Positions 1 through 42,705 of a stretch of 42,705 nucleotides of DNA are shown here, piece after piece; within the stretch, counting starts at the first letter, position 1, and each line of letters begins with the position of its first letter. The notes beneath the pieces are model-generated. The model was not told where the DNA came from. It ran no database searches and saw only the letters and a list, made by a program, of their open reading frames with translations. The stretch comes from an uncultured Atribacterota bacterium (GTDB taxonomy: Bacteria > Atribacterota > Phoenicimicrobiia > Phoenicimicrobiales > Stramentimicrobiaceae): positions 1 through 42,705 of the forward strand of contig CAYOLB010000348.1 of NCBI GenBank assembly GCA_964404675.1, written 5' to 3'. Both the position numbers and the translations under genes were made by a program.

Positions 1-346
1 AGAAGATAAAAGCAAATTCATTAATGAAGCAGAGGGTTACTATAATGATGTTATCCCTGATGCAAGAGGCGAAGCCGTCGAGATTACTAAAAAAGCAGAA
101 GGTTATAAAATCGAGAGAATTAGAAAGGCTGAAGGTGATGTGGCAAAGTTTAACCAGATTCTAAAGGAATATCAAAAAGGGAAAGAAGTAACAAAGTACC
201 GCTTGTATATTGAAACCATGGAATCAATTTTGCCTGGTATGAACAAATTTATTATGGAAAACAGTGATGACGAGGGTTTACTGAAATTTTTACCCCTTAA
301 TGAACAATCATGGCAGGACGCACCGGGGAAGGAGGTTGTTCAATAA
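1..346 (+). CDS. hflK: HflK (FtsH protease modulator, SPFH/band-7 family), C-terminal fragment; 5' end lies outside the window
   Basis: The frame from nt 2 is open to the TAA at 344-346. It translates to ...GEAVEITKKAEGYKIERIRKAEGDVAKFNQ...YRLYIETMESILPGMNKFIM..., which matches the HflK C-terminal conserved block (RLYIETME). The stop overlaps the hflC ATG at 346. Confidence 0.8.
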   Translation, partial: EDKSKFINEAEGYYNDVIPDARGEAVEITKKAEGYKIERIRKAEGDVAKFNQILKEYQKGKEVTKYRLYIETMESILPGMNKFIMENSDDEGLLKFLPLNEQSWQDAPGKEVVQ

Positions 347-1206
347 TGAAAAAGAATTTATTTTTAGTTATCTTAATCCTGTTAATCCTCATTGCTAATT
401 TTTCCTTATTTGTTGTTGATGAGACTAAACAAGCTATTATTCTACAATTTGGTAAACCGATAAAGGCAATTCAGGAAGCAGGATTATACATTAAAATCCC
501 CTTCATTCAAAATGTGGTTTTATTTGAAGGAAGACTTCTTATTTATGATGCACAGCCAACTGAGATTATTACCCGTGATAAGAAAACCCTGATTCTTGAT
601 AACTATGCCCGCTGGAAAATTGAAGACCCATTGCTTTTTCTGCAAACCGTAAGAGATATTAATGGAGCCCAGGCCCGCCTGGATGATGTTATCTATTCCG
701 AACTCAGGGTAGATTTGGGAAAATTTGACATGAGTGAGATTGTTTCCCAAAAAAGAACCGAGATTATGCAAACAGTTACCGAGCGAAGCAACGAAAAATC
801 AATGGAATATGGGATTAACATTGTTGATGTCAGGATAAAACGTGCAGACCTACCTACTGAAAATGAACAGAACATCTTTGCCAGGATGGAGGCAGAGCGG
901 GAAAGAATTGCCAAGCAATACCGTGCCGAAGGAAGAGAAGAGGCTGCAAAAATTGTTGCGGAAACCGAGAGAGAAAAGACTGTTATTTTAGCTGAAGCTT
1001 ATAAAGAAGCGCAAAATTTGCAGGGTGAAGGAGAAGCTGAATCAATTAGAATCTATGCTGAAAGCTTTAATCAGGACCCACAATTTTACCAATTCTTAAG
1101 AACACTGGAATCTTATGAAAACAGTTTTAGTGACAGTACCACTATTCTACTCTCACCTGATAATGAATACATCAAGTATATTAATCAAATAACGGTTGAT
1201 GAGTAA
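346..1206 (+). CDS. hflC: HflC (SPFH/band-7 membrane protease modulator)
   Basis: The protein MKKNLFLVILILLILIANFSLFVVDETKQAIILQFGKP... has an N-terminal TM helix followed by an SPFH domain and a coiled-coil, typical of HflC. It is overlap-coupled to hflK. The ORF-track start at 310 is an upstream in-frame extension. Confidence 0.85.
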   Translation: MKKNLFLVILILLILIANFSLFVVDETKQAIILQFGKPIKAIQEAGLYIKIPFIQNVVLFEGRLLIYDAQPTEIITRDKKTLILDNYARWKIEDPLLFLQTVRDINGAQARLDDVIYSELRVDLGKFDMSEIVSQKRTEIMQTVTERSNEKSMEYGINIVDVRIKRADLPTENEQNIFARMEAERERIAKQYRAEGREEAAKIVAETEREKTVILAEAYKEAQNLQGEGEAESIRIYAESFNQDPQFYQFLRTLESYENSFSDSTTILLSPDNEYIKYINQITVDE

Positions 1207-1225
1207 TTAAAGGCTCTAGATAAGA

Positions 1226-1278
1226 TGGGTCTTTCGAATTTCTAAATCTTCAAAGCAGAAAATTGTTCGAAAGACCTA
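1226..1278. terminator. Long-loop hairpin (13-bp stem including GGTCTTTCGAA/TTCGAAAGACC, 27-nt loop) followed by a T-rich run; putative terminator between convergent hflC and the fusion gene
   Basis: Inverted repeat 1226-1238 / 1266-1278 read directly from the sequence, followed by CTATTTATTTAT on the plus strand. Confidence 0.35.
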
Positions 1279-1324
1279 CTATTTATTTATAACAGTGAAT
1301 ATCATACCCACATAGAAGGCGGCT

Positions 1325-2974
1325 TTAATAGCCTTCTTCGAGGTTAATCTTATTTTTCGGCGCTTCTCCATAGAATATTCGGGAAATATTGTGATAGACA
1401 GATAGAATATTTTCTTCAATAGCCTTATCACTATAACCAGCATTGTGAGGTGTCATAATAATATTTGATAATTCATGAAAAGGATATTTGCTGGGCAATA
1501 TTTCACGATGGTTTTTATCAGGATATTGATACCAGGTATCTATAGCTGCACCTTCAAGAGTACCATTTTTTAAATTCTGGTACAATGCTTTTTCATCAAC
1601 AACCTTCCCCCTACCAATATTAATAAGGTACTTCCCTTTCATCTTTTTTAAGATATTTTCATCAATCATATTTTCAGTGCTATCAGTAAGAGGCACAGCT
1701 ATTATTATAAAATCTGATTTTTCAATAACATATTCTAATTGCTCATAATTGCCTAGAAAAGTTAACCCATATTTTTTATCTATTTTTTCTTCTCTCTGAA
1801 AAGAACGTTTAATAGCATAAATATTCATTCCGAATGACAATGCCCTTTTGGCAATTTCCAACCCGATAGAACCAAAGCCAATAATGCCTAAATTTTTTCC
1901 ATGGAGCTGTATTGTAGGTTCTTTGGTAATAAAACCATGCCATTTCCCTTGTCTCAGATCTTTATCATTGTTAACCAAATTTTTGGCCAGTGCTAATAAC
2001 AGGCAAATGGCATGTTCAGAAACAGCATGATTATTACCATGTGTGTTACATACAGTTATATTGGGAAATTTTTTAAAAGCATCTAAATATACTTTGTCCA
2101 CTCCTGCAAAGGGTATTTGAAAAAGTTTCAAGTTCTTTGCAATTCTAATGTCTTCTTCTGTTAAATCTCCTCCCACAATAATCTCAGCTTTGCTAATTTG
2201 TTTTTTCTGTTCATCTTTTTCTGGGGCTAAAAAAATTAAATTAAGTGGCAACTGACCTTTTTTATTGAATTTTTCTAACATTTCTAACCAATAATCCTGA
2301 CTGACCATTTTACTTATTATTAGAACATTCATTCTTTTACTCTTTTTTTGACCATTTATTTTTTTTGAATTCTGTAAATATTTCCGTGCAGCTACAATAT
2401 GCTTGCACTCTAAATTCCATTTTTTGCAATGGTTTTGGAAATCATAGCAATCGCATTCCGGGACTTCCAGATTAACATGGTAAATGTTATTATTATCTTT
2501 ATTTCTAACTAAGAATATATCCCCTTCTCGGGAAACATCCAGATTGTTTGCAGCCATTGCCCTACTATTCTGTTCTTCCTGAACCAATAACTTCCTTGCT
2601 AGATTATCAGCCAATTTATTTTCTTCTCTTCGATTCCAGATAAAAAAAACAGGAGCCTTAATCTCATTTAATAGTTCCTGTATTCTCTGATAAAGAGCAA
2701 CAATTTTATTATTTCTTACCTTAAACTGTTTATTCAGTTGTTTTACTACTAACTGACTATCACAATAAAATTCAATTTTTTCTGCAGGAATATCTCTAAC
2801 TTCCTCTAAGCCTTTGATTACAGCATGGTATTCAGCTATATTATTGGTTCCTTTCCCAACAATTTCATTAACTTTTTTAACCAGACTACCATCTTTATAA
2901 ATAACGACACCTATAGCCATTTTACCAGGATTTGGTATACAGGAACCATCTACTCGTACCAATAATTTTGACAT
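1325..2974 (-). CDS. Tri-domain fusion protein: N-terminal RNase H-like (RVT_3/type-1 RNase H, DEDD intact), central SWIM zinc finger, C-terminal D-isomer-specific 2-hydroxyacid dehydrogenase (NAD-binding)
   Basis: aa 1-135: VRVDGSC (D9), NNIAEYH (E48), YCDSQLVV (D72), KLADNLA (D123), the RNase HI catalytic tetrad. aa 174-192: CDCYDFQNHCKKWNLECKHIVAA, the SWIM CxCxnCxH motif. aa ~225-549: GKNLGIIGFGSIGLEIAKR (GxGxxG Rossmann), INIGRG (catalytic Arg), MTPHNAG (catalytic His). It is a single uninterrupted 549-aa ORF. AGGAGAAT sits 8 nt upstream of the ATG. Confidence 0.85.
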   Translation of the reverse strand: MSKLLVRVDGSCIPNPGKMAIGVVIYKDGSLVKKVNEIVGKGTNNIAEYHAVIKGLEEVRDIPAEKIEFYCDSQLVVKQLNKQFKVRNNKIVALYQRIQELLNEIKAPVFFIWNRREENKLADNLARKLLVQEEQNSRAMAANNLDVSREGDIFLVRNKDNNNIYHVNLEVPECDCYDFQNHCKKWNLECKHIVAARKYLQNSKKINGQKKSKRMNVLIISKMVSQDYWLEMLEKFNKKGQLPLNLIFLAPEKDEQKKQISKAEIIVGGDLTEEDIRIAKNLKLFQIPFAGVDKVYLDAFKKFPNITVCNTHGNNHAVSEHAICLLLALAKNLVNNDKDLRQGKWHGFITKEPTIQLHGKNLGIIGFGSIGLEIAKRALSFGMNIYAIKRSFQREEKIDKKYGLTFLGNYEQLEYVIEKSDFIIIAVPLTDSTENMIDENILKKMKGKYLINIGRGKVVDEKALYQNLKNGTLEGAAIDTWYQYPDKNHREILPSKYPFHELSNIIMTPHNAGYSDKAIEENILSVYHNISRIFYGEAPKNKINLEEGY

Positions 2975-3002
2975 AATTCTCCTCTTTTTTAACAGTAAAA
3001 AA

Positions 3003-3464
3003 TCAATACAATTCTTTTCTAAGTAATTGTTTTAACTGTTCCACTTGACTGGCAACTAATACTTGTTTTTTGTCTATATAATAATCAATCCAGGCACCTA
3101 CCTCAAAACGGAATAGTATTACCTTTTTACCATGATTTAGGGCTAATGCTATTTCTGAGATTGTTCCAGCCATACCTGGTAAGGCAATAACAATATCACT
3201 GCTTAAAATATTAATAACATTTCTTGCTAGGCCCATTCCAGTTACAATTGGGATATCAATATACTGAGATACAGAATTAGCATTGTCAGATGGTAAAACT
3301 CCCACTGTAATCCCACCGTTTTCTCTGGCACCTTTGGCTGTAGCCTCCATAACTCCGGAAGGTCTCCCGCCATTCAACAATACCCAGCCTTCCAGAGCAA
3401 TCATCTTCCCGATTTGATAGGCATATATTTCTTCATCATTGTCAACAAAGTGTGCACCACCCAT
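3003..3464 (-). CDS. LOG-family / TIGR00725-type Rossmann nucleotide-binding protein (SLOG superfamily). The true start is probably a non-ATG codon (ATT at 3489-3491) upstream of the ORF-track ATG
   Basis: Motifs GGRPSGVMEATAKGARENGGITVGVLP and ALPGMAGTISEIALAL correspond to the LOG GGGxxGLMGAxA and PGGxGTxxE signatures. The conserved N-terminal kkIIIGVmGG block lies in-frame upstream of the annotated ATG and is preceded by GGAGGA (3496-3501). Its stop is 28 nt upstream of the fusion gene start, so the two are probably one operon. Confidence 0.75.
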   Translation of the reverse strand: MGGAHFVDNDEEIYAYQIGKMIALEGWVLLNGGRPSGVMEATAKGARENGGITVGVLPSDNANSVSQYIDIPIVTGMGLARNVINILSSDIVIALPGMAGTISEIALALNHGKKVILFRFEVGAWIDYYIDKKQVLVASQVEQLKQLLRKELY

Positions 3465-3664
3465 AACACCAATTATTATTTTCTTTATAATATTATCCTC
3501 CGTTTATACTATCTTTAATATCTCTAAATCATAGTATAAAACAAATGAGATATTTAATTTTATGTATATAATATTATATAATTAATTTAATTACAAAATT
3601 ATCCAAATTATTTCCTAAAATCTGCTAGATGTAATATTTGACATTTTTTCATAAACAGCTAAAA

Positions 3665-3673
3665 TGTTATAAT
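3665..3673 (+). promoter_or_regulatory. Extended -10 element TGtTATAAT. A TTGACA at 3638-3643 lies 24 nt upstream, too far to serve as a -35. Candidate promoter for the 3750 gene.
   Basis: The sequence aaaaTGTTATAATtgag was read directly. It lies 77 nt upstream of the ATG at 3750. A minus-strand promoter for the LOG operon must also lie in this 285-nt AT-rich divergent region. Confidence 0.4.
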
Positions 3674-3749
3674 TGAGAATGGAATTTAAATAAGTATTTT
3701 TTCAAAACATGAAAATTTCTATTTCTCAATTAGTGAGGGGTTTTTAAAT

Positions 3750-4478
3750 ATGGATAAAAGAATACAATATGCCTTTGAGAATTCAGAGGTATTAAAATGG
3801 CCTAAACAACTACTCTCTTCCTTTGGGTCATCTGAGGTACATTATCATGTGTTAACTGAGCCAGTCTACCAGGAGTTTACCAAGGGTGTTAGTGAGACAG
3901 TTGTCAGAGAGGGAAAAGTAAGCTGGTACAGGCCACAGTTATTAACGCCAGACTATATTCTTAGAATCGAGGGGTTCAGTGATGAGGCAAGAAGTGCCTT
4001 TTCATCCCTGGCCAATGAAATGCCTGATATAGCAAGTATTTTATATCGTTTTCAATTTAAAAGAGAAGTTGATTCTATGAATTTCGTCAGTGGGAGCTTG
4101 GAGTCAGTCGCTGATAAGGTCTCAAGAGATATTGACAAAAGAGGCGACAATCTATCTGCAGTTATAAAAGGCGTTGGAGACTTGTGGGATATTTCTCTTT
4201 CAAAATTTATTCTTGATATGATGACCAGAAGTGCCCGACAATCCCAATTTCCTGAACTTCGAAAAAGAGGTTTGATTTCCTATAATCGATTTGGGCAACA
4301 GGTAGTCTCCAAAGATAACAGCGGGATTCCTATTGTGGCCAGGAGAGAGATTGAAGCCATGTTTGAAAAGGTCAAAAACGGAGAAATAGAACCAAAAGAC
4401 CTAAAAGGAGAATTGGATAGATGGGGTTTATTTGAAATATATCAGGATCGCTTTTTTGACCTGTTTAAAAGGAGGTAG
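3750..4478 (+). CDS. Hypothetical protein (242 aa), no recognisable family, no Cys, predicted soluble
   Basis: It is a long ORF with a GAGGGG RBS 9 nt upstream. Local GC and codon usage look protein-coding. It is the first gene of a coupled pair. Confidence 0.6.
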   Translation: MDKRIQYAFENSEVLKWPKQLLSSFGSSEVHYHVLTEPVYQEFTKGVSETVVREGKVSWYRPQLLTPDYILRIEGFSDEARSAFSSLANEMPDIASILYRFQFKREVDSMNFVSGSLESVADKVSRDIDKRGDNLSAVIKGVGDLWDISLSKFILDMMTRSARQSQFPELRKRGLISYNRFGQQVVSKDNSGIPIVARREIEAMFEKVKNGEIEPKDLKGELDRWGLFEIYQDRFFDLFKRR

Positions 4479-4484
4479 GTAATT

Positions 4485-5078
4485 GTGTCTCATATTAAAT
4501 CAGCATTGGAAATAGCTTTGGAAAAATCAAAAAAAATTAATAAATTAAGTCCACAAGAATTATCTGAGATAAAGCAAGAGAAAAAAATTGATAGTATTCT
4601 GGCTAAATATTACAAGAATCAGATTGAATCAGATGAGTTATGGAAAGTTCTAAAGGGTTTTTCAAATAAACTCTTAATTAAGGCTCAAAATAATTTTATA
4701 CAGTCTTTATCCTTTCAGAGCAACGACTATGAAATTGAAAAAAGAAAAAACGGAATACTGGCTATTGAAAACTTGAAGGAAGATAATCAGTCATCAAATA
4801 TAGAAATATACCTTGAACAGTTAAAAAATATAAGGGATGAATTCCAAAAAAACAAAGAAAAGATAATTGAAAATTTGAAAGAAGAATTAGAAAGAGACCC
4901 TCAGAAAAGGCTACAGACCTTGCAGCAAGGAAATCAGATTGTAATAAAACAGTTAAGCTTGGAAGAGGCATTGGAACAAAATACCCAATTGAAACAAAAC
5001 CTTAATCATTTTGAGAAACAATTAAAAGAAAAATTCAATCTGGTTAAAGAAAAATTGAGTGAAATTATTAATGAATAA
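4485..5078 (+). CDS. Hypothetical coiled-coil protein (197 aa, K/E/Q-rich heptad-like repeats); GTG start coupled to the upstream gene
   Basis: AGGAGG lies 9 nt upstream of the GTG at 4485. It sits 6 nt after the stop of the 3750-4478 gene. The protein reads EIKQEKKIDSILAKYYKNQIESDELWK...LEQLKNIRDEFQKNKEKIIENLKEELERD. Confidence 0.55.
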   Translation: MSHIKSALEIALEKSKKINKLSPQELSEIKQEKKIDSILAKYYKNQIESDELWKVLKGFSNKLLIKAQNNFIQSLSFQSNDYEIEKRKNGILAIENLKEDNQSSNIEIYLEQLKNIRDEFQKNKEKIIENLKEELERDPQKRLQTLQQGNQIVIKQLSLEEALEQNTQLKQNLNHFEKQLKEKFNLVKEKLSEIINE

Positions 5079-5084
5079 ATAATA

Positions 5085-5125
5085 AGCAAATATTACACCC
5101 GTAATGATGGTGTGATATTTGCTTA
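5085..5125. terminator. Bidirectional intrinsic terminator between convergent genes (16-bp stem, 9-nt loop, U-rich runs on both strands)
   Basis: AAGCAAATATTACACC-cgtaatgat-GGTGTGATATTTGCTT gives 16 bp with one G-U wobble. It is followed by ATTTAATTCTTCTTT on the plus strand and by A/U-rich sequence on the minus strand. Confidence 0.7.
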
Positions 5126-5164
5126 TTTAATTCTTCTTTACTATTTAGAAACTATTTATTACTA

Positions 5165-6838
5165 CTATGGTAAATCAATAATCTGAATATCTCTGGGATG
5201 GATAACAGAATAAGTAATACTGATTTCACTCTTTTCCTGGGGTTCAAGTAAGACTTCCCACATCCAGACCCCTTCTTTATCTTCCCAATTTTTTACCTGA
5301 GGCTCTTTACTAATCTTATCAATATTCACCTGGATTCTATCATCCTCAGAAACGGGCATATTTTCGAAAGTATGGCATAATGATTGTATATCCTGGTAAT
5401 TTTCAATTGTAATTTTATATTCATACTTTGTTGCAATTTTTGAGGAAGGTATAGTCGCAATCAATGTTTCATCCCTAAATTTTTTAACCAATTCCCTTTT
5501 AACTTTTAGGTTTTCTGCAATACCTAAAGAAACATCAAAATCATTTCCCGGAGGTATATAGCCTATTGATGTATTCCCGGTAAATCCCCCTTCTATAAAT
5601 ATGTTCATTTCGCCTGGTAGTAAGGGAATATCCAAATTATTATCAACATATACATTAAAATACACAAAAGAACTCTTTCTCGGATAAGCCCTGTAATTAA
5701 ACTGGCCATTCAATTTATCTTCAGATATAAAAACTTTTTCTTGGCTGCTTCCTGATGGGATAGAAACACTTTGGGGAATTTTATAGGTAACACTTGTTCC
5801 TTTATACTCAACAGGTATCAATTGTTCTTCTTCTTCGATAACAATATCTTCAGAAACTGCATCATATTCTCCCCGGGCAAACATAGGCAACATTTCTACT
5901 GATTTTTGAATATTTTCGTCAATCTTGTAAGGCCTCAAAAACCAGGGATCTATTGGAGGCAATTGTCCTGATACAGTTGGTCTGGCTGTGGATAAGGAAA
6001 TTTGTACATTTTCCCAATCTATTCCTGTTGATTGGCCAATAAGTGCATAAGTCACTATTGCAATTTTATCATTCTTCAGGTCTGTTTTTATATCATAAAC
6101 AGGACGCCAATTTATCCCATTATTTAATAGATAAGATACCAGAATACTTACATTGGTTTTTTGATATACTTCTAAATCCAAACCTATAACTTTTTTTGTC
6201 TCTCTTTGTTCATTGGAAATTTGCTGGAGTCTTTTCTGTAAAAGAGCCACTTTGTCTTGATAAGATTCTATTTGAAAATCCTGGTTTAAAAGCTGTTCGT
6301 AATTTACACTTAATTTCTTATCTAAGAAATTATAAATTGCTTCAAGCTGTTCTGTGGAAGGTATGGTATTTGTTGAATCCTGTTTTGTTCTTTGTTCTTG
6401 GAATAAATAAATAATTGAATTTAAAAATTCTTTCTTATCTTGCAGGCTATTCTTTTGCATAGTGATAATCCTTATCTTTTTTTCTAGTTCCTTAATTTCG
6501 TCCTGCAATTGTTTTATTCTGATTGATTGTTCTTCCTCAACATACAATGTTTCAACACTGACTCCTTTAATCTTTGCCAATTCATTATTATTGTCTTCCA
6601 ATTCTGCCTTGATTGTTTTTTCATCGAATTTCTCCAAAATATCATCAATGACAACACGATAAAGACCACTATCCAGCCCTATGAGGGCTTGCCTTGTCAA
6701 CATGGCAGAATTAGGATAGATATAAACATGTTTGATTTTTGAACCTGTACTAATTTCTTGCTGTAAAACAGTACATGTAAAAGAAAAAAATAACATCAGA
6801 ATAAGCGCATAAAATGTAATATTTTTTATCATCCTCAT
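5165..6838 (-). CDS. Secreted protein with signal peptide, N-terminal coiled-coil and a beta-rich C-terminal region; architecture resembles the DUF4140/DUF4139 (MuiA-like) family
   Basis: It starts MRMIKNITFYALILMLFFSFTCTV (signal peptide). Residues ~70-220 are a long K/E/Q-rich coiled-coil. The remainder is rich in Y/N/G/T. The family call rests on architecture only. Confidence 0.4.
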   Translation of the reverse strand: MRMIKNITFYALILMLFFSFTCTVLQQEISTGSKIKHVYIYPNSAMLTRQALIGLDSGLYRVVIDDILEKFDEKTIKAELEDNNNELAKIKGVSVETLYVEEEQSIRIKQLQDEIKELEKKIRIITMQKNSLQDKKEFLNSIIYLFQEQRTKQDSTNTIPSTEQLEAIYNFLDKKLSVNYEQLLNQDFQIESYQDKVALLQKRLQQISNEQRETKKVIGLDLEVYQKTNVSILVSYLLNNGINWRPVYDIKTDLKNDKIAIVTYALIGQSTGIDWENVQISLSTARPTVSGQLPPIDPWFLRPYKIDENIQKSVEMLPMFARGEYDAVSEDIVIEEEEQLIPVEYKGTSVTYKIPQSVSIPSGSSQEKVFISEDKLNGQFNYRAYPRKSSFVYFNVYVDNNLDIPLLPGEMNIFIEGGFTGNTSIGYIPPGNDFDVSLGIAENLKVKRELVKKFRDETLIATIPSSKIATKYEYKITIENYQDIQSLCHTFENMPVSEDDRIQVNIDKISKEPQVKNWEDKEGVWMWEVLLEPQEKSEISITYSVIHPRDIQIIDLP

Positions 6839-6979
6839 ATTTTATAACACCTTCCCCTTAGACAGTTTTAACCTCTAATCTTGATAATTAAGTAGTTTTG
6901 TGTTATACAACCAAAAGCTAAAATATTATTATATCCTTGATTATAGATTTTTAGATTACTTCTTTATTTCTCCTTAATA

Positions 6980-7504
6980 TTATATTTCTCCCCTGACCTT
7001 AAAAAAGATTATTGCGAAATCTTCTATCATTCTGTTTATTTCATTCCTAGCAATCTGGTTTATTTCTCTTTCATCACAAACTCCCAGTACCTCATCACTC
7101 CAGATCTCATAGTTTTCATAATTTCCTGCCTTGCACTCAATAAAATACGCAATCGTGTTGTTTTCTCCAGATATCCATACTCTAAACCAGATGCTGCCAA
7201 CTTTTTTTACCTTTTCTTCTTCCTGGAAGATTGATGATTCTTCAGAACTAATTTCTTGGTATTCAATCCCACTAAAATTATTTTTATATCTCAATTTGGC
7301 ATAATCAGTAAGGTCATCACTGTTTAATCCAATTAAAGCAGCACGCTCACCCTGTACTTTTACATAAATATAACCAAAACTCTCTATCTCTGAAAAATCG
7401 CCATATAGTATATCTGTAATGCTTTTTTGTGCACTGACAATACAAGTAACAGAAAAAACCAACATCAATAGCATTGCCATAAAAATAATGAACTTTTTTA
7501 ACAT
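6980..7504 (-). CDS. Secreted hypothetical protein (174 aa) with N-terminal signal peptide
   Basis: It starts MLKKFIIFMAMLLMLVFSVTCIVSA. GGGAGAAGGG RBS lies upstream. It is on the same strand as, and 141 nt upstream of, the 5165-6838 gene. Confidence 0.55.
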   Translation of the reverse strand: MLKKFIIFMAMLLMLVFSVTCIVSAQKSITDILYGDFSEIESFGYIYVKVQGERAALIGLNSDDLTDYAKLRYKNNFSGIEYQEISSEESSIFQEEEKVKKVGSIWFRVWISGENNTIAYFIECKAGNYENYEIWSDEVLGVCDEREINQIARNEINRMIEDFAIIFFKVRGEI

Positions 7505-7573
7505 TTTAATACCCTTCTCCCTAAAAAAAATGATTCTGCTGCAATATCTCTCAACATATCACCCTTTAAAGAG

Positions 7574-7626
7574 GTTCCCAATCCTCATATTCTTGTTATT
7601 GTGAGCAATATATGAAAATTGGGAAC
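7574..7626. terminator. Nested imperfect hairpin (GTTCCCAAT ... ATTGGGAAC outer arms, TCATAT/ATATGA inner arms) immediately downstream of the flavodiiron gene stop
   Basis: Inverted repeats were read directly. The flanking U-tract is weak, so this may be a terminator or an RNA-stability element. Confidence 0.3.
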
Positions 7627-7638
7627 AAAAAATTATCT

Positions 7639-8817
7639 TTATTTGATATTACTGTGATTTTTGGCAATAACATCTGCAAGCTGATTTAGTTTTTCAAAAT
7701 CTTCTTCTCGAGGATTGCTTTTAACCATGGTTGTTGGCAATAATTCTACTTTTAGATTTTTTAACAATTGAAGAATATCCTCTTCCATCTTGCTTCCCCA
7801 TCCAAAAGAACCAACAATTCCAGCATATTTTGCCTTTGGTTTTAAGATATTGCAAAGGTAAGCAGCATATACCACTTGAGGATGAGGACCAGTTAATACT
7901 GTAGGAGATGCCAGAATAATTGTTGCAGCATCAACTAAGGATATTGCCAGTTTTCCAATATCAGTATAATTTAAATGATATGGAGTCACATCTATATCTC
8001 TTTTAATCAGCTGATCCATTAGATAATAGACCATTTTTTCTGTACTTCCGTGCATAGAAATATAGGGTATTATGACTTCATTTCTAACCTTGTCTGACAC
8101 CCAATCCTGGTAAGCACTTAAAATAAACTCAGGTTTTTTATAAAGAGGACCATGACTGGGAGCAATTATTTTAATCGGAATTTTCTGTAATTTATCCAGG
8201 TAGCCATTAATCATATGTCTAAAAGGCATCATTATTTCAGCATAATACCTTTTAGCAGCATGATAGATATTGGCATTGTCTTCTGACCACAATTTACTGG
8301 TAGCAAGGTGAGAACCTAAAAAATCACAGGTAAACAATATCCTTTCTTCAGATAGATAAGTAAGAAAAGTTTCTGGCCAATGAACCCATGGAGCAAAAAT
8401 AAACTGGAATTTCTTGTTTCCAAATTGAAAGATCTGGCCATCTTCAATCTCATAGAAATTTTTGTCCTCCAAATGCAATTCATCAATTAACAAACCCTTG
8501 CATTTTTGGTTGGTAACAACACGGCATTCTGGATATATTTGTAATACATCTTTTATGCAACCTGCATGATCCTGTTCGGCATGTTGGGCAATGATATAAC
8601 TTATTTTTTCTACTTTTGCCTCTTTGATGTTTTGAAAAAATTCTTCCTTCTTGGCAGGGTCTACAGTATCTATAAGAAGGCCTTCATTTCCATTTTTAAT
8701 TAAAAAAGAATTATAACTGGTTCCATCAGGCAAAGGTATTAATTCATCAAAAATCCTACGATTCCAATCAATAGAACCAATCCAATAAATCTCATCTGTA
8801 ATCTTTCTAACGGTCAA
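7639..8817 (-). CDS. Flavodiiron protein / flavorubredoxin-type O2/NO reductase (metallo-beta-lactamase fold plus C-terminal flavodoxin domain); TTG start
   Basis: AQHAEQDHAG is the diiron H-x-E-x-D-H motif. The C-terminus AKYAGIVGSFGWG is a flavodoxin-like FMN site. It is overlap-adjacent (2 nt) to the upstream rubredoxin gene. Confidence 0.9.
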   Translation of the reverse strand: MTVRKITDEIYWIGSIDWNRRIFDELIPLPDGTSYNSFLIKNGNEGLLIDTVDPAKKEEFFQNIKEAKVEKISYIIAQHAEQDHAGCIKDVLQIYPECRVVTNQKCKGLLIDELHLEDKNFYEIEDGQIFQFGNKKFQFIFAPWVHWPETFLTYLSEERILFTCDFLGSHLATSKLWSEDNANIYHAAKRYYAEIMMPFRHMINGYLDKLQKIPIKIIAPSHGPLYKKPEFILSAYQDWVSDKVRNEVIIPYISMHGSTEKMVYYLMDQLIKRDIDVTPYHLNYTDIGKLAISLVDAATIILASPTVLTGPHPQVVYAAYLCNILKPKAKYAGIVGSFGWGSKMEEDILQLLKNLKVELLPTTMVKSNPREEDFEKLNQLADVIAKNHSNIK

Positions 8818-8819
8818 GA

Positions 8820-8981
8820 CTATTCCTCCTTTTCAAACTCATCTTTGCTGGCACCGCATAAAGGGCAAACCCAGTCTTCAGGTAAATCTTCAAAAGAAGT
8901 TCCAGGTTCAATATCTGATTCCGGGTCTCCCTTTTCCGGGTCATAGATATAACCACAAACAGTACATCTATATTTATCCAT
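8820..8981 (-). CDS. rub: Rubredoxin (53 aa), absent from the supplied ORF track
   Basis: The minus-strand translation is [53 protein letters not shown], with the two canonical CxxCG knuckles (CTVCG, CPLCG). AGGGGGG lies 5 nt upstream of the ATG. Confidence 0.9.
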
Positions 8982-9038
8982 CTTTATCCCCCCTTTCAAA
9001 TATTAATTTCTATTTTATTATTTATAATCTATTATAGG

Positions 9039-10508
9039 TTAATTTTGAAATTTATTCATCTTTTCTTTTAATAACTCAAGAACCAAATCGGGTTGAGCCC
9101 TTCCTTTGGTATAACGCATTACCTGACCCACCAGATAATTTACTGCTTTTTCTTTTCCATCCTGATAATCCTGAACTGATTGCAAATTTTCTTTAATAAC
9201 TCTTGCAATAATACTGTCAATTTCATCCTTATTGCTTATCTGGGTTAGGCTATGTTTTTTTACTAAATCGGAAGCGCTTTGTCCAGTGTTAAACATCTCC
9301 TCAAAAATGGTCTTGGCAATCTTCCCACTTATTATATTATTATCAATTAATTGCAACAATTCGACCAACCTTGAAGCTGAAATGGGACTGGCACTAATAT
9401 CAATATTTTCTTCACCTAAATACCTTAATAACTCTCCTAAAATCCAGTTTGTGAGCTTTTTATATTTGCGGTAATCATGAGCTGCTTCTTCAAAGTAATC
9501 ACCCAATGACTTTATTTCCACCAAACGATTGGCATTATACTCAGAGAGTCCATAATCTTTAATAAATCTTCTCTTTCTATCTACAGGCAATTCAGGTAAG
9601 CTATTTTTAATTTCATCTACCCAGGAATCCCTAATTCTTAGCGGCAATAAATCCGGTTCTGGAAAATAACGATAATCATGAGCGTCCTCTTTACTCCGCA
9701 TGGAAATTGTTTTATTACTACTTTCATCCCAGCGTCTTGTTTCTTGAATTACTTTTTCACTATTTTCAATTAATTTCCTCTGCCGTATTATTTCATAATC
9801 TAGGGCTCTTCTTATTGCCCTAAATGAATTCATGTTTTTTACCTCGGTTTTTACTCCAATCTGGCCAGATTCTGGATCCCTGATAGAAATATTGGCATCA
9901 CACCTCATGGAACCGCGTTCTAAATTCCCATCACATACACCGAGGTATTGAACAATACTTCTTAGATTTTGAAGAAAAATAATTGCCTCTTCAGATGAAC
10001 GTAAATCAGGCTTGGTGACAATTTCTAATAAAGGGATAGAGCAACGGTTATAATCCACTAACGAATCAACAATCTGCCCATTTTCTTCAATATGGACTAA
10101 CTTACCCGCATCTTCTTCCATATGTGCTCGGTTAATGCCAATTTTTCTTTTTTCTCCTGTTTCTACAACTTCTAGTTCAAGAAACCCTTCTTCTGCTAAG
10201 GGCAAATCATATTGAGAAATCTGGTAAGCCTTTGGTAAGTCAGGATAAAAATAATTTTTCCGGTGAAAGATATTTGTGTTATTTATTCTACAATTTAAAG
10301 CAATGGCAGTTTTTGTAGCTAATTCTACTGCCTTTCTATTAAGGACCGGTAGACAGCCAGGCAAACCTAGACAAACAGGACAGGTATTGGTATTAGGCTC
10401 TTTATCAATATAATCTGTACTGCAATGGCAAAATAATTTTGTTTTCGTTAATAACTGAACATGGATTTCCAACCCTATTACTATATCATCTTGCATGTTA
10501 AACTCCAT
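9039..10508 (-). CDS. gatB: Asp-tRNA(Asn)/Glu-tRNA(Gln) amidotransferase subunit B
   Basis: The N-terminus is MEFNMQDDIVIGLEIHVQLLTKTKLFC. GatB/YqeY C-terminal domain is present. Confidence 0.95.
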   Translation of the reverse strand: MEFNMQDDIVIGLEIHVQLLTKTKLFCHCSTDYIDKEPNTNTCPVCLGLPGCLPVLNRKAVELATKTAIALNCRINNTNIFHRKNYFYPDLPKAYQISQYDLPLAEEGFLELEVVETGEKRKIGINRAHMEEDAGKLVHIEENGQIVDSLVDYNRCSIPLLEIVTKPDLRSSEEAIIFLQNLRSIVQYLGVCDGNLERGSMRCDANISIRDPESGQIGVKTEVKNMNSFRAIRRALDYEIIRQRKLIENSEKVIQETRRWDESSNKTISMRSKEDAHDYRYFPEPDLLPLRIRDSWVDEIKNSLPELPVDRKRRFIKDYGLSEYNANRLVEIKSLGDYFEEAAHDYRKYKKLTNWILGELLRYLGEENIDISASPISASRLVELLQLIDNNIISGKIAKTIFEEMFNTGQSASDLVKKHSLTQISNKDEIDSIIARVIKENLQSVQDYQDGKEKAVNYLVGQVMRYTKGRAQPDLVLELLKEKMNKFQN

Positions 10509-10599
10509 TCTCTTATTATCATATAATTACAATTGTCTTTAAGATACCTTCTTTAATATTAAATAAAGAAAATTTCCTAATTCAATTTATTTCGATATT

Positions 10600-12069
10600 T
10601 TATAGTGAACTCATTTTTTTAAATTCAGGTCTGGTAAAATGGCTCTCAAGATTATAGGCAGTTCTTAAAATTTTATCTTCCCCAAATGCCTTTCCTATAA
10701 TTTGAAGCCCAATTGGCAAATTATTATTTTTTGTAAACCCACAATTAATTGATAGACCAGGTAATCCTGCCAGATTAACCGGCATAGTATAAACGTCTGT
10801 TAAATACATAGTTAAGGGATCATCAATTTTTTCACCAATCTTAAAAGCAGGTATAGGTGATGTGGGACATAAAAGCAAATCAAATTTTTTAAATACCTCG
10901 TCAAAATCTTTTTTAATCAAAGTTCTGACTTTTTGCGCTTTTAAATAATAGGCATCATAATATCCTGAACTCAGGGCATAAGTACCTAACATTATCCTTC
11001 TAATTACCTCCGGTCCAAAAGCAGTTGTTCTCGTTTTTTTATACATCTCTTCTAAATCATTATCCTCATCAATTCGTAAACCATACTGAATCCCATCAAA
11101 TCTTGCCAAATTTGAACTTGCCTCAGCCATAGCAATAAGATAATATGCGGGCAAGGCATATTCTATGTTTGGTAGAGATACTTCTTCTACTTTTCCACCC
11201 AATTCAGAAATTTTATCAATGGCATTGAGTACTGCATCTTTTACCTCGGCATTTAATCCCTGTTCAAAAAACTCACGTGGAATACCAAATGTTAAATCTG
11301 AAATATCCTCCCGACAGGCAGCGAGGAAATCAGGTACCTGTATTTTTGCTGAGGTGGAATCATTTTCATCATGGCCACATATTATATTCATCATTAGTGC
11401 TGCATCTTTAACGCACTTTGTTAATGTTCCTACCTGGTCCAGAGAAGAAGCATAAGCAATAACCCCATAGCGAGATACTCTTCCATAAGTAGGCTTCATC
11501 CCTACAACTCCACAAAATGATGCAGGTAATCTGATAGAACCTCCAGTATCTGTTCCTAAAGCTACCAATGCTTCATTTGCGGCAACGGCAACTGCCGAAC
11601 CACCACTGGAACCTCCAGGAACGCGAGTAACATCCCAGGGATTTAATGTCGTCTGATATGCTGAATTTTCATTGGAAGAACCCATTGCAAATTCGTCCAT
11701 ATTGGTCTTACCAATAATAATAGCACCAGCATCCTTAATTTTTTTAATCACAGTTGCATCATAAGGTGGAATAAATCCCTTTAGAATTTTGGATGCACAG
11801 GTTGTTTCAATACCGTTGGTACAAATAATATCTTTTACTGCTATCGGAAGCCCGGCTAATGGAGGTAGTTCTTCCCCATTTTTTACCATGAGATCAATCC
11901 TTTTTGCTTCTATTAATGCCCTTTCTTTATTAATACTTAAATATGCCTTCAACTTTTCGTCAGTCTTATCAATTTGCAAAAAGATATCATTTATCACCTG
12001 CTCAACTGATATCTCTTTTTTACGAACCATTTTAATAAAGTCAGTTCCTCTTAACTCATTCAATTGCAA
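10600..12069 (-). CDS. gatA: Glutamyl-tRNA(Gln) amidotransferase subunit A (amidase signature family). The start is reassigned to the TTG at 12067-12069; the ORF-track start at 12156 would overlap gatC by 32 nt
   Basis: The amidase GGSSGGSAVAVA motif is present. GGGAGGA (12077-12083) lies exactly 7 nt upstream of the TTG. The resulting N-terminus MQLNELRGTDFIKMVRKKEIS aligns with typical GatA N-termini. Confidence 0.9.
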   Translation of the reverse strand: MQLNELRGTDFIKMVRKKEISVEQVINDIFLQIDKTDEKLKAYLSINKERALIEAKRIDLMVKNGEELPPLAGLPIAVKDIICTNGIETTCASKILKGFIPPYDATVIKKIKDAGAIIIGKTNMDEFAMGSSNENSAYQTTLNPWDVTRVPGGSSGGSAVAVAANEALVALGTDTGGSIRLPASFCGVVGMKPTYGRVSRYGVIAYASSLDQVGTLTKCVKDAALMMNIICGHDENDSTSAKIQVPDFLAACREDISDLTFGIPREFFEQGLNAEVKDAVLNAIDKISELGGKVEEVSLPNIEYALPAYYLIAMAEASSNLARFDGIQYGLRIDEDNDLEEMYKKTRTTAFGPEVIRRIMLGTYALSSGYYDAYYLKAQKVRTLIKKDFDEVFKKFDLLLCPTSPIPAFKIGEKIDDPLTMYLTDVYTMPVNLAGLPGLSINCGFTKNNNLPIGLQIIGKAFGEDKILRTAYNLESHFTRPEFKKMSSL

Positions 12070-12124
12070 TTCAATTTCCTCCCGTTTTTCTAAGCATGAC
12101 AGGTATATTGCCTTTACTTGATTA

Positions 12125-12418
12125 TCATAATATTTTTGGGACTCTAAAATAACCATCTTTGCTATATTTGGTTAAATCCATGACTGTTTTTTGGGGCAAC
12201 GAAGGTCTGGGTATATCTTCATGGAATGAATTAGTCGTATGCAAAATTTGAGATGTGGGCTCTACATTTTCAGTATTTAATTCATTTAATTTGTTAAAAT
12301 ATGATAAAATATCGTTCAGTTGTTTTAAAAATGTTTTCTTCTGGTCTTCATTCAATTCTAATTTTGCCAATTTCGCTACATATTCAACATCTTTTTCACT
12401 AATCATCTTTTTAGTCAT
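12125..12418 (-). CDS. gatC: Glutamyl-tRNA(Gln) amidotransferase subunit C
   Basis: The 97-aa protein reads MTKKMISEKDVEYVAKLAKLELNEDQKKTFLKQLNDILSYF, the GatC family signature. It sits in gatCAB order. Confidence 0.9.
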   Translation of the reverse strand: MTKKMISEKDVEYVAKLAKLELNEDQKKTFLKQLNDILSYFNKLNELNTENVEPTSQILHTTNSFHEDIPRPSLPQKTVMDLTKYSKDGYFRVPKIL

Positions 12419-12448
12419 AAAAATAATTCCTCCAACTATATTATACAG

Positions 12449-14470
<2,022 letters not shown>

Positions 14471-14583
14471 TTATAACCTATGCACTAGATATTTATTGCT
14501 GTAAACAGTATATAACAAAACACATTGAAATCTCAATAATATATACAGATTAATTGTTGATATATTCATCTTACAAACTTAAT

Positions 14584-14612
14584 TTGACAAATATAGTTAG
14601 GGATATTATATT
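14584..14612 (+). promoter_or_regulatory. Sigma-70-type promoter (TTGACA-17 nt-TATATT) for the ppiC-type gene
   Basis: The sequence TTGACAaatatagttagggatatTATATT lies 45 nt upstream of the ATG at 14657. Confidence 0.5.
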
Positions 14613-14656
14613 TATAATCGACATCCAAAATAAATTTAAGGAGACTAAATAATACT

Positions 14657-15766
14657 ATGCAATTTATTCGAAAAAATATAAAACCCATTTTAATAATTAT
14701 CGTTGTTGCCTTTATTGTCTCGATATTTTATGGCCTTGGCCAATACAGATCTTCTGGTAATAAACAGCAGGCTACTGGTGGTTTGATTGCAGAGGTCAAT
14801 AACACAGGAATCAGTTATCAACAATGGCAAAATGCATTTTCCAATTTCATTTCCCGTTATGATAATCAGACATTGTCCAATATGAGTGAGCAAACTCTGG
14901 CATATGTAAAAAATAGTGTAACTGAACAATTAATAAATTCAATACTGTTGTATCAACATGCCCAAGAAAGGAATATTACCATTCCTGAAAGTGATATTGA
15001 TGAAGAAATCGAAAAGATTAAAAGTAGTTTTGAAACAGAATCAGCTTTGAACGATGCCTTAAAAAGAAGTAATTTAACCTTAAACCAGCTTAAAGATGAT
15101 ATCAACAGACAATTGATGATCAGCGAGACAATAGAACAGGAAAACGATAAAGTGGAACTAACCGAGGAAGAAATATCTCAATATTATGAAGAAAATAAAG
15201 AGTATTTCTTTGAACCAGAGAAAAGAAAAATTAGGCATATCCTGGTAGAAGATGAAGAAGATGCCCAAAAAATATTAAATCAGATAAATGATGGAATAGT
15301 TGAATTTGAAAACGCAGCCAATGAAAAATCTATTTGCCCATCATCCGAACAAGATGGTGACCTAGGTTATATTACTCGTGGCCAGATGGTGAAAGAATTT
15401 GAAACTGTAGCTTTCTCTCTGGAGGCTGGTGAAATAAGTGAAGTGGTAAAAACCGAATACGGTTATCATATAATTAAATGTGAAGACATAGAAGAAGAAC
15501 ATCAGCAAACTTTTGAAGAAGCAAGAGAAACTATTGAAGAAAACTTAAGAAGACAAAAAGAAAATTCTGCAATTGAAGCTCTTTTAACTCAACTCAGAGA
15601 AGAGTCTGATGTAATAATTCACTATGATTTTACTTCAGAATTAGAAACAACTGAAAAATTAGATACAGAAGAACCTGCAGAAGAAAATAAATCTGAAGCT
15701 ACTCAGGAAGATAGCCAGCAAGAAGAAAAAGAAATTACAGAAGAAGAAAACACACCAAATGAGTAA
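14657..15766 (+). CDS. Membrane-anchored PpiC/parvulin-type peptidyl-prolyl isomerase (PrsA/SurA-like) with an acidic low-complexity C-terminal tail
   Basis: There is an N-terminal TM helix. The parvulin domain reads KRKIRHILVEDEEDAQKILNQIN...DLGYITRGQMVKEFETVAFSL...GYHIIKCED. The last ~45 aa are E/T/Q-rich. Confidence 0.8.
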   Translation: MQFIRKNIKPILIIIVVAFIVSIFYGLGQYRSSGNKQQATGGLIAEVNNTGISYQQWQNAFSNFISRYDNQTLSNMSEQTLAYVKNSVTEQLINSILLYQHAQERNITIPESDIDEEIEKIKSSFETESALNDALKRSNLTLNQLKDDINRQLMISETIEQENDKVELTEEEISQYYEENKEYFFEPEKRKIRHILVEDEEDAQKILNQINDGIVEFENAANEKSICPSSEQDGDLGYITRGQMVKEFETVAFSLEAGEISEVVKTEYGYHIIKCEDIEEEHQQTFEEARETIEENLRRQKENSAIEALLTQLREESDVIIHYDFTSELETTEKLDTEEPAEENKSEATQEDSQQEEKEITEEENTPNE

Positions 15767-15787
15767 ACAAGAATAAAATATTTTTTA

Positions 15788-15825
15788 TTAAGACCTCATA
15801 TCTTTAAAAAAGTATGGGGTCTTAA
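15788..15825. terminator. Bidirectional terminator hairpin (14-bp stem with two G-U pairs, 10-nt loop) between convergent ppiC-type and peptidase genes
   Basis: TTAAGACCTCATAT-ctttaaaaaa-GTATGGGGTCTTAA, followed by T-rich sequence on the plus strand. Confidence 0.55.
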
Positions 15826-15831
15826 TAAATT

Positions 15832-16659
15832 TTAATTATTTTCCACTACCCCTTCCATCTGCAAGCTTACAAGCTCAAAGTAAGCCAAAATGTTTTCGAT
15901 ACATTGATAATGAAAATCCACTCTCTTGTTATAATCAATCTTCTTACAAGTTTCAAAGGTAATTCCAGATATTTTTAGATGATTCAAAGCCTCATAAGTA
16001 CTGCTTCCGACAATCGGTTTTACAATGACCTCAAACTTATTTTTCGGGGAAATAATATTGCTGTTTAGCTCATCAACAAGATACTTGGCTATCTTATTTA
16101 AAAATGAGTTTTTATTATCATCCAATACTATAGTTTGCCCATAAAAAGAATTATTTTTATTATAGTAATCTACTGATTCATGCAAGTCTAAGAGAAATTC
16201 TACTTCATTCTTGTTCATTATTTCAAAAATTTCACCAGCTAACCTTTTAATAGTATTATTCGAGTTAGTGTTACCAGGGTAATTACGATTTAAATCTTCC
16301 CTGTCAGACATTGCCCGAACACCATGCATGATTGCTTTTTTGTTAGCTTCTGGAAGAATGATAACTGTTCCCCTCTCAAGCTCAATATTTTTCATGAACC
16401 GCTTTGCTGCTTCTATGCCCGCTAGCTCATTACCATGTACTCCTGCCATAACCATTATTATGGGATATTTCTGTTCAGATGAATAAACATAGGCCTTAGT
16501 TTCATAATCTGTTCCCGAACAAAGAATAATTTCTAAAGTGTCTGGATTTATAGTAAAATTAGCAAAAGCAGGGCAAAATAATAACTGCATAAAAATACAA
16601 AAGGCAATTGATATTAACAAAAGAAATTTACTAATAAAGTAATTATTATTTCTATTCAT
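15832..16659 (-). CDS. Secreted zinc peptidase of the M14 / AstE-AspA (succinylglutamate desuccinylase/aspartoacylase-like) family
   Basis: It has a signal peptide and the zinc-binding block IIMVMAGVHGNELAGIEAAKRF (HGNE motif). Confidence 0.65.
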   Translation of the reverse strand: MNRNNNYFISKFLLLISIAFCIFMQLLFCPAFANFTINPDTLEIILCSGTDYETKAYVYSSEQKYPIIMVMAGVHGNELAGIEAAKRFMKNIELERGTVIILPEANKKAIMHGVRAMSDREDLNRNYPGNTNSNNTIKRLAGEIFEIMNKNEVEFLLDLHESVDYYNKNNSFYGQTIVLDDNKNSFLNKIAKYLVDELNSNIISPKNKFEVIVKPIVGSSTYEALNHLKISGITFETCKKIDYNKRVDFHYQCIENILAYFELVSLQMEGVVENN

Positions 16660-16684
16660 TATAGAATTTAAACTGTACCTTCTC

Positions 16685-18076
16685 TTAATCTGCCACTATT
16701 TTCTTGGGAACACTAATATAATTATCATTTGCTAAAAATTCCATACTTTCGCCCTTGGCATCATTGACAACCCGATAGGACTTTATGCTGTATCCAGGGA
16801 TCCCTTCCTGCAATACTGTACCTTCCTGATATGTAATATTTTCATTTTTTACTTCTATGATGTCAAAATCATGTATTTTTTTGTCCATTGTGATAATCTT
16901 AATGTCTTCATTCAATCCCTTCTCTCCATATATAGTCGCTATTAAACTATTGCCCTTAACCTCACAAAAAATACTTATAGTTTGATCTAATGTATTTTTA
17001 AATTTCAAATCTTTATATCCATAGAATATTGCTGCATCTCTACCCAAAGGTACGTAACTAGTTGCATCTCCATAAATGGAATGATTATACCTTTCAATTA
17101 TTTGCAAGTTAGCAAGCAAGACAGCATTATAAATTGTTGTAGAAACCTGACAAATTCCCCCACCATAACCGCTTGTAAATTGCCCGTTAGAAATAATAGT
17201 ACTTTCTTTATAACCATCATTTTTTTCTGCAGGCCCTACTATCTGATTGAATAAAAACTTTTCACCTGGCTTTAGTATAAGCCCATTAATCTCATTAGAG
17301 GCCTTTTTTATATTAAACAGGGTATTCTCTTCTTTATCCTGCAGAGCTGTTTCAAAACTACTAATTCTTTGATTAATACCTATTTGGGCAAGCAGTTCAT
17401 CAGTAGTAATTTTAGGTTTCAAATATGCAACAGGTAAAGATACCTGAACAATAGAATCAGTATTAATTGAATTTACAATGTTCTCTTTAATCTCTCCAGG
17501 TAATTCTTCTATCTTAATTTTGATGCCAGTTTGTGCAGGAATTATCCTATTTTTTTCTAAAAATGCATCTCTCTGAGGCTGTTCTATTTCAGCTTGCAAC
17601 TTGACAACAAAGTCTGTAAAAACTCCTTGATTAAAAGACAGGTAGTTTTTATCCGGCATTATCCTTGTTTTTCTTAGAAGGGATAGTCTCTCTCTTACTC
17701 TTTGTACAATTGAACCACGTCTCCCAATTGAATACGCCTCCACCAACATACCTTCTAAATCAACAGAAGCTCCTAGGTCCTCTTTTGGAATAATACTTTT
17801 ACTAAAACTATTATTTTCTATTATTACATGGTTTGATAATACTTTCTGTATTATTGGGGTCAAAACAGTTTCGGCTGCTGCTATCTCTAATCCCCCAATA
17901 TCCTGCTGTAATGCCATAATATTGGGATAAATCTTTTTATCATAAATTAATAAATCTATTGCATAAATAGCAAAAAATGCAAAAATAATTGCAAATAATG
18001 ATAAAAATATTTTTCTGAATATCCTATTCTTTTTGTAATTTGATTTATTTCTTTTATAGTAATTATGTTGATACAC
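16685..18076 (-). CDS. VanW-family protein (membrane-anchored)
   Basis: The VanW signature GYGGGICQVSTTIYNAVLLANL is present, with an N-terminal TM helix. It lies 25 nt upstream of the peptidase gene (operon). Confidence 0.8.
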   Translation of the reverse strand: MYQHNYYKRNKSNYKKNRIFRKIFLSLFAIIFAFFAIYAIDLLIYDKKIYPNIMALQQDIGGLEIAAAETVLTPIIQKVLSNHVIIENNSFSKSIIPKEDLGASVDLEGMLVEAYSIGRRGSIVQRVRERLSLLRKTRIMPDKNYLSFNQGVFTDFVVKLQAEIEQPQRDAFLEKNRIIPAQTGIKIKIEELPGEIKENIVNSINTDSIVQVSLPVAYLKPKITTDELLAQIGINQRISSFETALQDKEENTLFNIKKASNEINGLILKPGEKFLFNQIVGPAEKNDGYKESTIISNGQFTSGYGGGICQVSTTIYNAVLLANLQIIERYNHSIYGDATSYVPLGRDAAIFYGYKDLKFKNTLDQTISIFCEVKGNSLIATIYGEKGLNEDIKIITMDKKIHDFDIIEVKNENITYQEGTVLQEGIPGYSIKSYRVVNDAKGESMEFLANDNYISVPKKIVAD

Positions 18077-18149
18077 CCATCTCTCCTTATTTTTTTATTG
18101 CATTAAATTGCACAATTTATAGAAGTATTTTTATTACCAAAAATATGAA

Positions 18150-18178
18150 TTGAAAATAAAATAATTTTAATATATAAT
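18150..18178 (+). promoter_or_regulatory. Sigma-70 promoter TTGAAA-17 nt-TATAAT driving tRNA-Gly
   Basis: The sequence TTGAAAataaaataattttaataTATAAT lies 25 nt upstream of the tRNA 5' end. Confidence 0.7.
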
Positions 18179-18203
18179 AAAATTCGATTGTATCGATAAT
18201 ATT

Positions 18204-18279
18204 GCGGGAATAGCTCAGTTGGTAGAGCGTTGGCTTCCCAAGCCGAAGGTCGCGGGTTCAAACCCCGTTTCCCGCTCCA
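18204..18279 (+). tRNA. tRNA-Gly (anticodon CCC), 3' CCA encoded
   Basis: The cloverleaf was folded by hand. Acceptor GCGGGAA/TTCCCGC, D arm GCTC/GAGC, anticodon stem TTGGC/GCCGA with loop TTCCCAA, T arm GCGGG-TTCAAAC-CCCGT, discriminator T, CCA. Confidence 0.9.
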
Positions 18280-18318
18280 TTTATCCAATTACGATAAACT
18301 ATGGTCAATTAATCTTAG

Positions 18319-18531
18319 CTATCCCAATAGTTTGCTGATTACATTTTCTCCCTTTAACATCAAAAAAATAATATATAAAAGCATTGCCAGTAAAAATCCA
18401 AGCAATACTCTCCCATAAAGAATTGCAATTTTGTATTTTGTTGAATCAAGTCGCATTAACCTGACTATAAACCTGGACAAAACAATAATAATAAATATAA
18501 CAAGCACTAATAGATATATTGCTTCATTCAT
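18319..18531 (-). CDS. Small hypothetical membrane protein (70 aa, two predicted TM helices)
   Basis: The ORF reads MNEAIYLLVLVIFIIIVLSRFIVRL...GFLLAMLLYIIFLML. There is no homology recognised; the hydrophobic ORF could arise by chance in AT-rich DNA. Confidence 0.3.
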   Translation of the reverse strand: MNEAIYLLVLVIFIIIVLSRFIVRLMRLDSTKYKIAILYGRVLLGFLLAMLLYIIFLMLKGENVISKLLG

Positions 18532-18603
18532 AATAGTTCTCCATTTTATTTAGTTTCGGAAATTAAATAGTCATAAATTCTTATTTTATTAATATTAACA
18601 CAA

Positions 18604-19380
18604 TCAGCTATCTAATTTTCTAATCCATGTTTCGAGGCAATTATCATATTGATTCTTATTATTTTCCAATTGCAGGGAAATATCGGTTATTGAAATGTAA
18701 TTATTACAAATTGCCCAATAGTCACTATTCTCTTCCATAAGTCCTTCTGGTTTGCTACCTTCAATCCAAAAATACTGTGTATTATCATTCTGATATATCT
18801 TTCTAATAAATTTTTGATGAAATATCTTTGCTAATTTTGTTAATCTAATTCCTTTTATATCTTGGTATCTGACATTCGGGATATTTACATTTAGTACATG
18901 TGTTTTTTTCTGGATACCTAAGGGTATAGAAGTAATGATTTTCTCTATTACTTTAATAGCAGTTGAATAAACAGGGGCATCCTCTTTCTTATCGATTGAT
19001 ACAGCAATAGAAAAAATATCATGAAAACCGCCCTCTATTGCGGCTCCAACAGTTCCTGAATAAAAAATATCTCTACCTAGATTTAGACCCTCATTAATAC
19101 CTGAAATAATTATATCTGGTTTTTCTTGTGCACATAATTCTTCAAGCCCGATGATAATACAATCAACCGGTGTCCCGCTTAAAGCATAGCCACAGGAAGA
19201 TTTATTTGACCACATTTCTTTACAACTGATAGTCTTGTAAATACTGCTGGAATGCCCTGTACCACTTCTTTCCTGATCAGGTGCTACTACTGTAATCCTC
19301 CCCAGTTTTTTTAAACTTTTTTTTAATTCTTTTAAACCTTCTGAATGTATCCCATCATCATTTGTTAATAATATTTTCAA
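18604..19380 (-). CDS. surE: 5'/3'-nucleotidase SurE
   Basis: The N-terminus MKILLTNDDGIHSEGL matches the SurE signature. Confidence 0.9.
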   Translation of the reverse strand: MKILLTNDDGIHSEGLKELKKSLKKLGRITVVAPDQERSGTGHSSSIYKTISCKEMWSNKSSCGYALSGTPVDCIIIGLEELCAQEKPDIIISGINEGLNLGRDIFYSGTVGAAIEGGFHDIFSIAVSIDKKEDAPVYSTAIKVIEKIITSIPLGIQKKTHVLNVNIPNVRYQDIKGIRLTKLAKIFHQKFIRKIYQNDNTQYFWIEGSKPEGLMEENSDYWAICNNYISITDISLQLENNKNQYDNCLETWIRKLDS

Positions 19381-19381
19381 C

Positions 19382-20779
19382 TTATATCCCTAGCCTATTC
19401 TTGATTTCTCTTGCCGCAATAACACCTGAAATAGATGCCTGAATTAACCCCCGAGTAATCCCAGCTCCATCACCAACTGCAAAAAGATTTTTAATCTTGG
19501 TTTCAAGATTTTTAGACAGCTCTAATCTAACTGAATAGAACTTTATTTCTACTCCATACAATAAAGTCTGTTTGCAAAATACTCCAGGGGCAACCTTATC
19601 CAATGCCTGTAACATCTCAATAATGTTACTCAATATCCGATAGGGTAAAACAAAACTCAAATCTCCAGGAATAGCACTGTTAAGAGTAGGAGTAACAACT
19701 GAATGTCTTATTCTTTCAACAGTTGATCTCCTTCCTGATATTAAATCACCCAAACGCTGGATGATTACACCCCCGCTTAAAATATTCGCTAAATTGGCAA
19801 TGTGTTTTCCATATGCAATTGGCTCTTTAAACGGTTCAGTAAAATTAGTGCTTACAAGCAATGCAAAATTTGTATTTTCTGTTTTTTTCTCTTTGTAGCT
19901 ATGCCCATTCACGGTAGTGATGCCATCATTATATTCAATTACAACTTCCCCGTGGGGGCACATACAAAATGTTCTAACCTTATCATCAAATTGAGTGGAG
20001 AAATAAATCAATTTTGATTCATATAATGTCTTTGTCAAGTGTTCCATTATAATAGCTGGTAATTCTACCCTTACACCAACATCTATAGGGTTATTATATA
20101 CCTTTAAATGATATTTGATTGCCTGTCTTTTCAGCCATTCAGAACCCACTCTACCAGGAGATAAAATAACATATTTGCAATTTATGGTTTCTCCTTCAGT
20201 TGTTCTAACCCCAGTTATTAAATTACCTTCTTTGATTATTTCCTTAACTTCGGTTGAGGTTCTTATCTCAATCTTTTCTTTTAGTGAATAAAAAATATTG
20301 CTTAACACTGTAAAACAGTTTTCAGTACCCAGGTGTCGAATCCGAGCTGGTATAAACTTAAGATTTGCTTTTGCTGTTTCCTGACTAATAATATCAATTT
20401 TTTCCTGATTGCTTCCGTAAATCTTTTCATCAGCCCCATATTGAAGATAAATATCATCTACGTATTTTATACAATCAGATAATTCCCCTTCTGACAAATA
20501 TTCAGAAAGAAGTCCTCCAATACTAGTAGTCAAATTAAGTTTACCATCACTGAATGCTCCAGCACCACCCCAACCGGACAATAATGAGCAAGGATTACAC
20601 TTCTGACAGGGTATTTTATATTCCCTCATGGGACACTTTCTCTGGTTAATATTTTTGCCCTTTTCCAATATTAATATTTTCAGATTGCTATTACTTTTCA
20701 ATAATTCTATTGCCGAAAAAATACCTGCTGGACCAGCGCCTACTATTATAACATCATATTGCTTCCCCATTCCTCTCAC
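19382..20779 (-). CDS. Uncharacterised FAD-dependent dehydrogenase (COG2509-like) with a Cys4 cluster
   Basis: DVIIVGAGPAGIFSA is a dinucleotide-binding motif. CPMREYKIPCQKCNPC is also present. It is overlap-adjacent to surE. Confidence 0.75.
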   Translation of the reverse strand: MRGMGKQYDVIIVGAGPAGIFSAIELLKSNSNLKILILEKGKNINQRKCPMREYKIPCQKCNPCSLLSGWGGAGAFSDGKLNLTTSIGGLLSEYLSEGELSDCIKYVDDIYLQYGADEKIYGSNQEKIDIISQETAKANLKFIPARIRHLGTENCFTVLSNIFYSLKEKIEIRTSTEVKEIIKEGNLITGVRTTEGETINCKYVILSPGRVGSEWLKRQAIKYHLKVYNNPIDVGVRVELPAIIMEHLTKTLYESKLIYFSTQFDDKVRTFCMCPHGEVVIEYNDGITTVNGHSYKEKKTENTNFALLVSTNFTEPFKEPIAYGKHIANLANILSGGVIIQRLGDLISGRRSTVERIRHSVVTPTLNSAIPGDLSFVLPYRILSNIIEMLQALDKVAPGVFCKQTLLYGVEIKFYSVRLELSKNLETKIKNLFAVGDGAGITRGLIQASISGVIAAREIKNRLGI

Positions 20780-20948
20780 CCTCTTGCTAATATATTATCT
20801 AATATAAACTGGTAGGATATTCCATAAAACATCGCACCTGCAAATTGAATAACTTTAAGAACCTCTAAAAGAGGTTTTGAGTCTCAGGTAAAAAATTCTC
20901 AGATAGCTTTATTTAACCATTACTATCTTCTAAGAAGTTCTTTTTCAT

Positions 20949-20976
20949 GGTTAAATAAAAAACGTCCCGCAGGACG
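20949..20976 (-). terminator. Intrinsic terminator of thrC (minus-strand RNA CGUCC-UGCG-GGACG followed by UUUUUUAUUU)
   Basis: It is a GC-rich 5-bp stem with a tetraloop and a U-tract. It lies 40 nt downstream of the thrC stop. Confidence 0.55.
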
Positions 20977-21015
20977 ATTAAGAAAACTGATATTTATTTA
21001 ATTGTTTGGAAAAAA

Positions 21016-22257
21016 TCATTTTTCTATTATTGAGATAATCTTTTCTTTCAGATTTTCCAATGTACATATTTCTGAACCAAATTTATGTTTGTTTAAGATA
21101 CCTGCATATTTTAGGCCGGAACCGGTTATTATAGCCACACCTTTGTCTTTTTTATTTATTATGCCCTTACTTCTCAATTTTTTTATTGCTAGGATAGATA
21201 CTGCTGCTGCCGGCTGTGCAAAAATCCCCTCCTTAGCCAATAATAATTGACCCTCAAGGGCCTCCTTATCGCTAACAGTAGTTACTATACCATTATACAT
21301 TCTTAATTTTCTTAATAATTCATTTCCACTAGGCGGATAAGGATTTGCAATTGCATTATCGATAGCTTCAGGCTTGGAAATCATTGCAATTTTTTCATCT
21401 TTATTTATCCAAGCGTGATATATCGGGGCACATCCTGCTAGCTGTACACAAATAAATTTGGGTAAACGATTTATTAAACCCTGTTCGTAATATTCCAAAA
21501 AACCTTTAATAATTCCTCTGGCATTGCCCCCTGAACTAGTTGGTATTACTATAAAATCTGGAACAACATAATTAAGTTGTTCGCAAATTTCAAAGGAAAT
21601 ACTTTTTGAACCTTCTATTCTGAAAGGAACATCTGAGTTAAGGAAATAAATCCCTGTTTCTTGCCCTATCTTCAAACTTTCATAATATAATTTACCATAA
21701 TTACCTTCTACTTTAATAAGTACCGGGTTGTATATTAAAACTGGCTGAATCTTTTCTAAAGGTATATCAGCAGATACCAAAATAAATGTTTCCATATTTG
21801 CCCGTGCTCCGTAGGCAGCTACTGAAGCAGCCATATTACCACTAGAAACAGTTCCTATTCTTTTATAACCTAATTTTTTCGCATGTTGCAAACAAACAAA
21901 GGTTCCCCTATCCTTGAAAGACCAAGTCGGATTAACAGTCTCATTTTTTAAATATAGGTTATCCAAATCTAAAATCGATGGTAAGCTATTTGCAGTAATT
22001 AGAGGAGTAAATCCTTCACCCAAAGATGGTTTATTATTATCCTCTGTAGATGAAAATGGATAAAATGGTGCAAATGTATCAATAATATTTTGATTAGCAA
22101 TATAATTGTTGTTTACTGGGTAATGGTCTTTGTGTAATAATTTCTTCTTGGTAATTTTTAATTCCAGTGGTTCTGAACAATCATCGCAACGGGGAAATAT
22201 TCTATCAGATGGATATTCTTTATTACATCCTGTACAGATAAATTTTTCCTGTTCCAA
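21016..22257 (-). CDS. thrC: Threonine synthase (PLP-dependent, fold type II) with an N-terminal Cys4 zinc-ribbon; TTG start
   Basis: SFKDRG is the PLP-lysine motif. The N-terminus FICTGCNKEY...PRCDDCSEP is a zinc ribbon. A GAGG RBS lies 7 nt upstream of the TTG. Confidence 0.85.
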   Translation of the reverse strand: MEQEKFICTGCNKEYPSDRIFPRCDDCSEPLELKITKKKLLHKDHYPVNNNYIANQNIIDTFAPFYPFSSTEDNNKPSLGEGFTPLITANSLPSILDLDNLYLKNETVNPTWSFKDRGTFVCLQHAKKLGYKRIGTVSSGNMAASVAAYGARANMETFILVSADIPLEKIQPVLIYNPVLIKVEGNYGKLYYESLKIGQETGIYFLNSDVPFRIEGSKSISFEICEQLNYVVPDFIVIPTSSGGNARGIIKGFLEYYEQGLINRLPKFICVQLAGCAPIYHAWINKDEKIAMISKPEAIDNAIANPYPPSGNELLRKLRMYNGIVTTVSDKEALEGQLLLAKEGIFAQPAAAVSILAIKKLRSKGIINKKDKGVAIITGSGLKYAGILNKHKFGSEICTLENLKEKIISIIEK

Positions 22258-22285
22258 TTATTTGCCTCAAATCAATTCTAAAATA

Positions 22286-22363
<78 letters not shown>

Positions 22364-22390
22364 ACTAAATATACAATCAACACAAATATT

Positions 22391-22419
22391 ATTATACAGG
22401 AGAGCGTTTATTCTAGCAA
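22391..22419 (-). promoter_or_regulatory. Sigma-70 promoter TTGCTA-17 nt-TATAAT for tRNA-Pro (and possibly thrC)
   Basis: The minus-strand sequence TTGCTAgaataaacgctctcctgTATAAT lies 27 nt upstream of the tRNA 5' end. Confidence 0.65.
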
Positions 22420-22468
22420 CTAAATAGAACAAAGAAATAAAACTTTCTTTGTAGCCAACACTATGGGT

Positions 22469-23593
22469 TTATATTCTAATATATCTTTTACCTTCGACTT
22501 CCCTTATTAGGTTTTTTAGCTCAAGTGACAATAGTGTTTCATTTAATTGTGCCATGCTTAATTCTGTCAAATCAGCGATTTCATCAATATGCAAAGGGTC
22601 TGTAGAAATATACTGCAAAAAAACTTTCTCATGTTCATTTAAATCATCAATATTAATATTTTCATCTTTTTTTTTGGAATTTTCACTACTCTTATTATAG
22701 ATATCCTCTATTTCCAGCTCTTCTATTATATCATGGTAACTATTTACCAGTTTTGCCCCCTGTTTAATCAAATCATGACAACCTTTTGAAAGAAAAGAAT
22801 GGATACTTCCCGGAATGGCAAATACTTCTCTTCCCTGGTCAAGGGAATAATCAGCCGTAATTAGAGCACCACTTTTCTCGGTAGCTTCCACAACCAAAGT
22901 ACCCATGGATAATCCACTAATAATCCGATTTCTTCTGGGAAAATTACTCTTTTCCGGTTTTGTATAGATTGGGAACTCAGTGATTATAGCACCATTTTTC
23001 ATAATCTTATTAGCAATAGATACGTTCTCAGCTGGATATATACGATCAATTCCACATCCCAAGACTGCAACTGTTTTGCCACCTGCCTCTAGTGCACCGA
23101 GGTGGGCATTAGTATCAATACCCCTGGCCAAACCGCTAATGATAGTATATCCCCTGGAGGCTAATTCTAAAGAAATATCTCGGGCAATTTTTCTTCCATA
23201 ATAGCTTGCCTTCCTAGAGCCAACAATGGCTAGGGTCTTCTTGTTATTCACCATATCCAGAAAATTTCCCTGGTAATAAATAATAGGTGGCGGATCATAA
23301 ATATTTTTTAACAATACTGGATAATCATCATCCTTAATAGTAATTACATTAACTTTCATCTTTTCCAACAATAATAATTCCCTATCAGGATTAATATTTT
23401 GTTTCTGGGTTTCTATTTTTCTCCAGGTATTCTGTCCAATATGTAATATCTTGCTAATATCTTTTTTTCTACTATTATTCCAGGCCTCTTCAAGAGAAGA
23501 AAATGATTTTTCTAAATTAGAAAAGCGAATCGGACCAATTTCTTTAACTTTATTCCAGGCTAGCCAATATTTTAATTCTTGTTTTTTTAACAT
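22469..23593 (-). CDS. dprA: DNA processing protein DprA/Smf
   Basis: The Rossmann-like DprA core is GSRKASYYGRKIARDISLELASRGYTIISGLARGIDTNAH...AVLGCGIDRIYP, followed by a C-terminal winged-helix region. Confidence 0.9.
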   Translation of the reverse strand: MLKKQELKYWLAWNKVKEIGPIRFSNLEKSFSSLEEAWNNSRKKDISKILHIGQNTWRKIETQKQNINPDRELLLLEKMKVNVITIKDDDYPVLLKNIYDPPPIIYYQGNFLDMVNNKKTLAIVGSRKASYYGRKIARDISLELASRGYTIISGLARGIDTNAHLGALEAGGKTVAVLGCGIDRIYPAENVSIANKIMKNGAIITEFPIYTKPEKSNFPRRNRIISGLSMGTLVVEATEKSGALITADYSLDQGREVFAIPGSIHSFLSKGCHDLIKQGAKLVNSYHDIIEELEIEDIYNKSSENSKKKDENINIDDLNEHEKVFLQYISTDPLHIDEIADLTELSMAQLNETLLSLELKNLIREVEGKRYIRI

Positions 23594-23626
23594 GTGGATA
23601 ATTTCCCTATATATAATTTCTTGACT

Positions 23627-24160
23627 TTAATATACACCTTTACTTACCAGGATACTGATTGTCCCATTACCTCGGATACTCTCTCCTGGGTTTGGATTCT
23701 GAGCAATTATTTTCCCCTTAGATAATTGGTGATGTAACGAATATGCAATATTGCCAATACTATAACCTAGTTCTGATAATATATCTTCAGCCTCTGGGAT
23801 AGTTTTTCCAATTAAATTAGGCACCTGGTTAGAAGCCCTGCTTCCTTTTACTTCTAATTCCACAGTACGATTCTTTTTGACCTCACTGCCTGGTGGGGGA
23901 TCTTGCCTAACAACATAAAGATTATCATCTTCTCCAAAAAAAGGTTCATCGATAATCTGAATTTTCAAACCAGTATCTTGTAATATATTTCGGGCAGTGT
24001 TAATATCCTTATTTAATACAGAAGGTACATTAACATTGGGTATATAAAAGATAGTCTGATAGGCCAGAAAAGCTGCATAGGCCCCTATCGCAACAGTTAC
24101 TATTATTACGATTAATAAAAAGATAAATCGTCCAGTACCCATTATTAATTTCGTTAACAT
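23627..24160 (-). CDS. Stand-alone membrane-anchored protein with two PASTA domains and no kinase domain
   Basis: An N-terminal TM helix is followed by two repeats of the PASTA pattern: VPSVLNKDINTARNILQDTGLKIQ... and VPNLIGKTIPEAEDILSELGYSIG... Confidence 0.75.
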   Translation of the reverse strand: MLTKLIMGTGRFIFLLIVIIVTVAIGAYAAFLAYQTIFYIPNVNVPSVLNKDINTARNILQDTGLKIQIIDEPFFGEDDNLYVVRQDPPPGSEVKKNRTVELEVKGSRASNQVPNLIGKTIPEAEDILSELGYSIGNIAYSLHHQLSKGKIIAQNPNPGESIRGNGTISILVSKGVY

Positions 24161-24165
24161 CCCAA

Positions 24166-25542
24166 CTACCCTGCCATGTTTTTCTGTAACTTTATCATAT
24201 AAAATCCATCAATATTCTCACCAGAATAACCCGGTAAGAGTTGTATTGACTGTTCTATCTCAGTACTATATTTTATCACGCCATATTCTTTTACAAAAGA
24301 GGAAGTCTCTACAATTGTAAACCTGGTATTATTTTTCAAAAATTTTTTAATTAAACAATCATTCTCTTCTCTTTCTATACTACAGGTAGAATAAACCAAT
24401 TCACCACCTGGTCTTAAATACTTAGAGGCAACATTTAATATTTTCATCTGTAAATTAGTAAATATTTGCAATTGCCTATCATTTAGATTCTTCCATTTTA
24501 AATCAGGCTTTTTTCTGATTACGCCTGTCCCTGAGCAGGGGGCATCTACTAATATCTTATCAGCTTTTTCATAAAAATCAGCACAAAAGATAGTTGTGTC
24601 TTGCAACAGATATTGTATATTACTTATACCCAATCTCCTGCCTTCACTTTTTACCATATCCAACCTTTTTTTGTTTTTCTCAAAGGCAATAATCTTACCT
24701 CTATTCTTCATCAATTGTGCCAGATGAGTGGTTTTCCCACCAGGCCCACTGCACATATCTATAATTAATTCTCCAGGTAAGGGGTCTAATAGCCTTGATG
24801 CCAGCGAAGAGCTTTCATCCTGTATTGAAAACAAACCAGATTTAAATACCTCAAGACCAGTAATATCCATAAATTCTTCAAGTATCAGAGATTCAAACGG
24901 TAGGTATTGTCCTTCTTTAATTGAAACCAGTAAACTGGAAAATATTTTTAGCAAATCAGACATATTGGTTCTCAAGGGATTAATGCGCAAAGTTATTGGT
25001 GGTTTTTTGTTCATAATTTGACAAATATTGATACATAAATCAAGACCATATCTTTTCACCCACCTGTTTATTAACCATTCAGGGAAAGAATAATATTCAG
25101 AGATGTACTTCACAGGGTTTTTATTGATATCAGGCCAGTAGATATTATCCGGTATGCGAATAATTTTTCTCAAGATAGCATTAACAAGATTTGAATATTG
25201 GTAATGCTTACTTTTTTTTGCCAAATTAACCGATTCATTGACTATTGCATAATCAGGTATTTTATCTAAATAAAATACCTGGTAAATACCGATTCTTAAG
25301 ATATTATTAATATCTGAAGGTAACCTCTTGCCTTGTTTAGCCAATGATTGTTTAATAATCCAATCTAACTTTTTCCGAAAACGGGTAACTCCATAGGTTA
25401 TTTCTTGAACCAGGGCTTTATCTTCTTTTTTGAGTGGGTAATGATTAAAATAGTATTGATTTAGGATATTCAGATAGGCATTTTGCTTTTCTACTTTAAC
25501 CAATATTTCTAGAATCAATTCTCTAATATTATCAAATTTCAA
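24166..25542 (-). CDS. rsmB: 16S rRNA (cytosine967-C5)-methyltransferase RsmB/Sun (N-terminal NusB-like domain); TTG start
   Basis: DMCSGPGGKTTHLAQLM is the SAM-binding motif. The catalytic TCS (YSTCSIE) is present. Confidence 0.9.
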   Translation of the reverse strand: MKFDNIRELILEILVKVEKQNAYLNILNQYYFNHYPLKKEDKALVQEITYGVTRFRKKLDWIIKQSLAKQGKRLPSDINNILRIGIYQVFYLDKIPDYAIVNESVNLAKKSKHYQYSNLVNAILRKIIRIPDNIYWPDINKNPVKYISEYYSFPEWLINRWVKRYGLDLCINICQIMNKKPPITLRINPLRTNMSDLLKIFSSLLVSIKEGQYLPFESLILEEFMDITGLEVFKSGLFSIQDESSSLASRLLDPLPGELIIDMCSGPGGKTTHLAQLMKNRGKIIAFEKNKKRLDMVKSEGRRLGISNIQYLLQDTTIFCADFYEKADKILVDAPCSGTGVIRKKPDLKWKNLNDRQLQIFTNLQMKILNVASKYLRPGGELVYSTCSIEREENDCLIKKFLKNNTRFTIVETSSFVKEYGVIKYSTEIEQSIQLLPGYSGENIDGFYMIKLQKNMAG

Positions 25543-25659
25543 ATTTAACTACCTTTATTTTTTCTTAATTTTTTAGCCATTCTTTACACCTGGGTTTAAA
25601 TCAAGTAAATATCGCACCCGCAAAACAATGGCTTTTAGTTTTATTATTCTTTTTTATGG

Positions 25660-26610
25660 TTAAATAAATGAATCCCCTATACTTATGCTATATCCATTAA
25701 TAAATTGAGATACTTCCATCTCTTTAGAGCCAGGCAGTATAAGTTGCTTAATTTTAACACAGGTACCATCACCAGTTAATACCAGTATTCCCTCTTTGCT
25801 TACTCCAACAATATCACCTGGATTTTTTTTACTAATAAATTGATTCTCGTCTGCATTTTCAATCAATGAAGCCTGGGTAATTTTAATTATCTTCCCTTTA
25901 AATTCAGTACAGGCACAAGGTATATAAGCAACCCCTCTGATTAAATTAATAATATCTATACCCTTATTGTTCCAGTTTATTCTGCAATCTAGCTTATTTA
26001 TTTTTCTGGCATAGAAATATTTCCCCTGGGTCTGAGGTATTTTATTATAATTCCCTTTTTTAACATTATTAAGGACTTCTGGGATCATTTTGGCACTTTC
26101 TTCTGCGAGCCTTTTGCTTAATTGTTGACAATTCTCTTCTGGTAATATTTTTATCTTTTTTTGCAACACAACATCACCAGCATCGATTTTCTCGTTCATA
26201 AAAAGAAAACTAATCCCTGTTTCTTCCTCACCCCGGATAATGGTCCACTGAATAGGTGCAGAACCCTTATAATAAGGCAATAAAGAAGGGTGCACGTTCA
26301 GACATCCATAAGTTGGTATACTTAATACTTCACCGGAGAGTATCTGGCCATAGGCTATCAATATAATCAAATCTGGTGCAAACCTTTTTATCTTTCTTAT
26401 AGAATCTTCCGAATTAATGTTCTCTGGTTGAAAAATAGGTAAGTCATGCTCCATGGCTATTTCCTTTATCGGTGAAGACTTTATTTTCTTTCCTCTTCCT
26501 GCAGGTCTATCCGGCTGAGTAATGACTGCTATTACCTGTTCTCCTAAAAGTATAATTTTTTTTAAGACAGGAATACCAAAAGCAGAAGTGCCTACAAAAA
26601 TAATCCTCAA
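25660..26610 (-). CDS. fmt: Methionyl-tRNA formyltransferase
   Basis: The N-terminus is MRIIFVGTSAFGIPVLKKI. The formyl-transferase SLLP/HPSLLP motif is present. Confidence 0.9.
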   Translation of the reverse strand: MRIIFVGTSAFGIPVLKKIILLGEQVIAVITQPDRPAGRGKKIKSSPIKEIAMEHDLPIFQPENINSEDSIRKIKRFAPDLIILIAYGQILSGEVLSIPTYGCLNVHPSLLPYYKGSAPIQWTIIRGEEETGISFLFMNEKIDAGDVVLQKKIKILPEENCQQLSKRLAEESAKMIPEVLNNVKKGNYNKIPQTQGKYFYARKINKLDCRINWNNKGIDIINLIRGVAYIPCACTEFKGKIIKITQASLIENADENQFISKKNPGDIVGVSKEGILVLTGDGTCVKIKQLILPGSKEMEVSQFINGYSISIGDSFI

Positions 26611-26630
26611 AATGTAACCCCCCTTAAATT

Positions 26631-27125
26631 TTAACCATTTTTTTCAATCTCTTTTAATTGATCTTTAATCATTAGCCTCTTGGCTGGACTTAATCTATCT
26701 ATAAATAAGTAGCCTTCCAGATGGTCTATTTCATGTTGCAGGGCAATTGCTAGGAATCCTTCCTGGGCAATCCTTATCTTATTCTCCTCCAAATCAAGGG
26801 CTTTTACGGTAACCGAATAAGATCTTCTAACCGGGGAGTAAATTCCTGGGACACTCAAGCATCCCTCTTCTTCCTTTGTCTCTCCTTCACGTTTAATAAT
26901 TTCAGGATTGATTAATACTACAGCTCCCTGATCTTCAATATCAATAACGATTATCTTTTTTGAAATACCGACCTGGGGTGCAGCCAATCCCACACCTCCC
27001 TCAGCGTACATAGTTTCAATCATATTTTCGGCAAGCCTCCTTATCTCATCATCAACTTTGGCAATCGGTATAGCCTTTTCCCTTAAGACAGGAGAGCCAT
27101 ATTTTTGTAATTTTAAAATAGCCAT
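26631..27125 (-). CDS. def: Peptide deformylase
   Basis: EGCLSVPG and HEIDHLEG are the metal-binding motifs. Confidence 0.95.
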   Translation of the reverse strand: MAILKLQKYGSPVLREKAIPIAKVDDEIRRLAENMIETMYAEGGVGLAAPQVGISKKIIVIDIEDQGAVVLINPEIIKREGETKEEEGCLSVPGIYSPVRRSYSVTVKALDLEENKIRIAQEGFLAIALQHEIDHLEGYLFIDRLSPAKRLMIKDQLKEIEKNG

Positions 27126-27137
27126 TTTTTTCTCCTC

Positions 27138-29156
27138 CTAATTTATTCTCACTGGATCAATATCAATTACTAATTTTACATCATTTGATTTGAATTTTGA
27201 AATATAGTCGAATAAGATTCCTTTTAAATAATCTATATCCTGTTTTTGTGTATCTATCTTAAGTATATAATTTACTTTATGTTTATCCTTTTCTCGCAAA
27301 ACTACTAGATTTTCTCTATTTAATTGCAAATCTAAATCATATTTTGACATTAAATCTGACTCATGCATATAATTAATAAATTCAAAAGCACTTTTTTGGA
27401 CTTTTTCTCTCTTCCTGCTAATAAATTCTATTTTAATCATTTTATCAAGGGGTGGATAATGAAGTTCCTCTCTCGTCATCATTTCGCTTTTATAAAATAA
27501 CCCATAATCCATTTTTTCTATTGCCTCCAAACTATGATGTTCAGCTTGAAAGGTTTGAATCATTAGTGTTTTTGCTTCCTCTTTCGTGGTTAAATTTAAA
27601 GCCAGCTGATAAATATATTGGAAAGACAATTCAGCAGATTTATAATCAGGCAAATTCAACAGAGAATCTGCCAAAATCATTCCTAATAAGCCAACATTTT
27701 GGAAATCCAGCTCTCTAAAGATAAGCTGAGTCCCTATTAAAATATCAATCTTTCCTCGGTTAAAATTGTTGATTATTTTTCTTTGAGTGACAATCCTGGG
27801 GGCAATATCTATATCAAGCCGCTGCACAATCGCCCTGGGGAACATTCTCTTAACAAATATTTCTACATGCTGTGTTCCGAAACCTACAGGTTTAATTTCC
27901 CCATTACCACATTCAGGACAATATTTTTCCATTTTTACTTTCTTCCCGCATGAATGACAAATAGCATATTTAGTATCCCCCTCAACATGAAATGTCAAAA
28001 GATGGCCACATTCAGGGCACCTAAGAACATGACCGCATTGAGAGCAGATTAAATAGCCAGCAAATCCACGCCTATTGTGAAAAAGAATAACTTTTTTCCC
28101 CTTTTTTAAACATTGAATGATTCTCTGCTGTAGCTGGAAACTTATAATTCTCTGGAAAGATTTTTCCTCTTCCATATCCACTATCTCTATTTTTGGATAA
28201 TTTATGCATGTATTTAAGAAAGGCTTTTCACTTTTTAAAATGCTTTTTTGGTTTTGAAAATTCCAATAACTTTCTACAGATGGAGCAAAACTACCCAATA
28301 TCACTTGGAATAATCCTGATTGCCCTCTTTTTAATGCAACTTCTCGAGCATTATAGCGAGGCACTCTTTCTTCTTTATATAATAGGGAATTCTCCTGTTC
28401 TACAATTACTAATCCCAGATTTTGAAAGGGAAGAAAAATATTGGACCTTGTTCCAATTACAATTTTAATATCACCTCTAGCAACTTGAAGGAAACGAAGG
28501 TATTTTTGGGTTTGATTGACTTTTTTGTCAAATATCCCTGACTCATCACCATATTTTTTGTTAATACTTTTTTTTAGTTGCACACAACAGTGCTGATCCG
28601 GTATTAAAAGTAAAACCTGTTTACCTTTCTGTAATGTTTTTTTTATACACAGCTCGTAATAGCGATCTCTTACCTGATAGCTTTTATAATGAAACAAAAT
28701 CGGTTTTTTTAGAATGTCTTCTTTGTATTTAGAAAGAGTACTTTCAAATTTTAATAATTGCTGTTGGTACTTTTTTAATGTATTGTCTTTTACTTTATCT
28801 GTAATTTCCAGATAACTATCAATCTTTTTTCTGGAGGCCTGGGTAGGAATAATATGGGTAATAACGGTCCCTATAGGACATAAATAGTATTTGGAAATCC
28901 AATCAACTAATCTAAATATTTCTGGGGATAAAATTGGGAAATGGTCAATAATTTCATCAATTTCTTTTAAGTTTTTGACATTTGTCTCAGAAAATATTTC
29001 TCTAATAATGCCAATCATCTTTTTATTTCTGAAAGGTACCTGCACTCTCTTCCCAATATCAGCAATTTTTAACATCTCAGAAGGTATAAGATAGTGAAAA
29101 CCTTTCTTTGCATTAATTTTTAATAGGATTACTTCTGCAACGTTTTTCCTGTTCAT
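27138..29156 (-). CDS. priA: Primosomal protein N' (PriA) orthologue with intact Cys-rich zinc-binding region but degenerate ATPase/helicase motifs
   Basis: The Zn region is CSQCGHVLRCPECGH...CHSCGKK...CPECG. Its position between coaBC and def is conserved. Walker A is replaced by HYKSYQVR, DEEH by EQEN, GSATP by GSFAP, and motif VI QVAGRAGR by QLALNLTT. Confidence 0.8.
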   Translation of the reverse strand: MNRKNVAEVILLKINAKKGFHYLIPSEMLKIADIGKRVQVPFRNKKMIGIIREIFSETNVKNLKEIDEIIDHFPILSPEIFRLVDWISKYYLCPIGTVITHIIPTQASRKKIDSYLEITDKVKDNTLKKYQQQLLKFESTLSKYKEDILKKPILFHYKSYQVRDRYYELCIKKTLQKGKQVLLLIPDQHCCVQLKKSINKKYGDESGIFDKKVNQTQKYLRFLQVARGDIKIVIGTRSNIFLPFQNLGLVIVEQENSLLYKEERVPRYNAREVALKRGQSGLFQVILGSFAPSVESYWNFQNQKSILKSEKPFLNTCINYPKIEIVDMEEEKSFQRIISFQLQQRIIQCLKKGKKVILFHNRRGFAGYLICSQCGHVLRCPECGHLLTFHVEGDTKYAICHSCGKKVKMEKYCPECGNGEIKPVGFGTQHVEIFVKRMFPRAIVQRLDIDIAPRIVTQRKIINNFNRGKIDILIGTQLIFRELDFQNVGLLGMILADSLLNLPDYKSAELSFQYIYQLALNLTTKEEAKTLMIQTFQAEHHSLEAIEKMDYGLFYKSEMMTREELHYPPLDKMIKIEFISRKREKVQKSAFEFINYMHESDLMSKYDLDLQLNRENLVVLREKDKHKVNYILKIDTQKQDIDYLKGILFDYISKFKSNDVKLVIDIDPVRIN

Positions 29157-29176
29157 TATAACGATTTACCATTTTC

Positions 29177-30391
29177 TTAATTTTCAAGATTACCTTGCAT
29201 ATAATCAAAAATATATTCTGCTAATTCATATTTTGACATAAGTGGTAAATCTTTCTTTTCGCCATGATTATTGATAATTAATACCTTGTTGGTATCAACT
29301 TCAAAACCACTATCTTCCCTGCTAATATCATTAGCAATAATATAATCTAAATTCTTTGCTTTTAATTTTTCCAAGGCATTTTCAGTTAAATGATTCACTT
29401 CAGCAGCGAACCCTATCAATATTTGTTTGGTCTTTTTTTCTCCAGCTTCTTTTAAAATATCAACATTTTTTTCTAATTCCAGATGGAAGACTTTTTGTTT
29501 ATTCTTCTTTATTTTCCCCGAAAATTTTTGGGCAGGTCTAAAATCAGATACTGCTGCTGAAGATATAAAAATATCGGAGTCTTCGAAATAAGACATTACC
29601 GCTTCTCTCATTTGCTGGGCTGTATTGACATGTATTATGCTTATCCCACAAGGGTCAGGTAAACAAGTAGGTCCAGTAACTAAAGTTACACTTGCTCCTC
29701 TATTTCTAGCTACTTCTGCCAAAGAAAAACCCATTTTCCCGGTGGAGCGATTGGTAATAAACCTTACTTCATCAATGGGTTCTCTCGTAGCAGAAGCTGT
29801 AATTAAAACTTTTTTGCCCTTTAAAGAAGTATTTGTGTTAATCTGTATTTTTATTGTATTTAAAATATCTATGGGGTCAGCCATACGTCCATCACCATAT
29901 TCTCCACAGGCTAAATTACCATGGGTGGTTGCTATAAAATAATAGTTCTTTTTTAACAGATAATTCACATTATCCTGATAAATTGGATTGCTAATCATTG
30001 CACTATTCATAGATGGTGCAAAAATAATTTTTCCTTTGAAGGCCAATACAGTTGCAGAAAGCAGATCATCTGCCAGGCCATTGGCAATTTTGGCAATCGT
30101 ATTTGCGGTAGCGGGAGCAATAACAATTAAATCAGCCCAACGGGATAAAGAAATATGCCTGATTTGCTCATCCCCTTCATCCCGGGAGAAGATATCTGTA
30201 TAAACCTTATTCTCAGATAGAACTGCAAGAGTCAGTGGTGAAATAAAATGCATAGCATTTTTAGTCATTATCACCCTGACCTCAAAACCCTCTTTTTTAA
30301 GTAGCCTTACCAATTCTGCACTTTTATAAGCAGCAATCCCTCCAGTTATACCGAGAATAACCCTAATTTTTTTATTCTCTCTTTCTGTCAT
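29177..30391 (-). CDS. coaBC: Bifunctional phosphopantothenoylcysteine decarboxylase / phosphopantothenate-cysteine ligase; start probably at MTEREN rather than the ORF-track start at 30439
   Basis: KIRVILGITGGIAAYK is the flavoprotein N-terminus. The CoaB domain occupies the C-terminal half. N-terminal alignment to CoaBC proteins favours the ATG at 30391. Confidence 0.9.
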   Translation of the reverse strand: MTERENKKIRVILGITGGIAAYKSAELVRLLKKEGFEVRVIMTKNAMHFISPLTLAVLSENKVYTDIFSRDEGDEQIRHISLSRWADLIVIAPATANTIAKIANGLADDLLSATVLAFKGKIIFAPSMNSAMISNPIYQDNVNYLLKKNYYFIATTHGNLACGEYGDGRMADPIDILNTIKIQINTNTSLKGKKVLITASATREPIDEVRFITNRSTGKMGFSLAEVARNRGASVTLVTGPTCLPDPCGISIIHVNTAQQMREAVMSYFEDSDIFISSAAVSDFRPAQKFSGKIKKNKQKVFHLELEKNVDILKEAGEKKTKQILIGFAAEVNHLTENALEKLKAKNLDYIIANDISREDSGFEVDTNKVLIINNHGEKKDLPLMSKYELAEYIFDYMQGNLEN

Positions 30392-30494
30392 AACTTCACC
30401 AGAACACTTTCCTAAAACTTTCATTAACAAGCAAATCACTAATTCGACTTTTCAAACAAGACAATTATATTATAGCAGATAACACTGAGAAAAA

Positions 30495-31100
30495 TTATAG
30501 AGTAAAATTTGGTATTTGTGCATTAATTTTGCATCTTTCGCTGATAATAACAGATTTTAATTCCTCCAGGGCCTTTTCGAAGTGATTGTTAATTATCAAA
30601 TAATCGTAGTTTTTTATTTCTTTTAATTCCTTATGTGCATCTTTAAGTCGCTTTTTTAATTCTTCCTCTTTTTCTGTTTTCCTACCTCTCAATCTATCTT
30701 CTAATTGTTCCCAGGAAGGAGGAGCAATAAATATAAATATAGCCTCAGGAAACTTTTTTTTCAATTTCTTAGCACCCTGTACATCAATTTCTAAAATAAG
30801 GTCCTCTCCCTTACTAAGACTTTCATAAATTGTGGATAAAAGTGTACCTTTGTAATCTTCATGAACTAATGCCCATTCAGCAAATTGTCCCTCTTTGATG
30901 TATTTTTTAAATGTATCTTCATTGACAAAGAAATAATCCTTGCCTTCTACCTCATTTTTTCTAGGTTTCCTGGTAGTGACAGATACAGAATAATACAGGT
31001 TTGGGATACATTGAAACAGTTTCTGTCTAAGCGTGCCTTTCCCTACACCTGAAGGTCCGGAAATAACAAATAAACGTCCTTTATAGTTATTTTTTTGCAT
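30495..31100 (-). CDS. gmk: Guanylate kinase
   Basis: GRLFVISGPSGVGKGTL is the P-loop. YYSVSVTTRKPRKNEVEGKDYFFV is also present. Confidence 0.95.
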   Translation of the reverse strand: MQKNNYKGRLFVISGPSGVGKGTLRQKLFQCIPNLYYSVSVTTRKPRKNEVEGKDYFFVNEDTFKKYIKEGQFAEWALVHEDYKGTLLSTIYESLSKGEDLILEIDVQGAKKLKKKFPEAIFIFIAPPSWEQLEDRLRGRKTEKEEELKKRLKDAHKELKEIKNYDYLIINNHFEKALEELKSVIISERCKINAQIPNFTL

Positions 31101-31119
31101 TCCTTTTACCCTTTATTCA

Positions 31120-31386
31120 TTATTTATTACTATTTTCTTTTTTCTGATATGAAGTCATTCTATTAATAATAGTTTCAGGTTGTAATGCCGATAGAATAAC
31201 CTGATTACTGTCGGTTATCAAAACAGAACGGGTCCTTCTGCCATAAGTAGCGTTTACTAATTTATTTGCCTGTTTTGCCTCTTCTCTTAATCTTTTCATA
31301 GGTGCAGAATCGGGATCTAATATTACTATAACCCTGTTCGAATTAACAAAATTCCCAAAACCAATATTCATCATAAATAAATTCAT
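31120..31386 (-). CDS. remA: RemA/YlzA (DUF370) family regulator
   Basis: [27 protein letters not shown]...[28 protein letters not shown] matches RemA. Its position between yicC and gmk is conserved. Confidence 0.85.
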
Positions 31387-31400
31387 AAAAATCTCCTACA

Positions 31401-32276
31401 CTATTCAATATTTCTTGACTGCTCTTTTATTTTTTCTAATTCGTCTTTCAACTTGATTATTTTCAATGATATACTTTTGTGATTTGATTTGGAACCAATA
31501 GTATTAATTTCTCTCCCAATTTCCTGGGTATAGAATTCAATTTTACGACCAATTGGTGTTACATTTTTCATAATTCTTTTTAACTGCGTAAAATGGCATT
31601 TAAGCCTTGTTATTTCTTCGGATATATCACTCTTCTGAGCTAGAATTGAAACTTCCATTTCCATCCTCCCATCATCCAGGGGGATATCCTCACCAAGTTG
31701 TTGAATTCTATATTTTAATTTTTCCTGATAATCTTTTAAACATTGGTCTTTATCCTTTTCGACCTCTGTAATAACTACCTTCATCCTATCAATTCTCTTT
31801 AAAATATCATCGATTAGCTTTCTGCCTTCTTCTTCTCTGCTTTTAACCATGTTATCCATGGCGTTTTCCAAAGAAACTTTAATTGATTTCCACAAACCTT
31901 CATCTTCATCTTCTTTAATAAATTCAAAAATTTCTTTAAACTTAAGCAATGATTCGAGGTTTACATCTTCTTGTATTTTTGTAATTTCTTTTAACCTGTT
32001 TAAAGATTCTATATATGAATTCAGCAAGTTTTCATTTAATCTTATATTACTGATATTGTCATTGCTTTTATCTAATTTTATAAGAACATTTATACTGCCC
32101 CTGCTAATTTTATGCTGGATGACATCTTCTATTTTTTGCAGAATACCTAAAGACTGAATAGGCATTCTTACCTTGATGTCACAATAGCGATTATTAACCG
32201 ATTTTATTTCCACCTTAGAAGCAATACCATTTATAGTTGCCTCTCCCATTCCAAAGCCGGTCATACTTTTAGCCAA
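31401..32276 (-). CDS. yicC: YicC/YloC-family protein (stress-induced, RNase-like)
   Basis: The N-terminus MAKSMTGFGMGE is typical. The YicC-like N-terminal region and the DUF1732 C-terminus are present. Confidence 0.85.
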   Translation of the reverse strand: MAKSMTGFGMGEATINGIASKVEIKSVNNRYCDIKVRMPIQSLGILQKIEDVIQHKISRGSINVLIKLDKSNDNISNIRLNENLLNSYIESLNRLKEITKIQEDVNLESLLKFKEIFEFIKEDEDEGLWKSIKVSLENAMDNMVKSREEEGRKLIDDILKRIDRMKVVITEVEKDKDQCLKDYQEKLKYRIQQLGEDIPLDDGRMEMEVSILAQKSDISEEITRLKCHFTQLKRIMKNVTPIGRKIEFYTQEIGREINTIGSKSNHKSISLKIIKLKDELEKIKEQSRNIE

Positions 32277-32678
32277 ATATTTCTCCTTTCAACTTTTAAT
32301 TTTTACAATCATTTTAGGTAATTACTTAGTCTGTGTCAAACAATCAAATTTTCTTTTCTGGTAATATTAAATCAATAATACCTTTTAATCAAAAACTTTA
32401 CTTTTCTTTAGAGTCTATTAGCTAGCATTGTCATAAATTTAGTCAATTATCCTCCAAGAAATTAATTATATATTATTATGCTGTACAATTCCAGTTGTCA
32501 GCAAAATGTTTCTTCTTTACAAAGAAAGAAAACATTACACCTGTGAAATGGGTGGTTTTAAAAACCTACTTAGAGTCAGGTGAAAAATTGTCATATCTTT
32601 TTCTTATTTTTTTTCATGATAAAAGTATTTTATTTAATTATTATCACCTTTTTATAAGATGGCAATGATTAAATAAAC

Positions 32679-32707
32679 TTGACCATTGAAATTAAATATA
32701 TTATAAA
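32679..32707 (+). promoter_or_regulatory. Sigma-70 promoter TTGACC-17 nt-TATAAA for rqcH
   Basis: The sequence TTGACCattgaaattaaatatatTATAAA lies 44 nt upstream of the ATG at 32751. Confidence 0.55.
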
Positions 32708-32750
32708 TTATCTGTAGGAAATTTTTAAAACCCCAAAATAAAGGTAAAAA

Positions 32751-34550
32751 ATGAAATTAGACAGTATTGCTTTATCTTCTGTTGTTTCCGAAATCAAGGA
32801 AAAACTGATTCCAGCAAAAATAATTGACATTTACCAAATAAACAAATATGAAATATTATTAAATTTAAAAAGTAATAATTGTACTGGCAAATTATTTTTC
32901 TCTTTAAGGCCTGATATGATGGCCTTCTTTCTTAGTGATTTGCCTTTTCCTTCTGAAAATTTTTCTTCACTGTTTTTTAATCATTTACAAAATTGGGTCC
33001 AAGGAGGGATATTGTTAGATATCCAACATTACCATTTTGATCGGATTATCAGGCTTTTCATTCAGCCTTACCATAAATTCCATATACCAGAACAATATTA
33101 TCTAATGATTGAGTTCATGGGCAAACACAGCAATGCTATTCTGATAGATGAAAAAAATATTATCAAATCATCGTTAAAGCAAGTTGGGCTAGAAGTAAAC
33201 AGGTATAGAGAAATAAAGCCTGGTGCAATTTATGTTTCCCCTCCAAGACAAGAAAAACACAATCCTTTAACAATTAGCAAGTCGGACTTTATGGATGCTG
33301 TAGATAAAGCAAAACAAAGAAATGATATTGAATATCTATGGCAATTCTTTTTTAATTATTTTTATGGAATTGCTGTTAAGAGCGCAAAAGAAATTGTAAG
33401 ATTTATGGATTTCCCCCTGGAACAAAAATTTGATTTAATAGGCAATCAAGAATTAACCCTGCTTTGCAAAAAATTTTTTGAACTAAAAATAAAAATTAAA
33501 GACAACAATCTTTCGCCTGTTGTATTAATTGACAAAAATACAGATCAGATAATTGATTATTCGTTATTATATCCAATAGATATCGATAATACAGTAAAAA
33601 TATCATTTGAAAAAACTTCACCCTGTCTTGAATTCGTTTTTAATAAGTTAAAAGAAAGAGAAAGAAAGCAAGAATTATCTTCTACAATCAATAGAACACT
33701 GAAAAAAAATATTAGAAAAATCAAAGAAAAAGAAAAGTTGTTACAGCAAAGAAAAAAAGAGATGGAAAATAGTTTTGAATATAAGAAGAAAGGTGAATTA
33801 ATTAAGGCAAATTTATGGAATATTAAGCCTGGAACTCAAGCAGTAACAGTAGTTGACTATACCGATAAAAATCAGAAGCAGGTTACTATTGATTTAAATC
33901 CTAACTTTAGCCCAGTTCAAAATGCTGAAAAATTTTTTAAGAAATATAAAAAATTACAGCAGAATAAAGATATCTTAAGAAAACAAATAAATGAAAATAA
34001 AAAATCTTTCCAGCAATTAAAAAAAATCCAACTGGAGTTTATTGAAAATCAAGACTCATTGGAAACATTGACCTCACTATATAATAAATTGATTAAACTA
34101 AAATACCTAAAAGATGAAAATGCTATAAAAAACAAACGAAAAAAAGCACAGGTACCTGCAATAAGTAAATTTCTTTCACCAGAAGGATGGGTTATTCTTG
34201 TAGGAAAAAATAACAAGCAGAATGAATATATGTTAAGATATTTATCTTCTGGGAATGATTTTTGGTTACATAACCTAGCCAGGCCTGGCAGTCATGTTAT
34301 TATAAAAAATCATAAGAATATAGATCATCCTCCTTACTTGACTCTTCTCTTTGCAGCCAGATTAGCAGGATATTACAGTAAATGCAAAGACAAAGAAAAT
34401 GCCATAATTATCTATACACAAAGAAAATATGTAAAAAAACCCAAAAATGCAAAGCCTGGAAAAGTGATATATTCAAATGAAAAAACATTAACTGTGTTAA
34501 TTGATTCTGATGCGATTAAAAAAGATATAAATCAAATGATTGTTAATTGA
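32751..34550 (+). CDS. rqcH: RqcH (NFACT-family ribosome quality-control protein; fibronectin-binding protein A-like)
   Basis: An NFACT-N domain is at the N-terminus. A central K/E-rich coiled-coil follows. The NFACT-R/DUF814 block is PEGWVILVGKNNKQNEYMLRYLSSGNDFWLHNLARPGSHVIIKNH. Confidence 0.85.
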   Translation: MKLDSIALSSVVSEIKEKLIPAKIIDIYQINKYEILLNLKSNNCTGKLFFSLRPDMMAFFLSDLPFPSENFSSLFFNHLQNWVQGGILLDIQHYHFDRIIRLFIQPYHKFHIPEQYYLMIEFMGKHSNAILIDEKNIIKSSLKQVGLEVNRYREIKPGAIYVSPPRQEKHNPLTISKSDFMDAVDKAKQRNDIEYLWQFFFNYFYGIAVKSAKEIVRFMDFPLEQKFDLIGNQELTLLCKKFFELKIKIKDNNLSPVVLIDKNTDQIIDYSLLYPIDIDNTVKISFEKTSPCLEFVFNKLKERERKQELSSTINRTLKKNIRKIKEKEKLLQQRKKEMENSFEYKKKGELIKANLWNIKPGTQAVTVVDYTDKNQKQVTIDLNPNFSPVQNAEKFFKKYKKLQQNKDILRKQINENKKSFQQLKKIQLEFIENQDSLETLTSLYNKLIKLKYLKDENAIKNKRKKAQVPAISKFLSPEGWVILVGKNNKQNEYMLRYLSSGNDFWLHNLARPGSHVIIKNHKNIDHPPYLTLLFAARLAGYYSKCKDKENAIIIYTQRKYVKKPKNAKPGKVIYSNEKTLTVLIDSDAIKKDINQMIVN

Positions 34551-34556
34551 TATTTT

Positions 34557-35492
34557 CTAGGGGCAGATAGTAATCAACTGTTTGAGGATATCCTCCGGTA
34601 AATTTGAGGTAAAGCTCATTATCTGACGGCTTACAGGATGAACAAACTGTAGGTAATGAGAATGTAGAGCCTGTCTTTGTATTACCAATGATTGGTCTAT
34701 TTTCTTCTGTTCTCCATAAAGCTTGTCACCAACTATTGGATGGCCAATAAATTTCAGATGAACCCTTATTTGGTGGGTACGACCGGTATATAGCCTGATT
34801 AACAGTAAGCTAAATGATTCAAACAACCTGATTACTTCAAAATAAGTCTTTGCTTCACGGCTTGCTATATCGGTTACTGCCATTTTATTACCATGTTTTA
34901 TATCTCTACCAATAGGTGCCTCGATATACCCAGCTTTGTCTTTGACAACACCATGCACCAATGCCATATATTTTTTTATAATCGTTCTATCTCTAAGTTG
35001 TTTTGTTAAATCGTGGTGCGCTAAATCAGTCTTCGCAACCATCATCAAACCTGATGTTTCCTTATCCAAACGATGCACAATTCCAGGTCTATTTACTCCA
35101 TTAATGCTGGGTAATTTACCCTGGCAATGAAATAATATGGCATTAACCAGAGTACCATTTTTTACCTTGCCAGTAGGATGAACAATCATGCCTGCACTCT
35201 TATTAATGACCATCATATGCTCATCTTCATAATATATATCAAGAGGAATATCTTCAGCTTCAAGAGGTAGGTTCCTCTTAAGAGGAATATCTATTAGTAT
35301 TCTTTCTCCATTTTTTAAAATGTAACTCGGTTTTACCTTTTTCCCATTTACAGCAATATTACCATTGGAAATTAAGTCTTTAATCCTACTTCTAGATAAA
35401 CCATGTATCTTTTCTTGAGACAGAAAAACATCAATTCTAATATCTCCCTGTCCCAGATATTTTATTTCATCTATCTTATTTTGATAATTCAA
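34557..35492 (-). CDS. rluD: RluA-family 23S rRNA pseudouridine synthase (RluD-like, N-terminal S4 domain)
   Basis: HRLDKETSGLMMVAKT carries the catalytic Asp. The S4 domain is RIDVFLSQ...SRSRIKDLI. It is convergent with rqcH with only a 6-nt gap. Confidence 0.9.
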   Translation of the reverse strand: MNYQNKIDEIKYLGQGDIRIDVFLSQEKIHGLSRSRIKDLISNGNIAVNGKKVKPSYILKNGERILIDIPLKRNLPLEAEDIPLDIYYEDEHMMVINKSAGMIVHPTGKVKNGTLVNAILFHCQGKLPSINGVNRPGIVHRLDKETSGLMMVAKTDLAHHDLTKQLRDRTIIKKYMALVHGVVKDKAGYIEAPIGRDIKHGNKMAVTDIASREAKTYFEVIRLFESFSLLLIRLYTGRTHQIRVHLKFIGHPIVGDKLYGEQKKIDQSLVIQRQALHSHYLQFVHPVSRQIMSFTSNLPEDILKQLITICP

Positions 35493-35541
35493 TTATTTAC
35501 TCTTGTTAATTACAAATTTATTAATATCCGCATCCGCTAAT

Positions 35542-36009
35542 TTATTCTTCCAGCCCATTATCCTCATTTTGCTCTTCTTTTTTAAATAAAAAATGGATAA
35601 CTAACAATAATAGACCTATATTTATTGCCGAATCTGCAATATTGAAAATAGGCCATATTCGAAAATCCAAAAAATCAATCACACTACCAACACGCAGACG
35701 GTCAATTATATTTCCCAGAGAGCCACCTAAAATGAAAATTAAAGCAAAAAATACAAGACGATTCTGCTCAACCATCTTATTTCGCAGAAAAAATATTATA
35801 ACTAAAATTATCAGTAAGGCAATAATGATAAAAACATTATTATGTAATTTTAGCAGACCAAATGCAGAATATGGGTTTTGAATATATGTTATATGGAAAA
35901 TTCCTTTTATTACAGGTATGGATTCCATCAAATTGACATTACTTTGAACCCATATTTTACTAAACTGGTCAGCAAAAACTACTAAAAAAACACCTATCAA
36001 AAAACTCAT
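35542..36009 (-). CDS. lspA: Lipoprotein signal peptidase (signal peptidase II)
   Basis: There are four TM segments. The conserved motifs are NPYSAFG and FNIADSAINIG. Confidence 0.9.
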   Translation of the reverse strand: MSFLIGVFLVVFADQFSKIWVQSNVNLMESIPVIKGIFHITYIQNPYSAFGLLKLHNNVFIIIALLIILVIIFFLRNKMVEQNRLVFFALIFILGGSLGNIIDRLRVGSVIDFLDFRIWPIFNIADSAINIGLLLLVIHFLFKKEEQNEDNGLEE

Positions 36010-36146
36010 TTATGCTCCGCCATCTTTTAGTTACTGGATATTTCAATAAATATTACACCGACAAATCGGGTCACCTTAAGAAGCTTTTTATACAAGCTTC
36101 AAAAAAAGTGATTTTCTTTGATTAAATAAAATATCTATCAAGGAAA

Positions 36147-38957
36147 TTATTTACTCTGATTATTCTCTCTTAATACATTAACACATTTCTGGCAAATTGT
36201 GGGATACTGGCTATCCTCTCCCACTGTTTCAGAATAACACCAGCATCTTTCACATTTTTGTCCAGGAGCCTTCTTTATTACCACAGAAATTTCTGGCACT
36301 TCTTCTCCATTAAAAATATTTTCATTTTCATTATAATTATTATTATCTATCAGATTTACCTTAGAAACAATAAAAACAATTTCTAATTGTTCCTTAAAAT
36401 CTTTCAAATAACTATAAATCTTTTTATCAGTAGTATATATATCTACCTGTCCTTGCAGAGAATTACCAATTTGACCTTCTTTCCTGGATATTTCTAATGC
36501 CTTTAAAACATCTTTTCTGATAGCTAAAAGTTTACTCCACTTCTCTTCAATATCTTTCCTCGTTAATTTGCGATCTACTTTTGGCCATGGTGACAAAAAA
36601 ACGCTCTCTTCTTTTTCCCAATTTTTATTTAATTTTTGCCAAATTTCCTCAGCAGTAAAACTTAAAACAGGGGCAATTAACTGAGTTAATCCAGTTATCA
36701 CAGTATAAAGAACAGTTTGTGCTGCCCTTCTCTGCAAAGAATCAGCATCTAATACATAGAGTCTATCTTTAATTATATCAAGATAGAATGAACTTAAGTT
36801 AAGAGTGCAATAATTGTGTACATCATGGTAAAGAGTATGAAATTCATAATTATCATAATTATCGGTAGTTCTTCTTACCAAATCCTGAAATTGACTTAAT
36901 GCTAGCTTATCGATTTCTTCCAGATTATCGTAAGGAACATTATTAATATCAGGATCGAAATCATAAAGATTTCCCAATATGAAACGTGCTGTATTCCTTA
37001 TCTTTCTGTAAATTTCCACTAGTTGTTTTAATATTTTATTTGAAATTCGGACATCTCTCTTATAATCAGAAGATGCAACCCATAATCTTAAGATATCTGC
37101 ACCATATTCATCAATTACTTTCTGTGGAGGGATAACATTTCCAATAGATTTTGACATTTTTCTGCCTTCTTCATCCACGATAAAACCATGAGTCAAAACT
37201 GATTTATATGGAGCTTCGTCAAAACTGGCAACTGCTGTTAATAGGGAAGTTTGGAACCATCCACGATGCTGATCTGTTCCTTCTAAATATAACTCACAAG
37301 GCCAATGTAAATCATCTCTACCTCTTAATACTGCTGCATGGCTGCAACCTGAATCAAACCAAACATCCATAATATCAGATTCTTTTTCAAATTCAGTTCC
37401 CTGACAATAAGGGCACTGAAAGCCTTTTGGTAATATTTCTTCGGCAGACATTGCAAACCAGGCATTAGAACCCTTTTCTCTGAATAATTTTTTGACAACA
37501 TCAATTGTCTGTGGTGTTATCACTATCTTCTTACAATTCTTACAATAAAAAGCAGGAATAGGCACTCCCCAAACCCTTTGTCTAGAAATACACCAATCAG
37601 TTCTTTCTTGCACCATACTATAAATCTTATCCTTACCCCAGCTAGGTACCCATTTTACCTGATTAATGGCTTCAATTGCCTTATCTCTGAATTTGTCTAC
37701 CGATACAAACCATTGTTCAGTAGCCCTGAATAAAACTGGATTTTTACAACGCCAACAATGGGGATAGGAATGTTTAATTTTACCTTTCCCTAATAAATAA
37801 CCTTTGTCTTGCAAGCTTTCAATAACCTTTGTGTTTGCCTCTTTGTAATACAAACCATTAAAAGGACCTGCATTTTCATTTAATCTACCCTTACTATCCA
37901 AAGTAGAAATAATCGGAAGTTTATATTTAATACCGATTTCATAATCTTCCTGTCCATGACCTGGTGCAGTATGTACACATCCTGATCCCTCTTCCAGGGT
38001 AACATGTCTGCCCAAGATAATTATTGAATCCCTTTCCAACAACGGATGCCTTGTTTTAATACCTTCAAATAAATCGCCTTTTTTCTCAGCAATAACCTGA
38101 TATTTTTCAATACCAACTTTTTTCATAACCTGTTCTACCAATTTTGAGGCAAAAATTAGATATCCCCGCTCGGTTTTTACCAGACTATAACTAAAATCAG
38201 GATTAAAGGTGATGGCAAAATTACCAGGTATAGTCCAGGGTGTTGTTGTCCAAATAACTACATAGGTTTCTCCATTTTTTGCTTTTGGAAAAATTGAACT
38301 AATATTATCAATAACCTTAAATTTCACATAAATAGAATCACTTTCTTCATCACTATACTCTATTTCAGCAGCAGCCAAAGCTGTTTCACAGGAGGGACAC
38401 CACAATACAGGCTTCAGACCCTTATAAATGTATCCGCGTTCATACATCTTACCAAATACATCAATTTGTTTTTCCTCGTATTCTGGTAAAAAAGTCAGAT
38501 ACGGATTTTCCCAATCAGCACTAACTCCTAATCTTTTAAATTCTTCTCTTTGAATATCGATGTATTTCTCCGCATATTTCTGGCATTTTTTCCTCAACGA
38601 TACTGGGTCAATATCATTAAGAGTAACATTCAGTTCCTGGCTAACCTTATGTTCTATGGGCATACCATGAGTATCCCAGCCAGGGACATAATAAGCATTA
38701 TATCCCCTCATCCACTTATATTTTGGAATAATATCTTTAAGTATTTTATTATAGGCTGTTCCAATATGTATATTGCCATTAGCATAAGGAGGTCCATCAT
38801 GTAGAATAAATTTTTCATTCTTCCTATATTTATTTAACAATTTTTTGTCCAATTCAATATTCTGCCAGAATTCAAGCATCTTAGGTTCTTCTTTTGGCAA
38901 ATTAGCCTTCATTGAAAAATCAGTTTTTGGTAAATTAAGCGTTTCTTTAAAATCCAT
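36147..38957 (-). CDS. ileS: Isoleucyl-tRNA synthetase. The start is reassigned to MDFKETLNLPKTDF (ATG at 38955-38957); the ORF-track 5' extension contains the RBS
   Basis: The HIGH motif is in PPYANGNIHIGTAYN and KMSKS is present. The C-terminal zinc knuckle is CERCWCY...CQKC. AAGGGAG lies 8 nt upstream of the second ATG. Confidence 0.95.
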   Translation of the reverse strand: MDFKETLNLPKTDFSMKANLPKEEPKMLEFWQNIELDKKLLNKYRKNEKFILHDGPPYANGNIHIGTAYNKILKDIIPKYKWMRGYNAYYVPGWDTHGMPIEHKVSQELNVTLNDIDPVSLRKKCQKYAEKYIDIQREEFKRLGVSADWENPYLTFLPEYEEKQIDVFGKMYERGYIYKGLKPVLWCPSCETALAAAEIEYSDEESDSIYVKFKVIDNISSIFPKAKNGETYVVIWTTTPWTIPGNFAITFNPDFSYSLVKTERGYLIFASKLVEQVMKKVGIEKYQVIAEKKGDLFEGIKTRHPLLERDSIIILGRHVTLEEGSGCVHTAPGHGQEDYEIGIKYKLPIISTLDSKGRLNENAGPFNGLYYKEANTKVIESLQDKGYLLGKGKIKHSYPHCWRCKNPVLFRATEQWFVSVDKFRDKAIEAINQVKWVPSWGKDKIYSMVQERTDWCISRQRVWGVPIPAFYCKNCKKIVITPQTIDVVKKLFREKGSNAWFAMSAEEILPKGFQCPYCQGTEFEKESDIMDVWFDSGCSHAAVLRGRDDLHWPCELYLEGTDQHRGWFQTSLLTAVASFDEAPYKSVLTHGFIVDEEGRKMSKSIGNVIPPQKVIDEYGADILRLWVASSDYKRDVRISNKILKQLVEIYRKIRNTARFILGNLYDFDPDINNVPYDNLEEIDKLALSQFQDLVRRTTDNYDNYEFHTLYHDVHNYCTLNLSSFYLDIIKDRLYVLDADSLQRRAAQTVLYTVITGLTQLIAPVLSFTAEEIWQKLNKNWEKEESVFLSPWPKVDRKLTRKDIEEKWSKLLAIRKDVLKALEISRKEGQIGNSLQGQVDIYTTDKKIYSYLKDFKEQLEIVFIVSKVNLIDNNNYNENENIFNGEEVPEISVVIKKAPGQKCERCWCYSETVGEDSQYPTICQKCVNVLRENNQSK

Positions 38958-38989
38958 ATCTTTTCTCCCTTTATCTCGCAATTATCAAA

Positions 38990-39300
38990 TTAAAATAAAA
39001 ACCCCTTGCCGCTAAAAAGGGCAAGAGGTAAGATTTCCTGCGGTACCACCTTTATTTGTTATTATTGTCTTCATCTTTAAAAGTTAAGTAATAATAACCT
39101 TTATGAAAAAATGTTCTTCATATTTAGTATTATCGGTACAACCGTTTTGGCTTATTTAGTATCTTTCAGCCAAAAATTAAAGAGGTGATTTTCAGTATTT
39201 ATAGAAAACTTACTTTTCCTCTTATCCTTTGCTTGATAACTTCCCTTTACAATGAAATATATTATTTTTGATAAAAAATATTACCATTATTTTCAATAAG
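38990..39300 (-). promoter_or_regulatory. T-box riboswitch leader of ileS (antiterminator T-box sequence, terminator hairpin, putative Ile AUC specifier)
   Basis: The minus-strand RNA contains AAAGGUGGUACCGCAGG (plus-strand 39035-39051), which matches the T-box GGUGGNACCGCG core. It is followed by the terminator CCUCUUGCC-cuuuuuagc-GGCAAGGGG + UUUUUAUUUU (39002-39028). An upstream ...GAAAAUCACC... (AUC+A, plus-strand 39167-39169) is a candidate specifier. Confidence 0.8.
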
Positions 39301-39344
39301 AGTCAATCTAAACATACAATAAAGCATATAATAATAAACAAGGG

Positions 39345-39938
39345 CTACAGGTTCCCTTCTTCATTATTATTCTGGTTCTGATTGTTTCTAATATCATTCC
39401 AGTCACTCTTTTCGTTATTCGAGTTCATCTTCATTTTAATATTCTCTATTGCTTTATCCTCAATATTATTTGACTCTAACTTTTCAGGTTCTTCTATCAT
39501 TTCTTCATCAAACATCCGAATATGAAGTTTTAAAGTATTTTTAAACTTCTCCAGAAGGAGGTACTTTCTTTTTTTAAGAGATTCTATCTCGTTATTGATA
39601 TCATAAATTTCTTGTTTGGCCTGTTGCTTTATTCTCTCAGCTTCAATTTTGGCATTTTCTATCATTACCTGAGCTTCTTTTTGGACATTATCTTTTATAT
39701 TTGAAGCACTTTTTTGAGCATTTACCAGTGCACTTCTCAAAGTTTCATCCATTTTGGAATACTCCTCCATCCTGGACTGTAGCCTTTCTACTTCCTCTTT
39801 TAGTTTGATATTTTCATTGAGCACCTCTTCGTAATCCTTGGCAATTCTATCTAAGAAATCATCTACTTCTTCTTCATTGTATCCTCTAAAGGATCTATTA
39901 AACTGTTGCTGCTCAATATCCATCGGGGTTATTTTCAT
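39345..39938 (-). CDS. divIVA: Cell-division protein DivIVA (with N/Q-rich C-terminal tail)
   Basis: MKITPMDIEQQQFNRSFRGYNEEEVDDFLD is the DivIVA N-terminal lipid-binding motif. A coiled-coil follows. Confidence 0.9.
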   Translation of the reverse strand: MKITPMDIEQQQFNRSFRGYNEEEVDDFLDRIAKDYEEVLNENIKLKEEVERLQSRMEEYSKMDETLRSALVNAQKSASNIKDNVQKEAQVMIENAKIEAERIKQQAKQEIYDINNEIESLKKRKYLLLEKFKNTLKLHIRMFDEEMIEEPEKLESNNIEDKAIENIKMKMNSNNEKSDWNDIRNNQNQNNNEEGNL

Positions 39939-40012
39939 TAATCGCCCTCCTTCTAATTGACTATCTACTTTAACTTTGAATTTAATTATTTATTAATTAT
40001 TAATATGTGATA

Positions 40013-40279
40013 TTAAAATAAATTAACTATTAACTTTATCAAGGACGTCCTTAATAGATTTAATAAAAAAAACACAATAATGGGTGACAAATCAATCCCC
40101 ATTCCACCTAATGGTAAAATTATCCGGAATGGAGCCAATATTGGTTCAGTAACCTGGTATATAACCCTTATAATAGGATTTGTACGGTCAACTGGTAACC
40201 AGGATAGAAATATTCTAGCTAATATAAGGTAGCTATAAATTCTAAAAACTATATTAATAATATTAATTATAAAATACAT
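40013..40279 (-). CDS. YggT/YlmG-family membrane protein
   Basis: 88 aa with two TM segments. The sequence IFRIYSYLILARIFLSWLP matches the YggT motif. Its position upstream of divIVA is conserved. Confidence 0.8.
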   Translation of the reverse strand: MYFIINIINIVFRIYSYLILARIFLSWLPVDRTNPIIRVIYQVTEPILAPFRIILPLGGMGIDLSPIIVFFLLNLLRTSLIKLIVNLF

Positions 40280-40305
40280 AAATTTTCCTAATCATTTCTT
40301 ATTTT

Positions 40306-40992
40306 TCATTCAAACTTTTCTTTTATTCTTTGTCCGTCTACAATATAAACAACCCTTTCAGCCAGGTTTCCCGCATGATCACCTATTCTCTCTAAATTAT
40401 CTGAAATAAAAATCAAATGGATGGCACGACTGATGGTATGGGGATCTTCAAGCATAAAAGTAAGTAACTCGCGAAAAATCTGTTGGTTTATTTGATCAAC
40501 TAATTTATCTTTTTCCCAAACAGATTTTGCTAATTCAACATCTCCCCTAAGATAGGCATCAAGGCTATCCTTTAACATATCTTTGGTAATCTCTGCCATC
40601 CTTGGAATATCTACTAATGGCTTCACCATCGGTTTTGAAGATAGATATTGACTAGCTGCAGCAATATTAGCAGCACGGTCACCTACTCTTTCTAAATCAG
40701 AAATTGCTTTCATGGCAGAGGTAATAACCCTCAACTTCTTCGAAACAGGATGTTTCAAGGCAATCAATTGTAAGCACTGCTCTTCAATATCCAATTCCAT
40801 TCTGTCTACCTTTTCATCATTATCAATAACTTGTTGTGCCAATCCAGTATCTTTCTCAACCAAAGATTGTATTGCTTCTCCTAATGAATTCCTGACCATT
40901 TCTGACATCTTTACCAAATTATCTCTTAACTCTACTAATTCATCCTTAAAAATTGCTATTAATTCTTTATCTTCATTAATTTTTTGTCCCAT
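40306..40992 (-). CDS. phoU: Phosphate signalling complex protein PhoU; start probably at MGQKINEDKEL rather than the ORF-track start at 41046
   Basis: Two PhoU repeats each carry E(R)VGDRAANIA / ERIGDHAGNLAE. A TTGAAA-17/18-TAT(A)TTAT promoter-like element lies inside the ORF-track 5' extension. Confidence 0.85.
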   Translation of the reverse strand: MGQKINEDKELIAIFKDELVELRDNLVKMSEMVRNSLGEAIQSLVEKDTGLAQQVIDNDEKVDRMELDIEEQCLQLIALKHPVSKKLRVITSAMKAISDLERVGDRAANIAAASQYLSSKPMVKPLVDIPRMAEITKDMLKDSLDAYLRGDVELAKSVWEKDKLVDQINQQIFRELLTFMLEDPHTISRAIHLIFISDNLERIGDHAGNLAERVVYIVDGQRIKEKFE

Positions 40993-41180
40993 AATTTTAT
41001 AATCCTGTAAAAAATTAGCTTTGTAAGCTTTCATATAATATAACAAAAAAGGCTCTTTTTTTCAATTAAATAAAAAATAAATAAAACCATTGCCTAAATA
41101 GCATTGACAGTTAGCCTTAATAATCTAAAGACAAAGGTTTTAAAAGAATATCTAATTAAAATATTCAATTTTTCTAGAAA

Positions 41181-41933
41181 TCAGGTTATCCGGCTTTTTT
41201 GCTTCTTTAGTGCGCTTCCACCCAAATATGCTTCCTGTACTTTTTTATCATTTTTCAGTTCTGATGACAATCCACTAATTGTAATATTCCCGGTTTCCAA
41301 TACATATCCCCGGTTAGAGATAGCCAGAGCTTTCCGGGCATTTTGCTCTACAAGCAAAATAGCAACACCCTGCTCATTTATTTCTTTAATTATTTGAAAA
41401 ATTTGTTTTACCAATAAAGGGGCAAGACCTAAAGATGGCTCGTCCAAAAGCAATAATTCTGGATCACTCATCAATCCCCTGCCTATAGCAAGCATCTGTT
41501 GCTCTCCACCAGATAATGTTCCAGCTAATTGTTCCTTCCTCTTTTTTAATATAGGGAATAAATTATAAGCTCGGTCTTTTCTCTCTGAGACAAGCTTTTG
41601 ATCACCTCTTCGGTTAAAGGCACCTAAATGCAAATTTTCTTCAACAGTAAGGGTAGCAAAGACATGCCTTCCTTCAGGTACATGGGAAATACCATCAATA
41701 ACTATCTTATAAGCTTCTCTTTTTTTTAAGGATTTTCCTCTAAATATCATTTCACCATCGTGGACAGGAACCAAACCGGATATAGCCCTCAATAAGGTAC
41801 TTTTCCCAGCACCATTAGCACCTAAAACACTTACAATTTCACCTTTTTCAACATCCAGGGAAATTCCTTTCAATGCTCGAACTGAGCCATAATAAATATG
41901 AAGATTATTAATTGTTAATAATTTATCTGTCAA
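41181..41933 (-). CDS. livF: Branched-chain amino acid ABC transporter ATP-binding protein (LivF-like)
   Basis: Walker A is GANGAGKSTLL. The ABC signature is LSGGEQQML. Walker B is LLLDEPSLGL. Confidence 0.9.
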   Translation of the reverse strand: MTDKLLTINNLHIYYGSVRALKGISLDVEKGEIVSVLGANGAGKSTLLRAISGLVPVHDGEMIFRGKSLKKREAYKIVIDGISHVPEGRHVFATLTVEENLHLGAFNRRGDQKLVSERKDRAYNLFPILKKRKEQLAGTLSGGEQQMLAIGRGLMSDPELLLLDEPSLGLAPLLVKQIFQIIKEINEQGVAILLVEQNARKALAISNRGYVLETGNITISGLSSELKNDKKVQEAYLGGSALKKQKSRIT

Positions 41934-41935
41934 AA

Positions 41936-42705
41936 TTATATATCCTCCTCTTCCTCTTTCCCCAGGTATGCCTCAATAACAACTGGATTGCTATAAACAT
42001 CCTCAGGTTTTCCTTCTGCGATCTTCTTGCCCTCATCCATTACTGTAACCCAATCAGAAATACCCATTACTACATTCATATCATGTTCGATAAGTAAAAT
42101 AGTCAGGTCTTCTTTTATCAATTCATTAAGAAAATTCATCAGATCTTCAGATTCTTTATCATTCAAACCACTACTTGGCTCATCAAGTATTAATAAGTCC
42201 GGATAACTGGCTAAAGCCCTGGCAATTTCCAATAATCTTTGATTACCATAGGCAATATTCTTTGCTAGTTCATTTTTATAAGAAATCAGCCCAACTTGTT
42301 CTAATCTTCTTTCAGCTACTTCCTGTATCTTTCTTTCTTCTTTGATTTGTGAGGGTAATCGAAAGATGGATGGCCATACTCCTGATTGACTGCGTGCATG
42401 CTGCCCGGACATTACATTCTCCAGGCAGGTCATACTTTGAAAAAGCCTTATATTTTGGAAAGTTCGTGCGATTCCCTTGGCTAATATCTGATGAGGTTTT
42501 AACCCAGCTAATTTTTCTCCTTTGAAAAAATATTGTCCGCCATCAGGTTGGTAAATACCAGTAATAACATTAAAAACAGTTGTTTTCCCAGCACCATTTG
42601 GCCCTATAATGCTACTTATTTTACCTTTTTTTACTATTAAATCTATCTGATTAACAGCAACCAGCCCACCAAATCGCTTGGTTAATTTTTTTGTTTCTAA
42701 TACTA
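41936..42705 (-). CDS. livG: Branched-chain amino acid ABC transporter ATP-binding protein (LivG-like), 5' end beyond window. The ORF track shows only the part after an internal Met
   Basis: The minus frame is open to the window edge. It reads ...LETKKLTKRFGGLVAVNQIDLIVKKGKISSIIGPNGAGKTTVFNVITG... (Walker A), then LSYGNQRLLEIARAL and ILDEPSSGL. It is 2 nt from livF. Confidence 0.9.
   Translation of the reverse strand, partial: VLETKKLTKRFGGLVAVNQIDLIVKKGKISSIIGPNGAGKTTVFNVITGIYQPDGGQYFFKGEKLAGLKPHQILAKGIARTFQNIRLFQSMTCLENVMSGQHARSQSGVWPSIFRLPSQIKEERKIQEVAERRLEQVGLISYKNELAKNIAYGNQRLLEIARALASYPDLLILDEPSSGLNDKESEDLMNFLNELIKEDLTILLIEHDMNVVMGISDWVTVMDEGKKIAEGKPEDVYSNPVVIEAYLGKEEEEDI

Follow-up and report, generated by a model that had tools for sequence, protein, structure and literature searches.

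An uncultured Atribacterota bacterium (assembly GCA_964404675.1, contig CAYOLB010000348.1) carries, within the 42,705-nucleotide stretch analysed here (the window), one reading frame in which a type-1 ribonuclease H (RNase H), a putative zinc finger and a D-2-hydroxyacid dehydrogenase (2HADH) follow one another. This locus raises the question whether a nuclease and a small-molecule enzyme have really been joined in one gene and, if so, whether the product is a housekeeping protein, a regulated nuclease or part of a defence system. From sequence comparison, we lean towards reading it as a vertically inherited, lineage-specific housekeeping protein with two intact enzymes on one chain.

Architecture and distribution of the fusion family

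The gene is preceded by a good ribosome-binding site (AGAGGAG), and its start codon lies 28 nt past the stop codon of the upstream gene (Table 1). The earlier note had proposed a single genuine ORF of 549 aa in which a type-1 RNase H is followed by a SWIM-type finger (CxCxnCxH) and then by a D-2-hydroxyacid dehydrogenase. This architecture was borne out, and all the residues it had cited were found at the positions given (D9, E48, D72 and D123; C174, C176, C190 and H192; G366, G368 and G371; R455 and H510).

Table 1. Features of the fusion gene and of its upstream neighbour, with positions counted from the first letter of the window.
Feature	Position	Strand	Residues	Remarks
Fusion gene	1325..2974	minus	1-549	549-aa ORF, ATG start
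Archaeal-type (Sto/Halo/LC11/Rv2228c-like) type-1 RNase H domain	2585..2974	minus	1-130	
SWIM-type zinc finger (putative)	2375..2545	minus	144-200	Ligand conservation, PF04434 as top family, AF2 secondary structure
Lys/Glu-rich variable linker	2330..2374	minus	201-215	Mean pairwise identity 0.27, low pLDDT
D-2-hydroxyacid dehydrogenase (substrate-binding and NAD(P)-binding domains)	1328..2329	minus	216-549	
Stop codon of the fusion gene	1325..1327	minus		
SLOG/LDcluster4 (TIGR00725) gene	3003..3491	minus		Upstream, probably co-transcribed

The family comprises more than 120 sequence clusters (90% identity) of about 549 aa, which are 51-88% identical and come from independent NCBI, JGI, ENA and Logan assemblies. 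The fusion is present in about 41 Atribacterota species genomes, and the named genera that carry it all belong to the class Ca. Phoenicimicrobiia (JS1); a search of 1.84 billion cluster representatives turned up a single further full-length fusion. That two genes were united by a frameshift or by a sequencing or assembly artefact has next to no probability, because the same architecture of about 549 aa recurs in all these clusters, independent assemblies and species genomes; the refutation by such an error that the earlier note had envisaged therefore fails.

A literature search for this architecture found no characterised protein or paper, in agreement with what had been claimed before, and a search for Atribacterota RNase H returned nothing relevant. 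The idea that the family is unannotated had to be dropped, as databases already label its members 'phosphoglycerate dehydrogenase-like enzyme/ribonuclease HI', 'reverse transcriptase-like protein' or 'NAD(P)-dependent oxidoreductase'. Residue conservation was counted over 119 family members (51-88% identical). Mean pairwise identity ranges from 0.54 to 0.70 for the domains, with the RNase H as the most conserved module (0.70) and the linker as the least conserved (Table 1). In the AF2 model of the full protein (pTM 0.53), the inter-domain arrangement is uncertain.

The two enzymes and the finger between them

The C-terminal part scored 163.5 bits against Pfam 2-Hacid_dh_C (gathering score 25.1, E 4e-48) and 43.4 bits against 2-Hacid_dh (gathering score 24.6), and a two-domain 2HADH fold was recovered by Foldseek (GRHPR 5aov, E 9e-24, probability 1.00; also 1wwk and 2dbq). 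Its key residues are G366xGxxG371, K389-R390 after strand beta-B, W345, R455, Y484, H510 and a C-terminal GY, among which G366, G368, G371, R455 and H510 are invariant in the 119 members. A full D-2-hydroxyacid dehydrogenase had been described in the earlier note, and the GxGxxG motif, Arg455, His510 and the Pfam scores agree with that description; however, it had missed that the Glu of the Arg-Glu-His catalytic triad is replaced by an invariant Tyr484 (DTWYQYP), which sits opposite the catalytic Glu in HMMER alignments to 2d0i and 5aov. The accessible part of a published 2HADH classification lists Gln, Lys and Trp as triad substitutions, with Tyr not among them (PMC6303947).

The Glu-to-Tyr substitution is common to at least 111 stand-alone dehydrogenase clusters, so the domain is best placed as a superfamily member with a variant triad. 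Of the 30 positions conserved to at least 85% across 111 stand-alone Tyr-variant representatives, the fusion dehydrogenase also retains 29, which argues against a decayed sensor. By its sequence, the domain belongs, intact, to a 2HADH subfamily that is widespread but unstudied and has Tyr for the triad Glu. Ordinary 2-oxoacid chemistry could be altered or abolished by this change. None of the named 2HADH equivalogs (PGDH, GRHPR, GhrA/B, FDH, D-LDH, PdxB) fits the domain, the best NCBIfam scores being 147-156 bits against cut-offs of 261-455. Formate dehydrogenase was considered for its DxW..P likeness and rejected, since FDH has Gln where Tyr is found here and the domain scores far under the cut-off of the NCBIfam FDH model. 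The probable reaction is the reduction of a small 2-oxoacid, for which K389-R390 suggest NADPH as the cofactor. The enzyme is also probably homodimeric, as are the solved 2HADHs known to us, and would thereby display two RNase H-SWIM arms.

Instead of working as an enzyme in its own right, the dehydrogenase might serve mainly to sense NAD(P)(H) or a 2-oxoacid: on binding its ligand it would close or oligomerise and so switch the RNase H-SWIM arms on or off, linking R-loop or primer removal to energy state; we consider this unlikely. The model for such an arrangement is CtBP, a 2HADH homologue that regulates via NADH-dependent oligomerisation, and CtBP structures (2ome, 1mx3 and 6cdf) are among the close fold matches in Foldseek. 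The hosts, under this reading, are slow-growing subsurface anaerobes. Strict conservation of the fusion and all its ligand-binding residues across the class is what a gated nuclease would suggest, and Tyr in place of the triad Glu could favour binding over turnover. However, the Tyr variant and the 29 of 30 positions are shared with the stand-alone clusters (at least 111), which have no nuclease to regulate, and R455 and H510 are invariant, as catalysis would require. Neither does AF2 predict a confident inter-domain interface, and in the closest precedent fusion the domains are dissociable (PMC7466739). The specific mechanism in which binding of NAD(P)H/NAD(P)+ or a 2-oxoacid alters dimer closure or the oligomeric state of the 2HADH, and thereby gates the two arms, is slightly more doubtful still. 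If such a switch were true, the redox or energy status of the cell would bear directly on the removal of R-loops or RNA primers in JS1 Atribacterota.

In the N-terminal domain, an RNase H fold was found. A complete type-1 RNase H with its four DEDD residues in canonical context had been reported, and this is supported both by Pfam (RVT_3, 59.8 bits against a gathering score of 21.6; RNase_H, 45.9 bits against 25.8) and by conservation. The four motifs are VDGSC (D9), NNIAEY (E48), YCDSQ (D72) and LADNLA (D123); D9, E48 and D72 are invariant in 119/119 members and D123 in 118/119, and all four align with the motifs of Rv2228c and Sto-RNase HI. The N-terminal ~130 residues align end to end with the 133-141-aa Halo, LC11 and Sto enzymes; like its Sulfolobus, Halobacterium and Rv2228c relatives, the domain has neither a basic protrusion nor a hybrid-binding domain. 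R116, also invariant, corresponds in the alignment to the Arg in 'PREEN' of Sto, a position which we take to be equivalent to E. coli His124. The nearest solved relative by sequence is the Rv2228c domain (3hst, E 2e-16), while homologues from Micrarchaeota are 40-46% identical to the domain. It is an archaeal-type RNase HI, predicted to be active on RNA:DNA hybrids (R-loops, primers), and would use two-metal catalysis at D9, E48, D72 and D123 to cut their RNA strand.

A substrate other than hybrids is improbable. The nuclease might act on double-stranded or otherwise structured RNA in processing or turnover, with the SWIM finger providing RNA or protein targeting; for its nearest solved relatives, Sto-RNase HI and the Rv2228c N-domain, cleavage of dsRNA in addition to hybrids has been reported. 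On the other hand, the DEDD geometry and the TNN and DSQ substrate-contact motifs are those of a canonical RNase HI, and nothing at the locus indicates RNA processing.

For the middle region, the assignment as a SWIM zinc finger holds in part. The four ligands of the signature C174-x-C176-x13-C190-x-H192 are invariant in 119/119 members, and among Pfam families PF04434 ranks first for the mid-regions of 15/15 members (best E 0.0011), but the scores always fall under the gathering score of 19.6 (13.0-13.7 bits for the fusion protein). The AF2 model shows strands at 145-150, 153-158 and 164-167 and helices at 176-186 and 190-211, so that one helix lies between the ligand pairs and C190-x-H192 stands at the start of the long helix, with pLDDT of ~50-60 around the ligands at this knuckle. 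A profile of the region searched against PDB sequences retrieved no solved relative (best E 0.5, spurious), and a homologue search restricted to residues ~119-241 yielded no scored candidates. The module is missing from two otherwise intact variants, L041 and L043; because two lineages lost or never had it, the finger is an add-on, and the RNase H and the dehydrogenase are the conserved core. Most likely it would act as a putative accessory handle by which the minimal nuclease binds nucleic acid or a partner protein.

The locus and its neighbours

The gene had been placed in an accessory-looking stretch, but its surroundings are conserved core genes. The order ligA-gatAB ... SLOG-fusion-hflCK-fba-pfk-dnaE was recovered as conserved synteny, and this core (ligA, gatAB, hflKC, fba, pfk, dnaE, polA) is kept across loci that are 51-80% identical. 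The tentative label of a housekeeping RNase HI is based on this synteny together with the conservation described above.

The upstream gene encodes an SLOG protein. Its listed start is the ATG at 3464; a conserved in-frame extension reaches back to an ATT at 3491, which therefore suggests a non-canonical start. The neighbour had been called a LOG, but the reading as a cytokinin-type nucleosidase was rejected, as the protein is much closer to Moco carrier proteins (~50% identity): it matches Pfam LDcluster4 (E 2e-47) and, among PDB sequences, 6y01 (E 2e-37) and 2iz5 (E 3e-31), in alignments that begin inside the N-terminal extension. The SLOG gene lies immediately upstream of the fusion in 32/38 loci and is gone, with the fusion retained, in 6/38. 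The stop and start codons overlap by 7 or 8 nt (-7/-8) in 8/13 loci checked, and in the window the gap is 28 nt, with no terminator-like site in the SLOG-fusion intergenic region. Judging from this gene order, the fusion gene appears usually to be co-translated with the Moco-carrier-like SLOG protein. If the dehydrogenase were a switch, the latter could be a third, small-molecule-binding partner.

Upstream of the operon no riboswitch or known RNA was detected, and promoter and terminator scans gave counts no greater than in shuffled sequence. The divergent 242-aa neighbour, nearly always found next to the locus, was also considered as a partner in function but was left out of the system, since it occurs in other phyla too and lies elsewhere in the L041 genome.

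The earlier note had leaned towards a defence or mobile island, a leaning that synteny largely refutes. In such a conflict module, sensing or processing of a nucleotide signal would fall to the SLOG protein, with the fusion as the nucleic-acid-degrading or NAD-linked effector. The adjacency of the SLOG gene in 32/38 loci and the frequent overlap of its stop codon with the start of the fusion would suit it, SLOG domains act as sensors in Thoeris-type systems (PMC9503650), and the SLOG protein has a weak PADLOC match to PsyrA (E 8e-5). We nevertheless hold this explanation to be very improbable. The fusion protein has no match in PADLOC-DB 2.0 at E <= 0.01, no phage or plasmid record covers at least 80% of it, and no integrases or transposases were found near the locus. 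Moreover, the gene keeps a fixed position amid genes for replication, translation and glycolysis even where the genomes are only 51% identical, it persists in the 6/38 loci from which the SLOG gene has been lost, and the SLOG protein resembles Moco carrier proteins, not ThsA-type sensors. The fusion gives no support to a new system of defence or NAD-linked immunity.

Returning to the housekeeping protein with two intact enzymes, catalytic coupling of nuclease and dehydrogenase is unproven, and none of the evidence requires it. Across the class, however, the fusion is strictly kept together with all its active sites, to a degree beyond what would be expected from drift alone, which leaves room for functional coupling.

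Significance and comparison with known systems

Atribacterota JS1 are uncultured and dominant in deep anoxic sediments. A conserved, class-specific enzyme of replication or R-loops, as the fusion would be, could offer a useful marker for them and a handle on their nucleic-acid metabolism. The fusion also provides a clean test of drift against regulation, with the two variants that naturally lack SWIM at hand as controls. A fusion of RNase HII with a (p)ppGpp synthetase exists in mycobacteria. If both halves are active, the present protein would join this fusion and RNase HI-CobC (PMC7466739) as a further instance, shared by a whole lineage, of an RNase H fused with a small-molecule enzyme, and it is the only one found with a zinc finger between the two.

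CtBP is likewise a 2HADH fold physically tied to a nucleic-acid-related function; however, it works through protein partners in eukaryotic transcription, and nothing found for the fusion shows sensing in place of catalysis. In transposase-derived proteins of the MULE/FHY3 type, an RNase H-fold DDE domain is followed by a SWIM CxCxnCxH motif, in the same order as here. Unlike these DDE transposase domains, the fusion has a bona fide type-1 RNase H (RVT_3/RNase_H), and it shows no terminal repeats and no mobility, its locus being fixed in core synteny.

The stand-alone archaeal-type RNases HI (Sto 2ehg/3aly, Halobacterium 4e19, LC11 3u3g) have the same DEDD residues, Arg for His124 and ~130 aa without a basic protrusion, as in the head domain of the fusion, but they are single-domain proteins of ~130-150 aa, whereas here the domain heads a chain of 549 aa. 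Among the dehydrogenases, the stand-alone Tyr variants (e.g., uncharacterised proteins of 328-332 aa from Caldisericota) are 41-46% identical to residues ~230-549 and share D-x-W-[YW]-x-Y-P, W345, R455, H510 and the terminal GY, which points to a large 2HADH subfamily, so far unstudied, with Tyr in place of the triad Glu. The nearest characterised or solved dehydrogenases are Pyrococcus GRHPR (5aov) and PH0520 (2d0i), and the C-terminal 'GY' is GhrA-like; GRHPR, PGDH and D-LDH have the triad Glu, in contrast to the Tyr of the fusion.

The closest parallel is Rv2228c/MSMEG_4305 (RnhC), the RNase HI-CobC protein of Actinomycetales, in which an N-terminal archaeal-type RNase HI is likewise joined through a variable linker to an unrelated small-molecule enzyme. 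The match to NF005567 (bifunctional RNase H/acid phosphatase) is limited to residues 2-143 (92 bits against a cut-off of 326, E 4e-26), and the fusion falls outside that family, its C-terminal part being a 2HADH instead of CobC. The actinobacterial fusion is lineage-restricted, its domains evolve at different rates, and they are dissociable in vivo, which argues that the halves of a fusion of this kind can be separable in function (PMC7466739). Lineage restriction and unequal evolution of the domains are common to both proteins. They differ in phylum, in the C-terminal enzyme (a 2-hydroxyacid dehydrogenase in Atribacterota, a histidine-phosphatase/CobC in the Rv2228c type) and in the SWIM finger between the domains, which is confined to the Atribacterota fusion.

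A class-restricted fusion in the core genome

Searching 5.8 billion protein clusters revealed more than 120 whose members are about 549 aa long and 51–88% identical to the RNase H–SWIM–D-2-hydroxyacid dehydrogenase (2HADH) fusion, with 97–100% query coverage. As they were drawn from NCBI, JGI, ENA and Logan assemblies, an assembly artefact was ruled out, including the frameshift joining two genes that the earlier note had named as a possible refutation. The organisms named were Atribacterota, Ca. Atribacteria or Caldatribacteriota, and the source names were 'phosphoglycerate dehydrogenase-like enzyme/ribonuclease HI', 'reverse transcriptase-like protein' and 'NAD(P)-dependent oxidoreductase'. 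When each GTDB species was represented by one genome, the fusion was present at about 41 loci, all from Atribacterota MAGs except one record titled just 'bacterium'. The genera named, all Atribacterota, were Sediminicultor, Stramentimicrobium and Oleihabitans, whose taxonomy is class Ca. Phoenicimicrobiia (JS1 lineage), together with Phoenicimicrobium and Sordicultor. When 1.84 billion representatives at 50% identity were scanned exhaustively with HMMER, the full-length fusion turned up in just one other representative (P0121), with one fragment besides; the remaining matches listed covered the dehydrogenase part only and were nearly all proteins of ~320–360 aa. The nearest dehydrogenase-only relatives were Caldisericota proteins (46% identical), and the nearest RNase H-only relatives were Micrarchaeota proteins of ~130 aa (40–46% identical). 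This distribution and these single-domain relatives indicate a single origin of the architecture, in which an archaeal-type RNase HI was joined to a bacterial 2HADH, followed by vertical inheritance. No published description of it was found in the literature searched, and no cut-off of an NCBIfam equivalog was reached. In a Micrarchaeales MAG (L066, 5941..7713), an RNase HI homologue begins an open frame of ~590 codons with a long uncharacterised C-terminal region; this may be a further RNase HI fusion, or else a read-through.

Gene order was conserved between loci merely 51–67% identical, comprising ligA, gatC/A/B, an MFS transporter, a divergent hypothetical of 242–244 aa, the SLOG gene, the fusion, hflC/hflK, fba, pfk, dnaE and polA. 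In the window itself, the genes that follow are gatB, gatA, ligA, a SurA-like PPIase, surE, dprA and rsmB, and further on fmt, def, priA, coaBC, gmk and yicC. The neighbourhood is core genome. The mobile or defence context suggested in the earlier note is disfavoured by this core synteny, by the lack of a PADLOC match to the fusion, and by the lack of a phage or plasmid record covering at least 80% of it. No transposases or integrases occurred among the Pfam-annotated neighbours, and no Rfam element was found upstream of the operon.

The 242-aa hypothetical, which had no Pfam, NCBIfam or PADLOC match, is transcribed divergently from the SLOG–fusion operon in almost every Atribacterota locus, and its conservation (58–90%) exceeds that of the fusion; its homologues number 942, among them a Nitrospirota protein with 51% identity. 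In one genome (L041), this gene lies elsewhere on the same 849-kb contig, and upstream of the fusion there is neither it nor a SLOG gene, an old-yellow-enzyme-like gene (judged from translation) being present instead. The DUF4139/DUF4140 gene, found in only some related loci, encodes a protein that PADLOC matched weakly to LmuB (E 3e-6) along a stretch resembling a coiled coil; the match is probably compositional.

Features of the fusion and its neighbours in the window
Feature	Position	Strand	Remarks
Fusion ORF	1325..2974	-	549 aa, ATG start
RNase H domain	residues 1-130	-	nearest solved sequences: Rv2228c N-domain (3hst), Sto-RNase HI (2ehg/3aly), LC11-RNase H1 (3u3g)
SWIM finger	residues ~144-200	-	PF04434 sub-threshold; ligands invariant
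Linker	residues 201-215	-	variable, charged; mean pairwise identity 0.27
2HADH domain	residues 216-549	-	complete; Foldseek to Pyrococcus GRHPR, E 9e-24
Tyr motif	residues 479-485, nt 1520..1540	-	in fusion
SLOG gene	3003..3464 from listed ATG; extension to 3491	-	in-frame upstream region
Conserved hypothetical	3750..4478	+	242 aa
DUF4139/DUF4140 protein	5165..6838	-	signal-peptide-like N-terminus

Domains of the fusion protein

The fusion start follows a strong Shine-Dalgarno sequence (AGAGGAG) and lies 28 nt past the stop of the upstream gene. All residues cited in the earlier note were found in place, namely D9 (VDGSC), E48 (NNIAEY), D72 (YCDSQ) and D123 (LADNLA) in the RNase H domain, C174-x-C176-x13-C190-x-H192 in the finger, and G366xGxxG371, R455 and H510 in the dehydrogenase. 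Its RNase H and dehydrogenase assignments were confirmed by Pfam scores far over the gathering scores (RVT_3 59.8 bits, RNase_H 45.9, 2-Hacid_dh_C 163.5 and 2-Hacid_dh 43.4). Mean pairwise identity was 0.70 for RNase H, 0.57 for SWIM and 0.54–0.66 for the dehydrogenase parts. As read from sequence, the chain holds two catalytically complete enzyme domains and a Cys2-Cys-His finger, all conserved, with purifying selection acting on all three modules. The inter-domain geometry predicted by AF2 is uncertain (pTM 0.53).

Both the fold and the DEDD residues of type-1 RNases H are present; D9, E48, D72, R116 and N119 are invariant in 119 fusion members, and D123 is kept in 118 of them. This domain would cut the RNA of RNA:DNA hybrids. 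It appears minimal, with neither a basic protrusion nor a hybrid-binding domain, and the SWIM finger may add nucleic-acid or partner binding. The SWIM claim itself held in part: the four ligands are invariant across fusion members and PF04434 ranked first among families in each of the 15 mid-regions scanned (best E 0.0011), but its score on the fusion was 13–14 bits against a cut-off of 19.6. The AF2 layout has three short strands, C174xC176, a helix, and C190xH192 opening a long helix, and confidence is low at the knuckle. Two loci, L041 (513 aa) and L043 (~492 aa), have no SWIM module and keep the rest, so the finger seems dispensable in two lineages. In these variants (L041 6001..7542, L043 4115..5614), a charged linker joins RNase H to dehydrogenase.

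Besides GRHPR, Foldseek matched the 2HADH domain to many PGDH, D-LDH, FDH and CtBP structures. The domain belongs to the 2HADH superfamily with a variant triad: in HMMER alignments with 2d0i and 5aov, R455 and H510 fall on the catalytic Arg and His, and Y484 (DTWYQYP) on the catalytic Glu (DVFExEP). Y484 is invariant in fusion members, and most of the nearest stand-alone representatives share the motif D-x-W-[YW]-x-Y-P. Among positions at least 85% conserved in 111 stand-alone proteins, 29 of 30 are kept in the fusion. K389 (invariant) and R390 (107/119 members) follow strand beta-B, where NAD-specific enzymes have Asp, which suggests NADP(H) as cofactor. The domain would use NAD(P)H to reduce a small 2-oxoacid, and may dimerise the protein; to our knowledge, solved 2HADHs form dimers. 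The conserved W345 falls within the Trp-containing loop of GRHPR in the HMMER alignment. In the parts consulted of a 2HADH classification, a partner-subunit Trp is thought to limit substrate size in GHRB-type enzymes, and the triad substitutions given there are Gln, Lys and Trp, Tyr not being among them (PMC6303947).

The Tyr motif was present in at least 111 stand-alone clusters (50% identity, ~320–360 aa), with holders (P0123–P0270) from Caldisericota, one Asgard archaeon and others. One JGI metagenome protein (P0246, 478 aa) joins a Tyr-variant dehydrogenase to an N-terminal domain labelled protein-tyrosine-phosphatase-superfamily by JGI, and is a second, unrelated fusion of this subfamily. 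In six of six Caldisericota loci (L048–L053), the gene for the nearest stand-alone dehydrogenase is followed directly by accD-accA, all on one strand and separated by short gaps or overlapping (e.g. L050 5869..8670); these species are closely related, so the evidence for linkage is weak. One of the top fold matches, PDB 9a5q, is an integrative model in which the 2-hydroxyacid dehydrogenase TkrA is cross-linked to RecF, a DNA-repair protein; this is an independent hint that enzymes of the 2HADH type can make contact with proteins of DNA metabolism.

The SLOG neighbour

A SLOG/LDcluster4 gene lies directly upstream of the fusion in 32 of 38 evaluable loci, and is missing there in L019, L023, L027, L028, L030 and L041. 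In 8 of 13 loci checked, its stop overlaps the fusion start by 7–8 nt, suggesting translational coupling. The generic label 'LOG' used for it before proved too loose: Moco carrier proteins (Rippkaea orientalis 6y01, E 2e-37; Chlamydomonas 2iz5, E 3e-31) matched far better than cytokinin-type LOGs (E 1e-7 or weaker; PMC7470044), and the cytokinin-type reading was rejected. Many Atribacterota loci conserve an in-frame extension, 'IIKKIIIGV', that contains no ATG, GTG or TTG and aligns with the first beta strand of solved Moco carrier proteins. The true start of the gene is probably a non-canonical codon, ATT or ATA, ahead of the listed ATG; in the window's start region (3465..3500, minus strand) ATT is at 3491, with a TAA stop and a GGAGGA RBS before it. 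In infC, a rare start codon goes with translational regulation, and the conserved rare codon of the SLOG gene may, by analogy, serve likewise.

Readings of the fusion and comparison with known systems

We lean towards reading the fusion as two enzymes on one chain, catalytic coupling of the domains being unproven. The main rival, a CtBP-like ligand-gated nuclease, draws on the strict retention of the fusion, but over 100 stand-alone enzymes show an identical active-site pattern, which makes it rather unlikely. A defence system with SLOG as sensor and nuclease as effector is hardly credible in view of the core synteny, of six loci having lost the SLOG gene and of the Moco-carrier affinity of its protein. 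The fusion is not regarded as an immune system of the novel nucleic-acid-targeting or NAD-linked kind proposed in the earlier note. It is class-wide and lends itself to clean tests, the natural SWIM-less forms serving as controls, and its dehydrogenase part belongs to a subfamily that is unstudied.

We place the protein among the bifunctional RNase H fusions. Its best precedent, Rv2228c, is an actinobacterial RNase HI-CobC protein that carries an RNase H head of this kind and is likewise lineage-restricted; the CobC domain is absent from the fusion, and membership of that family was therefore rejected. The two domains of RNase HI-CobC differ in evolutionary rate and can be separated functionally in vivo, and the authors of that work ascribed fixation of the fusion to drift (PMC7466739); this precedent makes two enzymes on one chain the default reading.

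Follow-up and report, generated by a model that had tools for sequence, protein, structure and literature searches.

Near-cognate start codons are found in infC (AUU or AUA), in pcnB of E. coli (AUU), in ccpN of S. aureus and B. subtilis (AUA), in cvfC1 of S. aureus (AUU) and in ebpA of E. faecalis (ATT), and we know of very few bacterial genes besides infC that keep such a start over long evolutionary distances. The efficiencies reported for AUA, AUC and AUU (AUH codons) stem from E. coli and S. aureus, not from Atribacterota, and, relative to AUG, amount to 0.1-3% for E. coli (bioRxiv 10.1101/063800) and to ~10-30% for S. aureus genes with an extended Shine-Dalgarno (SD) sequence (PMC13009471). 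The sole characterised members of TIGR00725 / SLOG cluster 4, the family considered here, are the molybdenum-cofactor (Moco) carrier proteins (MCPs), RoMCP from Rippkaea orientalis (PDB 6Y01) and CrMCP from Chlamydomonas reinhardtii (2IZ5-7). An MCP is defined by binding Moco, passing it on to an apo-enzyme and assembling as a homotetramer. The authors of the RoMCP paper gave a range of 50-60% for identity to CrMCP, described beta1 as the central strand of the sheet and doubted the need for a Moco carrier in anaerobes. The same SLOG fold occurs in the LOG phosphoribohydrolases (TIGR00730; cytokinin riboside 5'-monophosphate phosphoribohydrolase, PpnN/YgdH). A precedent for the fusion of an archaeal-type RNase HI to a metabolic enzyme is Rv2228c of M. 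tuberculosis, in which RNase HI is joined to a CobC acid phosphatase.

We analysed a 42,705-nt (42.7-kb) stretch of DNA from an uncultured Atribacterota bacterium, referred to as the window, in which a gene of the TIGR00725 family (the SLOG gene) precedes a gene encoding an RNase H–SWIM–2HADH fusion. The features of the locus are as follows.

3003..3488, minus strand: coding sequence of the SLOG gene (SLOG cluster 4 / TIGR00725; Moco-carrier relative), 161 aa with an ATA start or 162 aa with an ATT start
3005-3003, minus strand: TGA stop codon of the SLOG gene
3496..3501, minus strand: SD sequence GGAGGA of the SLOG gene, read directly
3486..3488, minus strand: ATA, the most probable initiation codon, 8 nt past GGAGG and preceding [R/K]K
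3489..3491, minus strand: ATT, the alternative initiation codon, one codon 5' of ATA and 5 nt past GGAGG
3462..3464, minus strand: internal ATG (Met10 counted from ATT), the start in all database annotations, without an SD
2975..3002, minus strand: 28 nt separating the fusion gene from SLOG, with the fusion SD GAGGAG (2984-2979)
1325..2974, minus strand: RNase H–SWIM–2HADH fusion, 549 aa, from Pfam and NCBIfam matches
2974-2972, minus strand: ATG start of the fusion gene
~2585-2974, ~2393-2461 and ~1328-2332: RNase H, SWIM zinc finger and D-2-hydroxyacid dehydrogenase (2HADH) domains of the fusion
1228..1276, no strand: hairpin (11-bp stem) in the gap that separates the convergent fusion and hflC-like genes
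3502..3749, no strand: AT-rich intergenic region from which the SLOG gene and a conserved hypothetical gene at 3750 diverge

The coordinates that an earlier note on this DNA had assigned to the SLOG gene, the fusion, the spacer and the candidate starts were all verified. We hold with good confidence that three statements are jointly correct, namely that the gene belongs to the TIGR00725/SLOG family, that it is part of a two-gene operon and that it has an AUH start.

The SLOG protein matches PF18306 (SLOG cluster 4, LDcluster4) with 171.6 bits against a cutoff of 26.3, over positions 1-149 of the 151-position profile, and TIGR00725 with 117.8 bits against a cutoff of 106.9. An AlphaFold2 model of the protein (mean pLDDT 91.3) adopts a three-layer, Rossmann-like fold in which a Gly-rich loop comes after beta1, and its best structural matches are 6Y01 (RoMCP; E = 1.8e-37, TM-score 0.91, 46% identity) and 2IZ5 (CrMCP; E = 2.8e-31, with 41-45% identity to CrMCP chains), which places the 41-46% identity to MCPs just under the range given by the RoMCP authors. 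The models of the LOG enzymes scored below their cutoffs on this protein, with 51.8 bits for TIGR00730 (cutoff 96.35) and 42.8 bits for CtkRMPhLog (NF058542; cutoff 300). LOG enzymes are defined by the motif PGGxGTxxE. The corresponding segment is LPGMAGTISE in the window and PG[RSK]AGTISE in relatives, which fits P-G-x-x-G-T-x-x-E without the third Gly.

The SLOG and fusion genes lie on the same strand, 28 nt apart with an SD site in between, and no terminator-like site was found in this spacer (2975-3002). Across species loci, SLOG is located immediately 5' of the fusion in 33 of ~39, and in 37 of the 62 loci compared the two genes overlap by 8 or 7 nt, with a gap of ≤38 nt in 24 of the remaining 25. 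Sharing a strand, a short or overlapping junction, a conserved order and no terminator, SLOG and the fusion look like a two-gene operon with SLOG first, as the earlier note had proposed from the SD-containing spacer, and the pairing proved to be conserved across Atribacterota. The adjacency to RNase H/2HADH genes holds within this phylum but not beyond it, where TIGR00725 genes have unrelated neighbours. At least five species retain the fusion but have lost the SLOG gene, which argues against an obligate partnership. The full-length fusion is restricted to Atribacterota, where it occurs in essentially every species sampled; its invariant residues are D9/E48/D72/D123, C174/C176/C190/H192 and R455/H510, and the closest solved relative of its RNase H domain is Rv2228c (PDB 3HST, E = 2e-16).

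At the 3' side, the 126-nt stretch 1205-1330 folds with -30.8 kcal/mol (z = -3.25 relative to shuffles), and the hairpin at 1228-1276 is the likely end of the operon. Promoters are presumed to reside within the intergenic region 3502-3749, in which promoter-like matches were not in excess (18 versus 15.2 ± 3.4 in shuffles), and an alignment of the 150 nt upstream of the start from 59 loci revealed no conservation except at the SD site. Between 2900 and 3800 no Rfam family matched at E ≤ 1, and hence there is no riboswitch, a Moco riboswitch included, in this segment. On the far side of the intergenic region, the hypothetical pair at 3750-5078 yielded no match in Pfam, NCBIfam, PADLOC or PDB.

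The reading frame entering the SLOG gene is taa ACG GAG GAT AAT ATT(3491-3489) ATA(3488-3486) AAG AAA ATA ATA ATT GGT GTT ATG. The last of these codons, at 3464-3462, is the sole canonical start of the ORF, and the conserved first strand of the SLOG fold (KKIIIGVM) is encoded 5' of it, with no in-frame ATG, GTG or TTG between the upstream stop and this conserved block. The SD of the SLOG gene forms a duplex of -9.5 kcal/mol with a generic anti-SD, compared to a median of -6.4 kcal/mol for the other 33 genes of the window, while the SD energy upstream of ATG 3464-3462 is just -2.1 kcal/mol. The PF18306 profile starts, at its position 1, on residue 4 of the protein as translated from ATT, and beta1 occupies residues 6-10 of the AlphaFold2 model, upstream of and including the annotated Met, so that the strand ends at the very ATG from which the database protein (P0001, 153 aa, beginning MGGAHF) is annotated. 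The tryptic peptide IIIGVMGGAHFVDNDEEIYAYQIGK spans this Met and is an impossible product of a protein starting there. The 5' region is identical in seven independent assemblies (97.7-99.7% overall identity), and therefore not an assembly error, and the gene is under purifying selection, with a dN/dS of 0.14-0.21 relative to its nearest relatives. Folding of the initiation region is predicted to leave the SD and the start codons unpaired and to be no more stable than that of shuffles (z = -1.3); hence we propose no structural switch.

Comparison with 62 non-identical, fusion-linked Atribacterota loci, whose counts are not independent events since the loci share ancestry and many belong to one JS1-like clade, showed that the codon directly before the conserved [R/K]K is ATT in 34, ATC in 21, ATA in six and ATG in one (L031, exactly at the homologous AUH position). 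An SD-like element is present at the equivalent site in 60 of the 62, its last GG lies 6-8 nt upstream of the AUH codon in 54, and the mean SD duplex energy is -9.2 kcal/mol before the AUH codon versus -2.5 kcal/mol before the internal ATG. No canonical start was found in 44 of the 62 loci within 14 codons 5' of the Gly of GVMGG, or up to a nearer stop, and in a species-genome scan (31 rows, comprising the window and 30 species loci) 20 rows had none whatever back to the stop. In L005, an in-frame stop separates the SD from ATC and leaves AAT ATC alone as usable; an out-of-frame ATG of this locus was discarded (1 nt past the SD and in the wrong frame), as was a start at an ATT directly after the SD (codon -8 in relatives), which has zero spacing and is not conserved. 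The codons 3' of the start differ synonymously among loci (CGT/AGA/CGA, AAA/AAG and ATT/ATA/ATC), and the region is therefore translated. Canonical starts at codons -5 to -12, mostly an ATG at -7 or -6, occur in 29 of 32 outgroup loci lacking the fusion, and Met1 of RoMCP, by the residue numbers of the RoMCP paper, maps to the ATA position of the window, directly before RK. We conclude that translation of the SLOG gene almost certainly begins at a weak ATA/ATT codon and not at ATG, with ATA 3488-3486 as the most probable initiation codon by homology. Non-ATG initiation at ATT or ATA had been put forward in the earlier note on the strength of the GGAGGA site and the conserved N-terminal block upstream of the sole ATG, both of which are present in the sequence; the profiles and the 62-locus comparison now uphold it, and homologues of the TIGR00725 family, which might have been found to begin at the annotated Met, start upstream of it.

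Other ways of reading this start have to be weighed against these data. The ATG at 3464-3462 is the sole canonical candidate and the choice of every gene caller, and its use would give a 153-aa product and leave the upstream similarity untranslated; yet it is preceded by no SD (-2.1 kcal/mol in the window, and -2.5 on average over the 62 loci), the product would be devoid of strand beta1, the upstream codons are conserved at the protein level with synonymous and Arg-codon changes, and RoMCP as well as homologues from other phyla begin upstream, so that this ATG can hardly be the start. Almost as improbable is that the gene is decaying in this genome after losing its start by a T-to-C change (ATG GAG G… to ACG GAG G…). 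The close relatives L081 (86% identity) and L035 and L084 (75%) do have ATG in place of the window's ACG at codon -11, but this ATG overlaps the very SD of the gene and no separate SD precedes it, a canonical start is likewise missing in 44 of 62 relatives across the phylum, and the dN/dS, the intact ORF with every family-invariant residue retained and the identical sequence in seven assemblies all speak against decay; in L081 and L035 themselves, the ATG four or five codons further upstream, overlapping the SD, is conceivably usable. Relaxed start-codon selection that made AUH starts common across Atribacterota genomes, and the SLOG gene nothing special, is very unlikely: in a survey that covered the 42.7 kb plus flanking loci, each of the 33 other genes of the window has a canonical start in frame, in most cases accompanied by an SD-like site, the SLOG gene alone combines a strong SD with just AUH codons behind it, and among the 62 loci the start of the fusion gene is ATG in 61. 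Within the AUH reading itself, initiation at ATT 3491-3489 would add one residue (162 aa). We regard this as unlikely, despite the usable spacing of 5 nt past GGAGG, the AT[T/C] also found at codon -7 in the closest relatives L081, L035 and L082 and the standing of AUU as a classic near-cognate start (infC, pcnB), given that codon -7 varies across the phylum (ACT, GCT, GTT, CCT, AAT, TTT, AAA and others), that codon -6, the ATA position, is AUH or AUG in 62 of 62 loci and that in 54 of 62 loci the start follows the last GG at the customary spacing of 6-8 nt.

A different question is what the pair does. The earlier note had seen in it a nucleotide-signalling conflict (defence) module, in which SLOG would sense or process the signal and the RNase H fusion would be the effector. 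SLOG domains act in this way in other systems, according to PMC6459960, which cites Burroughs 2015, and one outgroup homologue, in D. acetoxidans, lies among helicase-PLD, SLFN/AlbA, integrase and IS605 genes. In Atribacterota, however, the locus belongs to a core segment with phylum-wide synteny (hypB-hypA, SLOG-fusion and hflC, close to gatAB and ligA), and the entire 42.7-kb window consists of core housekeeping genes; therefore the conflict-system reading is not supported. PADLOC returned just a partial PsyrA match (20 bits over 57 residues), the fusion is near-universal in the species sampled, unlike patchily distributed defence genes, and the nearest relatives of the SLOG protein are Moco carriers, so we set the conflict module aside as highly improbable.

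How an AUH start might act on the SLOG gene can be outlined by analogy. The strong GGAGGA would position ATA 3488-3486, or possibly ATT 3491-3489, for an initiator tRNA that would pair with just two of its three bases, making initiation inefficient and open to proofreading by IF3, and the SLOG protein would for this reason be made in small amounts, scarce relative to the fusion enzyme with its own ATG and SD. That the near-cognate start attenuates SLOG translation, as in infC, pcnB, S. aureus ccpN and cvfC1, seems to us an evenly balanced proposition. The interchange of ATT, ATC and ATA across the phylum, with ATG appearing once, suggests selection for low expression, for which the gene offers a testable system. 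A bolder version takes the AUH start for a regulatory device under selection, and not for a weak start that is tolerated; it would make SLOG synthesis respond to IF3, ppGpp or growth state and would set the SLOG:fusion ratio, with SLOG as the ligand-sensing partner of the fusion and the two forming a unit, specific to the phylum, that couples a cofactor or nucleotide pool to the processing of RNA/DNA hybrids. We consider this version improbable.

The mechanism, low translation through a near-cognate start, is known, and the SLOG gene is a new example of it. In every Atribacterota database copy seen, the N-terminus is wrong, being either truncated to the internal Met, at the cost of the central beta-strand, or prolonged into the SD; structural or biochemical work based on the annotated SLOG sequence would fail, and the gene provides a clean benchmark for start-codon prediction. 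The analysis also moves the likely role of SLOG from conflict systems toward the Moco-carrier family, and brings to notice a phylum-restricted, uncharacterised operon partner, the RNase H–SWIM–2HADH protein.

Set against the known systems, the likeness to Rv2228c concerns the neighbouring fusion gene and not the SLOG gene, and the partner of RNase H in Atribacterota is a SWIM finger plus 2HADH instead of a phosphatase. With the LOG family, the SLOG protein has in common an Arg–Glu pair with a spacing of 23 residues (R90 and E113) and a motif resembling PGGxGTxxE, but just 17-27% identity. The MCPs are much closer, belonging to the same TIGR00725/PF18306 family with the same size, 42-46% identity, TM-scores of 0.85-0.92 and a common N-terminus, M-R-K-x-I-I-G-V-M-G, followed by the Gly-rich loop. 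The phosphate-shielding Arg42 and Arg89 of RoMCP are retained as R43 and R90, whereas four of the six Moco contacts of RoMCP (R42, N72, N87, R89, K118 and N119), which come from docking and not from the structure of a complex, are changed (N72→S73, N87→L88, K118→N119 and N119→H120). The SLOG protein has a LOG-like P-G-x-A-G-T-x-S-E in place of the G-[IM]-G-x-G-T of MCPs, its host is a strict anaerobe, unlike those of the MCPs, and MCP genes begin with ATG, which the SLOG gene of the window almost certainly does not. The ligand of the SLOG protein would most likely be a phosphate-bearing pterin or nucleotide-type molecule; that it is Moco itself is possible, though doubtful. With infC, pcnB, ccpN, cvfC1 and ebpA, the SLOG gene shares an AUH codon at a fixed position behind a strong or extended SD that is kept among relatives, the annotation of a downstream ATG by pipelines and an expected low, IF3-sensitive expression. 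It differs from them in belonging to another gene family and another phylum, in having, unlike infC, no tie to the initiation machinery, and in a phylum-wide conservation in which all three AUH codons interchange.

On the minus strand of the window, the SLOG open reading frame contains a single ATG, GTG or TTG, the ATG at 3464-3462 from which the database entry P0001 is annotated, but the frame remains open for 13 codons upstream of it (taa ACG GAG GAT AAT ATT ATA AAG AAA ATA ATA ATT GGT GTT ATG). All coordinates in the earlier note were correct when rechecked on the sequence, and the features relevant to the SLOG gene and the RNase H–SWIM–2HADH fusion gene that follows it are:

3501-3496, minus strand: Shine-Dalgarno (SD) sequence GGAGGA of the SLOG gene, from the sequence
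3491-3489, minus strand: ATT candidate start of SLOG, 5 nt after GGAGG
3488-3486, minus strand: ATA candidate start of SLOG, 8 nt after GGAGG, homologous to the conserved codon
3005-3003, minus strand: SLOG stop codon TGA, read from the sequence
SLOG-fusion spacer, minus strand: 28 nt, containing GAGGAG (2984-2979), from the sequence
2974-2972, minus strand: fusion start ATG, from the sequence
1276-1228: stable hairpin with an 11-bp stem (GGTCTTTCGAA … TTCGAAAGACC) in the gap where the fusion and hflC-like genes converge, z = -3.25

SLOG is the sole gene of the window in which a strong SD precedes only AUH codons (AUU, AUC or AUA); the other 33 genes all have a canonical in-frame start, usually accompanied by an SD-like site. 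The SLOG leader has no match in Rfam.

Atribacterota homologues in the databases are annotated in two ways, one group being ~151-164 aa long and beginning MGG, as does P0001, and the other ~166-190 aa long with differing N-terminal extensions. We collected loci from one genome per species and from metagenomes, aligned their 5' ends on the conserved GVMGG block, and used as the main set 62 non-identical loci with a SLOG gene followed by the fusion. The codon immediately 5' of [R/K]-K-I-I-I-G-V-M-G-G is ATT in 34, ATC in 21, ATA in six and ATG in one, and the codons after it vary as in coding sequence (Arg CGT/AGA/CGA, Lys AAA/AAG, Ile ATT/ATA/ATC). An SD-like run ends 6-8 nt before this codon in 54 loci, and SD duplexes computed with a generic anti-SD over the 62 loci average -9.2 kcal/mol before this codon versus -2.5 before the internal ATG. 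No ATG, GTG or TTG occurs in the 14 codons upstream of the GVMGG glycine, or to the upstream stop if nearer, in 44 of the 62; among the 31 loci of the species-genome scan, 30 species loci and the window itself, 20 lack any canonical start back to the stop. Where present, canonical codons mostly lie within the SD element (GGGGTG, ATGGAGG) or beta1. Two comparison loci pin the start position: L031 carries ATG exactly at the homologous codon, and L005 has an in-frame TGA between SD and ATC, so only AAT ATC is usable. For the fusion gene, the start codon is ATG in 61 of 62 loci. The non-ATG start proposed for SLOG is strongly supported, with AUH in 61 of the 62 loci, and holds for the whole phylum.

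The 5' region and SLOG open reading frame are identical in seven independent assemblies (97.7-99.7% identical overall), and SLOG dN/dS is 0.21 and 0.14 against the nearest relatives. Counting upstream from the GVMGG glycine, codon -11 is ATG in these relatives and ACG in the window; their ATG overlaps the SD and has no SD of its own. The codon homologous to the phylum-wide start is ATA 3488-3486, a position that is always AUH or AUG across the relatives compared. Initiation one codon upstream, at ATT 3491-3489, is a possible alternative: it lies 5 nt after GGAGG, and AT[T/C] occupies that position in the window's own clade, but remoter relatives diverge there (ACT, GCT, GTT, CCT and others).

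Homologues from other phyla (~50-60% identity) begin in the same region. In 29 of 32 loci without the fusion, a canonical start lies at -5 to -12, most commonly ATG at -7 or -6. The published residue numbers of the Rippkaea orientalis Moco carrier protein RoMCP (Arg42, Asn72, Asn87, Arg89, Lys118, Asn119) fit the PDB chain only at an offset of 12, which places native Met1 immediately before R-K-P-I-I-G-V-M, so that an experimentally studied relative starts at the homologous codon. Homologues begin upstream of the annotated Met 3464-3462, contrary to the outcome that the earlier note named as refuting a non-ATG start. A 55%-identical homologue without a downstream fusion (L089, metagenome contig Ga0067045_1002958) likewise carries ATT at the codon homologous to the start; its sole upstream canonical codon is a TTG within beta1, and it may mark a second AUH-starting lineage.

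The SLOG protein matches TIGR00725 (117.8 bits, cutoff 106.9) and scores far below the cutoffs of the LOG models TIGR00730 and NF058542. In the ATT-started translation, PF18306 (SLOG cluster 4; 171.6 bits) places profile position 1 on residue 4. A weak PF18306 match to the DprA gene (22469-23593, minus strand; 27.2 bits) was rejected as a second SLOG copy, being an expected cross-match within the superfamily. The nearest solved structures are RoMCP (6Y01, E = 1.8e-37) and the Chlamydomonas Moco carrier (2IZ5, E = 2.8e-31), followed by LOG enzymes at 17-27% identity; the AlphaFold2 model (pLDDT 91.3) superimposes on 6Y01 with a TM-score of 0.91 and 46% identity. The phosphate-shielding pair of RoMCP docking is kept as Arg43 and Arg90, but the other four docked Moco contacts differ, and the motif PGMAGTISE looks more like LOG than MCP. 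Strand beta1 occupies residues 6-10 (I-I-G-V-M) of the model; in RoMCP it is central in the sheet and precedes the GxGxxA/G loop (PMC7470044). On this model, a product begun at the annotated Met would be without beta1.

A scan of the window found no terminator-like hairpin between the SLOG and fusion genes. The hairpin at 1228-1276, missed by a simple terminator scan because its loop is 27 nt, is likely a two-way terminator. SLOG lies directly 5' of the fusion in 33 of ~39 species loci having upstream sequence; among the 62 loci, the genes overlap by 8 nt (ATGTCTAA) in 34 and by 7 nt in three, and all but one of the remaining junctions have gaps of 2-38 nt. The proposed operon is strongly supported by the 28-nt SD-bearing spacer, the lack of a terminator, and the order and overlaps conserved in the phylum. 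SLOG is deleted at the syntenic site in L013, L017, L020, L021 and L023, and L034 has another upstream context. An in-frame 30-codon remnant in L017 (~4880-5003) retains the SD, ATC start and 8-nt overlap with the fusion ATG; in L021 and L023 only the last few SLOG codons remain, bearing the fusion's SD. The wider block (hypB-hypA, divergent SLOG-fusion, convergent hflC) is syntenic phylum-wide, so that adjacency alone is weak evidence of shared function. The pairing of TIGR00725 with the fusion, for which the earlier note proposed a comparative check, holds in Atribacterota and fails in other phyla, where the neighbours are unrelated. A 53%-identical homologue in Desulfofarcimen acetoxidans (L079, CP001720, 1511316-1521813) stands alone among genes for helicase-PLD, SLFN/AlbA-ATPase and IS605 transposase plus an integrase fragment, a setting that resembles a mobile or defence island and differs from that in Atribacterota. 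A conflict-system role, raised earlier, is not borne out: the neighbourhood is syntenic, the rest of the window is housekeeping (gatAB, ligA, surE, dprA, rsmB, fmt, def, priA, coaBC, gmk, ileS, lspA, divIVA), and PADLOC returned nothing meaningful in the window.

The full-length 549-aa fusion (1325-2974, minus strand) is confined to Atribacterota and almost constant in length. Taken by itself, its dehydrogenase portion is closest to sequences from Thermotogota, and among solved structures its RNase H portion best matches the N-terminal domain of M. tuberculosis Rv2228c. RNase H D9/E48/D72/D123 and SWIM C174/C176/C190/H192 are invariant. In the 2HADH domain, Tyr484 (DTWYQYP), invariant in 14 Atribacterota fusions, takes the place of the glutamate in the catalytic His-Glu pair, where glyoxylate reductases 2D0I and 5AOV have DVFxxEP; Arg455 and His510 are retained, and the enzyme may use an unusual substrate or mechanism, or may serve as an NAD(H) sensor. 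The divergent hypothetical pair (3750-4478 and 4485-5078, plus strand) has no Pfam, NCBIfam, PADLOC or PDB match; its first gene is 56-90% identical phylum-wide, more conserved than SLOG, and adjoins SLOG/fusion in all loci with upstream sequence recovered, bar L034. The hflC-like SPFH gene (310-1206, plus strand) probably starts at ATG 346, with AAGGAGGT 9 nt upstream, as the first ATG (310) lacks an SD.

The ribosome-binding site is placed for the AUH codon in a phylum-wide arrangement, and an AUH start gives the N-terminus required by the fold. Together with precedents in E. coli and S. aureus, these features lead us to infer translational attenuation of SLOG: the AUH codon would attenuate translation of the operon's first gene, and translation of the fusion would begin separately, at an ATG with an SD of its own (mean -6.4 kcal/mol). 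ATG occupies the start position in one of 62 loci, though the same fMet would result; this rarity is a hint of selection for weak initiation, though the 62 loci are not independent samples. The start has practical consequences for annotation. In E. coli, initiation at AUA, AUC or AUU reaches 0.1-3% of that at AUG, and only infC and pcnB were confirmed there (bioRxiv 10.1101/063800); nutrient state and ppGpp are reported to affect non-AUG starts more strongly (PMC5499595). S. aureus cvfC1, ccpN and infC have conserved AUU/AUA starts, all with an extended SD, that reach ~10-30% of AUG (PMC13009471). The SLOG start is a further case of this known phenomenon, a conserved near-cognate start codon.
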